Shown here in pieces: positions 1-32,000 of a stretch of 32,000 nt of DNA. The position numbers and the translations under genes were made by a program. The notes beneath the pieces are model-generated. The model was not told the DNA's origin, searched no databases, and saw nothing but the letters and a program-made list of their open reading frames with translations. This stretch comes from an uncultured archaeon. Its GTDB lineage: Archaea; Asgardarchaeota; Thorarchaeia; Thorarchaeales; Thorarchaeaceae. The stretch covers positions 60,001 through 92,000 of the forward strand of contig CAYHAA010000007.1 of the NCBI GenBank assembly GCA_964354495.1, given 5' to 3'. Position 1 is the first letter of the stretch. Every line of letters starts with the position of its first letter.

Positions 1-1
1 G

Positions 2-916
2 GAGGATATTCCTCCCGGCTGTGGTTTCTGCAGTGTTCCGAGTACATGGGGGCCTCCAAGAAGCCGTTCTCCTGCCGTCATTATGCAGGAGGTGAAGGGA
101 CTGCTGGAGCTTGGAGTACACCGAATTGTACTTGAGTCTCCTGGATTCCTTGACTATATGCGTGGCTGTGAACCACTCACAGATCCTTGTTATCCCCCTG
201 CCAATCTTGATGCCATCCGAGACCTCCTTGGTCAACTCAATTCTCTTCCTCAACTTGTGGATGGAACAGCACACATAGCCATCGAGAACATGAAGGCCTG
301 TCTCTTCACTGAAGCGGTTGCGCTGACGTTGAATGAATCGAAGATATCAAGCTCTCCGAATATTGGCATTGAAACCGGATCCGATGAACACATGAAGGCA
401 ATTGGCAAGTGTGGAAGCTCTGGTGCCGTGCTCAATGCAGTACGTATCGCAGTGGACCATGACCTGAAACCCTTCGTGTATTTCATTTACGGATTACCGG
501 GAGAGGATGCAGAGAGCACAAAGGAATCAATCAGGATGATGCGGGCTCTCAGTGATGCTGGAGCTGAGAGAATCATTCTCTATGGTTTCAGACCTCTGCC
601 TGGGTCTGCTTTCGAGGGTTTTCCGGAGTCTTCAACTAGGGACGAGTTTGGTGCACAGCTTCGTCGCGAGGCAGAGAGAATCAACCGAGAGAAGAAGATT
701 GACTATCTTGGACGAGTCGTACAGGGGATAGCTGCTGAGCCGTCTTGGGCACAAGTTGGTTATACTATGGTATACCCCCTGCAGGAAGATCCACTCATGA
801 CAGTTCCTGGGGGTTTTTCGGCAGGCACAATGCTCAAGGTCAGAATCCAGAGGGTTCTGAGCAGCGGACTGGTAGAGGGCGAGATTGTTCCAGAGTCTGA
901 ATTTGAATCACAATAG
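2..916 (+). CDS. Radical SAM protein with C-terminal TRAM/OB-like domain (5' end outside window)
   Basis: Frame is open from position 2 (EDIPPGCGFCSVP.., the last two Cys of a CxxxCxxC motif), followed by IGIETGS, FIYGLPGE and a short beta-rich C-terminal domain. Confidence 0.8.
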   Translation, partial: EDIPPGCGFCSVPSTWGPPRSRSPAVIMQEVKGLLELGVHRIVLESPGFLDYMRGCEPLTDPCYPPANLDAIRDLLGQLNSLPQLVDGTAHIAIENMKACLFTEAVALTLNESKISSSPNIGIETGSDEHMKAIGKCGSSGAVLNAVRIAVDHDLKPFVYFIYGLPGEDAESTKESIRMMRALSDAGAERIILYGFRPLPGSAFEGFPESSTRDEFGAQLRREAERINREKKIDYLGRVVQGIAAEPSWAQVGYTMVYPLQEDPLMTVPGGFSAGTMLKVRIQRVLSSGLVEGEIVPESEFESQ

Positions 917-971
917 CTCTAGGCAAAGCTTCATATTGCTAAGGCCCTGGGAGTCAGAACGGTGGCACACC

Positions 972-1115
972 GTGGTATACACCTGTCATAACTGTCATCG
1001 AGAAGTAACCCCTGATGGTCTTAGGACACTGCCAGGCGTCAAATGTCCCTACTGCGGTGGCAGAATTCTCTACAAAGTCCGTCCGCCAGTAGTAAAACGC
1101 GTGAAGGGCGCCTGA
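972..1115 (+). CDS. rpoP: DNA-directed RNA polymerase subunit P (Rpo12)
   Basis: GTG start; MVYTCHNC..KCPYCGGRILYKVRPPVVKRVK matches the Rpo12/RPB12 zinc-ribbon pattern. Confidence 0.92.
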   Translation: MVYTCHNCHREVTPDGLRTLPGVKCPYCGGRILYKVRPPVVKRVKGA

Positions 1116-1136
1116 AGATTTCACTCTCTTTGTTCA

Positions 1137-1238
1137 TCACATCATGCCAAGAATCAACATTGTTGTTATCACAGCTGATGCAAGCAGCAGTATCAGAAGG
1201 ATGATAGAGTACACCTTCTTTCGGGTTTCACGCTTCAA
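1137..1238 (-). CDS. Putative 33-aa single-TM microprotein (not in ORF track)
   Basis: TTG start overlaps the TGA of the GET3-like gene (TTGA); GGAGG 7 nt upstream; MKRETRKKVYSIILLILLLASAVITTMLILGMM then TGA TGA. Confidence 0.7.
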   Translation of the reverse strand: MKRETRKKVYSIILLILLLASAVITTMLILGMM

Positions 1239-2257
1239 GTTCGGCCCTCCGTGTTTCCAATCAGAATCATGCCCAGCCTTGTAAGTTCTTCGATTCCCCT
1301 TATTTCTCCATCAAACAATGGAACCTCGGTGATATCGATGTCGGAGAACAGGTCTCTAATGTCTATGAGATTCGTCTGTTGCATCTCATATCGTTTTGTG
1401 CAGAACTTGCAGGATGGATTAGGAGGAACAAGCTGATTCACGACCATATTGGTGGCAGGTATGTGCCATTTGTCTAGGCTAGCGAGCAGACGTTGCGTCT
1501 CGAAGACTGCCATTGCTTCTGGAATCATGACGACAACAAACTGCGTTGTGTCCGGGTCGGAGAGTTCGATACGGGCTGTACGGATCTTATCCTTGGTCTG
1601 TTGAATCATCTCCCAGGAGCTGTCTTCTTCTTGCTTTCCGCCGCCAAACATACTTTTGAGCCCACCCATCATCGCGCTCAGCCGCTGACGAAGGGTCATC
1701 ATTTTGCCCAACCAACTATCCAGGAGGTCTGGCAACTCAAGGAGCTTCAGAGTATGACCTGTGGGTGCAGTATCGAAGATGACCCGATCATAGGAGGAGT
1801 CCTCGATGAACTCGAGTATCTTTCCGAATGCCATTGCCTCATCCGATCCGGGTGGTGTCATGCCTGTCATGTCGCCCATGAGATTCGCAGCCATCTGCGC
1901 CTCAGGACCTGCAGCTCCGGCCCCGATAATGTCTTGGAACTGCTGCATTCCCTTCTCAGTGCTTATTTCCATCGCCCAAAGATTATCGAACCCCTCGATA
2001 GGAATGACCTCTCCGCCTGACAGGTTCTGGTTGAAGCTGTCACTGAGACTATGTGCTGGATCAGTGGACAAGACTAGAGTCCGAAACCCATGTTGTGCCG
2101 AAAGCACTGCTATTGCACCAGCACAACTTGTCTTTCCGACTCCTCCTTTACCTCCCGAGAGTATGAACTTGACCGAGTCTCTGTAGATAATATCCTTGAG
2201 AGCCATTCCAAGACCTCTGAGAGGCTGATTATCTGGTCTCTCTATTAATGCTTCCAT
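1235..2257 (-). CDS. GET3/TRC40-like ArsA-family ATPase (alternative start 2206)
   Basis: GGKGGVGKT deviant Walker A, STDPAHSLSD, DTAPTGHTL, Met-rich insert, CKFC motif, single ATPase domain. Confidence 0.9.
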   Translation of the reverse strand: MEALIERPDNQPLRGLGMALKDIIYRDSVKFILSGGKGGVGKTSCAGAIAVLSAQHGFRTLVLSTDPAHSLSDSFNQNLSGGEVIPIEGFDNLWAMEISTEKGMQQFQDIIGAGAAGPEAQMAANLMGDMTGMTPPGSDEAMAFGKILEFIEDSSYDRVIFDTAPTGHTLKLLELPDLLDSWLGKMMTLRQRLSAMMGGLKSMFGGGKQEEDSSWEMIQQTKDKIRTARIELSDPDTTQFVVVMIPEAMAVFETQRLLASLDKWHIPATNMVVNQLVPPNPSCKFCTKRYEMQQTNLIDIRDLFSDIDITEVPLFDGEIRGIEELTRLGMILIGNTEGRT

Positions 2258-2372
2258 AGGTCAAAGAGGAATCCCGAATTCGGGCAAAGAGGTCCTATCA
2301 TAATAGGACAGTCACCAAAGCTTATTCAATAGGTCGAGTCACAAGAGTAAGTAATGTATTGAGGAAAGAGGA

Positions 2373-3098
2373 ATGTCGTTCCCACAAGTCCGAACCACAG
2401 CAGTCGAGTTCCCCTCTACTATCCTTGGATTACTAGGTCTAGAGATTCCAGAAGGGCTGTATCCAGCAAATCAAGAACTGGTCGGTAAGTTCAATCCCAA
2501 AGCTGTGGTCATCGTGGTCATCGACAACTTTGGGCTCTTTGAAGCAGTTGTCTACAAACCTGAGGCACTCATCAAGAATATGGAGGCTCTTGCCCTCCTC
2601 GAGACTGATGACCCCTACGCAATTCCTCTGATCAAGACTCTCTTACAAGGACCTCGTTCTGACTTTCATCTGATCAAACACATCAAAGACTGTGGTAAAG
2701 TGATCAAGATCATATGCAGGGAAGCCGACCAAGCTACTTTAGGATTTGACTCAGCGTATACGGTCACCCCGCATGATGATATGGCAACGTATATTGAGGC
2801 TACGAAGTACATCTTCAAGAGTGAGCTTCTATATCTCCACTTTTTGGACTTTGAGAGCCTCTATGCTCAGTATGGGCACAGGACCCCGCCTAAGACCCTT
2901 CTTGAGAAAATAGTTCGACGAACTGACAACTGGATAAAGGTTCTACTCAGACAGGCTCGCGATGAGACATTGTTCATTGTAATTGGCAATCATGGTCGCC
3001 ATCCAGTTCCTCTTGACTACGAAGGCAAACTGGCTGAGTGGCGTAAGGCAAACTCTCCAATCGCTATGATTTTCCAAAAACGTGCAGGACACTCCTAG
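2373..3098 (+). CDS. Alkaline phosphatase-superfamily fold protein, degenerate
   Basis: VVIVVIDNFG resembles the first metal motif; FIVIGNHG resembles TADHG. Confidence 0.5.
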   Translation: MSFPQVRTTAVEFPSTILGLLGLEIPEGLYPANQELVGKFNPKAVVIVVIDNFGLFEAVVYKPEALIKNMEALALLETDDPYAIPLIKTLLQGPRSDFHLIKHIKDCGKVIKIICREADQATLGFDSAYTVTPHDDMATYIEATKYIFKSELLYLHFLDFESLYAQYGHRTPPKTLLEKIVRRTDNWIKVLLRQARDETLFIVIGNHGRHPVPLDYEGKLAEWRKANSPIAMIFQKRAGHS

Positions 3099-3898
3099 AT
3101 CACATTGAATAGAGCTGGAATTCCGAAGGCTATTGCAATACACGCCAAGACAAGGCATAGCTTCCAGAAATTGATTCTTCTTGCCAGTCGAAGGAGCAAC
3201 TCTATCGAGGCAAGGCCAACTACAAATACAATCACCTCGACAATGACCAGATCGAACAGGCCTATACTCGTTGGTATTGTGTTGCCCGTCAGAATCTCTA
3301 GGCCAAGAATACCTACGACTGCTGGAACACTCATCAAGAAGCTGAATCTCAGTGCAGTCTCTCTGTCAACCTTCTGCATGAGTAGAGCAGATACTGTGAC
3401 ACCTGATCGGCTGAGCCCGGGCAATACTGAAGTTCCCTGAACAAGACCGGTCAGGAGTGCCTCCCTATCTGTCGGTGTCTTTACGTCAACGGAGCCTGAG
3501 CCTTTTCCTTGTCGAGTAGGGAGGTACAGTGCCAGTGCGGTAAGCAAAAGCAGCACGCCCACAAGGGCGTTGAGCACCTCTCCCTGAAAGACATTAATGC
3601 TCTGTTTCAGAAATATGTACAGAGGAATAGCGGTGACGGCAGTGGCAACTGTGGCAATGAACAATAACCGAACCAGAGCCCTGTCCTTCAGTGATATGAT
3701 ATCGAACATTATCCTAGGATAGCGTGCGACAACTGCTAGAGCAGTGCCCAAATGGAGCCACACTGCTAGGGTCAACGCTTCGTCTAGCGGTACGGCCGTG
3801 AAATTAGTGACAAAGAAGAAGACCTGTCCCTCGCTGCTGATAGGCAGCCATTCGGCAAGCCCCTGCAAGAGCGCCACTACTATCTGCCAGAGTTCCAT
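3095..3898 (-). CDS. uppP: Undecaprenyl/polyprenyl-diphosphate phosphatase (BacA/UppP)
   Basis: QGLAEWLPISSEGQ and PGLSRSGVT motifs; multiple TM segments. Confidence 0.92.
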   Translation of the reverse strand: MELWQIVVALLQGLAEWLPISSEGQVFFFVTNFTAVPLDEALTLAVWLHLGTALAVVARYPRIMFDIISLKDRALVRLLFIATVATAVTAIPLYIFLKQSINVFQGEVLNALVGVLLLLTALALYLPTRQGKGSGSVDVKTPTDREALLTGLVQGTSVLPGLSRSGVTVSALLMQKVDRETALRFSFLMSVPAVVGILGLEILTGNTIPTSIGLFDLVIVEVIVFVVGLASIELLLRLARRINFWKLCLVLACIAIAFGIPALFNVI

Positions 3899-3971
3899 GG
3901 TATCATTTCCTGCTCACAACCGACATCCAGAAGAATTAAAAAGATAGTCCACTCGACAGCAGCTCAAGTAG

Positions 3972-4643
3972 GTGTGCAAATTGGTGTTGGATCACGACAG
4001 ATTCCTCAGTTCAGAGCTTGGAAACATCACTCAGATGTTAGAGGAGCATTTTCGGGCTGCATTATCTGCTAGCAAGATGGTACATAATGCTGTAGATGAC
4101 TGGCTGGCTGGAAAGACTACCATTGCAGTCGAAGACCTCAAGGCTATCACAGCTCTTGAGGAGAAGGGCGACGACCTGAAGCACACCATACTCGTTGAAC
4201 TCGCAAAAGCAAACAGTCTGATACAGCGTGAGGATCTTCTCCGTCTTGTGCATTATAATGACAAATTGGCTGATGGTGCGGAGTGGTGCTTGTATCATTT
4301 GGCTGCTATCTCAGAGTCTTGGCGTCCTGAAGGTGAGCTTAAGGAAAAGATAGCCAAACTGAACGAGCTTGTGATAGAAGAGAACACTCAGCAGAGGGAG
4401 GCAGTGCGATTTCTGTCCATCAACATGGAAGAATCGATGAAACGAGCGGATGAGATCTGCAGACTTGAGAAACAGATTGACTCCGTTGAACGGGAGATAT
4501 TCACACTTCTGTATCCTGCCAGTATTCCGATTGCCATTCTCTTGAGGTTCCGCGACTTCATCAATATGATGGAGGACATTGCAAACTTCGGGGAAGATGC
4601 TGCAATCACAATCAGAGCTCTCTCACTCACATTGAATATGTGA
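3972..4643 (+). CDS. DUF47/PhoU-like phosphate transport regulator family protein
   Basis: LEEKGDDLK, REDLLRL..DKLADGAE and LEKQID..MEDIAN repeats, all-helical. Confidence 0.8.
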   Translation: MCKLVLDHDRFLSSELGNITQMLEEHFRAALSASKMVHNAVDDWLAGKTTIAVEDLKAITALEEKGDDLKHTILVELAKANSLIQREDLLRLVHYNDKLADGAEWCLYHLAAISESWRPEGELKEKIAKLNELVIEENTQQREAVRFLSINMEESMKRADEICRLEKQIDSVEREIFTLLYPASIPIAILLRFRDFINMMEDIANFGEDAAITIRALSLTLNM

Positions 4644-4662
4644 TACTGGCTGGTGCCGTGAA

Positions 4663-5229
4663 TTGACAGGAGAAGCCCAAGGAACTGCGACTGCAAGGCT
4701 TGTTGGTGACAGAGCGATTGTTTGGGACCCGAAGGACGGCATGCACCTCTATAACAACGGCTACTTTGGACAGCCTGTGGGCATAAGAAAACCCAAGTCA
4801 CCAGTCTTCGACAAGCCTCTTGAGCTCTCTCTTCTGGAATGTGCCTATCTAACTCGTGAGAAAAAGCTGCAGGTCTTGGACTCGAAAGATGACTGCGTTC
4901 TGAGCTTGAAAAAGATCATAAATCTGGGCTCAAAGCGGTCTAAAGATTTCAATGACCAATTCTTAGTCTATGCGCAACTTCGTGAACTAGGGTATGTCGT
5001 GCGTCCCGGTCTAAAATTTGGGACTGACTTTGCAGTCTATGAGAAGGGTCCAGGACTCGATCATGCTCCTTTTCTGGTGCATGTTATTCCCCAGAAGACT
5101 GGGGTCGTACCACTAGACATTGTCCGTGCAGGTCGTTTGGCTACGAGTGTGAGGAAGCGTTTTATCATAGCGACAGTCAAAGCGAATGGCGAAATTGCCC
5201 ACTATTCGTTTGTCTGGCATCGGCCCTGA
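4663..5229 (+). CDS. endA: tRNA-intron endonuclease (single-unit, alpha4-size)
   Basis: LELSLLECAYL, RPGLKFGTDFAVYEKGPGLDHAP with catalytic Tyr/His, and ATSVRK with catalytic Lys. Confidence 0.93.
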   Translation: MTGEAQGTATARLVGDRAIVWDPKDGMHLYNNGYFGQPVGIRKPKSPVFDKPLELSLLECAYLTREKKLQVLDSKDDCVLSLKKIINLGSKRSKDFNDQFLVYAQLRELGYVVRPGLKFGTDFAVYEKGPGLDHAPFLVHVIPQKTGVVPLDIVRAGRLATSVRKRFIIATVKANGEIAHYSFVWHRP

Positions 5230-5309
5230 GCATCCACCATCCATGAGCAAAACAAATAAGTTCACAGACGTGACATTTGCATAACATCTAGCCCCGAGGA
5301 TGAATCCTG

Positions 5310-5627
5310 ATGGCTAACAAAGCTGAAAATGCAAAGGCTTTTGGTGTGCTGTTGGCAAAAGCCTGGGAGAATACTCCCTCATTCATCTGCAGTAATGGTG
5401 ACTACATTTACTGTCTGTACCCCGCTGACGACACGAAGACTAAGTGGATTGAGGCGTCGCTTACTTTTCCGGATGCGTCCCTAGACAAGAAGCAGATTGA
5501 CCCTGTCAAGGCGATTGCGTTATTGGTTGAAGAGCTGAAGGTGTTGCCCACGTATGGAGCAGATACCATCGTCACTACAAAGGCGCAGCTCGACGAAGTC
5601 GCAGGTCGGCTAGGCACTTTGAAGTAG
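5310..5627 (+). CDS. Hypothetical protein
   Basis: Clean 105-aa ORF filling the intergenic space with protein-like composition; no family recognised. Confidence 0.7.
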   Translation: MANKAENAKAFGVLLAKAWENTPSFICSNGDYIYCLYPADDTKTKWIEASLTFPDASLDKKQIDPVKAIALLVEELKVLPTYGADTIVTTKAQLDEVAGRLGTLK

Positions 5628-5686
5628 CTTGTCTGATGATTCGAGGTCTCTTGTAGACCAGTCTAAGATGTGGATGGAACAGGAGA

Positions 5687-6496
5687 ATGCCAAAACCACT
5701 CATTGAATGTCCTTTTTGTGGCCAAGATGTCCCTAACGGGAAGTACTGCAATCTCTGTGGGAAACCTCTCACTCTCAGGGACTCTCAGAAAGTCATTGAG
5801 TCGGAGGACTCCTTCCCCGATCAAATCACTGAGACCGAGGTCCCAGAAACGGATACGCCGACTGAGCCCGCAGCTCTTCCTCACTTTGATGTGACTATTC
5901 AGGATATGCCATTTGAGGCGGCTGTAGTTCTCCTCTCAGGTGCAGAACTCATTGTTCTCGATGAGGAGCTCAAACGCATCATCGATCAGACTAAAGCAAC
6001 TCGACAAGCACTGCAACTTCAACAGGCTGACAAAGGTGTGCTAACAGCGCGAGCAGAGGTTCTTCGAGAGGAATTCGAACGCGCCAAGCAACGACGTCAT
6101 GAACTAATCATGGTGAAGGAAAAACTGCCCCTCGAAACAATCTTGGAGAATCTTGACAGACACGAAGCGAGGCTCTCCAAACTTGAGGGTGTCGCGGGGA
6201 CTCTTGACAAAGATGTTTACGAGGAACAGCGAACTGAAATACTTCAGACCATCAAAGCCCTCCGTACAAGCCTGAAGGATGCAATCAAGACTGGAAATAG
6301 GTGGTCGAAGGGAATCAAGTACACTCTGAAGACACTCCAGAAGGAGACCAGTCGACTTGAAGCTAAGTTCAAAATCGGGGATATCTCAAGAGAGACGTAT
6401 GAGTCGTCAAGGGCAAGACTGGAACGGGGAATCCGCATTCTTGAAGGCGGCCAAAAGAAGCTAGATGAATTACTAAGTCAAACAAAGAATAGATGA
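5687..6496 (+). CDS. Double zinc-ribbon plus CdvA-like coiled-coil protein
   Basis: CPFC..YCNLCG N-terminus, acidic/Pro linker, long heptad coiled coil, LEAKFKIGDISRETYE motif. Confidence 0.55.
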   Translation: MPKPLIECPFCGQDVPNGKYCNLCGKPLTLRDSQKVIESEDSFPDQITETEVPETDTPTEPAALPHFDVTIQDMPFEAAVVLLSGAELIVLDEELKRIIDQTKATRQALQLQQADKGVLTARAEVLREEFERAKQRRHELIMVKEKLPLETILENLDRHEARLSKLEGVAGTLDKDVYEEQRTEILQTIKALRTSLKDAIKTGNRWSKGIKYTLKTLQKETSRLEAKFKIGDISRETYESSRARLERGIRILEGGQKKLDELLSQTKNR

Positions 6497-6834
6497 AACA
6501 ACGAAGAAGCATGATCTTGGAGCGAAATGGAATGGCAACAGGTTATGTGGAATGTAGTGCACTCTGTAGGAACTTTAGATGTGAGAAGAAACCCTTTGCT
6601 CTAAAGATAGTCCAAAAGGGGAACAAGAAGACAGTTTGGTGCATGTGGATTGATGAGGACTGTGATGGTGCATGGTGCCAGTTCTCAAAATGCGTGGAGC
6701 GTCGAATGACTGAAGATGGCAAATGCAAGCCTCCGGCACAAAAAACCAAGCCTGTGGTTGACATGGGACCGGAGGATGAATACCCCGACGCAATTCCAAG
6801 AGATATCGCAAAGAAACTTAGGAGTAAGGTATGA
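6493..6834 (+). CDS. Cys-rich conserved hypothetical protein
   Basis: ATGA overlap with upstream gene; eight Cys (CSALCRNFRC..WC..DC..WC..KC..KC). Confidence 0.7.
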   Translation: MKQRRSMILERNGMATGYVECSALCRNFRCEKKPFALKIVQKGNKKTVWCMWIDEDCDGAWCQFSKCVERRMTEDGKCKPPAQKTKPVVDMGPEDEYPDAIPRDIAKKLRSKV

Positions 6835-6917
6835 CCTCTGCAACGCGCATTCTTGCAGAGCCCGTAATGTCTATAAGTAGCAGGAATTTTCTCTTAGTGG
6901 TGCAAAGGTGAATAACC

Positions 6918-7043
6918 ATGTTTGAGGAAATCCGTCCTGGGATGCGAGCGCTCATCTACTTCATGATTGGAATATCATTTCTAGGTATTGGCGTACTGCT
7001 CGGACAGGCGGCCTTTGCAATCGGTTTTCTCACCTGGCCTTAG
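6918..7043 (+). CDS. Putative 41-aa membrane microprotein (not in ORF track)
   Basis: GGTGA RBS before ATG; TATAAG at 6872-6877; MFEEIRPGMRALIYFMIGISFLGIGVLLGQAAFAIGFLTWP. Confidence 0.7.
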   Translation: MFEEIRPGMRALIYFMIGISFLGIGVLLGQAAFAIGFLTWP

Positions 7044-7073
7044 AGATGGGCCTTCACACGGGGTGAATGACCC

Positions 7074-8078
7074 TTGGCCCGCCTTGACGATATTGTACAC
7101 CTGCTGCTCAGCTTTGATGGTATATCGCGGAAATTCGTCCTTCCATCCATAATTGATAAGCTGCGATTGAAATCTTTCAAGGGCAATACTCCACACGCTC
7201 TCGGAGAGGATTCTGCTGCAATCGTGACTAGCTCAAATGACGTTGTTCTCCTTACCACGGATGCCATAGTTGAAGACCTCTGCCTTGGTCACCCTCGAGC
7301 TGCAGGATTCAATGCAGTCTTGGCAAATGTCATGGATATCTATGCGGCGGGCGGCACTCCGACTTCCTTTGCCGTGGCATTATCCTATTCTGACCAGGAA
7401 ATCGGAGGCAAGATACTCGATGGCCTTATTTCTGGCTCTCACACTTTCAAGATTCCCATTGTTCGCGGTCATACCAATCCCCGATCATCATCGACTTACG
7501 TGGTGGGTTCCGCCACAGGCACTGTTCACAAGGATGACTTGCTCACAGCAGGAGGCGCCATGGTGGGAGATATCCTTGTTCTGCTTTTTGACCGAGCCGG
7601 ACGAAGAGGGGAGCACTACACGCTTGGGTGGGACTCGGTGACTGACAGACCATCCGATGAGATTGTGCGTAGGCTGACAGTCATGAACGATCTTGCCGAA
7701 CAACACATTCTATCCGCTTCCAAGGATGTCTCCGTAGCTGGTATAGTGGGAACAGCAGTAATGATGCTGGAGTATTCAGGTAAAGGGGGTACTCTCGACC
7801 TTGATGAGATTCAGATGTCAAAACCTTCAGAGATCCCTCTAGAGGATTGGCTTCGGATGTACATCTCGCTGGGTTTCCTCGTTGCCACCGGAAAAGAGCA
7901 TCTATCTCAAATTGAACGCATCGCTGAGAATCACGCTTTATCACCATGCGTAATCGGTGTGGTTGATGAATCACGAGTAGTGAAGCTCTCCATGGGCGGG
8001 GAAGAACGCGCAGTATTCGACTTTACAAAGGGCCCGGTGCTCACGCCCAAGAACGACCATGAAAGACACCTGCGTTAG
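7074..8078 (+). CDS. AIR synthase-related (PurM/ThiL/SelD superfamily) protein, methanogenesis-marker-2-like
   Basis: GEDSAAI, AVLANVMDIYAAGGTP, GHT and SKDVSVAGIVGT motifs; GGGTGA RBS before TTG. Confidence 0.75.
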   Translation: MARLDDIVHLLLSFDGISRKFVLPSIIDKLRLKSFKGNTPHALGEDSAAIVTSSNDVVLLTTDAIVEDLCLGHPRAAGFNAVLANVMDIYAAGGTPTSFAVALSYSDQEIGGKILDGLISGSHTFKIPIVRGHTNPRSSSTYVVGSATGTVHKDDLLTAGGAMVGDILVLLFDRAGRRGEHYTLGWDSVTDRPSDEIVRRLTVMNDLAEQHILSASKDVSVAGIVGTAVMMLEYSGKGGTLDLDEIQMSKPSEIPLEDWLRMYISLGFLVATGKEHLSQIERIAENHALSPCVIGVVDESRVVKLSMGGEERAVFDFTKGPVLTPKNDHERHLR

Positions 8079-8112
8079 CGTTATATTGTCCTAACACTGG
8101 TAGACTATCGAA

Positions 8113-8337
8113 GTGTCCCAGGTGTCGACTACTAAGGTATGCAGTATTATCGGTTGCTCAAAGGAATCGAAGAGGTCCTTTGCAACAGTAAGAATCATGG
8201 AGAGCATTGCCAACTCAGGTCTAAAGGTAAAGGACGCTCAGGCAAGGAAGATCCATGTCTGTGCTGATCATTGGAAGATTGTGAAGAAGGCGTTCAAGAA
8301 GGAAACCAAACCAGAGCGACTCCGTTGGGGTCATTGA
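8113..8337 (+). CDS. Small basic C2CH zinc-finger protein
   Basis: C10-x4-C15-x34-C50-x2-H53; Lys/Arg-rich. Confidence 0.7.
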   Translation: MSQVSTTKVCSIIGCSKESKRSFATVRIMESIANSGLKVKDAQARKIHVCADHWKIVKKAFKKETKPERLRWGH

Positions 8338-8392
8338 ATCAGCATCTGTGAAGGAGTTGAGTGATCTTCTGGCTAGGCTGAGGTGAATCTAA

Positions 8393-8752
8393 GTGTCCAA
8401 GAGCGGCGGTGCTAAACACGGTCTCAAACCAAATTACAAACTGTGGTTTGAATCAGGTGGAGCGTACATTTTTGGTCCCGGAGCCTGTGCCATTCTGACC
8501 GCTGTGCTTGAGGAGGGCACACTAACAAGAGGCGCTGAGAAGATTGGCATGTCCTACCGCTATGCTTGGGGTGTCATTAGGAAGATTGAGCGCAAACTTG
8601 GCACACATCTTATTGAGACCTTCAAGGGTGGAAAGACCGGTGGCGGCGGCGCTAGAGTGACCGAACAGGGACTGAAGTTCATCAAGGCCTATTCTGAATT
8701 GCACAATGCCTTTGAGGATGTCTTGAAGAAGAAAGGTTCCCTCAGTCTATGA
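8393..8752 (+). CDS. ModE N-terminal-like winged-helix transcriptional regulator
   Basis: FGPG..EEGTLTRGAEKIGMSYRYAW..GGKTGGGGARVT. Confidence 0.85.
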   Translation: MSKSGGAKHGLKPNYKLWFESGGAYIFGPGACAILTAVLEEGTLTRGAEKIGMSYRYAWGVIRKIERKLGTHLIETFKGGKTGGGGARVTEQGLKFIKAYSELHNAFEDVLKKKGSLSL

Positions 8753-9796
8753 GAAGCGAATGACGATTGCATCGTTGGGACAGTGGCTCTTGCACTCGAG
8801 ACACATGATGCAGTCTGGACTGTGCATGTGTTGATACGGATATTTTCTGATTCGTATACTCATTGGACAGACCATTTCACAGACATTGCATACATCAGGA
8901 GTGCATCGTGCCGGGTTTCTACCGATTCCAACTAATGCCTCTCTAGAGAAGACGCTGTACAGCCACCCCGCTGGGCAAATCCATCTACAGAACCATCTTG
9001 GAACCCATATAGAAACCACAAAGATGAAGATGACAAAGGCGAGTTGCAGTAGTGCGAATCCCCACTGAGTGAAGTACCAGAGCGTGCTCAGGCCTGTTGG
9101 CCAAAGTTGTTCTGGAATGACCTTGAAGAGAATGTATGCTGGATTTAGAGGACTAAATGCATCATTGGCAAATGCGCCGAGCATAGTTTCGAGTACTTCT
9201 TCTCCGCCAACAGCTCTAGTAGCTCCAAGCCAGACTGCAAGTCCAGTGACCACCACAAAGATGTAGAGTTTGCCTTTACGCAGTTCTGCCTCAGTCGCTG
9301 CTGATGGTTTCATCTTTTCACGCTTTGGCAATGTTGCAAAGTCCTGTATTGTTCCAATCGGGCAGGCCCAAGCGCATGGTGCTCTACCAACGAAAATCAG
9401 GATGATAATCATCGCTCCGATCGTGAAGAATGGGAAGTATCCAGTTGTGAAGGTCCGCTGCATTGTGTCGAATGAGCCCGAAATGACAGCAAAGGGGGCT
9501 TCAAGGGGTGCTAGAATCGGTATGCTGGGAACAATATCCCTTATGGTGGTCCAGAAGGCCGTGATGTACTCAGCACCAAACCAAGCAGTGAATAGGTAGG
9601 CATTGATGCCCAGAAGAAAGAGAATCTGGACGACCCTGCGAAGCATGCGAACGTTGAGAATGATCCCTAGCGGATTATGTCTGGGCTTTCTCTGACTCTT
9701 TTCTTCTTTTTCGACTGGTTCTTCAGTCTGCCCTTCTGACTCAGGAAGTTCCTCTTCCTCAGCCGTTTTATCAAGCCTCTCGGCATCTTCAGCCAT
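8747..9796 (-). CDS. NapH/MauN/FixG-type membrane-bound 4Fe-4S protein
   Basis: CAWACP and CRWICP motifs in TM regions; C-terminal CNVCEMVCP and CIMCLECKSHCP; likely ATG at 9796. Confidence 0.85.
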   Translation of the reverse strand: MAEDAERLDKTAEEEELPESEGQTEEPVEKEEKSQRKPRHNPLGIILNVRMLRRVVQILFLLGINAYLFTAWFGAEYITAFWTTIRDIVPSIPILAPLEAPFAVISGSFDTMQRTFTTGYFPFFTIGAMIIILIFVGRAPCAWACPIGTIQDFATLPKREKMKPSAATEAELRKGKLYIFVVVTGLAVWLGATRAVGGEEVLETMLGAFANDAFSPLNPAYILFKVIPEQLWPTGLSTLWYFTQWGFALLQLAFVIFIFVVSIWVPRWFCRWICPAGWLYSVFSREALVGIGRNPARCTPDVCNVCEMVCPMSIRIRKYPYQHMHSPDCIMCLECKSHCPNDAIVIRFS

Positions 9797-9906
9797 GGAT
9801 TCATTCCTCGCTTGGGTGCTGATACCGGCGACAACTTGTGCCGTCATTAAAAACGTTATGCTGAATTGAAACCGCCAGTATAGTAAGTTAATGGTGTCTG
9901 CTATAT

Positions 9907-10311
9907 CTAAACCGACGAGTGTGTAATGTGTATCACATTGGAGACCATGGTGAACATCATGTAATAGTAACCTTCAGCAGTCGGAGGGATGAGGTACACT
10001 TGATGGTCGAAGGTCTCAGTCCATATCGTTTGCTGGCTATCCATGAGCAAGATAATCGTCAATATGCTTCCATTCGCACTCATTGACACCCCTGTTGGAA
10101 TATGGACTTGGATTGTCAGGTTCATGAGTTCCTCACTATCTATGCGATTTGCAGCTACAAATATGTCGTCAGCAGCCCTCTGTGCATCTTGGAGGTGTGT
10201 GGTATACGTCATTGTATTGATGGCGTAGAGTAGAACAGGAACACCAATGATGACTGCTGTGGAGAGTCCAACTGCTATCAGCATCATCTTCTCAAGAGAC
10301 CTAGATACCAT
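9907..10311 (-). CDS. Pilin-like/class III signal peptide-like exported protein
   Basis: SRSLEKMMLIAVGL.. N-terminal hydrophobic helix with Glu near +5, then a beta-rich domain. Confidence 0.45.
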   Translation of the reverse strand: MVSRSLEKMMLIAVGLSTAVIIGVPVLLYAINTMTYTTHLQDAQRAADDIFVAANRIDSEELMNLTIQVHIPTGVSMSANGSILTIILLMDSQQTIWTETFDHQVYLIPPTAEGYYYMMFTMVSNVIHITHSSV

Positions 10312-10409
10312 ACTTATCCTTCCTGTATTCTACCACATAAACTACTCTGAGTCTAGTTTGTCGTGAGCAAGAGTTTATGTTTGCTTTCCACTGTTGTGTG
10401 TGGAGAGAT

Positions 10410-11807
10410 ATGATGGACTCTCTAATCCCTGTTCACGTTGGTCTGATGGGTCATATTGACCATGGAAAAACAGCGCTCGCACGAGTGTTGAGCGAACAGG
10501 TATCTACTGCAGGACTCGATAGGCATCCCCAAGCACAAGAACGCGGGATAACGATTGATCTTGGGTTCACCATGTTTGTCCTTGAGAACTATCTAGTGAC
10601 CCTCGTTGATGCCCCAGGACATGCCGATCTCATAAGGAGTGTGGTTGCTGGGGCAAATATCATTGATACTGCGATTCTAGCAGTGGCTGCAGACGAGGGC
10701 CCCAAGATTCAGACTGGAGAGCATTTAGTTGTCCTCTCTTCAATGGGTATTGATTCGTTGGTCGTAGCCATTACCAAAATCGACATAGCTGCAAACGACC
10801 AGATTGTTCAGATTGAGTCCAAAATGAAGAAGATTGTTGCTGATGCTGGGTTCAAGAAGGTCGAGTACGTCCGAGTTTCAGCTCACCGGAATGAAGGTAT
10901 AGATAGACTTCGCGAGGCGCTTCTCAGAGTTCTCGTTCCCAGAGTGCGCGATGTGAACGGTCCTCTCTTGATACCCATCGATCATGCCTTTCCAGTGAAA
11001 GGCCATGGCACTGTTGCAACGGGCACAGTTATTCGAGGAAGACTTGCGGAAGGCGCCCTCGTTGAGATTGCACCTCTCGGCATCAGCAGTAGAGTTCGCT
11101 CAATCGAGACCTTCAGTCACAACAGGTCTCAGGCATCTGCTGGTGACCGAGTTGGAATCAATATTCCTGAGGTGGACCCCACTCTAATTACTCGGGGCGA
11201 CTATCTCTGTGCTCCCAAGAGTATTCCAACCTCTGATTGCGTTCATGTGCATATCAATGTCAATCCACTATACAACGGCAGAATCACAAAGAATCTCGTA
11301 GTGAGCGCGGCATTGGGTATGCCGGTATCGACAGGGCAAATCATCCCCTTTCGGGTGGTCGGAGGTCTCCGGGTTGTGGTGGACTCAATCGAAGGGTTGG
11401 AATTCGACGCAGCTCTTGCCCTTCAGAAGCCAGTGGCAGTAGATGCACACGCTAGAGTCTTACTTCTCCGAACGGATCTGCCTCCTACTCAGATGCGGAT
11501 TGTTGGGTCCGGCATCATTACTGAGATTCCAGACAACATCATACTGCAGCGCAGAAAGATCCGCACTGGCAAGGTCCAGAGGATTCGTGATCATGATGTC
11601 CTTGTCGAGGGACTTGCCTCTAGCAAGAAGGTGGCTGAATCACTGGTAGAGATGCGAGTGAAAACAAGAGGCGGCGTAGACGGTATTATTAGGGCAACAT
11701 TTGGTACGAGAGGTGTTGTTTCCGTAGAGTTTAGTACTCCTATCGAGAAGAATGAAGAAGTGGACTATGAGAGGTTTGTAGAGGAGACTTACAACTTTGG
11801 ACCGTGA
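10410..11807 (+). CDS. selB: Selenocysteine-specific elongation factor (archaeal SelB/EF-Sec)
   Basis: GHIDHGKT, ERGITIDLGF, DAPGHADL and TKID; ~465 aa; overlaps the SepSecS gene. Confidence 0.9.
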   Translation: MMDSLIPVHVGLMGHIDHGKTALARVLSEQVSTAGLDRHPQAQERGITIDLGFTMFVLENYLVTLVDAPGHADLIRSVVAGANIIDTAILAVAADEGPKIQTGEHLVVLSSMGIDSLVVAITKIDIAANDQIVQIESKMKKIVADAGFKKVEYVRVSAHRNEGIDRLREALLRVLVPRVRDVNGPLLIPIDHAFPVKGHGTVATGTVIRGRLAEGALVEIAPLGISSRVRSIETFSHNRSQASAGDRVGINIPEVDPTLITRGDYLCAPKSIPTSDCVHVHINVNPLYNGRITKNLVVSAALGMPVSTGQIIPFRVVGGLRVVVDSIEGLEFDAALALQKPVAVDAHARVLLLRTDLPPTQMRIVGSGIITEIPDNIILQRRKIRTGKVQRIRDHDVLVEGLASSKKVAESLVEMRVKTRGGVDGIIRATFGTRGVVSVEFSTPIEKNEEVDYERFVEETYNFGP

Positions 11808-13116
11808 TGAGTTTGACAGGATACTAGACAAGACGATTCCTGAGAGCATGGCACGTCGAGGTCGCACAACCATTGACTCCATGATGGCTCCGATTCGAGA
11901 CGTTTTGAACAGAAGGGTCTTCCCTGACAAGTCATTGACAGATGCACAGCTCGAACTGATGGTCCAGATTCTCTCATCCATGGACACAGACAAGGACCCA
12001 GAGGCTGCTCGAGTGGGAGAACGTGAGGGTCGCATTGCATCGCCTTTCGTCGGCGCTCTTGCAGCTGGCTTCAATCATGGCGTTGGGAGAAGTGGTCAGC
12101 TCAGCGCTCCCCAACCAAAGGCTGCGGGAGCATCCCTGATGCAGCAGGTTGCCAACACTGTTGCCCTCGATGCAATTCGCAAACTAGGGCTGAGTAATGT
12201 GAAGGCAGGTATTGTCACCCCTCTCTCTACAGGAATGACACTTGCTCTCGTACTGGGTGCCCTGCGAAGAGAGTTGCATATTCAAAGAGTACTCTATCCT
12301 CGAATTGACCACATCTCACCTAGACGAGGAATCTCCCTCACTGGTCTGAAAGAGGTACCAGTATCGACACTCATTGAAGATGATGCAGTCCGTGTCAATC
12401 TCAGTGAATTAGAAACACTAATCTCCAAGACCAAGTCCTGTGCAGTTCTCTGTACTACTACCTTCTTTCCACCACGAGAGTCTGATCCCGTGAAAGCTGT
12501 TGCACGGCTATGTGCGGACCATGATGTCCCCCTGGTGGTCAATAATGCCTACGGGGTGCAGTCTCAAGACATAATGAACCAGTTAAGGTCTGCAGTTGAT
12601 GCTGGTCGTGTTGACGCCATCGTTCAGAGCAGTGATAAGAACTTCATGGCGCCAGTTGGTGGTTCTATCATTGTATCACCGAACCCTGCTGTCATTGACT
12701 GGACAGCAGATACCTATGCGGGTAGAGCAACAGCGGCGCCCATTGTCCAAACGCTAGCAGCCCTTCTCTCTCTTGGTCTTGACAGATATCAGGACCTGCA
12801 GCAACAGCAACTAGAGAACCTTGCATTTCTTAGGGACCAACTTGCAGCAATTGCTGAAACACATGGCCAACGGGTCCTTGATGTCAAGAATCCTGTGGCC
12901 TGGGCAATGACCCTGAATGGTCTTGATGTCAAAGAGATTGGGGCTCGGCTGTACAATGCTAGGGTCACAGGGCCAAGAACGGTCGAGGCTGGAGCCTTTG
13001 GGTCCTCTGTCGAGAGCTATCCTCACAGTTACATCGTGATGAATGCTGCAATCGGAGCGAGCCATGAAGACGTCGAGACTGCGACAACTAAACTTGATAA
13101 GGAAGCTGGCAGATAG
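11797..13116 (+). CDS. spcS: O-phosphoseryl-tRNA(Sec):selenocysteinyl-tRNA synthase (SepSecS)
   Basis: GEREGR, HGVGRSG, PQPKAAG, NNAYG and PLP-Lys in SSDKNF. Confidence 0.95.
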   Translation: MDRDEFDRILDKTIPESMARRGRTTIDSMMAPIRDVLNRRVFPDKSLTDAQLELMVQILSSMDTDKDPEAARVGEREGRIASPFVGALAAGFNHGVGRSGQLSAPQPKAAGASLMQQVANTVALDAIRKLGLSNVKAGIVTPLSTGMTLALVLGALRRELHIQRVLYPRIDHISPRRGISLTGLKEVPVSTLIEDDAVRVNLSELETLISKTKSCAVLCTTTFFPPRESDPVKAVARLCADHDVPLVVNNAYGVQSQDIMNQLRSAVDAGRVDAIVQSSDKNFMAPVGGSIIVSPNPAVIDWTADTYAGRATAAPIVQTLAALLSLGLDRYQDLQQQQLENLAFLRDQLAAIAETHGQRVLDVKNPVAWAMTLNGLDVKEIGARLYNARVTGPRTVEAGAFGSSVESYPHSYIVMNAAIGASHEDVETATTKLDKEAGR

Positions 13117-13145
13117 TTATGAGTCCCTGAGGGAGGGCAAGATAC

Positions 13146-13799
13146 ATGACCGCAGCAGATGAACAGGCGAAAGTTTCCCGCACATTGAAATTCGGCTCTG
13201 ATGAGGCTGCAGCAGTGTTTCGTATTGCTTGGTATGCAATTGCCTCCAAGCCCAACGTTCTTCTTGAGGAGTATAGCGAGGGTGGAGACAAGCACTTCAA
13301 GGGGATGGCGCGCTTCTCTCTCCAGATTGCAGGTGAGAATAGTCAGGCCATAATTCGCTTGGATGAGTCCAAGTCCTCAGTTGAGATTGAAACGTTAGGC
13401 ATGGATGAAGTAGCTCTGGCAGGGTATGTAGGCGGCATCATCGAATCTTTGAAGGATGCAATAGACAAGTACCAATCCTTGCCGGAAGAGGACCGCGGAA
13501 GGCTTCGAAGGGCTCTGACTGCTAAGACGTGCTGGGACCGGATGGTCCGCGAGATTCTGAACAGATCCCCCCTGACCAACATCTATTACCAGGTAGCTCA
13601 TGGAAGAGAAATGGTCATCAAGGCTGTGGAGGGTGAGAACGGTGTGCACCCTATCACTCTTACTACCTCTGCTTGGTTGTCCCGAATAGAATCACTTCCC
13701 CGCGATCAAACCTTGCCCGGCTCTGTGGCCTCTGAACTGGCAAAGAAGAGTGTTGAATGGAAACACGAGACCCAGGAGATCATCAGCCGTTATCTCTAG
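13146..13799 (+). CDS. Hypothetical protein inside the Sec locus
   Basis: 217-aa ORF 29 nt after SepSecS, same strand; no family recognised. Confidence 0.8.
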   Translation: MTAADEQAKVSRTLKFGSDEAAAVFRIAWYAIASKPNVLLEEYSEGGDKHFKGMARFSLQIAGENSQAIIRLDESKSSVEIETLGMDEVALAGYVGGIIESLKDAIDKYQSLPEEDRGRLRRALTAKTCWDRMVREILNRSPLTNIYYQVAHGREMVIKAVEGENGVHPITLTTSAWLSRIESLPRDQTLPGSVASELAKKSVEWKHETQEIISRYL

Positions 13800-13803
13800 A
13801 TTC

Positions 13804-13810
13804 TTATAAG
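13804..13810 (+). promoter_or_regulatory. Probable TATA box of tRNA-Sec
   Basis: TTATAAG 33 nt before the predicted mature 5' end. Confidence 0.5.
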
Positions 13811-13843
13811 CAGCGCAGTAGCTTGTTTCTCGTGCTCATTTGT

Positions 13844-13934
13844 GGCCTTCTACAGAGCTAGTGGTCTGGCCCCGTGGGCTTCAAACCCATGATCGTGCAA
13901 GCGATAAGAGTTCGATTCTCTTTGAAGGCCGCCA
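13844..13934 (+). tRNA. selC: tRNA-Sec (anticodon UCA at 13881-13883), CCA encoded
   Basis: Hand fold: 9-bp acceptor (GGCCUUCUA/UUGAAGGCC), 7-bp D stem with UGGU loop, 6-bp anticodon stem with CUUCAAA loop, variable arm AUCGU-GCAA-GCGAU, 4-bp T stem with UUCGAUU loop, G73, CCA. Confidence 0.95.
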
Positions 13935-13935
13935 T

Positions 13936-14697
13936 CTATGTATCCAGAAGTCTTCGTAGTTGCTTTAGCGTCATTTTCCTTGCTGCTACCGTATCCAAGT
14001 CGTTCTCGATTGCCTTCTTGAGCACACTACGGCGAACATGTGAAACCTCCCGATTTCCCCGCAGTTCTGGATGTTTCTGGAGAAACTCTGTGACCGCCTC
14101 TCTTGTGATCTTGTCAATCATCTCGCCTGTTCTCTCAGTGATTCTTGTCGTTTCTTGTTCCTCTGCAACCTCCAGGCCATCAAGAACCTCGAGTATCTTC
14201 GCGGCCGCTGAATCAATGCTCTGGCCTGCCATGTCTACCTCTGCCGCTGGATAGTCCCACAGATATCGTCCTCCTGGCGGATCGAACCGTTCATCTATGC
14301 GCCTAATGATATCCTCAGTGATCTCTGTGCTCTCTCTCTTTCTATTCCATGAGATAGCATCCTCTAGCGACGTGGTCACATGGACGATGGCGAATATGCA
14401 CTCTCTCTCAAGAGCAATATTCAACAGGTCATGCCGCATGCTCTCGTAGTAGTTCGTATCATCATGGATCACACTCTTTCCCTGCCTGAGAAGTTTGTCT
14501 ACTTGTACCAGAGTGGCTTGCCGAACCATTCCCTCCTTCTCTGGTCGCCAGTCTGTGTAGTAGTCTACGTCACGCCACTCATCACTCGACACAATTGTGA
14601 CATCGGTGTCTAGTGCTGCTTTGATTGCATGTGCGAGAGTAGTCTTCCCAGAGCTAGGCAGTCCGCAGAGGGCAAGTAGGAATTGCTCCATTATCAA
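13936..14697 (-). CDS. pstK: O-phosphoseryl-tRNA(Sec) kinase
   Basis: GLPSSGKTT P-loop, DDTNYYESMR motif and C-terminal helical domain; abuts tRNA-Sec. Confidence 0.9.
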   Translation of the reverse strand: MIMEQFLLALCGLPSSGKTTLAHAIKAALDTDVTIVSSDEWRDVDYYTDWRPEKEGMVRQATLVQVDKLLRQGKSVIHDDTNYYESMRHDLLNIALERECIFAIVHVTTSLEDAISWNRKRESTEITEDIIRRIDERFDPPGGRYLWDYPAAEVDMAGQSIDSAAAKILEVLDGLEVAEEQETTRITERTGEMIDKITREAVTEFLQKHPELRGNREVSHVRRSVLKKAIENDLDTVAARKMTLKQLRRLLDT

Positions 14698-14919
14698 TCA
14701 AGAGTAATTGAAATCCTACAAACTCATAAAAAGAGAGTGGTGTGAACTGTAAGAAAACTGTATGATATTCAAGAAACAGATCCTCTCCTTACACAGGGGT
14801 CGACTTACGATACATACTCTTTCTCCTGATGAGTCTTTCTTCTCTCATTAGTCTAACATACTCTCTCATTCAAAGGAAATTGTATGATCTCATATACTCA
14901 TATCAACACGAACCATTAT

Positions 14920-15320
14920 GAGAGGACTAAGTCTGTGGACTAGAGTTCTAGATAGGACTCGACGTGTGCAACCAAAAGCCCGAAGGAAGTCTTCCGGAGG
15001 GAAGTCCTTCTCTCCACAAAAGAACAATCATCAGGTTCCGGAGAGTCCGCGGTTGTTCACTCTGTCCAATTGGACCTTACCAGCTTCAGTGATGGGACTG
15101 GTGAGAGTAATCATGACCCCGCCATGGTAAATACTGTGGGAATTCTCGCTGTTGCTGGAGGTGATGCTCCAGCGTTCAAACAGGAGAAAGAAGCCAGATC
15201 TTCAGGAGGAATTCCATCCCGATGATAGCTGACAATGCTCCTGCTAGTTCCATATTCTTATGGACTATGGATTGTGGTGACGCTGGCAGGAGAAGGGCAG
15301 AACATAGAGGTTTCTTGCAG
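14920..15320 (+). ncRNA. Candidate structured ncRNA (possibly a divergent RNase P RNA); ends approximate
   Basis: No credible long ORF; several 7-10 bp stems; GAGGGAAGUCC at 14997-15007 resembles RNase P CR-I; no canonical CR-V found. Confidence 0.35.
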
Positions 15321-15406
15321 TTGAGTTTCACTCACACTATAATGTAAGAGATAGGTCATGAACGTAGTGAATCAGAAGTGAGGAGCTATGGGGAGATTCG
15401 CAGCCA

Positions 15407-16381
15407 CTATGGCTTGATTGTGATCTGGAGGCTCTGGGCGAGATCCTTGTATCTATTCCTCACGGTGACCTCTGTCACATTTGAAGCCTCGGCAATCTCT
15501 CTCTGAGTCCGTCTGTCATCTTCGATGATACCTGCGATATAGAGCGCAGCTGCAGCAAGACCGCCTGGATCCTTGCCGGCAGTGATGCCTCTGTCCCGCG
15601 CTTCGTTGATGATGTTCATTGCAGTCTGCACAGTCTTCCCATCGAGGTTGAGATCTGCAGAGATCCTTGGCATGAGGTCATTTGCTGATGGAATTGGCAC
15701 CCTGACATCAACGTTCCTCAGGATGAGTCGAACACACTGGCCGAGCTCCTTCCTGTTGACCCGCGCCTCGGTCACTATCTCATCGAGCTGTCTGGGTATC
15801 TTATGAATTCGACATGAGAGGTAGATTGTTGCAGCCACCATACCTTCAATGCTTCTGCCTCTGACAAGACGCCTACCCAGCGCCTTTCGGTAGACGAGGG
15901 CTGAGGTCTCCTTTGTTTCATGAGGAATACCGAGCTGAGAGGTCAGTCTGTCCATCTCGCTCATTGCAATGCTCAGGTTCCGGTGCTGAGAGCTGTGTAC
16001 CAGAGTCCTGATCTGCCATTTTCTCATCCGATAGATGGCAGCCCTACTATTTGCAGCGATAGCTCTGCCGTTCGCGTCACGGTCCGACCAACCAATAGTA
16101 GTTGCGAGACCCTTGTCAGCCATGGTCAAGGTCATCGGAGAACCAGTTCTTGCTCTGGCATTTCTCTCTTCAGCAGTGAAGGCTCTCCATTCCGGACCAG
16201 CGTCTAGAACGTGTTCATTCAACACGCAGCCGCATGACGTGCAGATGTTCTCACCACGGGTGAGGTCTTCGTAGAAATCACTGCCGCCACATACTGAACA
16301 TATCGCCATTCCATTTCGTCTGTCTGCTGTGGCTCGTATTGATTTTGCCATTGCTGTCACCTTTGATTTTTCTCTTGTCAT
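15407..16381 (-). CDS. tfb: Transcription initiation factor IIB
   Basis: CSVCG..CTSCG Zn ribbon, DAGPEWRAF, two cyclin repeats (GRSIEG, GKDPGGLAAAALY) and VTEVTVRNRYK. Confidence 0.97.
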   Translation of the reverse strand: MTREKSKVTAMAKSIRATADRRNGMAICSVCGGSDFYEDLTRGENICTSCGCVLNEHVLDAGPEWRAFTAEERNARARTGSPMTLTMADKGLATTIGWSDRDANGRAIAANSRAAIYRMRKWQIRTLVHSSQHRNLSIAMSEMDRLTSQLGIPHETKETSALVYRKALGRRLVRGRSIEGMVAATIYLSCRIHKIPRQLDEIVTEARVNRKELGQCVRLILRNVDVRVPIPSANDLMPRISADLNLDGKTVQTAMNIINEARDRGITAGKDPGGLAAAALYIAGIIEDDRRTQREIAEASNVTEVTVRNRYKDLAQSLQITIKP

Positions 16382-16457
16382 ATGGCCGTTGATATGCTTC
16401 GCAGGGAATTACAAGACTGTAACTCAATAGAAGACCTTCTCCAAGCGCGATTCTAGT

Positions 16458-16465
16458 GTATATAA
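16458..16465 (-). promoter_or_regulatory. Probable TATA box of tfb
   Basis: TTATATAC preceded by TAAAC on the minus strand. Confidence 0.45.
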
Positions 16466-16562
16466 GTTTAAGCATGGAAGAGCTCTTGTACGAAACGAAT
16501 CCACCTTACTTCTCTTCAAGAGAACATATCATTCTCAATAGTATGTATGCACAGTTCCGGCA

Positions 16563-16844
16563 CTAGGGGAGAATAATCCTTCCTGACACACATGAGGAAT
16601 CCTCTGTGAAACCATCAAGAATCAGTCGTCGTAGGTGAGAATTGAAGTACTCGTCTAACTCCTTTGTTGAACGGAATGTGATCCTGAGGGTGGTGTTCGC
16701 GACAGCATTTATGACCTCAACTCGTGCATCCTGTCCAGTCTGTCTGATCTTCTCCACTTGGTCCAGGGCAGAAAGCACGTCTTTCCATCGTTTATTGTAG
16801 CGTAGACAAACCTGGATATCGGCCTGTCCGCCCAGAAACGACAC
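16563..16844 (-). CDS. Hypothetical protein
   Basis: 93-aa ORF; GTG start with GGAG upstream. Confidence 0.5.
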   Translation of the reverse strand: MSFLGGQADIQVCLRYNKRWKDVLSALDQVEKIRQTGQDARVEVINAVANTTLRITFRSTKELDEYFNSHLRRLILDGFTEDSSCVSGRIILP

Positions 16845-16875
16845 TGGACAACACTCCGTGAGGTCAGAGGTTGTG

Positions 16876-17034
16876 TCAGAGGGACCTCACAGGTGTATTC
16901 CAGACCGAACTATATAAACACCTGTCCAACTTTGTCCAGATCTCTTGCAGCTGGCGAATACCCTCTTCGACGGTGACCATAGTGTCTTCCCACATCTCGA
17001 CAGGTGTGAAAGGATTCTTTGCTGCTTCACTCAT
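16876..17034 (-). CDS. Putative 52-aa protein (not in ORF track)
   Basis: ATG with GGTGA 7 nt upstream; MSEAAKNPFTPVEMWEDTMVTVEEGIRQLQEIWTKLDRCLYSSVWNTPVRSL. Confidence 0.5.
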   Translation of the reverse strand: MSEAAKNPFTPVEMWEDTMVTVEEGIRQLQEIWTKLDRCLYSSVWNTPVRSL

Positions 17035-17150
17035 TCCACATTCACCCGAATATGAAATGAACTATAGTTATCTACACAATAGTTAACTTATAAGGATTCT
17101 GTCATAGGATTATATGCTCAAAATGCGACTTACAGGCCGAGGCAAGTCCT

Positions 17151-17729
17151 ATGATTGAATATGTACTGATCATCCTGGCATCATCCCTCTTTGGGATACA
17201 GCACAGCGGAGTGTCATCTCTCAGGGTAAAATCGCGGGTCATCGACAGATGCGGGAAGAGAGGATACGCCCTCTTCTTCAATACCACTAGTCTGTTGACG
17301 CTCCTTCTTGCGTTCTTGTCAATGAACTTCTGGAACTGGCTCTATTTCCTGACCGAACCCGCGCTTGTACAACCGATTCTGCTAATAATAGGCATCTTGC
17401 TGGCTGTTTCTGGTGTAATCATCGCTGTGCAAGCCTCGAAGATAATATCTGTCAGCACCGTGGCAGATATGCGGACAGACCGACGACCTGAGCTCGTCAC
17501 AGACGGCATCTATGCTCGGGTGCGGCATCCCCTCTATCTTGCCACCATTTTGGTCTTTAGCGCCATGGCGTTTCTCTATCCATTCCCTGTGGTCATAGTG
17601 TTTGCCCTGTCGATGATTGTCTATACAATCATAGGGGCATTTCTCGAAGAACGAAAACTGCTGCTTCACTATGGGCAAGAATACAGGGACTACAGAAAAA
17701 AGGCTGGGTTCATTCTTCCTAAGCTATGA
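17151..17729 (+). CDS. Isoprenylcysteine carboxyl methyltransferase (ICMT/PEMT)-family membrane protein
   Basis: LVTDGIYARVRHPLY, EERKL and YRDYRKK; multiple TM helices. Confidence 0.85.
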   Translation: MIEYVLIILASSLFGIQHSGVSSLRVKSRVIDRCGKRGYALFFNTTSLLTLLLAFLSMNFWNWLYFLTEPALVQPILLIIGILLAVSGVIIAVQASKIISVSTVADMRTDRRPELVTDGIYARVRHPLYLATILVFSAMAFLYPFPVVIVFALSMIVYTIIGAFLEERKLLLHYGQEYRDYRKKAGFILPKL

Positions 17730-17746
17730 GCTCAGCTAGAGCGAAA

Positions 17747-18193
17747 TCACTTCATCATCTTCTGTATCTTTGAGAGATGTCGAGACCTCTTCACTGCCTC
17801 CGCTGAGACCTCATAGACTTCTCCCTTCTCGAGAACATAGTGCTTTGTTGAAATCTCAGGAGCAAAGTGTCGTTTGATATCTTCGACAATGTAGTGTAGC
17901 TGCACACAGTGGGGACTTCCGTCGATGGTCAGAACCGTTACTCCAGTGATGCCTGCGTACTTGACTATGGAGCCAATCTTGAAGCCTGCCTGATTGACAT
18001 GTGTCTCTTCCAGACACACGTGAAGGACAGTGAGTCCTCCATCTCTCTCCGAGAGACTCTTAATGATGTCGGGGTATCTCTCCATACAGCTCCCGATCAG
18101 CAGGAGCCCGCCTTTGTCTCGTAGCGCCTGGTCCCCAACATTGGTTCGCATGAGATACTGGATTTCGCAGCAGTCCTTGCCCACTGTCACCAT
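17747..18193 (-). CDS. Cys/His-motif hypothetical protein (possible Fe-S/metal binding)
   Basis: LLIGSC, VCLEETHVN and IDGSPHCVQLH motifs; start overlaps upstream gene. Confidence 0.6.
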   Translation of the reverse strand: MVTVGKDCCEIQYLMRTNVGDQALRDKGGLLLIGSCMERYPDIIKSLSERDGGLTVLHVCLEETHVNQAGFKIGSIVKYAGITGVTVLTIDGSPHCVQLHYIVEDIKRHFAPEISTKHYVLEKGEVYEVSAEAVKRSRHLSKIQKMMK

Positions 18194-19128
18194 TTCCTAC
18201 GTTTCGAAATCCGCTCGTCATCCTCTTGGCCAGTACTTGGTCTTGGTTCTCCTAGAGGTGGAGCAATTCTTGCTATCATATCTCCCTCAAAAACATAATT
18301 CATGCGACTTAGGGAGATCACCACACCGTCAAAGGCAGACACGATGTCTATCTTATCCTGAACCTTGCCAATGACAGTTCCATTTCTGACGTTCTCTCCA
18401 AGATTGACCACCGGGACAAAGAAGCCTTCGGTTTCAGCATTGATGTGCTGTAGCCTTCCTGAGAGCGTGACAGAGGTCTCTATTCTCTCCCCCGTGATCA
18501 TGTCCTTGATTCGCATGAAGTTTAGAATCGCCTCACGGACCTCCACTGCTGCTTGTGAATCCACCTGGTCAGCATCACCACGCATCTCAATTGAGATCAC
18601 AGGGATCCCTTCATGTGCTGCTTCCGTTATCAGCGACCCTCGTTGACCTGCACATTGGACTGTGTTGGGGAGGGCAATCTGAGATGCCAGATTCCTCACA
18701 TGGATATACTCTCTGTGCATACCGGAGACGTGACTAGTACAGTTCTGTCGGTTCGTCTTGAGATGTATGATGTAGTCTGCCTGTGATGCCCTTCTCCAGA
18801 TCTCCCATGCTGTTCTCTCAGTGACTGTTCCGTGCTCATCGCCTGGGAACACAGAGTCTAAGTCCTTTGAGTCTAAGGGTGAAACCTTTGCTCCTAGTCG
18901 GAAGGCAAGTGGGTTCGCCACAGGCAAAATGGTCACCGATCCGTCGACGCGTTCCAGTCTTTCAAGATGCTTCATAATCAGATAACTCGCATAGACGCCG
19001 GTAGCAGACCCTCCGTCCATTGCTGCGATGATAAGTAGATTTGGTCGGTCCTCTCCAAGTGTATAGAACCCGAGTGTTGTACCTGTCTTTAGATCGACGT
19101 CCACTGCATCAACTGTAGCCTTCACCAT
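18187..19128 (-). CDS. Succinylglutamate desuccinylase/aspartoacylase (M14-like) family protein with degenerate active site
   Basis: GSVTILPVANPLAF, LDSVFPGD, SIEMRG and a C-terminal barrel-sandwich-like domain; HGxE replaced by MDGG. Confidence 0.75.
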   Translation of the reverse strand: MVKATVDAVDVDLKTGTTLGFYTLGEDRPNLLIIAAMDGGSATGVYASYLIMKHLERLERVDGSVTILPVANPLAFRLGAKVSPLDSKDLDSVFPGDEHGTVTERTAWEIWRRASQADYIIHLKTNRQNCTSHVSGMHREYIHVRNLASQIALPNTVQCAGQRGSLITEAAHEGIPVISIEMRGDADQVDSQAAVEVREAILNFMRIKDMITGERIETSVTLSGRLQHINAETEGFFVPVVNLGENVRNGTVIGKVQDKIDIVSAFDGVVISLSRMNYVFEGDMIARIAPPLGEPRPSTGQEDDERISKRRKW

Positions 19129-19188
19129 ACCAAGACCTTCTATCGACTCATGGGTCTGTTGTATGCCGCGAAGATATGAAGCAGTGTA

Positions 19189-19836
19189 TCACCTCTGACC
19201 GGACTTGATGATGTCAGGGCTGCAATTGAACAGGAAGACGTCTGTCTTGAAGTCGCGTCGTAGGAAAGAGTCATGTCGGCTGAGTGCATAACGGCTCTTC
19301 AGAGGAATATGTGGAGTCTCAAACAGATCGGGATGCCCGCACATCTTGGGATTGCCAATCCATGCGGTCGGAATCCCCAGGGCTACAATCTCAAGGCCCG
19401 CCATCGAAAGATACGGCTCCCAACTCATGAGAATGAAGGATGGTCTGTATCTCTTCACTGATTCAATAGCATCCAATGATTCCACCCACTTGGGGTAGGC
19501 AATATCATAGCGTCCGTCCTTGGCATCTGTGGCGATGATTCGGTTCTGAATGTATGGCTGAAGGAACTCTGTGAGCCTTCCATCTCCACTCATCACTTCT
19601 AACACGGTGCTACTATTCTCAGTCATAGCAAGAGATTCTGTGACAATCGAAGCAAGCTCCTCGATGAACTCATTGCTGTATATCTGAAAGAGCCATCTCC
19701 CTGCAATGTTTGATCCATTGCAGTATGACTTGACATCATCATTTCTTTCAAGCTCCTCGAAGAATCTAACGATGTCTGCATATGGCAGAAGATTCTCGTG
19801 AACATCGATGTATTCGTCATAGGGGCCGCGTTTCAA
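19189..19836 (-). CDS. Putative class I SAM-dependent methyltransferase-like protein
   Basis: VLEVMSGDGRL (motif I-like) and IIATD (motif II-like). Confidence 0.5.
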   Translation of the reverse strand: MKRGPYDEYIDVHENLLPYADIVRFFEELERNDDVKSYCNGSNIAGRWLFQIYSNEFIEELASIVTESLAMTENSSTVLEVMSGDGRLTEFLQPYIQNRIIATDAKDGRYDIAYPKWVESLDAIESVKRYRPSFILMSWEPYLSMAGLEIVALGIPTAWIGNPKMCGHPDLFETPHIPLKSRYALSRHDSFLRRDFKTDVFLFNCSPDIIKSGQR

Positions 19837-19899
19837 TCAGGTCACAGTCCAAATTGGGTAGAGAATCAGCGAACTGAAAACGCTTTTGAAGGTTGACTA

Positions 19900-20181
19900 C
19901 TATGACTCTGCTCGTTGGCCGTTCTTCGCGAGCTCTTCTTGGATTGCACTCTCAAGCTTGGCTGTTGACACGTTCCCCTCAAAGTATTGAGAGCCCACAA
20001 GGACCCCCTGCCATGACACTCCAAGCTCTTTGGCCGTCTTGCTATTGGCTAAGTCCTCACTATACTCAACAACATCTCTGTACTTCCTAACAGCCTCGTA
20101 GATTCGTCCCAAGAAACCAGACACACTGCAGCTGCAGACCCCGACTGGCAGGAACACCTTTACCGCTACTTTTTCACTCAA
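19900..20181 (-). CDS. Small thioredoxin-fold/ArsD-like Cys protein
   Basis: VKVFLPVGVCSCS N-terminus and GVLVG beta-strand; directly downstream of acr3. Confidence 0.5.
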   Translation of the reverse strand: MSEKVAVKVFLPVGVCSCSVSGFLGRIYEAVRKYRDVVEYSEDLANSKTAKELGVSWQGVLVGSQYFEGNVSTAKLESAIQEELAKNGQRAES

Positions 20182-20209
20182 CTATTCTCACCTTGATGCA
20201 GTTATCTCG

Positions 20210-21259
20210 TTACATTGGTGTGCCTTTCCAGAATTCCTTCCTTCTGAGGTATTTGGAAAGGTATACCAACCCAAGCATAACCGGCACTTCCCAGAAAAGG
20301 CCCATTGTTGTTCCAAGAGCCGCGATGGATCCGACACCATACATCGAGATTGCTGTAGCAATGGCGATTTCAAAGTGACTAGAAGACCCAATGATCACAG
20401 TAATCGTTGCCTCTCTATAGGCGAGTCTTGCCAATCGAGTTATCAAAAGGCCATAGCTGACAGTTATCACAAAATGGAGCAATAGCGGAATTGAAACAAG
20501 TCCGAGCAGATCTGGATGTTCCAGCATTACAACGCCGTTCAGCGAGAAGAGCACAACTAACGTAGTCAGTAGAGCAACTAGGGCCAGTTTACCAACTGCT
20601 GGCTGATACTTCGTCGTGAACCAATCTTTTCCCTTCCAGTTCACAAGTGTCTTCCTTGTTACCAATCCAAGAAGCATTGGGGCACCAATAAAGAATGTTA
20701 CAGAGATGACTAATAGCACGCGGTTAATAGGAATGTTGGAAATTCCAGTGAGTATTGCTACTACGGGTGCATAGAGCACTAGAATCGTTGCCGTGTTTAG
20801 AGTTGTGTTCACAATATTCTGTTCTTGGTTTCCCTCAGCGAGATATCCCCAGACCAGCACCATTGCTGTACAGGGACTGGACGCAAGCAATATCACAGCT
20901 ACAATCAACTGCTCATTGCCTGCCAGAAAGGTCCGAGCAAGTAGATATCCAACAATTGGTGCTACTATCCAATTCGATACGAGTGTGATTATTATTGGTT
21001 TAGGATTTCTTCTGAGTTTTCTTAATTCAGATCCTTGAATATTAAGCATGGCTGGATACATCATCAAGAATAGACATATCCCGATTGGGACAGATATGCC
21101 GGCAATCTGCCATGAGTCTATAGCTTCACCAATCCCGGGCACTACTTGGGACAGGAATATTCCCAACACCATGCAAATGCCAATCCACAGTGGCAAGTAC
21201 TTCTCAAATGTACTGAGCTTCTTCCCGCTTGCTACTTGATTTGGTTGGCTAGTTGACAA
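20210..21259 (-). CDS. acr3: ACR3-family arsenite efflux transporter
   Basis: LMMYPAM, SPCTAMVLVWG (conserved Cys), SSHFEIAIATA and EVPVML; ~10 TM. Confidence 0.93.
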   Translation of the reverse strand: MSTSQPNQVASGKKLSTFEKYLPLWIGICMVLGIFLSQVVPGIGEAIDSWQIAGISVPIGICLFLMMYPAMLNIQGSELRKLRRNPKPIIITLVSNWIVAPIVGYLLARTFLAGNEQLIVAVILLASSPCTAMVLVWGYLAEGNQEQNIVNTTLNTATILVLYAPVVAILTGISNIPINRVLLVISVTFFIGAPMLLGLVTRKTLVNWKGKDWFTTKYQPAVGKLALVALLTTLVVLFSLNGVVMLEHPDLLGLVSIPLLLHFVITVSYGLLITRLARLAYREATITVIIGSSSHFEIAIATAISMYGVGSIAALGTTMGLFWEVPVMLGLVYLSKYLRRKEFWKGTPM

Positions 21260-21332
21260 TTTTCGGTCACCAACTATTCGTCTTATGCGTTGTGTGAGGG
21301 GGTGCTGTGAGCCGATTGACTGGAACGCATAG

Positions 21333-21356
21333 AAATATCGGATAATCTCGATATTT
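21333..21356. promoter_or_regulatory. Putative ArsR operator upstream of acr3
   Basis: Inverted repeat AAATATCG-N8-CGATATTT adjoining the minus-strand AAAAGTTAAATA promoter element. Confidence 0.75.
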
Positions 21357-21443
21357 AACTTTTATGTTGTTTGCGACCTGACTGCTGTTATCTAGGTTCT
21401 GAAAACAATCTGCAAGAATTGGTAGTATCTCCAAATCTCGAGT

Positions 21444-21740
21444 CTATCTGCTTGTCTTCTCATCAGCAAGTGAGCGCAGATCACGAATCATGCTACTGAT
21501 GCGTGAATCACTGAGCTTGTAGAGTTTCTTGGTACCATCGCGTCTAACAGAAAGAATACCCGATCTCACAAGTTGACTCAAGTATGAAGACACAGTAGAC
21601 TGTGAGAGACCCATTTCCGGATAGATCTCACATTGACAGCGTTCACCATCTTCCAAGAGCTCCACGATTTTCAGCCGTTCGTGATTCGATAGTGCCTTGT
21701 GGAACTGCATTCGCCATTCCATTCTTCTGTCAATATCCAT
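21444..21740 (-). CDS. arsR: ArsR/SmtB-family repressor
   Basis: KALSNHERLKIV, RCQCEI Cys pair and LSQSTVSSYL HTH. Confidence 0.9.
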   Translation of the reverse strand: MDIDRRMEWRMQFHKALSNHERLKIVELLEDGERCQCEIYPEMGLSQSTVSSYLSQLVRSGILSVRRDGTKKLYKLSDSRISSMIRDLRSLADEKTSR

Positions 21741-21811
21741 TTGCTATCCTACTCGCTGGTATCGATTAATCCTTGTTTACAAGAACACCGACAATAACAC
21801 ATTTCGGATAT

Positions 21812-21819
21812 CGATATTT
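21812..21819. promoter_or_regulatory. Operator half-site at the arsR promoter
   Basis: CGATATTT next to minus-strand CTATATAC TATA-like box (21820-21827). Confidence 0.5.
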
Positions 21820-21977
21820 GTATATAGCGATTATTACCGAACCATCAATAATTAGTCATATTTCTATACAGATTATGAAGGCCGGGATACGTTTCCGCGT
21901 GTTCTTATGTGGTTGTCTTCAAAGATGGACCTCAAGAGGGCATAACGCAAGCATCATTGGTCACCATAGAAACACTG

Positions 21978-22001
21978 ATATATCGAAATAATCCGATATT
22001 T
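21978..22001. promoter_or_regulatory. Putative ArsR operator upstream of the HdrA-N/DGC operon
   Basis: ATATATCGAAATAATCCGATATTT matches the reverse complement of 21333-21356 at 21 of 24 positions. Confidence 0.75.
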
Positions 22002-22018
22002 GATTGGACTTGTCCACA

Positions 22019-22396
22019 ATGAGTTCTGAAAAACCTGCCTTCATAATGTGTGTATGCACAGGCAAATGTCCGGGCTTTGCGAAGATGGACATCTGGGATT
22101 TTATCAACACGGTTAGAATGACTCTTCCTGTTAAGTATGGAGTCATTCATCCACAACTCTGTGAACGCGATGGTGATGCCTACCTTGAGAATACCCTGAC
22201 ACCTGGAGAAAAAGTGTTCGTTGCTGGCTGTGCTCCTGCAATGCAATACAAGCTCTTCCGTGATTCATTCGCAAAGAAGGGACTCGACGTGAAGAAGGAT
22301 CTTGTACCTATTGACGTGCGTGACATGACCACTGATGAGGCAGTAGAGAAGGTTTCACAGGAGTTGAAAAAGCATGGATATGATGTCGAAGGATGA
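22019..22396 (+). CDS. Stand-alone HdrA N-terminal-domain-like protein
   Basis: FIMCVCTGKC, HPQLC, FVAGCAP and PIDVRD resemble the HdrA N-terminal Fe-S domain. Confidence 0.7.
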   Translation: MSSEKPAFIMCVCTGKCPGFAKMDIWDFINTVRMTLPVKYGVIHPQLCERDGDAYLENTLTPGEKVFVAGCAPAMQYKLFRDSFAKKGLDVKKDLVPIDVRDMTTDEAVEKVSQELKKHGYDVEG

Positions 22397-22688
22397 GTCG
22401 AAGCCCAGTACAACTTTCATGGGCGTCAGTCGAGAGAAAATACCATGGTGGCCAATCGTAGACCTAGGGAAATGCGATGGCTGCAATGGTGAGTACGACT
22501 GCCTGAAGTTCTGTCCTCATAGAGTCTACAAGCCGCTTGAGGACTCCTCCAGAATCGAGGTTGAGAACCCATACAACTGCGTGGTCTTTTGCACAGCCTG
22601 TAGTAAGATGTGTCCTAGGGATGCAATCTCCTTTCCTGCAAAAGCGAACATCCTGAAGATCATCAAAGAAGAACGTGCCAACAAATGA
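22374..22688 (+). CDS. Ferredoxin-like 4Fe-4S dicluster protein
   Basis: CDGC..DCLKFCP and CVVFCTACSKMCP. Confidence 0.85.
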   Translation: MDMMSKDESKPSTTFMGVSREKIPWWPIVDLGKCDGCNGEYDCLKFCPHRVYKPLEDSSRIEVENPYNCVVFCTACSKMCPRDAISFPAKANILKIIKEERANK

Positions 22689-23536
22689 GGTCGATGCGAG
22701 TGGTGAAGAAATACATTCTACCCTGTGCAGGCTATGACCGTCCGGGTGGAGAGGTTTCTAGGGCTGTTGCAGAGCAACTAGCTAGGAATCGTGACGATGT
22801 TGTAATTGGAAGCATGGGCGCGCTATACAAGGAACGTCCCGGTGAGATGCGTGACTTCAGGGCCTCAGAGGTGATTTGCCTCGATGGTTGTGGAACACAC
22901 TGTGCCTCGGAACTTGCGATTGCACGGGGACGGAATGATGGAGCAGTTGTTTCTATTCCTGAGGCTGCAGGTTCAGGTGACGATTTTGAACAAAAGGTCC
23001 GCCATGTTATCGACGCCATGTCAAAGCATCTAGAAAAGAGAAAGGCGAAGGCCTCGCCCTCAACCAAAGAGATCTCCTCATTCTCTCTCGAATATCTTGA
23101 GGAAAAATTCGACAAGTTCACGCTTAGAGTCGCCAAAGGTATGTTGTACTCCGATAACGACTTCTGGGTCAGGATTGAAGGCGACAATGTCCGGATTGGT
23201 GCTTCAGATTTTCTTCAGCAGATGATATCTGATGTATATTATGTGAATCTCGTCGAGCCCGGCCATCATGTCGATATGTTTGATGACGCAGGGAAGATGG
23301 AGTCGACGAAGATCTTAGTGGAGATAATCGTCCCCCTGACTGGAACCATAATCGAAGTCAACAGCTCATTGGAGAATAGTCCAGAACTGATTAACGAGAG
23401 CCCATATGATAAGGGATGGTTCTACGTCATAAGACCGGACGACATTGACGAACTGGAACTGCTCAGGGATGCATCAAGCTATTTGCTTTACGCCTTGGCA
23501 AAGGCAAAAGAAGAGATTGGAAAGAAGGTGGAATAG
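22685..23536 (+). CDS. DGC-domain / glycine cleavage H (lipoyl carrier)-like fusion
   Basis: N-terminal PCAG..LDGCGTHCA; C-terminal VRIGASDF..MESTKILVEIIVPLTGTIIEVNSSLENSPELINESPYDKGW with lipoyl Lys. Confidence 0.85.
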   Translation: MRSMRVVKKYILPCAGYDRPGGEVSRAVAEQLARNRDDVVIGSMGALYKERPGEMRDFRASEVICLDGCGTHCASELAIARGRNDGAVVSIPEAAGSGDDFEQKVRHVIDAMSKHLEKRKAKASPSTKEISSFSLEYLEEKFDKFTLRVAKGMLYSDNDFWVRIEGDNVRIGASDFLQQMISDVYYVNLVEPGHHVDMFDDAGKMESTKILVEIIVPLTGTIIEVNSSLENSPELINESPYDKGWFYVIRPDDIDELELLRDASSYLLYALAKAKEEIGKKVE

Positions 23537-23539
23537 AGA

Positions 23540-23923
23540 TTGAAGAAAGTAGTCATTCCATGTAGTGGAATGGGAAAAGCATTGGGAGCTGTCACACGTG
23601 AGACTATCCCACTCTTGCCAGACTCCAAGAGTCCCCATGAGTATAGGACAGTCTGTCTGCCATTGCTGATGACCGATGATGATGAGTCAAAACGAATAGT
23701 GCTAGAATCAGCTGTCTATACGATCGATGGCTGTCCAAAGAAGTGTGCGTCAACTGTAGTCAAACATGTTGGAGCAACGCCAGTCATGGAGATACTAGCG
23801 GCGAGAGTTCTTGCAGAGCATAGAGAGCACAAACCCGAAACTGTACTTGACGTCGGAGATGGTGGACGCCTTCTTGCGAAAGATATCGTTGAGATAATCG
23901 CGAACGATGGAGGGACAGATTGA
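23540..23923 (+). CDS. DGC-domain putative zinc-binding protein
   Basis: PCSG..VCLP..IDGCPKKCA. Confidence 0.85.
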   Translation: MKKVVIPCSGMGKALGAVTRETIPLLPDSKSPHEYRTVCLPLLMTDDDESKRIVLESAVYTIDGCPKKCASTVVKHVGATPVMEILAARVLAEHREHKPETVLDVGDGGRLLAKDIVEIIANDGGTD

Positions 23924-24327
23924 TGACATTCAAACCGAAGGTTGGTCTAATCTCGTGTAGTGGTGAAGCATGTCCTGGAGGGAGAATCTCACGTGCTGCA
24001 ACACTTGAGGTCCTTCATCACCTGAAACCAACTGACACAGTCACGATATGTCTCCCACTATTCCTTGCCGGAGATGAGGGAGAGCGCGGATTTGCAAGCG
24101 TCTTTCCAACTATCACGGTGGATGGGTGCAGTAAACTCTGCGCAGCAAAGGGCACAGCCAAATATAGTAGCGAGCCTGCTGTGAGAATAAACATCGAGGA
24201 CTATACAGGTGAGGGATGTACAAGTACTGATGAAGAGATGCGGACACAGAGTGACAACAATCTGATCAAGAGAGTCGCCCAAGACTTGGCAGCTCATGTC
24301 GATCATCTTCGACAAGAGTGGGAGTGA
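23920..24327 (+). CDS. DGC-domain putative zinc-binding protein
   Basis: SCSGEAC..ICLP..VDGCSKLCA. Confidence 0.85.
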   Translation: MMTFKPKVGLISCSGEACPGGRISRAATLEVLHHLKPTDTVTICLPLFLAGDEGERGFASVFPTITVDGCSKLCAAKGTAKYSSEPAVRINIEDYTGEGCTSTDEEMRTQSDNNLIKRVAQDLAAHVDHLRQEWE

Positions 24328-24336
24328 TCCAGTGTC

Positions 24337-25529
24337 TTGAAGGGTAAACTTCAAACACGCGCGCTCGATTCAGCTATCTCTAGCTTCGATATCACGCTCC
24401 TGAGCCGACTAATCAGAGATGCGGCGACAAGCGGTCATATTCGTGATACATGTGACTACCTGCATATCGCCATGGGAAGTGCACATTCCATTAGCTCTGG
24501 AGTCTTGCGAGTAGCTGTCGTTTCGGCGTTTGAAATGTATGACTTCAAAGTTCTTGATGTTGATCCTCTTGAGATTCTCTCTGGACTTCAGGACCTTGAA
24601 CCCCAGGACATGATAGAATCTGCACGAAGAGCAATCATGTCTGCACTTGAGTTTCAAGTCCATAGGAGAAACACATTCTTTCTTGCAGTGGACAGGCTCC
24701 ACAGTTCTGAAGCCGCAGTCCTTGTCAAGGATATCATCAACGCCCGGAGAACTGAGTTGGAGGAGCTCTGTCACAGCAGTCCAACTCTAGAGCAACTCGC
24801 TGCCACTTACTATGGTTTTCAGTTTCTGACCTCTCAAATCAGAAGATCGGAGCTTGGTGAAGACACTCAGAAGTTATTCGAATGCCTTGAACTCGATACC
24901 GCTCAGGATGTCAAAGTACCCTCGAATGCATTGAAACCCGAGGCGGTCGTATTTCGAAATGTATCCGCGCAGACAGATGAGCTTCTCAGAAACACTCTCT
25001 ATCTGACTGGGTATGACTCGGGCGAGCGGGCAAAGTCGGCTGCCTGTCTTGGAGAGCTGGCTGATCCCAGAGCTGGACTTTACCTCTCAAAGGCGACGAG
25101 GGATGAGTACTCATGGGTCCGGAAGGCTGCTGTGTCTGCTCTTGGGCGAATAAGGTTCCTCGAAGACCCCGGGTGTGTTGTTGATGTCTTGAAGGATCTT
25201 GACGAAGGAACCAGAAATGCGGCATTGGAAAGCGTCTGTTCCGTGGGACCCAGGCTGTTCCTCTACTCCTCAATACTCTAGAGAATTACAGGGGCATCTC
25301 CTATCCTGAAGCGATTGAGGCAGCCAAGAAGGCTCACCCGCGAGCCTTGGACAATCTCGAGGCAGTATTGCAGTATCACTCTCGTACAGCCAGAGCCTTG
25401 GCCGCAAACGCACTAGGTAGAATCGGTGACAAGAGAGCCATCTCAGCACTTGAGAGAGCTATGCAGGATGAAGAATTCGAAGTGAGATCTGCAGCACAAG
25501 ACGCGCTCATTGAAATGAAAAGACTGTGA
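24337..25529 (+). pseudogene. HEAT/PBS-lyase repeat protein split by a frameshift near 25249-25251
   Basis: Frame of 24337 reads ..RNAALESVCSVG; the alternate frame continues QAVPLLLNTLE..AANALGRIGDKRAISAL..VRSAAQDAL to the stop at 25529. Confidence 0.7.
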
Positions 25530-25640
25530 TGTTAGTAGCATCACGTGGAATCTCACGGCTCTTTCCTGCAGCAACAAGAAAAGCCAATCGAAGTTGACCA
25601 CAGGTCACCTCGCAGGGATTAACAGTCACTCACATATGCT

Positions 25641-26405
25641 TCAGATGATTCTCATCAAAATCATGACCGCAATCACCCACACTACAATGCCGAGCCCGGC
25701 CTTAATCTTTTGAGCTTGTATCCTCATGCTGGTTCTCGCCCCGAGATTCCCACCGATGAGGACGACAATGCCAGTCACCAAAATCAAGGGAATATCGAAA
25801 GCATGAAATGCCGCATGGCCAAGTAGACCGGAGAATGCTGAGAAGGATACAATCGCATGCGACGATCCTGCCGCGAACTTTGTAGGGTACTTGCAGATAT
25901 AGATCAGGAATGGAACGATTAGCACTCCGCCGCCAATTCCTAGCAAGCCCGATATGAGTCCTACACCGAAACTGAATAGCACGATGAGTGGGTACATGGT
26001 AGTGACCACGCGTTTTGGAAATTCATCCTCAATCTTTCCCCGTTCCCAAAACGTATAGACCATCCTCCCTCCGAGACCAGCCAAGAAGAACACAAACAAC
26101 CACAACAAGAAGGTTTCATCAACAAATACAACTAAGGCTCCGCCCATAAAAGCGCCCAGGCAGACACCAGGTATGAATAGGAAGGACGTCCTCAAGTCTA
26201 TCATCTTCTTGCGATACAAGACGTAACCCGCAGACAGCGATGTTATTAGAGTCAACACTAAGGATGTGGATGTGGAAATCGATACCGCATAGCCAAGTAG
26301 AATCAACAGCGGGGAGTACATCGACCCTCCGCCCTGACCAAACATCGAGAACACAAAAGCTATCAGAAAGACAAAGATGGTAGTGTATAGAAGTACAATA
26401 TCCAT
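25641..26405 (-). CDS. TauE/SafE-family sulfite exporter
   Basis: GQGGGSMYSP and GLLGIGGGVLIVP repeats, AAGSSH, multi-TM; likely ATG at 26405. Confidence 0.88.
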   Translation of the reverse strand: MDIVLLYTTIFVFLIAFVFSMFGQGGGSMYSPLLILLGYAVSISTSTSLVLTLITSLSAGYVLYRKKMIDLRTSFLFIPGVCLGAFMGGALVVFVDETFLLWLFVFFLAGLGGRMVYTFWERGKIEDEFPKRVVTTMYPLIVLFSFGVGLISGLLGIGGGVLIVPFLIYICKYPTKFAAGSSHAIVSFSAFSGLLGHAAFHAFDIPLILVTGIVVLIGGNLGARTSMRIQAQKIKAGLGIVVWVIAVMILMRII

Positions 26406-26504
26406 ATTGATGCACACCCGAGGGTTTTCGGCAAACTGGACTGAGCTGGTTGGTCAATCAGTGGAAACGCTGCCCTTTGGGATTCGAAGGGTTCCAGCAT
26501 GACG

Positions 26505-26651
26505 TTACTCACGTGTCCAATCGCCTACTCCATTTAGGATATGAAAGAGACCGTGACCTGCCTCAGCGAGTCAATATTCAACTCGTGGCGGCACCTCATC
26601 AAAGTTCCTCCGAACAAGAACTTCCAAGTCAGTAAGTTCTGTCAGTTTCAC
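26505..26651 (-). pseudogene. HxlR-family winged-helix regulator remnant with internal TGA
   Basis: VKLTELTDLEVLVRRNFDEVPPRVEY*LAEAGHGLFHILNGVGDWTRE; EVPPRVEY-x-L is the HxlR signature; N-terminal half not recoverable. Confidence 0.7.
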
Positions 26652-26831
26652 GATAGGTCAAATAAAGATAACCATATCTCTAATAAGCAGCAATTGTTCT
26701 CAATGATGAAGAGAGTGAACTAGGATGGATTGTGTTCTCACCTATTGACAGAAACTCCTTTTACGAGCCCTTTATAGAGGACATCATCCTGAACTGCTCC
26801 GTTCCTTCAGTATCAAGAGAGGTCACTGAAC

Positions 26832-29735
26832 ATGAGTGAATTTGCCAAGATTGAGAAGAAATGGCAGAGACGCTGGGCAAAGGACAAGATCTTCGAGGCC
26901 GACCCTGACCCCAAGCGTAAGAAGTTCTTCTTGACGGTTCCATATCCCTACGTGAATGGCGCTTTGCACATCGGGCATGGCAGGACATATACCATCGGCG
27001 ACCTGATTGCTCGATATAGGCGCATGCAGGGATACAATGTCTTGTTTCCAATGGCCTCTCACATGACAGGCACTCCCATTCAGGGGATGGTAGACAGAGT
27101 TCTGGCTGGAGATTCCGCTGCAATTGAGATGTACAAACGAGACCTCCGACATTATTTTGATACTGAAGAGAAGGTAGACGCTCAACTGGCAAAGTTCAAA
27201 GATGCCACAACAACAGCGGCCTTCTTCGCCAAGGTAATCTCAGAAGACTTTGACGCCTTGGGATACAGTATCGATTGGCGAAGACGGTTCACTACGGGCG
27301 ATCCAACCTACAACAAGTTCATCGAGTGGCAATACCGGAAGTTCATGGAGCGCGGATATGTCAAGCAGGGGAACTATCCTCTGCTCTACTGTCCAAAGGA
27401 TGGAAATCCCGTTGGTGAAGACGACCTGCTTGAGGGCAGCTCCGCCAAGATAAAGGAGTTCACAGCCATCAAGTGGCCCTTTGAGGATGGCTATCTAGTT
27501 GCTGCAACACTGCGACCCGAGACCATCTTTGGCGTCACCAATATGTGGATCAATCCCAAGGCACCGTATGTATGGGCTCTGGTCGATGGTGAAAAGTGGG
27601 TCGTGTCGAAGGCTGCAGTGGAGAAACTAAGGCTGCAGGCCAAGGAAGTGAAACTGCTAGAGAACTTCCCGGGGTCCAGAATCATTGGCAAGACATTCAG
27701 AGCAATCCATGACGGTCATGAGATACCTATCCTGCCAGCGGAGTTCGTTGACCCGGACAATGCAACAGGAGTTGTGTATTCAGTCCCCGGTCATGCACCA
27801 TTCGACTACATTGCGCTACGTGACTTGTGGGAGGACCCATCCGGCCTGGCTCAATATGGATTCTCTGCCGAGTCTGTCCGAGGGATCAAGATCATTGGCA
27901 TGATTGCCATGAAAGACTACAGCGAGTTCCCTGCAAAGGATGCAGTCGAGAAGAGGAACATCAAAACCCAGGCCGAGGCTGCGAAACTTGAGGAGGCCAC
28001 TCAGGAGATCTACAAGGCTGAGTTCTATGATGGAGTCATGCGAGAGAACTGTGCCCAGTTCTCCGGTCGGATGATCAAGGATGTCAAGAACGACGTTGTT
28101 GCGTGGATGAAGACGATTAACAAGGTGGACGTGATCTACGAGCCGGACCAACGACCTGTAGTCTGCCGGTGTGGTACCAGCGTTCAGGTTGGAGTATTTG
28201 CAGGTCAGTGGTTCCTGAACTATGAGAGCCCTGGCTGGAAGGAAGAGGCTCGGAGGGCCCTGAAGAACATGGGAATTGTCCCTGAAACGTTCAGAAATCT
28301 GTTCGAAGCGACATTCGACTGGTTGACCCAGAGACCCTGCGCGCGACGCAGAGGAATAGGCACAAGACTGCCCTTCGACCCTGACTGGATCATAGAGTCT
28401 CTCTCCGACTCGACCATCTACATGGCCTACTACACGATTGCTCATCACATAAGAGACAACAAACTAAGGCCAACTCAGTTGACCTATGAGTTCTTTGACT
28501 ATGTATTCTTAGGGAATGGAACGCCGACATCGGTGAGCAAGGTCACTGGTATCGATACAGGTCTGTTGAAGACGATGCATAGAGAGTTCATGTACTGGTA
28601 TCCGAACGACCAACGCCATACCGCGCCATCTCATATCTCGAACCACCTGAGCTTTGCTATCTTCCATCATGTGGCTATCTTCCCAGAGAAGCACTGGCTG
28701 AAGATGATCAGCCTGAGCGAACACATGAATATGGAGGGCAAGAAGATGAGCAAGAGCAAAGGGAATGTGACACCTCTTGTCGAGATTCCTGAGAAGTATG
28801 GCGCAGACCTCTTCAGAATGTATGCTGTATCTGCAGCAGAGCCTGGAACCCTGATGGACTGGCGCGAGCGGGATGTGCCCCCGATGAGAAACAGGATGCG
28901 GCAGTTCATAGACATAACATCCAAGTATGCAAAGAAGACACCCCGCGTCTACACAAGGAAGGACCACCCGACAATGGTGACCAGATGGATGCTCTCTCGT
29001 GTGAACTCTCTGGCAACAATCTGCACTGACATGATTGACAGCTTCAAGCTGAGGGAGTATGCGATTCATGCTCTTTCGGAGATGATTCGCGCTGTCAATT
29101 ATTACCTGAACCGTGAGGGAGTTCCTAGGGATGAACGAGAGGGTACCATGGCATATGTCTGTGATATCTGGGTCCGCCTTGCTGCTCCCATGACGCCACA
29201 CATCTGTGAAGAACTCTGGTCGAAGATGGGTCACACGGACTATGTTTCTCTGACTACGTGGCCAAGACCCGACAAGAAGCTGATCGATAGGACTGTTGAG
29301 ATGGCTCAACAAGTCGTTGATTCCACCATCCGAGACATTCGCGAGATCACGAAGCTTCTGAAGGGGAAGAAGGCAAAGACAGTCCATGTGTATGTAGCCC
29401 CCGAATGGATGTTCAAGGCAATGAGCAGTATTCGTGATGCCAATATCCCTACAATTGTCGGGGATATCATGAAGCATCTGATGGCTAACGAGGAATTTCG
29501 AAAACATGGCAAGGAAGTCAAGGCAATAGTCGATCGAATTGCAAGGGAGAATGGGCTCTGGGATCACTCTGCCAGCGCCAAGGACGAGATGGCAGTCCTA
29601 CTGGACTCCGCAGACTACGTTGGAGATGAACTGAAGGTGGAAGTGATTGTGCAGGACTCTGAACATCCTACTTATGATCCACAGAACAAGGCTCGGTTTG
29701 CACTACCGGGACGCGTTTCACTGTACCTGGAGTAA
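26832..29735 (+). CDS. leuS: Leucine--tRNA ligase (archaeal type)
   Basis: PYVNGALHIGH, ATLRPET editing domain and KMSKS; 967 aa. Confidence 0.97.
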   Translation: MSEFAKIEKKWQRRWAKDKIFEADPDPKRKKFFLTVPYPYVNGALHIGHGRTYTIGDLIARYRRMQGYNVLFPMASHMTGTPIQGMVDRVLAGDSAAIEMYKRDLRHYFDTEEKVDAQLAKFKDATTTAAFFAKVISEDFDALGYSIDWRRRFTTGDPTYNKFIEWQYRKFMERGYVKQGNYPLLYCPKDGNPVGEDDLLEGSSAKIKEFTAIKWPFEDGYLVAATLRPETIFGVTNMWINPKAPYVWALVDGEKWVVSKAAVEKLRLQAKEVKLLENFPGSRIIGKTFRAIHDGHEIPILPAEFVDPDNATGVVYSVPGHAPFDYIALRDLWEDPSGLAQYGFSAESVRGIKIIGMIAMKDYSEFPAKDAVEKRNIKTQAEAAKLEEATQEIYKAEFYDGVMRENCAQFSGRMIKDVKNDVVAWMKTINKVDVIYEPDQRPVVCRCGTSVQVGVFAGQWFLNYESPGWKEEARRALKNMGIVPETFRNLFEATFDWLTQRPCARRRGIGTRLPFDPDWIIESLSDSTIYMAYYTIAHHIRDNKLRPTQLTYEFFDYVFLGNGTPTSVSKVTGIDTGLLKTMHREFMYWYPNDQRHTAPSHISNHLSFAIFHHVAIFPEKHWLKMISLSEHMNMEGKKMSKSKGNVTPLVEIPEKYGADLFRMYAVSAAEPGTLMDWRERDVPPMRNRMRQFIDITSKYAKKTPRVYTRKDHPTMVTRWMLSRVNSLATICTDMIDSFKLREYAIHALSEMIRAVNYYLNREGVPRDEREGTMAYVCDIWVRLAAPMTPHICEELWSKMGHTDYVSLTTWPRPDKKLIDRTVEMAQQVVDSTIRDIREITKLLKGKKAKTVHVYVAPEWMFKAMSSIRDANIPTIVGDIMKHLMANEEFRKHGKEVKAIVDRIARENGLWDHSASAKDEMAVLLDSADYVGDELKVEVIVQDSEHPTYDPQNKARFALPGRVSLYLE

Positions 29736-29744
29736 CTGGCTCTT

Positions 29745-30416
29745 CTATGGACTCCCCACCTTCCTCTCCTTTCTCCACACATAGAGCGAGAGGATGAGCA
29801 AGTAGCCAACTATCGAGAAGTAGATTGCCCATTCAAGTGTCACGACCATATTGAAGGTGGGACGTGGATCAATGTCACTGAGTTCCTCCCAAGGTCCGTA
29901 CAGGAAGAGCGCAAAGATTGCCGTGTTGATGAATCCTCCCAGTGAGAATATCTTTGGTATTCTGACCTCCTTCTGAGCAAGAATACCGAAGGCCCAGAGC
30001 AATGTCATGACAAGTCCGCTGAGAAAGAACGAGATTGCGGCTAAACCGTGTTCTGCGCTGAAGTTCATTGGAAAAATGCCGACCATATAGATGGCTATTG
30101 CTGAAAACACGCCTACCAATGCCGCTATTTTGCTGACGATGTTCTTCAAATACAGTCCTAGGCCTATCATAAAGGGAAAAAAGAGGATGCCTGCCAGCAT
30201 CAATCCCAAGTTGAACATCATTGCCCACTCTGAGACTCCAAGCTCTCCAAGTTCTGATACATAATGGTTGAACATTGAGAAGGGCTCACCATGACTCCCC
30301 ACATAGACCGTCTGGGGAGTCAGAATAAACACAAGTCCGATGATTGAACCCATCATTCCCCACGCTGGAAAGTGTTCCTCGTTCACAAGTTTGCGGCACT
30401 CTTCTCTGATTCCCAT
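29745..30416 (-). CDS. DUF998-like membrane protein
   Basis: NHYVSELG, FNLGL, VGIFP and EHGLAA; ~6 TM. Confidence 0.7.
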   Translation of the reverse strand: MGIREECRKLVNEEHFPAWGMMGSIIGLVFILTPQTVYVGSHGEPFSMFNHYVSELGELGVSEWAMMFNLGLMLAGILFFPFMIGLGLYLKNIVSKIAALVGVFSAIAIYMVGIFPMNFSAEHGLAAISFFLSGLVMTLLWAFGILAQKEVRIPKIFSLGGFINTAIFALFLYGPWEELSDIDPRPTFNMVVTLEWAIYFSIVGYLLILSLYVWRKERKVGSP

Positions 30417-30575
30417 GTTTCACACCCTGCCATGCTGATGGGGAACTGCCTGATAGTCCTGCCGTTTCTTGGCAAGGGATGCGAACTTCGCCCTGACAGT
30501 CTGAGTTGATTCATTAGGGAACAATTATATCGCACATAGATGAGAGCATAGTCGAAGCTCAATGGTGGGAAGACA

Positions 30576-30809
30576 TTGATAGTTGCATTCATCATGGCCA
30601 AAGTTGAGTCGATGAAGTCTCGCATCGTCCTAGAGGAGATTCGGAAGATGGACGAGGTAGAAGAAGCGTACTTGATCTATGGCGCTTACGACCTATTGAT
30701 CAAGTGCACCTTCAAGACACCAGAGGCCCTCAGTTCGTTTGTCGTCAACGAACTCCGCAAACTGGACGGAATAAAGGACACTGTCACGAACGTCTGTGCG
30801 CCCGATTGA
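30576..30809 (+). CDS. Lrp/AsnC ligand-binding (RAM) domain protein
   Basis: VEEAYLIYGAYDLLIK..LRKLDGIKDTVT. Confidence 0.88.
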   Translation: MIVAFIMAKVESMKSRIVLEEIRKMDEVEEAYLIYGAYDLLIKCTFKTPEALSSFVVNELRKLDGIKDTVTNVCAPD

Positions 30810-30879
30810 GGAATAGAGACGGATTCTGATCAACCGCCGCCCGATACGGGTTCACCGGGAATAGTGGGATCCATTCTGT

Positions 30880-32000
30880 TCACTCGAGCCCAAGACGCTC
30901 AAGAGTCTCTTGCAGGGGCAGACCGGTGACTAGGTTCCACCCTCTCACCGAGTAGTATTCATCAAGCATCTGGTCGAGTTCTACGACTTCACCAGCGGAC
31001 GGTCCAAGTGGCGCTTTCTCCTTCGTCAGACGCTCGGGTAAGCAGTCATCTTTGCGCGTTACGCCGAATCGTGCATTGAACAGACGATTGAGATTGACGA
31101 TGCGCTCACCTATCTCCTGTAGATCTGCGGCCGTGAGGTTCAGTCCGTTATGCACCTTGAGAGCAAGAGCCACATCATCATAGTAAAACTCAGGCGGTAT
31201 CTGGGTCCCATACTTGCAGAGACCGACACTCTCTATCATGACCATAAAGTCCTCGCACTCTTTCACCATGATTCCTTTGTACTTTGGATTCAGTCTATCT
31301 GCCATCTCTGGTAAGTACTTCTCTCCAAACCGTTTCTTGATGTCCTCATCGAATCCAACCTCATCGAGGACTGGGAATCCATAGAGATGGTCTGCACCTC
31401 TCGCAGCAGTCGCTGCGGCAAGTCCCATAGACTTCTGCGCTCTGGGCTCTTGACCTGCAATCTCCTGATTCTTGACCGTCATGACAAACTTGTCCGTACC
31501 ACGACCAATCCTCTGAGCTGCACGTGCGCTACCCTCTGCGAGTATGTTTCCGAATCCTTCTCTAAAGGCAATCATCTTAGTCAGCTTAATGAGACTCTCA
31601 TCATTGCCCCAACTCAGGTCGATTCCGCCAGTATCCTCTGCTGTGAGTAGACCCTCATCCCAGGCCTCCATCGCCCATGAGATAGTCCCACCCAAGGATA
31701 TGGTGTCCAATCCATACTGGTTGGCAAGATGATGTCCAAATAGGACCGCCTCTAGGTTATCGATCCCGCATCGCGAGCCCATAGCCGCTTGGGTCTCGAA
31801 CTCAGGTGCCCCTCCCTCATAGGAGTAGGGCCCGCTTCTCACAGCGGTATATCTTCCGCACCTCTGGAGGCAAGACCAATCAGCTCTCGCCTTGACAAGA
31901 TACTTCTCATTGATAGCATCCCCACCAATCTTCTCGTAGCCATCAAAGACACCCTGGCGCATGTTGTAGCTTGGGAGTCTTCCAATGTGCTGCATTAGTT
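30880..32000 (-). CDS. Aldehyde:ferredoxin oxidoreductase family (W-dependent), 5' end outside window
   Basis: EFET, GLDTISLG, AEGSARAA, RGADH, SVGLC and ERIVNLNRLFN; frame is open to the window edge. Confidence 0.93.
   Translation of the reverse strand, partial: LMQHIGRLPSYNMRQGVFDGYEKIGGDAINEKYLVKARADWSCLQRCGRYTAVRSGPYSYEGGAPEFETQAAMGSRCGIDNLEAVLFGHHLANQYGLDTISLGGTISWAMEAWDEGLLTAEDTGGIDLSWGNDESLIKLTKMIAFREGFGNILAEGSARAAQRIGRGTDKFVMTVKNQEIAGQEPRAQKSMGLAAATAARGADHLYGFPVLDEVGFDEDIKKRFGEKYLPEMADRLNPKYKGIMVKECEDFMVMIESVGLCKYGTQIPPEFYYDDVALALKVHNGLNLTAADLQEIGERIVNLNRLFNARFGVTRKDDCLPERLTKEKAPLGPSAGEVVELDQMLDEYYSVRGWNLVTGLPLQETLERLGLE

Follow-up and report, generated by a model that had tools for sequence, protein, structure and literature searches.

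Some of the Asgard archaea have an undescribed and, by sequence comparison, well-conserved microprotein family that shows genetic coupling to Get3. In the window, i.e. the whole 32,000-nucleotide stretch of DNA analysed here, a member of this family is encoded on the minus strand directly downstream of a Get3/TRC40-type ATPase gene. Judged from the junction between them, the microprotein gene and the only Get3 ATPase gene of the genome form a two-gene, translationally coupled operon. The microprotein gene is listed in no annotation. The features that make up this pair are the following:

1137..1238, minus strand: microprotein gene, 33 codons and a TGA stop, defined by sequence and translation
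1235..1238, minus strand: start/stop overlap TTGA, composed of the Get3 stop TGA and the microprotein start TTG
1246..1250, minus strand: Shine-Dalgarno-like GGAGG inside the last Get3 codons, 7 nt (gccgaac) 5′ of the TTG
1235..2206, minus strand: ATPase of the Get3/TRC40 type, with 323 aa if read from M18, the probable start; the ORF at its longest extends to 2257

The minus-strand ORF 1238..1140 encodes a product of 33 aa, MKRETRKKVYSIILLILLLASAVITTMLILGMM, whose N-terminal stub is basic (MKRETRKK, in which residues 2-8 comprise five K/R and one E) and whose hydrophobic segment spans residues ~10-33 and reaches the C-terminus. The Get3 ORF ends in ...GGA AAC ACG GAG GGC CGA ACT TGA, and the microprotein TTG (1238..1236) has its TG in common with the Get3 stop (1237..1235), an overlap that reads as a translational-coupling junction. 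Directly 3′ of the microprotein ORF lies a pair of stops, TGA TGA at 1139..1134, the second of which occupies 1134..1136; this double stop was seen only in the window’s genome, while relatives carry a single TAA, TAG or TGA. We confirmed at their reported positions all the features from which the initial annotation had proposed the gene, namely the TTGA overlap, the GGAGG at 7-nt spacing, the KRETRKK sequence followed by a hydrophobic helix and the double TGA. The tail-anchored topology that it had proposed also proved correct, as the single hydrophobic stretch (~10-33) runs to the C-terminus and relatives have 0-6 residues after the helix. There is no signal sequence, and in 40/40 members the net charge over the N-terminal 8-10 residues lies between +3 and +6, so that by the positive-inside rule the N-terminus is predicted to be cytosolic. 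The transmembrane domain (TMD) is very hydrophobic, with Kyte-Doolittle values of 2.5-3.4 over 15 residues across the microprotein loci.

The upstream gene had been described as a GET3 homologue, and its assignment to the Get3/TRC40 type was borne out by matches to Pfam ArsA_ATPase (7.8e-87) and NCBIfam TIGR00345 GET3_arsA_TRC40 (287 bits, cut-off 135) and by strong PDB matches to archaeal Get3 (3zq6 and 3ug6), human ASNA1/TRC40 (6so5) and yeast/fungal Get3, with bacterial ArsA scoring far below the Get3 structures against the window’s ATPase. The protein has a single-domain ArsA fold with a P-loop, a DTAPTGHT switch, a CKFC (CxxC) zinc motif and a Met-rich insert, and its gene is the only one of the Get3 type in the 3.3-Mb, 97.7%-complete genome. 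Its translation probably starts at M18 (window 2206) and not at 2257, because the 17-codon extension contains an in-frame TGA in five relatives and the alignments of other families start at approximately the same Met. The first codons of the extension (MEGL/MEAL; window 2207..2257, minus strand) are nevertheless conserved, and the two observations together suggest a promoter or 5′ leader rather than coding sequence. In our own reading of the alignment, the Asgard Get3 consensus I.E.Y.DF presumably corresponds to part of the yeast DELYED receptor-binding motif. No Get3 residues cleanly tracked the presence of the microprotein, and the differences found among Get3 sequences followed phylogeny.

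A 30-38 aa ORF of the same build, with a basic N-terminus (net +3 to +6) and then one C-terminal transmembrane (TM) helix, was found directly 3′ of Get3 in 56/56 loci inspected, which cover five GTDB families. In the first set of loci, defined by relatives’ Get3 at 73-97% identity, 30/30 had an ORF of 32-38 aa, with its start at -1 to +8 nt relative to the Get3 stop. The microprotein was also present 3′ of Get3 in five more genera of the window’s own family (f1), in the single genome of the sister family f2 (offset +46), in two genomes of f12 and one each of f15 and f6, in 15 further loci, and in one further Thorarchaeota-related MAG whose Get3 is 74% identical. The position relative to the first base of the Get3 stop was -1 to +8 nt in 36 of 40 loci, the offsets observed being -1, 2, 3, 5, 6, 8, 14, 15, 17 and 46 nt. 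Start codons in these 40 loci were ATG (22), GTG (10) and TTG (8); GGAGG preceded the start in 17/40 loci compared to 1% of background windows, and a 4-mer Shine-Dalgarno (SD) core did so in 33/40 compared to 13%. In the same-family loci, the microprotein frame was open in 35/35, whereas each of the other five frames had stops in 18-34/35, and codon-position entropy (1.16/0.74/1.61 bits) followed the order second < first < third. In close pairs pN was lower than pS (e.g. 0.031 vs 0.44), with a median dN/dS of 0.31. Conservation beside GET3 homologues, which the initial annotation had proposed to check by synteny and dN/dS and the lack of which would have spoken against its proposal, was thus found at every inspected locus in five Asgard families, together with coding constraint and a kept ribosome-binding site. 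We regard 1137..1238 on the minus strand as very probably a translated protein-coding gene, and these patterns indicate that, in Thorarchaeia and three further Asgard families, purifying selection has conserved the gene together with its ribosome-binding site and its place at the Get3 stop. One locus (L080, genome G011, with 9% genome contamination) contains a second microprotein-like copy at 282-407 on the minus strand, ...LMSLCMVLLFLGSFAVGVLLLYTP, 0.6 kb downstream of the regular copy; this copy is N-terminally degenerate and without the basic start, and may be a decayed duplicate or an assembly/strain artefact.

In the alignment of members (A1), sequence identity outside the closest clade is only 22-41%, with a fixed architecture. 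The N-terminus follows the pattern M-[KR]-x-x-x-[KR]-x-K, with K/R at positions 2, 6 and 8, K8 conserved in at least 90% of members and a basic cluster in all of them (net charge of the first 10 residues +3 to +6). The ~21 hydrophobic residues that follow include an invariant mid-helix Ser21, usually preceded by Ala or Gly and part of an S-xxx-[AGST] motif in 32/40 members, and most members end in a short Y-[RK]-P-type tail.

Two readings would deny that this is a novel, independent protein. The first, which we consider very improbable, is that the ORF represents a C-terminal extension of Get3 produced by read-through or frameshifting (a membrane-anchored isoform), or else non-coding conservation. 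The overlap of its start with the Get3 stop in the window’s genome and the use of TTG, a weak start, would suit such an extension; however, the frame relative to Get3 is not fixed, which argues against any read-through or frameshift product, each copy has its own ATG, GTG or TTG start, usually with an SD sequence, and substitutions in the microprotein frame follow the pattern expected of a protein. Gene callers have also independently predicted homologues of 32-36 aa, which form 13 representative clusters. The other reading is that the microprotein is a true reduced homologue of Get2/CAML, Sec61beta or EMC6. The basic N-terminus followed by a TM helix recalls the logic of Get2, and the RETR of the window’s genome resembles the RERR motif that the initial annotation had invoked, but RETR occurs in only 7/40 members and just the basic character is kept. 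The likeness to Get2 did not hold as homology either, since there is one TM helix compared to two or three in GET2/EMC6-type proteins and no Pfam or NCBIfam match, and as the genome has its canonical Sec61beta and its EMC6-like protein at other places, we find such homology scarcely credible.

Neither Pfam (E <= 0.01) nor NCBIfam (E <= 0.1) gave a match to the microprotein, and a protein atlas search with it returned only unnamed clusters at 0.79-0.81, which is chance level. Among 1.84 billion representative proteins only 13 matches were obtained, all of 32-36 aa and either unnamed, ‘hypothetical’ or ‘uncharacterized integral membrane protein’; the window’s own microprotein sequence is absent from a 15-billion-protein collection, and no mention of a small protein encoded with archaeal Get3 was found in the literature searched. 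Three specific identities were rejected. Sec61beta (PF03911) gave no match to the microprotein, and the canonical Sec61beta of the genome was found elsewhere with 50.7 bits. EMC6 and EMC6-like proteins (PF07019, PF19094) gave no match and have two TM helices instead of one, and the EMC6-like gene of the genome lies on another contig. CstX of the cstA-arsA operon was discarded as no cstA is present here and CstX has ~90 aa.

To determine the distribution of the family, a profile built from A1 was used to scan 400 Asgard genomes. Against the window’s own genome the profile gave exactly one significant match (E 2.9e-11) and no second copy. Profile-positive genomes amounted to 81/85 in f1, the four misses being genomes that are 71-83% complete, 1/1 in f2, 1/1 in f6, 16/19 in f12, 4/4 in f15 and 6/6 in f24. 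Because the GTDB class of the window (Thorarchaeia) consists of f1 and f2 only, f6, f12, f15 and f24 belong to other Asgard classes. The probable homologue in f24 (E down to 1.8e-6) is located ~0.87 Mb from Get3. No profile match of any kind was obtained in f3, f7, f8 and f13 in the 400-genome scan, and only weak matches, away from Get3, in a Heimdall-labelled genome (f18), in f29 and in the large family f9. Weak matches in other families (E ~1e-3 to 1e-2) were rejected as false positives, most of those listed lying inside long ORFs; of 12 weak matches in short frames that were fetched, none adjoins Get3. Inspection of 78 further loci, ~60 of them from non-Asgard archaea (e.g. Methanobacteria, Halobacteria, Poseidoniales) or bacteria, likewise gave no such ORF 3′ of Get3. 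In Candidatus Altiarchaeales archaeon WOR_SM1_SCG (L115), a 66-aa ORF begins 7 nt after the Get3 stop; it has two hydrophobic segments and a sequence unrelated to the Asgard microprotein.

In the Get3 tree, the carriers fall into three clades (f1 with f2; f12; f6 with f15), with f12 as sister to f3, which is without the microprotein, and f8, also without it, nested inside f6 and f15, on an unresolved backbone. An old pairing with Get3 followed by several losses, or several transfers, are possible explanations of this pattern. As most Asgard families and all inspected non-Asgard Get3 loci are without the microprotein, its distribution marks it as a lineage-specific accessory, and since there are lineages that run Get3 without it, it cannot be the core receptor. 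The earlier suggestion that it could be a missing part of the archaeal GET pathway was therefore not upheld, given that the gene was not found in most Asgard families searched or beside Get3 in the ~60 non-Asgard loci.

The wider neighbourhood of the pair includes two further genes:

2373..3098, plus strand: 241-aa protein, divergent neighbour of Get3, with weak Pfam and NCBIfam matches
972..1115, plus strand: rpoP (RNA polymerase subunit P), with a Zn_ribbon_RPAB4 match

The 241-aa protein has a faint similarity to the alkaline-phosphatase/phosphopentomutase superfamily. Its gene adjoins Get3 in 30/30 same-family loci matched, where complete copies are 68-96% identical; it is 40% identical to the product of the gene upstream of Get3 in f12, and a homologue is found near Get3 in f24. 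It appears from this to be a conserved Get3 neighbour across Asgard classes, and we use it as context only. On the microprotein strand there is no gene downstream, the convergent rpoP being found there instead. The end of rpoP is 21 nt from the microprotein stop, a tail-to-tail order kept in most family loci, and both transcripts must consequently terminate in a very short shared spacer. A DUF47-like gene and, in f1, rpoP also belong to the conserved neighbourhood, and the neighbours other than the microprotein change order and orientation between classes. Because the region is generally syntenic, with the 241-aa neighbour also kept, linkage alone is weaker evidence than it may appear. In f12 and f24, a protein of 112-126 aa is encoded directly beside Get3 (L180:5503-5883, minus strand; L183:3028-3387, plus strand; L184:5009-5347, minus strand). 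It has an acidic N-terminus, three predicted TM helices, the motifs ATxLF and LIGGxxRxRY and no Pfam family, and could be a membrane partner of Get3 in these two families; a single-sequence query did not find it in the window’s genome.

The microprotein resembles several known systems, each in part. It shares with tail-anchored GET clients such as Sec61beta the lack of a signal peptide and a very hydrophobic TMD, the only one, at the extreme C-terminus, as well as a predicted cytosolic N-terminus and a predicted need for post-translational insertion, but it has 33 aa compared to about 55-100 aa and almost no cytosolic domain, and its gene shares an operon with that of the targeting factor, while the genome’s real Sec61beta is encoded elsewhere. 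The bacterial KdpF and CydX and the tail-anchored sarcolipin and phospholamban have, like the microprotein, ~30-50 aa, a single TM helix and a short polar tail; they act by packing their helix on a larger machine, in whose operon the bacterial ones are encoded. Their partners are integral membrane enzymes, whereas the operon partner of the microprotein is a soluble ATPase that visits the membrane. Yeast Get2 and mammalian CAML are likewise membrane-embedded, with a basic cluster on the cytosolic N-terminal side and a genetic tie to Get3, and the microprotein could in principle contact the putative acidic receptor-binding face of Get3. However, Get2 and CAML have three TM helices, are related to EMC6 (PMC8675477), possess an N-terminal region that is long and flexible and have Get1/WRB as their partner, in contrast to the one TM helix and the 8-10 residue stub of the microprotein, which has no sequence similarity to them and no conserved RERR-like motif; the comparison is at most an analogy. 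In cstA-cstX-arsA operons, too, a single-domain ATPase of the ArsA/Get3 family stands beside a small single-TM protein (Castillo and Saier 2010, PMC2963123), but CstX has ~90 aa and always occurs with the transporter CstA (PMC2963123), whereas no cstA is present here and the ATPase is of the Get3/TRC40 type.

No GET2-like protein has been detected in archaea, for which an insertase made of YidC/DUF106 and an EMC6-like protein has been proposed; Lewis and Hegde proposed the EMC6-like protein as the root of GET2 (PMC8675477). Genes for EMC3/DUF106 and for an EMC6-like protein are both present in the window’s genome. Its EMC3/TMCO1 (DUF106, archaeal YidC-like) paralogues are located outside the window, at G000:C7:34001-34471 and G000:C11:35413-35868; f1 and f2 mostly have two such paralogues and most other Asgard families searched have one, and in many f1 genomes one of the two is found 25-37 kb from Get3 on the same contig. 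The second EMC3/DUF106 paralogue was considered as a co-occurring Get1-like partner and rejected, as f6, f12, f15 and f24 have one copy; the copy number of the EMC3/DUF106 and EMC6-like genes does not track the microprotein.

Judged from its length, the microprotein is probably a Get3 client. As encoded, the product consists of a strongly basic stub of 8-10 residues and one very hydrophobic helix with an invariant Ser in an S-xxx-small motif. The length of the ribosomal exit tunnel is known, and a chain of 30-38 aa would fit whole inside it and would be released before the TMD emerges. Co-translational targeting by SRP would therefore not be available and insertion would have to be post-translational, most simply by Get3 translated from the same mRNA. 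It is less certain that the inserted microprotein would stay in the pathway as a membrane-side accessory, where the basic stub, lying at the surface of the membrane, could serve as a dock for the acidic receptor-binding face of Get3 and the S-xxx-small helix could pack on itself or on an Oxa1-type insertase (EMC3/DUF106 with the EMC6-like protein). Such a dock would be a functional analogue, not a homologue, of the Get2/CAML tether. We assign a probability of roughly 0.38 to the full reading, according to which the microprotein would be inserted by Get3 and would then serve within the pathway as a membrane-side dock or insertase accessory. Its strictest form is that, in Thorarchaeia and allied Asgard lineages, the microprotein would be the Get3 membrane dock, itself loaded by Get3 and recruiting Get3 with its cargo to the Oxa1-type insertase by means of stub and helix, as a minimal counterpart of the Get2/CAML tether without homology to it; this form is doubtful.

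A role as a dock is favoured because small membrane proteins usually become part of the machine that their operon encodes, because the charge density exceeds what topology alone would need, because no Get3 receptor has been identified in archaea, and because a conserved Ser and an S-xxx-small motif imply that the helix packs specifically. Against it, the stub has only 8-10 residues compared to the much longer N-terminal region that Get2 carries on a long tether, and the positive-inside rule alone could explain its basic character. The restriction to certain lineages, the f24 copy that is unlinked from Get3, the syntenic nature of the region and the Get3 residues, none of which tracks the presence of the microprotein, also speak against it. 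Prediction of a complex of the Get3 dimer (A3) with the microprotein (A1), 2 ATP and Zn gave a score of 0.01 in a run without controls and counts neither for nor against binding.

An alternative explanation is that the microprotein is only a dedicated or privileged client, i.e. a cargo delivered by Get3 and encoded beside its chaperone, as is the case for many prokaryotic chaperone-client pairs, whose real job would be that of a small subunit or regulator in another membrane complex. GET clients typically have the textbook tail-anchored topology and very hydrophobic TMD seen here, the helix is likely from its invariant Ser and S-xxx-small motif to pack specifically in the membrane, and the unlinked f24 copy fits a function without Get3 in cis. 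However, the genome has Get3 as its single general targeting factor, and it is hard to see why one among many cargoes should stay coupled to it across several Asgard classes; moreover, there is no candidate partner complex nearby, only convergent rpoP being found downstream; we regard this explanation as only somewhat less probable than the dock. Less probable still is that an unrelated small membrane protein is merely co-transcribed with Get3 as part of an inherited gene order. The conserved wider neighbourhood (the 241-aa gene, the DUF47-like gene and, in f1, convergent rpoP), the patchy taxonomic distribution with Get3 working without the microprotein elsewhere, and the lack of Get3 residues that co-vary with its presence all speak for inherited order. 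Such an order does not readily account for a microprotein that keeps its -1 to +8 nt junction (36/40) and its SD sequence while the neighbours change order and orientation, nor for a pairing that survives in three separate clades of the Get3 tree.

Taken as a whole, the pair represents a new variant on the GET arrangement and not a system of a categorically new kind. What it can tell about how eukaryotic Get2 arose is limited, because the microprotein is absent in most Asgard families, including the one Heimdall-labelled genome that was inspected. The route by which archaeal Get3 reaches the membrane is a matter of interest in itself, as no Get1/Get2-type receptor has been identified in archaea and the pair of YidC/DUF106 and an EMC6-like protein is only a proposal (PMC8675477). 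What is new here is the physical coupling of Get3, in relatives of the eukaryotic ancestor, to a strongly conserved gene that annotations do not list, a reminder that genes of less than 40 aa are routinely missed in Asgard genomes. The microprotein can be tested as a candidate for either a partner or a dedicated cargo in the archaeal GET pathway, and because the pair is small (a 323-aa ATPase and a synthesisable peptide of ~33 aa), binding, modulation of the ATPase and recruitment to liposomes can be tested directly. Even if it were only a privileged cargo, the microprotein would provide a natural model substrate for the archaeal GET pathway.

Follow-up and report, generated by a model that had tools for sequence, protein, structure and literature searches.

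An arsR gene lies at this locus between the gene of an ACR3-type arsenite efflux permease and a tight operon coding for Fe-S proteins, DGC domains and a lipoyl carrier, raising the question of whether the operon takes part in arsenic handling and through which chemistry. The initial annotation of the window, i.e., the whole 32,000-nt stretch that was analysed, called this a candidate undescribed system, and a published description of the gene cassette was indeed not found in the searchable literature.

Locus layout and the two-arm ArsR regulon

All the genes named initially are present, and Pfam and NCBIfam searches confirmed each of them except the small cysteine protein and the HdrA-N-like protein, which have no family match. 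On the minus strand, acr3 (20210..21259) codes for a protein with an SBF domain (5.8e-41) that scores 282.3 bits against TIGR00832, marginally under the cut-off of 282.8, and contains SPCTAMV and EVPVM, which we take to be ACR3 motifs; it is the single match in this genome, with no second copy found. On the same strand, 28 nt 3' of acr3, lies the gene of a small cysteine protein of 93 aa with a thioredoxin fold and a CxC motif (CysP93, 19900..20181). The ArsR/SmtB repressor gene (21444..21740, minus strand) was identified through NF033788 (69.2 bits, cut-off 55) and PF01022 (2.1e-12); it had been read as the centre of a divergon, and it is divergent from the operon but runs in the same direction as acr3 and the CysP93 gene. 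As noted earlier, arsC was not found within the window.

The plus-strand operon opens with HdrAN (22019..22396), a free-standing homologue of the Fe-S domain found at the N terminus of HdrA, assigned by a profile against solved HdrA; the most probable start codon of HdrAN is ATG 22019 (125 aa), replacing TTG 22004. The operon continues, after a 23-nt overlap, with a dicluster ferredoxin (22374..22688, Fer4 families) and, after a 4-nt overlap, with a fusion of a DGC domain (PF08859, 2.6e-9) to a GcvH-like lipoyl carrier (PF01597, 1.1e-28; 22685..23536), followed by DGC2 (23540..23923; PF08859, 4.6e-12) with a gap of 3 nt and by DGC3 (23920..24327; PF08859, 1.7e-14) with an overlap of 4 nt. A HEAT-repeat protein gene (24337..25281; HEAT_2, 9.1e-7) starts 9 nt after DGC3 and is probably co-transcribed with the cassette, as its earlier placement in the operon implied, but just 2/39 Asgard loci have a homologue close to the cassette; a second small HEAT-repeat ORF lies in another frame of the plus strand (25347..25529), a two-ORF layout also found in locus L022. 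The convergent TauE/SafE-family exporter (25641..26417, minus strand; PF01925, 7.9e-43) was likewise confirmed, but as a local neighbour that occurs near the cassette in 1/39 Asgard loci. The conserved cassette unit excludes both the HEAT and the TauE genes.

The claim that one 24-bp palindrome, ATATCG-N8-CGATAT, precedes both arms held up. A search of the window for AWATATCG-N8-CGATATWT with up to 2 mismatches returned exactly two sites, compared with 0 in 100 shuffles, and a search of the 3.3-Mb genome with up to 1 mismatch returned the same two sites and no others. Operator A (21333..21356) is the perfect palindrome AAATATCG-N8-CGATATTT, 74 nt 5' of the acr3 start, while Operator B (21978..22001), ATATATCG-N8-CGATATTT, is located 18 nt 5' of the HdrAN ATG and overlaps an AT-rich TATA-like stretch. 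Equivalent sites lie 5' of ACR3 in loci L006, L013, L016 and L020, and about 15 other Asgard loci have the motif 19-51 nt 5' of the point where HdrAN starts; overall, 594 kb of Asgard loci contain 27 sites versus 0-4 in shuffles, and hardly any turn up in 841 kb of cassette loci that are mostly bacterial. The repressor itself has a C35-x-C37 pair at the alpha-3 position, an As(III)-type site kept in 32/32 cassette-linked orthologues. A two-arm regulon of an As(III)-type ArsR is thus strongly supported, in which one repressor gene and two genome-unique predicted operators control acr3 with the thioredoxin-fold CxC protein on one arm and, on the other, an operon that begins with a local copy of a five-gene cassette widespread in arsenic-resistance islands. 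RNA evidence for the cassette consists of a few near-identical metatranscriptome contigs.

The cassette and its arsenic neighbourhood

The gene order HdrAN, ferredoxin, DGC-GcvH, DGC, DGC is kept in all 39 Asgard and all 50 bacterial loci examined, and hundreds of anaerobes carry the cassette in their arsenic-resistance islands. Neighbours of the ars type are found at 74/80 species-level loci, with ArsR at 63 and ACR3 at 37, and those named by NCBIfam also include ArsC, ArsM, ArsE, ArsF and ArsG; moreover, LplA-type ligase genes adjoin the cassette in 16 of the 80. Among the Asgard loci, ArsR is present in 28/39 and ACR3 in 22/39, and in 11 of those 22 ACR3 lies directly upstream of the cassette on the same strand. 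The absence of co-occurrence in other genomes, which the initial annotation had named as grounds for abandoning the arsenic link, is not what the gene-neighbourhood survey found, since the coupling of the operon to arsR and acr3 extends well beyond this genome.

These neighbourhoods also bear on a role outside arsenic biology, in which an ArsR-family regulator senses another signal and the cassette works as a sulfur relay like sHdr/LbpA or as a peroxide/thiol-stress system like Lpd-DlaT-AhpD-AhpC. GcvH-like lipoate-binding proteins do function in sulfur oxidation, ArsR/SmtB regulators respond to many signals, and a TauE exporter adjoins the operon here. In addition, the DGC protein AnvM is linked to oxidative stress (PMC6650552). 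Such a role is nonetheless very improbable: at 74/80 loci it is arsenic genes in particular that surround the cassette, the CxC of ArsR is of the As(III) type in all 32 orthologues, ACR3 stands under the same predicted operator, TauE is a rarity in Asgard loci, and HdrB/C (CCG), DsrE, TusA and peroxiredoxin are absent among the 20 most recurrent annotated neighbour families. The sulfur-relay alternative raised earlier draws no support from the gene neighbourhoods.

The proposal that the operon acts in place of ArsC and thioredoxin found no support, as an ArsC-like gene is present elsewhere in this genome (C27:17180-17563) and a thioredoxin-fold protein belongs to the system itself. In a survey of the family of this genome, comprising 25 cassette-bearing and 56 cassette-free genomes, an ArsC-like gene was found in 21/25 of the former versus 32/56 of the latter, and in bacteria arsC lies beside the cassette in 13/50 loci. 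In 16/25 cassette-bearing genomes of the survey, the majority with a single ACR3, that gene is no more than 7 kb away from the cassette, and ACR3 is also present in 42/56 cassette-free genomes. The ACR3 of many relatives works without the cassette, a point against the relay reading preferred below; on that reading the cassette would be an optional addition to ACR3 and not an ArsC substitute.

Fe-S proteins, DGC domains and the lipoyl arm

HdrAN has no Pfam match, and its profile (A1) hits the N-terminal domain in three HdrA structures: 7bkb_A (HdrA residues 8-93, E 3.3e-4), 9sfi and 5odc. It is the most conserved cassette protein (49-85% identity across Asgard, 59-72% to bacteria), with C11, C13, C17, C48 and C71 invariant. 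The ferredoxin contains eight cysteines in two [4Fe-4S]-type motifs, of which C34, C43, C47, C69, C73, C76 and C80 are kept in 42/42 sequences and C37 in 41/42. Both Fe-S proteins are present at every cassette locus inspected (about 90).

In the DGC-GcvH fusion, the candidate lipoyl Lys209, in an E-S-T-K motif, is kept in 111/112 sequences, and the DGC domain retains C69 and C73 in 112/112, with C14 missing from six only. A fourth cysteine follows beta-2 in 54 sequences, is C65 in 38 and occurs at both places in 1, a pattern that suggests a mutually exclusive swap between lineages, as expected for a ligand set. The invariant residues are C8, C39, C65, C69, K13 and R20 in DGC2 and C13, C44, C70, C74, E16 and R25 in DGC3, and these two proteins are predicted to pair via their cysteine faces: the complex scored 0.63 compared with 0.00 for the best control, a mark reached by 58/80 solved complexes versus 2/110 mismatched pairs, counts that hold only roughly here because the alignments used were our own. 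Complex runs shared at least 82% of contacts with a partner pLDDT of at least 74, and the predicted interface holds C39 and C69 of DGC2 and C13, C44 and C74 of DGC3, with the invariant R20 of DGC2 paired with the invariant E16 of DGC3. This pairing and the cysteine swap are new in this analysis, together with the CysP93 fold and its place in the cassette.

The AF2 model of DGC3 (pLDDT 87.7) has a flavodoxin-like fold, and homology of DGC to MvhD or to HdrA-N was not detectable; since this sandwich is generic, we infer rather than observe that the DGC domains carry electrons on Fe-S centres. A fold match to AnvM of P. aeruginosa was found, the one studied DGC protein, which is anaerobically induced, has in Cys44 the most peroxide-sensitive cysteine of the proteome and contained no metal when refolded (PMC6650552).

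Another possibility, rather unlikely on balance, is that the cassette is a ferredoxin-dependent reductase of pentavalent arsenic (arsenate, methylarsenate or thioarsenates), in which a DGC cysteine would attack the arsenical, the lipoyl dithiol would give two electrons and be re-reduced by the Fe-S chain, and ACR3 would pump out the As(III) product. Thioarsenates are typical of sulfidic sediments, the ArsM and ArsE/F/G genes nearby point to chemistry on organoarsenicals, dedicated electron-input proteins are always present, and ACR3 often heads the same operon. Each DGC has a cysteine ending beta-1, then Gly and a basic residue, with a CxxxC downstream, and the best Foldseek PDB match of DGC3 is the LMW-PTP-type arsenate reductase 8p5n (E 3.3e-3, TM 0.47). 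However, that match is unremarkable (Z 6.3, rank 42 among generic flavodoxin-like folds), the CX5R loop is absent, and the cassette shows no phyletic complementarity with ArsC in the family genomes, including this one, and has arsC for a neighbour in the bacterial loci counted above.

CysP93 and a candidate dithiol relay

CysP93 has no Pfam or NCBIfam family match. Its AF2 model (pLDDT 84; topology b-a-b-a-b-b-a) retrieved only thioredoxins among the top 50 Foldseek PDB matches (TM 0.5-0.7), and both cysteines of C16-x-C18 are present in 26/26 sequences, at the position of the CxxC of thioredoxins. Its gene directly follows DGC3 in 18/39 Asgard loci and is normally the sixth cassette gene in most Thorarchaeota.

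The reading tentatively preferred here, to which we give somewhat less than an even chance, is a ferredoxin-fed dithiol relay that ends on protein-bound lipoate and serves arsenic handling; whether the cassette would reduce, capture or deliver arsenic is likewise something we infer. Low-potential electrons would enter via the dicluster ferredoxin and HdrAN and cross the DGC2-DGC3 pair, whose four-cysteine sites, opposed across the predicted interface, are likely to bind a metal or Fe-S centre; the electrons would next reach the H-protein-fused DGC domain, which would reduce its own lipoyl-Lys209 arm. Protein-bound dihydrolipoate and the CxC thioredoxin-fold protein would then be the working dithiol of the regulon, binding As(III) and/or re-reducing arsenic-handling thiols, and As(III) would exit by ACR3. 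Lipoate itself is among the foremost targets of As(III), which makes it paradoxical for a reductant used under arsenic stress to be lipoyl-based, except if its purpose is to bind As(III).

Binding alone would suffice if the cassette acted purely as an As(III) sink or metallochaperone without net electron turnover: dihydrolipoate and DGC cysteines would bind As(III), the CxC protein would pass it to ACR3, and priming of the lipoyl group would be the sole task of the Fe-S proteins. This is judged distinctly unlikely, given that two Fe-S proteins at all the inspected loci are hard to square with one-off priming and that CysP93 has no ArsD family signal, nor any Pfam match even at E up to 1. In its favour, all components are rich in As(III)-type ligands (dithiol, CxC, Cys3-4 sites), CysP93 is encoded immediately 3' of acr3 here, in L006 acr3, DGC, CysP93 and arsR form a compact unit that lacks Fe-S genes, and the ArsR-ArsP-ArsE operon of P. 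mercurii includes a DGC gene (10.1101/2022.10.17.512643).

Unlikely too is an arsenic-induced, flavin-free disulfide reductase that keeps thioredoxin-type partners of ArsC, ArsM and the ArsE-ArsG-ArsF relay reduced while arsenite blocks NADPH-dependent reductases. Small thioredoxin-fold genes (ArsE/TIGR00412 or CysP93) do lie within 8 kb in 36/80 loci, in some Acidobacteriota loci (e.g., L080) the ArsE gene runs right up to the start of HdrAN, ArsG (DsbD-like), ArsF, thioredoxin-type ArsC and ArsM turn up repeatedly nearby, and in Thorarchaeota the cassette co-occurs with ArsC-like genes. Against it, ArsC is unlinked in Thorarchaeota, the partner there has a CxC, a poor disulfide-reductant motif, and lipoate would be as arsenite-sensitive as the enzymes to be replaced.

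The disulfide-reductase reading likens the cassette to ferredoxin:thioredoxin reductase, and the sink would be functionally ArsD-like: ArsD has a thioredoxin fold carrying cysteines, and these two features are common to ArsD and the predicted CysP93.

Organization of the locus and its shared operator

An ORF listing and family scans bear out the gene content that the initial annotation had read from the sequence. On the minus strand, arsR (21444-21740) and acr3 (20210-21259) are recognized by family scans, while CysP93 (19900-20181), which codes for a 93-aa protein with two cysteines, has no family match. On the plus strand, the HdrA-N-like protein HdrAN (22019-22396, 125 aa, without a Pfam match) is followed by genes that family scans assign to a dicluster ferredoxin (Fdx, 22374-22688), a DGC domain fused to a GcvH-like domain (DGC-GcvH, 22685-23536), the single-domain proteins DGC2 (23540-23923) and DGC3 (23920-24327), and a HEAT-repeat protein (24337-25281). 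This operon is tightly packed, with overlaps of 23, 4, and 4 nt and gaps of 3 and 9 nt, and a TauE-family exporter converges on its end. The HEAT gene, initially listed in the operon, and the TauE gene are only local neighbours according to the survey of Asgard loci. A second HEAT-repeat ORF (25347-25529) lies in another frame 65 nt from the HEAT ORF at 24337-25281, and the identical two-piece layout (685-1572 and 412-585) occurs beside the cassette in another fetched neighbourhood (L022); given this recurrence, the two ORFs are probably a conserved gene pair, with no local frameshift. Selenocysteine in the DGC-GcvH orthologues was considered and rejected, as the in-frame TGAs precede the true start and fall in the ferredoxin frame that overlaps there. 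Transcript-derived matches, all of which may reflect DNA carry-over, consist of short near-identical contigs from two metatranscriptome assemblies, which cover 22520-22699 and 25361-25529 with 0 mismatches and 22524-22743 with 2 mismatches, the last one bridging the Fdx/DGC-GcvH junction; no RNA dataset is listed for the 5.1-kb stretch.

ArsR is a winged helix-turn-helix protein (PF01022, 2.1e-12; NF033788, 69.2 bits against a cut-off of 55), and its C35-Q-C37 is invariant in 32 of 32 cassette-linked orthologues; from their position relative to the HTH, we take C35 and C37 to lie in helix alpha-3, as the CxC of an ELCVCDL-type site. ACR3 scores 282.3 bits with TIGR00832, whose equivalog cut-off is 282.8, over positions 1-326 of 327, and this model is matched above the cut-off in 55 of the 81 genomes of the window's family. 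The ACR3 translation shows SPCTAMV and WEVPVM, in which the cysteine of P-C-T-A-M-V and the glutamate of E-V-P-V are presumably functional residues of the transport path.

Two copies of the palindrome AWATATCG-N8-CGATATWT are present in the window, one 74 nt upstream of acr3 and the other 18 nt upstream of the HdrAN start codon (ATG), against 0 occurrences in 100 shuffles. The proposal that one operator precedes both arms is upheld; these two copies are the only ones in the whole 3.3-Mb assembly and both stand at promoters. Upstream of arsR, at 21801-21823, the palindrome ATATCGATAT, with half-sites that lack the 8-nt spacer, is found instead of a full operator. When 42 neighbourhoods that carry this gene set in other Asgard genomes were scanned for the core ATATCG-N8-CGATAT (at most 1 mismatch), 594 kb yielded 27 sites, and ten shuffles gave 0-4 each. 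The first cassette gene is preceded by such a site at a distance of 19-51 nt in about 15 cases, and ACR3 in four. Among the sites near the cassette, some come from loci with ACR3 immediately ahead of the cassette in the same orientation, and a perfect site is present in a distant Asgard family, the fusion protein of which has only 26% identity. In mostly bacterial cassette loci, copies of the motif are very scarce (5 sites in 841 kb, 3 of these Asgard), and it is thus lineage-specific. The conserved operator and the conserved ArsR CxC together constitute a phylogenetic footprint of one arsenite-type repressor over both arms, its binding and its inducer being predicted from sequence.

Spread of the cassette and its arsenic neighbours

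The DGC-GcvH fusion has about 100 homologues, mostly in Thorarchaeota; the names carried by close homologues mark the organism as a member of this Asgard group. A whole-genome search of 301 Asgard genomes finds full-length copies in many families. When 40 Asgard neighbourhoods were fetched and mapped with the window's proteins, the order HdrA-N-like, ferredoxin, DGC-GcvH, DGC, DGC was kept in all 39 loci that hold this core (39/39), with ArsR in 28 and ACR3 in 22 of the 39; in 11 of the 39, ACR3 lies directly upstream of the cassette on the same strand. HdrAN is the most conserved cassette protein (49-85% identity across Asgard), and an alignment-based pattern scan of one genome per prokaryotic species finds 467 stretches encoding a relative of it. 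The best 80 of these 467 belong to Asgard archaea and at least seven bacterial phyla, the bacterial groups, at 59-72% HdrAN identity, including Actinomycetota, Acidobacteriota, Bacteroidales, Armatimonadota, Bacillota, Pirellulales, and one Alphaproteobacteria MAG; the five-gene order is identical in all of them.

Neighbouring ORFs of these 80 species-level loci were clustered and named with Pfam and NCBIfam. They include ArsR (63 loci), ACR3 (37), ArsG (28), ArsF (22), an ArsE-type thioredoxin-like protein (19), an LplA-type lipoate ligase (16), thioredoxin-type ArsC (13), ArsM (11), and HgcA (6). The association with ars genes suspected from the window alone recurs elsewhere, with at least one ars-type neighbour in 74 of the 80 loci, and the remaining six are all truncated by contig ends; a function unrelated to arsenic is very improbable. 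Proteins of the ArsC, ArsM, and ArsE types, which figure among these neighbours, could also be the recipients of a flavin-free supply of reductant from the cassette, a role that we regard as distinctly unlikely. In the window's family, the cassette is patchy (25 of 81 genomes, 13 of 16 genera), as expected for an accessory module. ACR3 is present in 65 of the 81 genomes; 16 of the 25 cassette-bearing ones have an ACR3, often their only one, at most 7 kb away from the cassette.

The suggestion that the cassette acts in place of ArsC does not survive the comparison of these genomes, which reveals no phyletic complementarity. The window's genome holds a single gene of the low-molecular-weight phosphatase fold, best classified as thioredoxin-type ArsC at 117 bits, below the equivalog cut-off; an ArsC-like gene is found in 21 of 25 cassette-bearing and 32 of 56 cassette-free family genomes, a comparison that is descriptive, the genomes being kin. 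At a contig end (G000:C27:17160-17913; L140:5160-5913), this gene adjoins a same-strand 95-aa ORF.

Other features recur around the cassette. In 6 of the 50 bacterial loci, namely at L096:13967-15004 (NF040863, 444 bits) and in five other Bacteroidales/Prolixibacteraceae loci, HgcA, the corrinoid protein of mercury methylation, is encoded no more than 8 kb from the cassette, and the cassette ferredoxin of the window has its best score against HgcB-type ferredoxin models, below their cut-off. A rhodanese-homology protein is recurrent beside the cassette in Bacteroidales (L124:7517-7939 and 15 other bacterial loci); its expected active-site loop, placed by eye, reads ADAAGLHS, with no cysteine. 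The closed Thorarchaeota chromosome CP070761 carries a compact acr3 - DGC3-like - CysP93 - arsR unit without Fe-S or lipoyl genes (L006:127-2383), 5 kb upstream of a complete cassette; the DGC3-like gene of this compact unit appears to be split, giving two tblastn pieces. Additional DGC2-DGC3-like pairs are present in four more neighbourhoods (L024, L034, L043, and L047).

Protein components of the cassette

The HdrAN profile aligns over residues 4-89 with residues 8-93 of 7bkb_A (E 3.3e-4) and matches the same region (about residues 5-93) in three solved HdrA structures (7bkb, 5odc, and 9sfi). Its cysteine motifs, a CxC after beta-1, a cysteine after beta-2, and (A/G)C(A/S)P after beta-3, coincide with those of the N-terminal domain of HdrA in HdrABC-MvhAGD and Fdh-Hdr. 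In contrast to HdrA, HdrAN is a free 125-aa protein without flavin, thioredoxin-reductase-like, or ferredoxin domains, and it scores 14.5 bits with the full-length HdrA model NF041778, whose cut-off is 1400; by sequence, it is a domain homologue of HdrA only. It is also weakly similar to MvhD (hhalign probability 21%). In the ferredoxin, seven of the eight cysteines are present in 42 of 42 sequences and the eighth in 41. As every copy of the cassette retains two dedicated Fe-S proteins, a continuing electron flow would be expected rather than a static binding protein. The same retention speaks against a pure As(III) sink or chaperone, in which the cassette would simply hold or hand over the metalloid, and we consider such a role quite improbable.

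The three DGC domains score 37.5, 46.4, and 54.2 bits with PF08859 (threshold 27). In DGC2 and in DGC3, four cysteines are invariant: one follows beta-1, one follows beta-2, one belongs to the DGC motif behind beta-3, and the last comes four residues further on. In the fused DGC domain, the fourth cysteine is either the beta-2 cysteine (54 sequences) or one placed four residues before the DGC cysteine (38 sequences, window included), and both positions are filled in only one sequence; this positional swap suggests that the fused domain requires four ligands round one site. The AF2 model of DGC3 (pLDDT 87.7) is a flavodoxin-like sandwich for which structure searches find no specific solved relative, and a sequence comparison of DGC with solved structures yields nothing below E 0.6. 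The top Foldseek match in the PDB is ArsC2, an LMW-PTP-type arsenate reductase (E 3.3e-3, TM 0.47). In the exhaustive VIA search, where the uncharacterised 3pu6 is the best match (Z 8.6), followed by lumazine synthase and transketolase C-domains, ArsC falls to Z 6.3 and rank 42, and for this loss of rank the fold is treated as generic. An identity as an LMW-PTP-type arsenate reductase was rejected, DGC having no CX5R loop, only a weak generic fold match, and no LMWPc Pfam match; a relation to MvhD or to HdrA-N finds no support in sequence (hhalign probability 0.25% and 1.2%). Protein-atlas matches of DGC3 are confined to clusters named 'zinc-binding protein family'.

The best Swiss-Prot fold match of DGC3 is AnvM (PA3880) of Pseudomonas aeruginosa (E 1.6e-4, TM 0.62, identity 15%), the only DGC-domain protein studied experimentally, which shares the DGC motif. 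AnvM is anaerobically induced, and no cysteine of the P. aeruginosa proteome is more peroxide-sensitive than its Cys44; the study was unable to establish its metal content (PMC6650552). Unlike the cassette proteins, AnvM is described as regulating virulence and the anaerobic response through protein contacts, and it has no arsenic, lipoyl, or Fe-S partners.

Complex prediction supports a DGC2-DGC3 heterodimer, at the level of a model. The pair scores 0.63 and the best control 0.00; in calibration, that mark was attained by 58 of the 80 solved complexes and by 2 of the 110 mismatched pairs, counts that hold only roughly for the cassette pair, as our own alignments were supplied. The runs agree in at least 82% of contacts, with a partner pLDDT of at least 74. 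The predicted interface is formed by the cysteine-bearing faces, setting DGC2 C39 against DGC3 C13 and C74, and the invariant R20 of DGC2 against the invariant E16 of DGC3.

The GCV_H domain of the fusion (PF01597, 100.1 bits) carries the lipoyl lysine K209 in E-S-T-K, and the lysine of ES(V/T)K is kept in 111 of 112 sequences. The fusion shares with the glycine cleavage H-protein a full GCV_H domain with its lipoyl lysine; it differs in its DGC domain and in its scores with the GcvH equivalog models, which stay under the cut-offs (101.6 bits for a cut-off of 115.85, and 105.9 for one of 117). The ten scanned genes of the locus include no gcvP, gcvT, or gcvL, and separate stand-alone GcvH-like matches occur in nearly all Asgard genomes searched; on these grounds, a glycine cleavage component was rejected. 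Three LplA-like genes elsewhere in the window's genome provide a capacity for lipoylation, and the lipoamide dehydrogenase homologue of this genome is sub-threshold (333.8 bits against 408.8). In several Thorarchaeota, tandem LplA-like gene pairs lie beside the cassette (L051:12762-14614, L058:6994-8846, and L063:4649-6642), one member having 360-388 aa and no family match and the other 257-275 aa with the LplA/B catalytic domain; they may represent a two-part ligase dedicated to the fusion protein.

CysP93 is modelled by AF2 (pLDDT 84) as a minimal thioredoxin fold with an invariant CxC at the thioredoxin CxxC position, and its top 50 structure matches in the PDB are all thioredoxins (TM up to 0.70). 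By sequence, the PDB search returns only weak thioredoxin-like tails, no Pfam match is found in 12 members even at E up to 1, and profile comparison reveals no similarity to the ArsE/TIGR00412/Thioredoxin_3 neighbours (hhalign 0.5%). The signature of the ArsD metallochaperone is PF06953 with Cys12-Cys13-Cys18, and CysP93, with its CxC only and without a Pfam match at E up to 1, was rejected as an ArsD. A homologue directly follows DGC3 in 18 of the 39 Asgard loci, so that CysP93 constitutes a sixth member of the Thorarchaeota version of the cassette, moved to the acr3 side in the window. The first cassette gene of some Acidobacteriota loci is directly adjoined by one for an ArsE-type CxxC protein, and 36 of the 80 loci have an ArsE-type or CysP93 gene no more than 8 kb from the cassette.

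A candidate dithiol relay and its relation to known systems

Arsenic resistance is among the best-mapped detoxification systems, worked out almost wholly in aerobes and facultatives that run on NADPH, thioredoxin, and glutathione, and lipoate is a textbook target of arsenite poisoning; the cassette is centred on this very target. Established for it are the logic of co-regulation, the conservation, the arsenic context, the electron-carrier-type proteins, the lipoylatable lysine, and the ligand-like conservation of cysteines. On this basis, we tentatively favour a ferredoxin-fed relay, at a confidence somewhat short of even. Specifically, electrons would pass from ferredoxin through HdrAN to the DGC2-DGC3 pair, and from there to the DGC domain of the fusion and on to its lipoyl arm; as working dithiols, the regulon would use the dihydrolipoate bound to the protein and the thioredoxin-fold protein with its CxC, and As(III) would exit through ACR3. 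An electron-fed dithiol relay of this kind would explain how ferredoxin-based anaerobes power or protect arsenic chemistry, give the DGC domain its first function, and yield a set of marker genes by which arsenic cycling could be traced in anoxic sediments, paddy soils, and guts.

The cassette could instead be a direct reductase of pentavalent, methylated, or thiolated arsenic, which we hold to be rather unlikely. A bolder reading, also unlikely, is a new enzyme system, a ferredoxin-driven, lipoate-dependent reductase acting directly on protein-thiol-bound arsenic; it might produce As(III) from thio- or methyl-arsenate, or reduce As(III) further to a volatile form. If true, metalloid detoxification would for the first time be seen to employ lipoate bound to a protein, and this would be the first assigned function of a DGC domain and a system common to Asgard archaea and many anaerobic bacteria by horizontal transfer.

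The Thorarchaeota copy is useful in that its regulatory layout is unusually clean (a single repressor, two unique operators), it reveals the CxC protein of thioredoxin fold as the sixth component, and parts of it, namely the operator DNA, the DGC2-DGC3 pair, and the lipoyl fusion, lend themselves to direct testing. Full-text searches of the literature revealed no account of the cassette; the sole mention found concerns P. mercurii, in which a DGC gene without an assigned function belongs to an ArsR-ArsP-ArsE operon (10.1101/2022.10.17.512643).

With the known ars operons (ArsR-ACR3/ArsB with ArsC-thioredoxin, ArsD-ArsA, and ArsE/F/G), the locus shares an As(III)-type ArsR, ACR3, and a palindromic operator, and the cassette shares cysteine-based accessory proteins and a place in arsenic islands with ArsC, ArsM, and ArsE/F/G. 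It differs from them in five genes without a named ars function, and we know of no described ars accessory set with a lipoyl carrier, a DGC protein of assigned role, or a stand-alone HdrA N-domain. The sulfur relay of the sHdr-LbpA type, initially put forward as an alternative, also has a GcvH-like lipoyl protein outside glycine cleavage, Hdr-related Fe-S modules, and a dedicated LplA-type ligase, the last found in some cassette loci as well. In contrast, the cassette has only the N-terminal domain of HdrA, without the FAD domain, and stands in an arsenic rather than a sulfur oxidation context; HdrB/C (CCG), DsrE, and TusA are absent from the 20 most recurrent annotated neighbour families of the 80 loci, and the cassette is not an sHdr-LbpA system. 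Lastly, ferredoxin:thioredoxin reductase, with which no relation in sequence or fold was found, offers a functional analogy only, in which the proposed relay would follow a similar logic, from ferredoxin through an Fe-S centre to a disulfide/dithiol carrier.

Follow-up and report, generated by a model that had tools for sequence, protein, structure and literature searches.

A DGC-GcvH fusion protein in an arsR-linked five-gene cassette of archaea and bacteria: a possible lipoyl carrier for arsenic detoxification

The window, that is, the whole stretch of 32,000 nucleotides analyzed here, lies on contig C7 of an archaeal genome and carries a cassette of five genes on the plus strand, which encode, in this order, an HdrA-N-like Fe-S protein, a ferredoxin, a DGC-GcvH fusion protein and two stand-alone DGC proteins. 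The first gene (22004..22396, plus strand), whose translation may in fact begin with the ATG at 22019, encodes a protein of 125-130 amino acids that resembles the N-terminal domain of HdrA, and the second (22374..22688, plus strand) overlaps the genes on both sides and encodes a 2x[4Fe-4S]-type ferredoxin of 104 amino acids. The third gene (22685..23536, plus strand) is an open reading frame for the 283-residue fusion protein, and its ATG start codon overlaps the stop codon of the ferredoxin gene (ATGA). It is followed on the same strand by the genes for DGC2 (23540..23923), which has four invariant cysteines, and for DGC3 (23920..24327), which has four invariant cysteines and one more. Since all these genes either overlap or are spaced by 3-4 nucleotides, their arrangement suggests co-translation. 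The HdrA-N-like protein has five invariant cysteines (CxCxxxC, HPQLC, GC), matches residues 5-93 of the HdrA structure 7bkb with an E value of 0.027 and is probably an Fe-S protein. Neither a full HdrA nor genes with the CCG domain of HdrB/HdrC were found in the cassette. Homology between the HdrA-N-like protein and the DGC domain was considered and rejected (hhalign probability 2.9%).

The cassette adjoins a regulator and an exporter gene for arsenic on the minus strand. The arsR gene (21444..21740) belongs to the HTH_5 type and encodes a CQC motif, which we take to be the positional counterpart of CVC, the motif that binds As(III) in R773 ArsR. Further along lie the gene for an ACR3-type arsenite efflux permease of the SBF family (20210..21259) and that for a thioredoxin_3-like protein of 93 amino acids (19900..20181), in which CSC replaces CxxC and which is the ortholog of the product, about 92 amino acids long, of the gene that follows DGC3 in relatives. 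A palindrome, ATATCG-N8-CGATAT, is located directly upstream of the first cassette gene (21980..21999), and a second copy of this predicted operator is found upstream of the minus-strand acr3 gene (21335..21354), so that the two units share it. Two matches were observed where 0.03 are expected by chance, and the same palindrome, or a variant with one or two mismatches, occurs at the same place in most loci of the Thorarchaeota family. The earlier note had offered an arsenic-related role as one example of what the fusion might do, and this link is strengthened by evidence that the note did not invoke for the fusion, namely arsR, acr3 and the shared operator in the window and the same neighbors in dozens of other genomes. 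The idea that the cassette serves solely as the missing arsenate reductase of the organism was rejected, since the genome already encodes a pI258-type ArsC on contig C27.

Matches to PF08859 and PF01597 confirm that a DGC domain and a complete H-protein-like domain are joined in one protein, as had been noted from the sequence, and the motifs named at the time are located at residues 13-16 (PCAG), 67-73 (DGCGTHC) and 205-210 (MESTKI). The DGC fold comprises residues 9-118, a flexible linker extends over about residues 119-135, and the GcvH domain occupies about residues 136-283. In the AF2 model, low confidence is restricted to residues 121-129, and the combination of a pLDDT of 90 with a pTM of 0.57 indicates two well-folded domains that have no fixed mutual orientation. 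A complex prediction with DGC2, DGC3 and the full fusion scored 0.01 and gave no verdict. The DGC-GcvH architecture is common to about 98 clusters (90% identity), and remoter fusions of 27-37% identity exist, which excludes the one-off assembly artefact that the earlier note had listed as a possible refutation. In some Asgard lineages, DGC and the GcvH-like domain are encoded by neighboring separate genes, a split form of the fusion. Some fusion matches contain in-frame stops, and selenocysteine at a catalytic cysteine was therefore considered; the stops were found to lie in the linker, marking split DGC and GcvH-like pairs, or in broken copies, and this possibility was rejected. A search of PLSDB for a plasmid-borne fusion returned only ordinary gcvH genes.

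Within the N-terminal domain, the Pfam DGC match (PF08859) extends over residues 11-79 (22715..22921, plus strand) with 37.5 bits against a cut-off of 27, and for this family Pfam predicts the binding of a metal (Zn). The domain folds as a four-stranded Rossmann-like sandwich. One cysteine is placed where strand 1 ends, within a Gly-rich loop that also has a conserved Lys/Arg, and another two follow strand 3. Cys14 belongs to the PCAG motif (codon 22724-22726, plus strand), and the DGCGTHC motif contributes Cys69 (22889-22891, plus strand; D67-G68-C69) and Cys73 (22901-22903, plus strand). All 101 distinct fusions, archaeal as well as bacterial, have Cys69 and Cys73 together with Glu206 and Lys209 of the GcvH domain, and Cys14 is kept in all 98 of the fusions that cover its column; Gly16, Gly22 and Gly68 complete the invariant residues of the DGC domain. 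This protein thus has three of the four conserved cysteines of the family. At position 43, in strand 2, it has a serine, as do 38 of the 101 fusions, and the other 63 have a cysteine. Cys65 is an extra cysteine, present in 23 of the 101.

The DGC profile matched nothing significantly among PDB sequences. Its best match was a GCxxxC stretch of NirA with an E value of 2, at which the likeness to the Fe-S motif of NiR/SiR has no statistical significance, and for the domain model Foldseek found no PDB match below an E value of 0.001. The domain aligned with 1jf8, an LMW-PTP-type ArsC, over 95 residues at an rmsd of 3.4 Å and a VIA Z score of 7.4, which falls within the Z 7-9 that is the typical best score of unmatched models. 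Foldseek probabilities for LMW-PTP-type ArsC reached 0.92 with E values of at least 0.03, the level of a common alpha/beta arrangement. The C-X5-R phosphate loop of the LMW-PTP fold is absent; the corresponding stretch here is C14-A-G-Y-D-R19, and the pattern across the DGC family is C-X4-K/R.

The C-terminal domain matches Pfam GCV_H (PF01597) at residues 154-266 (23144..23482, plus strand) with 100.1 bits against a cut-off of 22.2, covering profile positions 2-115 of 122 and including the lipoylation hairpin E206-S207-T208-K209. The codon of Lys209 (23309..23311, plus strand), the predicted lipoyl-lysine, aligns with the lysine of ESMK in the canonical GcvH of the genome, and the invariance of this residue among the 101 fusions supports the proposal that the lipoylation lysine is retained. 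The fused domain keeps nearly all signature residues of the family, and its model superposes on solved H proteins at an rmsd of 0.7 Å (1htp, TM by target 0.96, E 6.9e-14). Both properties would be expected of an ordinary glycine-cleavage H protein with an additional N-terminal domain, an explanation that the remaining evidence makes hardly credible. On the GcvH equivalog model TIGR00527 (cut-off 115.85 bits) the fusion scored 101.6 bits as a whole protein and 103.9 bits for the domain alone, both below the cut-off, whereas the canonical GcvH scored 152.8 bits. Contig C3 carries the canonical gcvH beside gcvT, and C21 carries gcvP. The window itself lacks genes for the T, P and L proteins, in agreement with the earlier observation, and in none of the 120 loci inspected did gcvT or gcvP adjoin the fusion. 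Furthermore, the fusion has a patchy distribution, being present in about 57 of the 400 Asgard genomes scanned and in only 6 of the 28 that belong to its own genus, in contrast to GcvH-type matches, which occur in 313 of the 400. When GcvH domains were placed in a tree, those from fusions and those that stand alone clustered without cleanly forming one clade each, and some of the "stand-alone" entries are probably split forms of the cassette. The fusion is not the glycine-cleavage H protein, and the separate canonical set elsewhere in the genome, together with the score below the equivalog cut-off, upholds the suggestion that it functions outside glycine cleavage. Candidates for the lipoate-protein ligase LplA are encoded on contigs C4 and C11, with none in the window.

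All 41 of the species-representative loci from Asgard genomes contain the whole five-gene core in conserved order. In the surrounding sequence, out to about 9.5 kb, we found ArsR in 34 of them, the small Trx-like gene in 29, ACR3 in 23 and LplA in 7; ArsC is not adjacent in Asgard loci. In many relatives, acr3 lies immediately upstream of the cassette and is read in the same direction. Eighty loci were recovered through the HdrA-N-like gene alone, and 73 of them, including loci from seven bacterial phyla, contained a full-length fusion; of the other seven, three were cut by a contig end and four had split or variant forms. Among the 49 of these loci whose record title names no archaeon, which we treat as the bacterial subset, Trx_3 was present in 40, ArsR in 39, ACR3 in 20, LMW-PTP-type ArsC in 15 and LplA in 12. 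An ars gene (arsR, acr3 or arsC) was found in 36 of the 41 Asgard and 42 of the 49 bacterial loci, and some loci carry Redoxin, DsbD or TauE genes. The predicted lipoyl protein of the cassette occurs in about 340 species-level genomes, ranging from Asgard archaea to Acidobacteriota, Actinomycetota and Bacteroidota, and the carriers come mostly from anoxic, sulfidic habitats, as judged by record titles; they include relatives of Bacteroidales, Desulfofundulus and Dehalobacterium. The HdrA-N-like protein is 60-70% identical between archaea and bacteria; conservation this high across domains identifies the cassette as a mobile, selected trait. Our literature searches, which covered the cassette, DGC in connection with arsenic and GcvH as a member of ars operons, turned up neither a description of the cassette nor a named ars gene for any of the five proteins.

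The earlier note, which gave an arsenite sponge or carrier and a redox shuttle as examples, had viewed the fusion as a self-contained two-domain device, but it is better seen as one subunit of the five-gene cassette. We propose, at about even odds, that this cassette belongs to the ArsR regulon and forms a ferredoxin-fed lipoyl/cysteine redox relay serving arsenic detoxification, with the fusion as its lipoyl-carrier subunit. In this relay, for which we infer the lipoylation, the direction of electron flow, the DGC cofactor and the final acceptor, Lys209 would be lipoylated by a lipoate-protein ligase, and the two Fe-S proteins would draw low-potential electrons from the ferredoxin pool of the cell. 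The electrons would then pass through the DGC cysteine clusters, which may act as thiol relays or may bind Fe-S clusters of their own, so that electrons arriving singly would reduce the lipoyl disulfide in a two-electron step. The reduced arm, which a flexible linker of roughly 17 residues joins to its own DGC domain, would swing out and hand its dithiol to the Trx-like protein of the locus, which would serve an arsenate reductase, or directly to an arsenical. The As(III) formed, or kept bound to thiols, would finally be exported by ACR3. In support, a simpler operon of P. mercurii ND132 (arsR-arsP-Trx_3-DGC) is reported to be one of those with differential expression in arsenic-grown cultures (10.1101/2022.10.17.512643).

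Several of the same observations can be read against the relay. Because the genome has a pI258-type ArsC and presumably ordinary thioredoxins, a dedicated supply of reductant is not obviously needed. ArsC does not adjoin the cassette in Asgard loci, and the CxC of the Trx-like protein, in place of the CxxC typical of redox proteins, is at least as suited to As(III) binding as to disulfide exchange. An As(III)-S3 site could likewise be built from the three cysteines that are invariant in the fused DGC domain. In addition, regulators of the ArsR family are not all arsenic sensors, and 5 of the 41 Asgard loci lack both arsR and acr3 in the range covered.

A carrier or buffer for As(III) would make direct use of these features: arsenite would be chelated by the dihydrolipoyl dithiol and the three DGC cysteines and passed to ACR3 along an ArsD-like chaperone chain made of the three or four DGC proteins together with the CxC Trx-like protein, and the Fe-S proteins would have no task other than maintaining the thiols in the reduced state. 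The high affinity of dihydrolipoyl groups for As(III) is well known, and ArsD itself is a thioredoxin-fold As(III) chaperone with vicinal cysteines. The number of cysteines (Cys14, Cys69 and Cys73), the CxC of the Asgard Trx-like partner, the frequent position of acr3 directly before the cassette and the existence of minimal arsR-arsP-Trx_3-DGC operons that lack an Fe-S gene all agree with such a chain. However, the Fe-S electron-transfer pair is obligate (41 of 41 loci), a feature for which a stoichiometric chelator would have little use; most DGC domains possess four invariant cysteines rather than three; some means of freeing the lipoyl arm from bound As(III) would be required; and we know of no chaperone for secondary carriers of the ACR3 type. 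The obligate pair of Fe-S proteins and the two further DGC proteins favor an electron or thiol relay over a passive sponge, and we regard the carrier as rather unlikely, albeit the most serious competitor.

We give a distinctly smaller chance to an enzyme system for arsenicals beyond the reach of ArsC, in which DGC catalytic thiols, with the lipoyl arm as two-electron donor, would convert pentavalent methyl or aromatic arsenicals or thioarsenates into exportable trivalent forms. The co-occurrence of the cassette with ArsC, in 15 of the 49 bacterial loci and in this genome, would suggest a different substrate, and the mostly anoxic, sulfidic habitats and the resemblance of the DGC layout to LMW-PTP-type ArsC also speak for such a system. 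DGC genes lie, too, beside the gene for the organoarsenical permease ArsP in P. mercurii ND132, which is reported to form possible thioarsenicals (10.1101/2022.10.17.512643). Yet the fold similarity stays at the level of a common arrangement, the loop is C-X4-K/R instead of the C-X5-R P-loop, and the linked exporter in most loci is the arsenite carrier ACR3 rather than ArsP. Still more improbable is a general thiol/disulfide or sulfur-trafficking stress module, loosely tied to arsenic, whose ArsR/SmtB-family regulator would sense another thiophilic signal. Such a module would account for the 5 of 41 Asgard loci with neither arsR nor acr3 in reach, the 18 without acr3, the occasional Redoxin, DsbD and TauE genes and a layout like that of the sHdr-LbpA sulfur systems, and AnvM, the sole studied DGC protein, is tied to anaerobiosis and oxidative stress and not to arsenic (PMC6650552). 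It is difficult to reconcile with the presence of an ars gene in most Asgard and bacterial loci and with the CxC at the As(III)-site position of the window's ArsR and the same predicted operator at acr3. ACR3, moreover, is specific for As(III)/Sb(III).

The toxicity of arsenite is ascribed largely to its binding to dihydrolipoyl groups. If the relay is real, a lipoyl protein inside an arsenic regulon would reverse this picture, as lipoic acid, classically a target of arsenic, seems here to serve in the defense against it. It is possible, although we hold this only tentatively, that the cassette represents a previously unrecognized and widely transferred arsenic-detoxification machine of anaerobes with protein-bound lipoate as its working cofactor. 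Its ferredoxin-driven Fe-S/DGC core would reduce the tethered lipoyl arm, and the arm would reduce or carry arsenicals, possibly including methylated or thiolated As(V) species for which no reductase is known. If true, this would extend the well-studied ars system by a new component, provide the first biochemical role for the DGC domain (PF08859) and for a stand-alone HdrA N-domain, and define a third type of non-canonical lipoyl carrier beside sHdr-LbpA and the mycobacterial AhpD relay. It would also hint at how strict anaerobes route ferredoxin electrons into thiol-based detoxification, and surveys of arsenic cycling currently overlook the cassette.

Compared with known systems, the fused domain shares with GcvH (PF01597, TIGR00527) the fold, the ES-x-K lipoylation hairpin and the signature residues, is 33% identical to the genome's own GcvH, and differs in its score below the equivalog cut-off, its fusion to DGC, its place in an ArsR-linked cassette unlinked to gcvT or gcvP, and its accessory-like patchy distribution. 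The Lpd-DlaT-AhpD-AhpC peroxidase relay of M. tuberculosis, a detoxification pathway in which a protein-bound dihydrolipoyl group donates two electrons to a thioredoxin-like thiol protein, follows the same logic as the path proposed here from the lipoyl arm through the Trx-like protein to arsenic handling. In that relay the electrons come from NADH via a flavoprotein and the carrier is the E2 of pyruvate dehydrogenase, whereas an Fe-S/ferredoxin input and a dedicated fused H-like carrier are predicted here. With the accessory thiol proteins of ars systems (thioredoxin-coupled ArsC, ArsD and the arsR-arsP-Trx_3-DGC arrangement of ND132), the cassette shares the setting of arsR, acr3, sometimes arsC, and Trx_3-type genes as well as the expected cysteine chemistry; among the ars genes described, we know of none for a lipoyl carrier or for a pair of Fe-S proteins that would feed in electrons.

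Among Swiss-Prot models, the best match of the N-terminal domain was AnvM (PA3880) of Pseudomonas aeruginosa, with a TM score of 0.79 by query and 0.73 by hit at 17% identity. AnvM has the same DGC motif and cysteine cluster, is strongly induced in anaerobiosis and possesses a hyper-reactive Cys44; it is a stand-alone regulator-binding modulator of 131 amino acids whose metal content could not be determined (PMC6650552), and it differs from the fusion in lacking both a lipoyl domain and a link to arsenic. LbpA of sHdr sulfur oxidation is a lipoyl carrier outside central metabolism (Cao et al., 2018, PMC6067878). In both systems a GcvH-like lipoyl carrier is encoded beside Hdr-related Fe-S proteins and small cysteine carrier proteins. 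A gene for an LplA-type ligase, which often lies beside the sHdr cluster, is absent from this window and occurs near the cassette in 7 of the 41 Asgard and 12 of the 49 bacterial loci. In place of linkage to genes of the hdrC1B1AHC2B2 type, there is here a ferredoxin beside an HdrA N-domain-like protein that stands alone, DGC proteins take the place of DsrE/TusA as partners, and the carrier, itself fused to a DGC domain, belongs to an arsenic-resistance regulon rather than to sulfur oxidation.

The DGC-GcvH fusion is encoded on the forward strand by an ORF of 283 residues (22685-23536), whose start codon (ATG) overlaps the stop of the ferredoxin gene before it. Two Pfam families match the protein, DGC over residues 11-79 (37.5 bits, cut-off 27) and GCV_H over residues 154-266 (100.1 bits), the latter match covering almost the whole profile (positions 2-115 of 122). 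The PCAG, DGCGTHC and MESTKI motifs are all found in the sequence. The AlphaFold2 model, for which 58 homologs served as input, has a mean pLDDT of 90 and a pTM of 0.57 with a low-confidence linker at about residues 121-129, indicating two well-folded domains without a fixed mutual orientation. Its C-terminal domain superposes on experimental structures of H proteins, with an rmsd of 0.7 Å and a TM by target of 0.96 for the pea protein 1htp. ORF, Pfam matches, motifs and model together bear out the earlier note, which had described a DGC domain fused to a GcvH-like domain with MESTKI. Among 101 distinct fusions from archaea and bacteria, Cys14, Gly16, Gly22, Gly68, Cys69 and Cys73 of the DGC domain are near- or fully invariant, as are Glu206, Ser207, Lys209 and the usual signature residues of the H domain. 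Judged by its sequence, the protein joins a cysteine-cluster domain to an H-like domain that is predicted to be competent for lipoylation.

The same DGC + GcvH architecture occurs in about 98 clusters (90% identity); those that are named carry Thorarchaeota or Sifarchaeia labels, and the proteins are called 'putative zinc-binding protein' or 'glycine cleavage system H protein' by their sources. Further fusions at 27-37% identity, one of them in a Promethearchaeota genome, were found by an exhaustive profile-free search. The clusters and distant fusions rule out a one-off assembly artefact, which the earlier note had named as a result that would overturn its reading. A function as the H protein of glycine cleavage was set aside, since the source genome has its own set elsewhere (gcvT adjoining a 135-aa gcvH on contig C3, gcvP on contig C21) and the fused domain scores 103.9 bits against TIGR00527, under the cut-off of 115.85; the canonical gcvH product scores 152.8 bits and is 33% identical to the fused domain. 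These observations uphold the proposed role outside glycine cleavage and make an ordinary GcvH extremely improbable. Of 400 Asgard species genomes scanned, 313 have GcvH-type matches, while full-length fusions occur in only about 57, including 6 of the 28 in the window's own genus, a patchy occurrence typical of an accessory gene. A third GcvH-like paralog of the source genome, on contig C1 (L002:1357-1887), has 176 aa, an N-terminal extension of about 40 residues and an ESGK motif; it lies just over the PRK01202 cut-off and under that of TIGR00527, and its neighbours are uninformative.

The real unit around the fusion is a five-gene cassette. The five genes are closely packed in the window, where the fusion comes third, preceded by an HdrA N-terminal-domain-like protein of 125-130 aa with five invariant cysteines (22004-22396) and a two-cluster ferredoxin (22374-22688), and followed by two stand-alone DGC proteins, DGC2 (23540-23923) and DGC3 (23920-24327). 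To the window we added 40 further species-representative Asgard genomes, taking about 20 kb around each fusion and searching the ORFs with a profile per module protein. All 41 loci contain the five genes in the same order; their neighbours include ArsR (34/41), ACR3 (23/41), a thioredoxin-like gene of about 92 aa (29/41) and a lipoate-protein ligase (7/41). The window copy of the thioredoxin-like gene (19900-20181) lies on the other arm, downstream of acr3, and its product has CSC at the thioredoxin_3 CxxC position. In three Asgard genomes (G123, G125, G310), a stop codon within the linker divides the DGC and GcvH-like parts into two neighbouring genes, and these pairs are the split counterpart of the fusion. 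Ten loci of Asgard family f22 (L064, L066, L070-L074, L076, L082, L093) have a divergent arm of arsR, a small Trx-like gene and a further stand-alone DGC of about 155 aa, so that some cassettes hold four DGC domains. Two other Thorarchaeota genomes (L019:385-1209 and L091) have, upstream of the main cassette, another DGC-GcvH paralog that has diverged (37% identical, P0101 type) and adjoins Redoxin, DsbD and Thioredoxin_3 genes.

The cassette is also found in bacteria. Scanned with the HdrA-N-like alignment as sole query, a set of genomes from both domains (one per GTDB species) yielded 340 confirmed loci, the best 80 of which include Acidobacteriota, Actinomycetota, Bacteroidota, Armatimonadota, Bacillota, Planctomycetota and one Pseudomonadota MAG; the HdrA-N-like proteins of these bacterial loci are 60-70% identical to the archaeal query. 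A full-length fusion is present in 73 of the best 80 loci, three others end at a contig edge and four are split or variant forms. The usual bacterial gene order is Trx_3, HdrA-N-like, ferredoxin, fusion, DGC, DGC. Among the 49 of the best 80 loci whose record title names no archaeon, at least one ars gene was found in 42 (ArsR 39, ACR3 20, LMW-PTP-type ArsC 15), and LplA in 12.

The DGC domain alone (pLDDT 94) is modeled as a four-stranded Rossmann-like alpha/beta sandwich. According to model and alignment, Cys14 lies where strand 1 passes into a glycine-rich loop, in which position +5 is a conserved Lys/Arg, and Cys69 and Cys73 come after strand 3, where a helix begins. Where the family has its strand-2 cysteine, Ser43 stands here and in 38 of the 101 fusions. 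No clear relative was seen among solved structures, Foldseek giving none below E 0.001. In a wide VIA search 3pu6 scored highest (Z 9.2), ahead of numerous generic alpha/beta folds that include LMW-PTP-type arsenate reductases at about Z 7; at the level of the model, these likenesses point to a shared arrangement only. The best Swiss-Prot model match is AnvM (PA3880) of P. aeruginosa (TM 0.79), the sole DGC protein studied, which is induced about 100-fold under anaerobiosis, whose Cys44 is the most oxidant-sensitive cysteine of the proteome, and whose metal content could not be determined (PMC6650552). As the likeness of GCxxxC to the cluster-binding motif of nitrite/sulfite reductases is not significant (E 2), the DGC site may be one of free thiols or may bind Zn or an Fe-S cluster.

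Between acr3 and the cassette lies arsR (21444-21740, reverse strand), whose product has a CQC at what we take to be the position of the As(III)-binding CVC of R773 ArsR. The palindrome ATATCG-N8-CGATAT occurs exactly twice in the 32 kb window, against 0.03 copies expected by chance: upstream of acr3 (21335-21354) and just upstream of cassette gene 1 (21980-21999), both candidate operators. In most same-family archaeal loci, the palindrome or a variant with one or two mismatches is found at equal distance upstream of cassette gene 1. A shorter palindrome, ATATCGATAT inside CGGATATCGATATTTGTATATAGCGAT (21804-21830), lies upstream of arsR and may be an autoregulatory site akin to the two 20-nt candidate operators.

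Downstream of acr3 and the small Trx-like gene, three reverse-strand genes (17747-19836) are possibly co-transcribed with both. Their products are a protein of 215 aa that contains a VLEVMSGDG motif and weakly matches DREV methyltransferase (E 0.022), an AstE/AspA-type deacylase (18187-19128, E 1.3e-14) and a 148-aa protein with no family match. In relatives, they fall outside the conserved cassette, and a 207-aa gene at the equivalent place in locus L016 does not align to the 215-aa protein. On the cassette side (24337-25529), a 314-aa HEAT-repeat protein begins 10 nt after DGC3, followed by a 60-aa HEAT-like ORF (25347-25529); these look like a local addition, since a HEAT homolog lies near the cassette in only one other locus (L062). 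A TauE/SafE-family anion exporter (25641-26417, reverse strand) converges on the operon end; three further Asgard loci (L076, L083, L095) likewise have a TauE homolog close to the cassette. Elsewhere, the window holds a selenocysteine locus (10377-14697) comprising SepSecS (11797-13116, PF05889 E 2.3e-112), tRNA-Sec (13844-13934, ARAGORN, anticodon tca), a 217-aa ORF between them without a Pfam match (13146-13799) and flanking ORFs (10377-11807 and 13936-14697).

The fusion has two Fe-S-type proteins and two further DGC proteins as obligate partners. Its gene is linked to those for ArsR, ACR3 and a thioredoxin-like protein, and in some loci also to that for ArsC or for a ligase of its own. Together with the H-like/DGC tether, this suggests a ferredoxin-fed lipoyl relay ending in As(III) export by ACR3, a reading to which we give an even chance. 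Electrons would be brought in by the Fe-S proteins and used at the DGC sites to reduce the lipoyl disulfide in a two-electron step; the swinging arm would then hand the dithiol to the thioredoxin-like protein, ArsC or an arsenical, and As(III) would leave through ACR3. The main rival is the arsenite carrier or sponge of the earlier note. From the three invariant cysteines, the dithiol arm and a partner with a thioredoxin fold and CxC, an ArsD-like chain could be built that hands As(III) over to ACR3, although the obligate Fe-S pair disfavours a purely passive binder, and we hold it to be a possible but doubtful explanation.

It is rather improbable that the cassette instead reduces arsenicals unusable by ArsC. 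The presence of ArsC in 15 of the 49 bacterial loci and of a pI258-type ArsC on contig C27 of the source genome fits such a role, as does P. mercurii ND132, in which simpler DGC operons are tied to ArsP and the ArsP/DGC operon is reported to be among those differentially expressed in growth with arsenic (10.1101/2022.10.17.512643). The C27 enzyme (L020:1480-1893), a thioredoxin-coupled arsenate reductase with an LCTGNSARS loop and a VCD...CP pair, is unlinked to the ars locus of the window. A non-arsenic role in thiol stress is unlikely.

The fusion architecture is already visible in public Pfam annotations, and the literature searches turned up no account of the cassette and none of an ars operon that encodes a lipoyl carrier. 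We regard the fusion as a non-canonical, GcvH-like putative lipoyl carrier that serves a system of its own. A lipoyl carrier that works outside central metabolism has precedents in the mycobacterial Lpd-DlaT-AhpD-AhpC relay and in LbpA of the sHdr system (PMC6067878).
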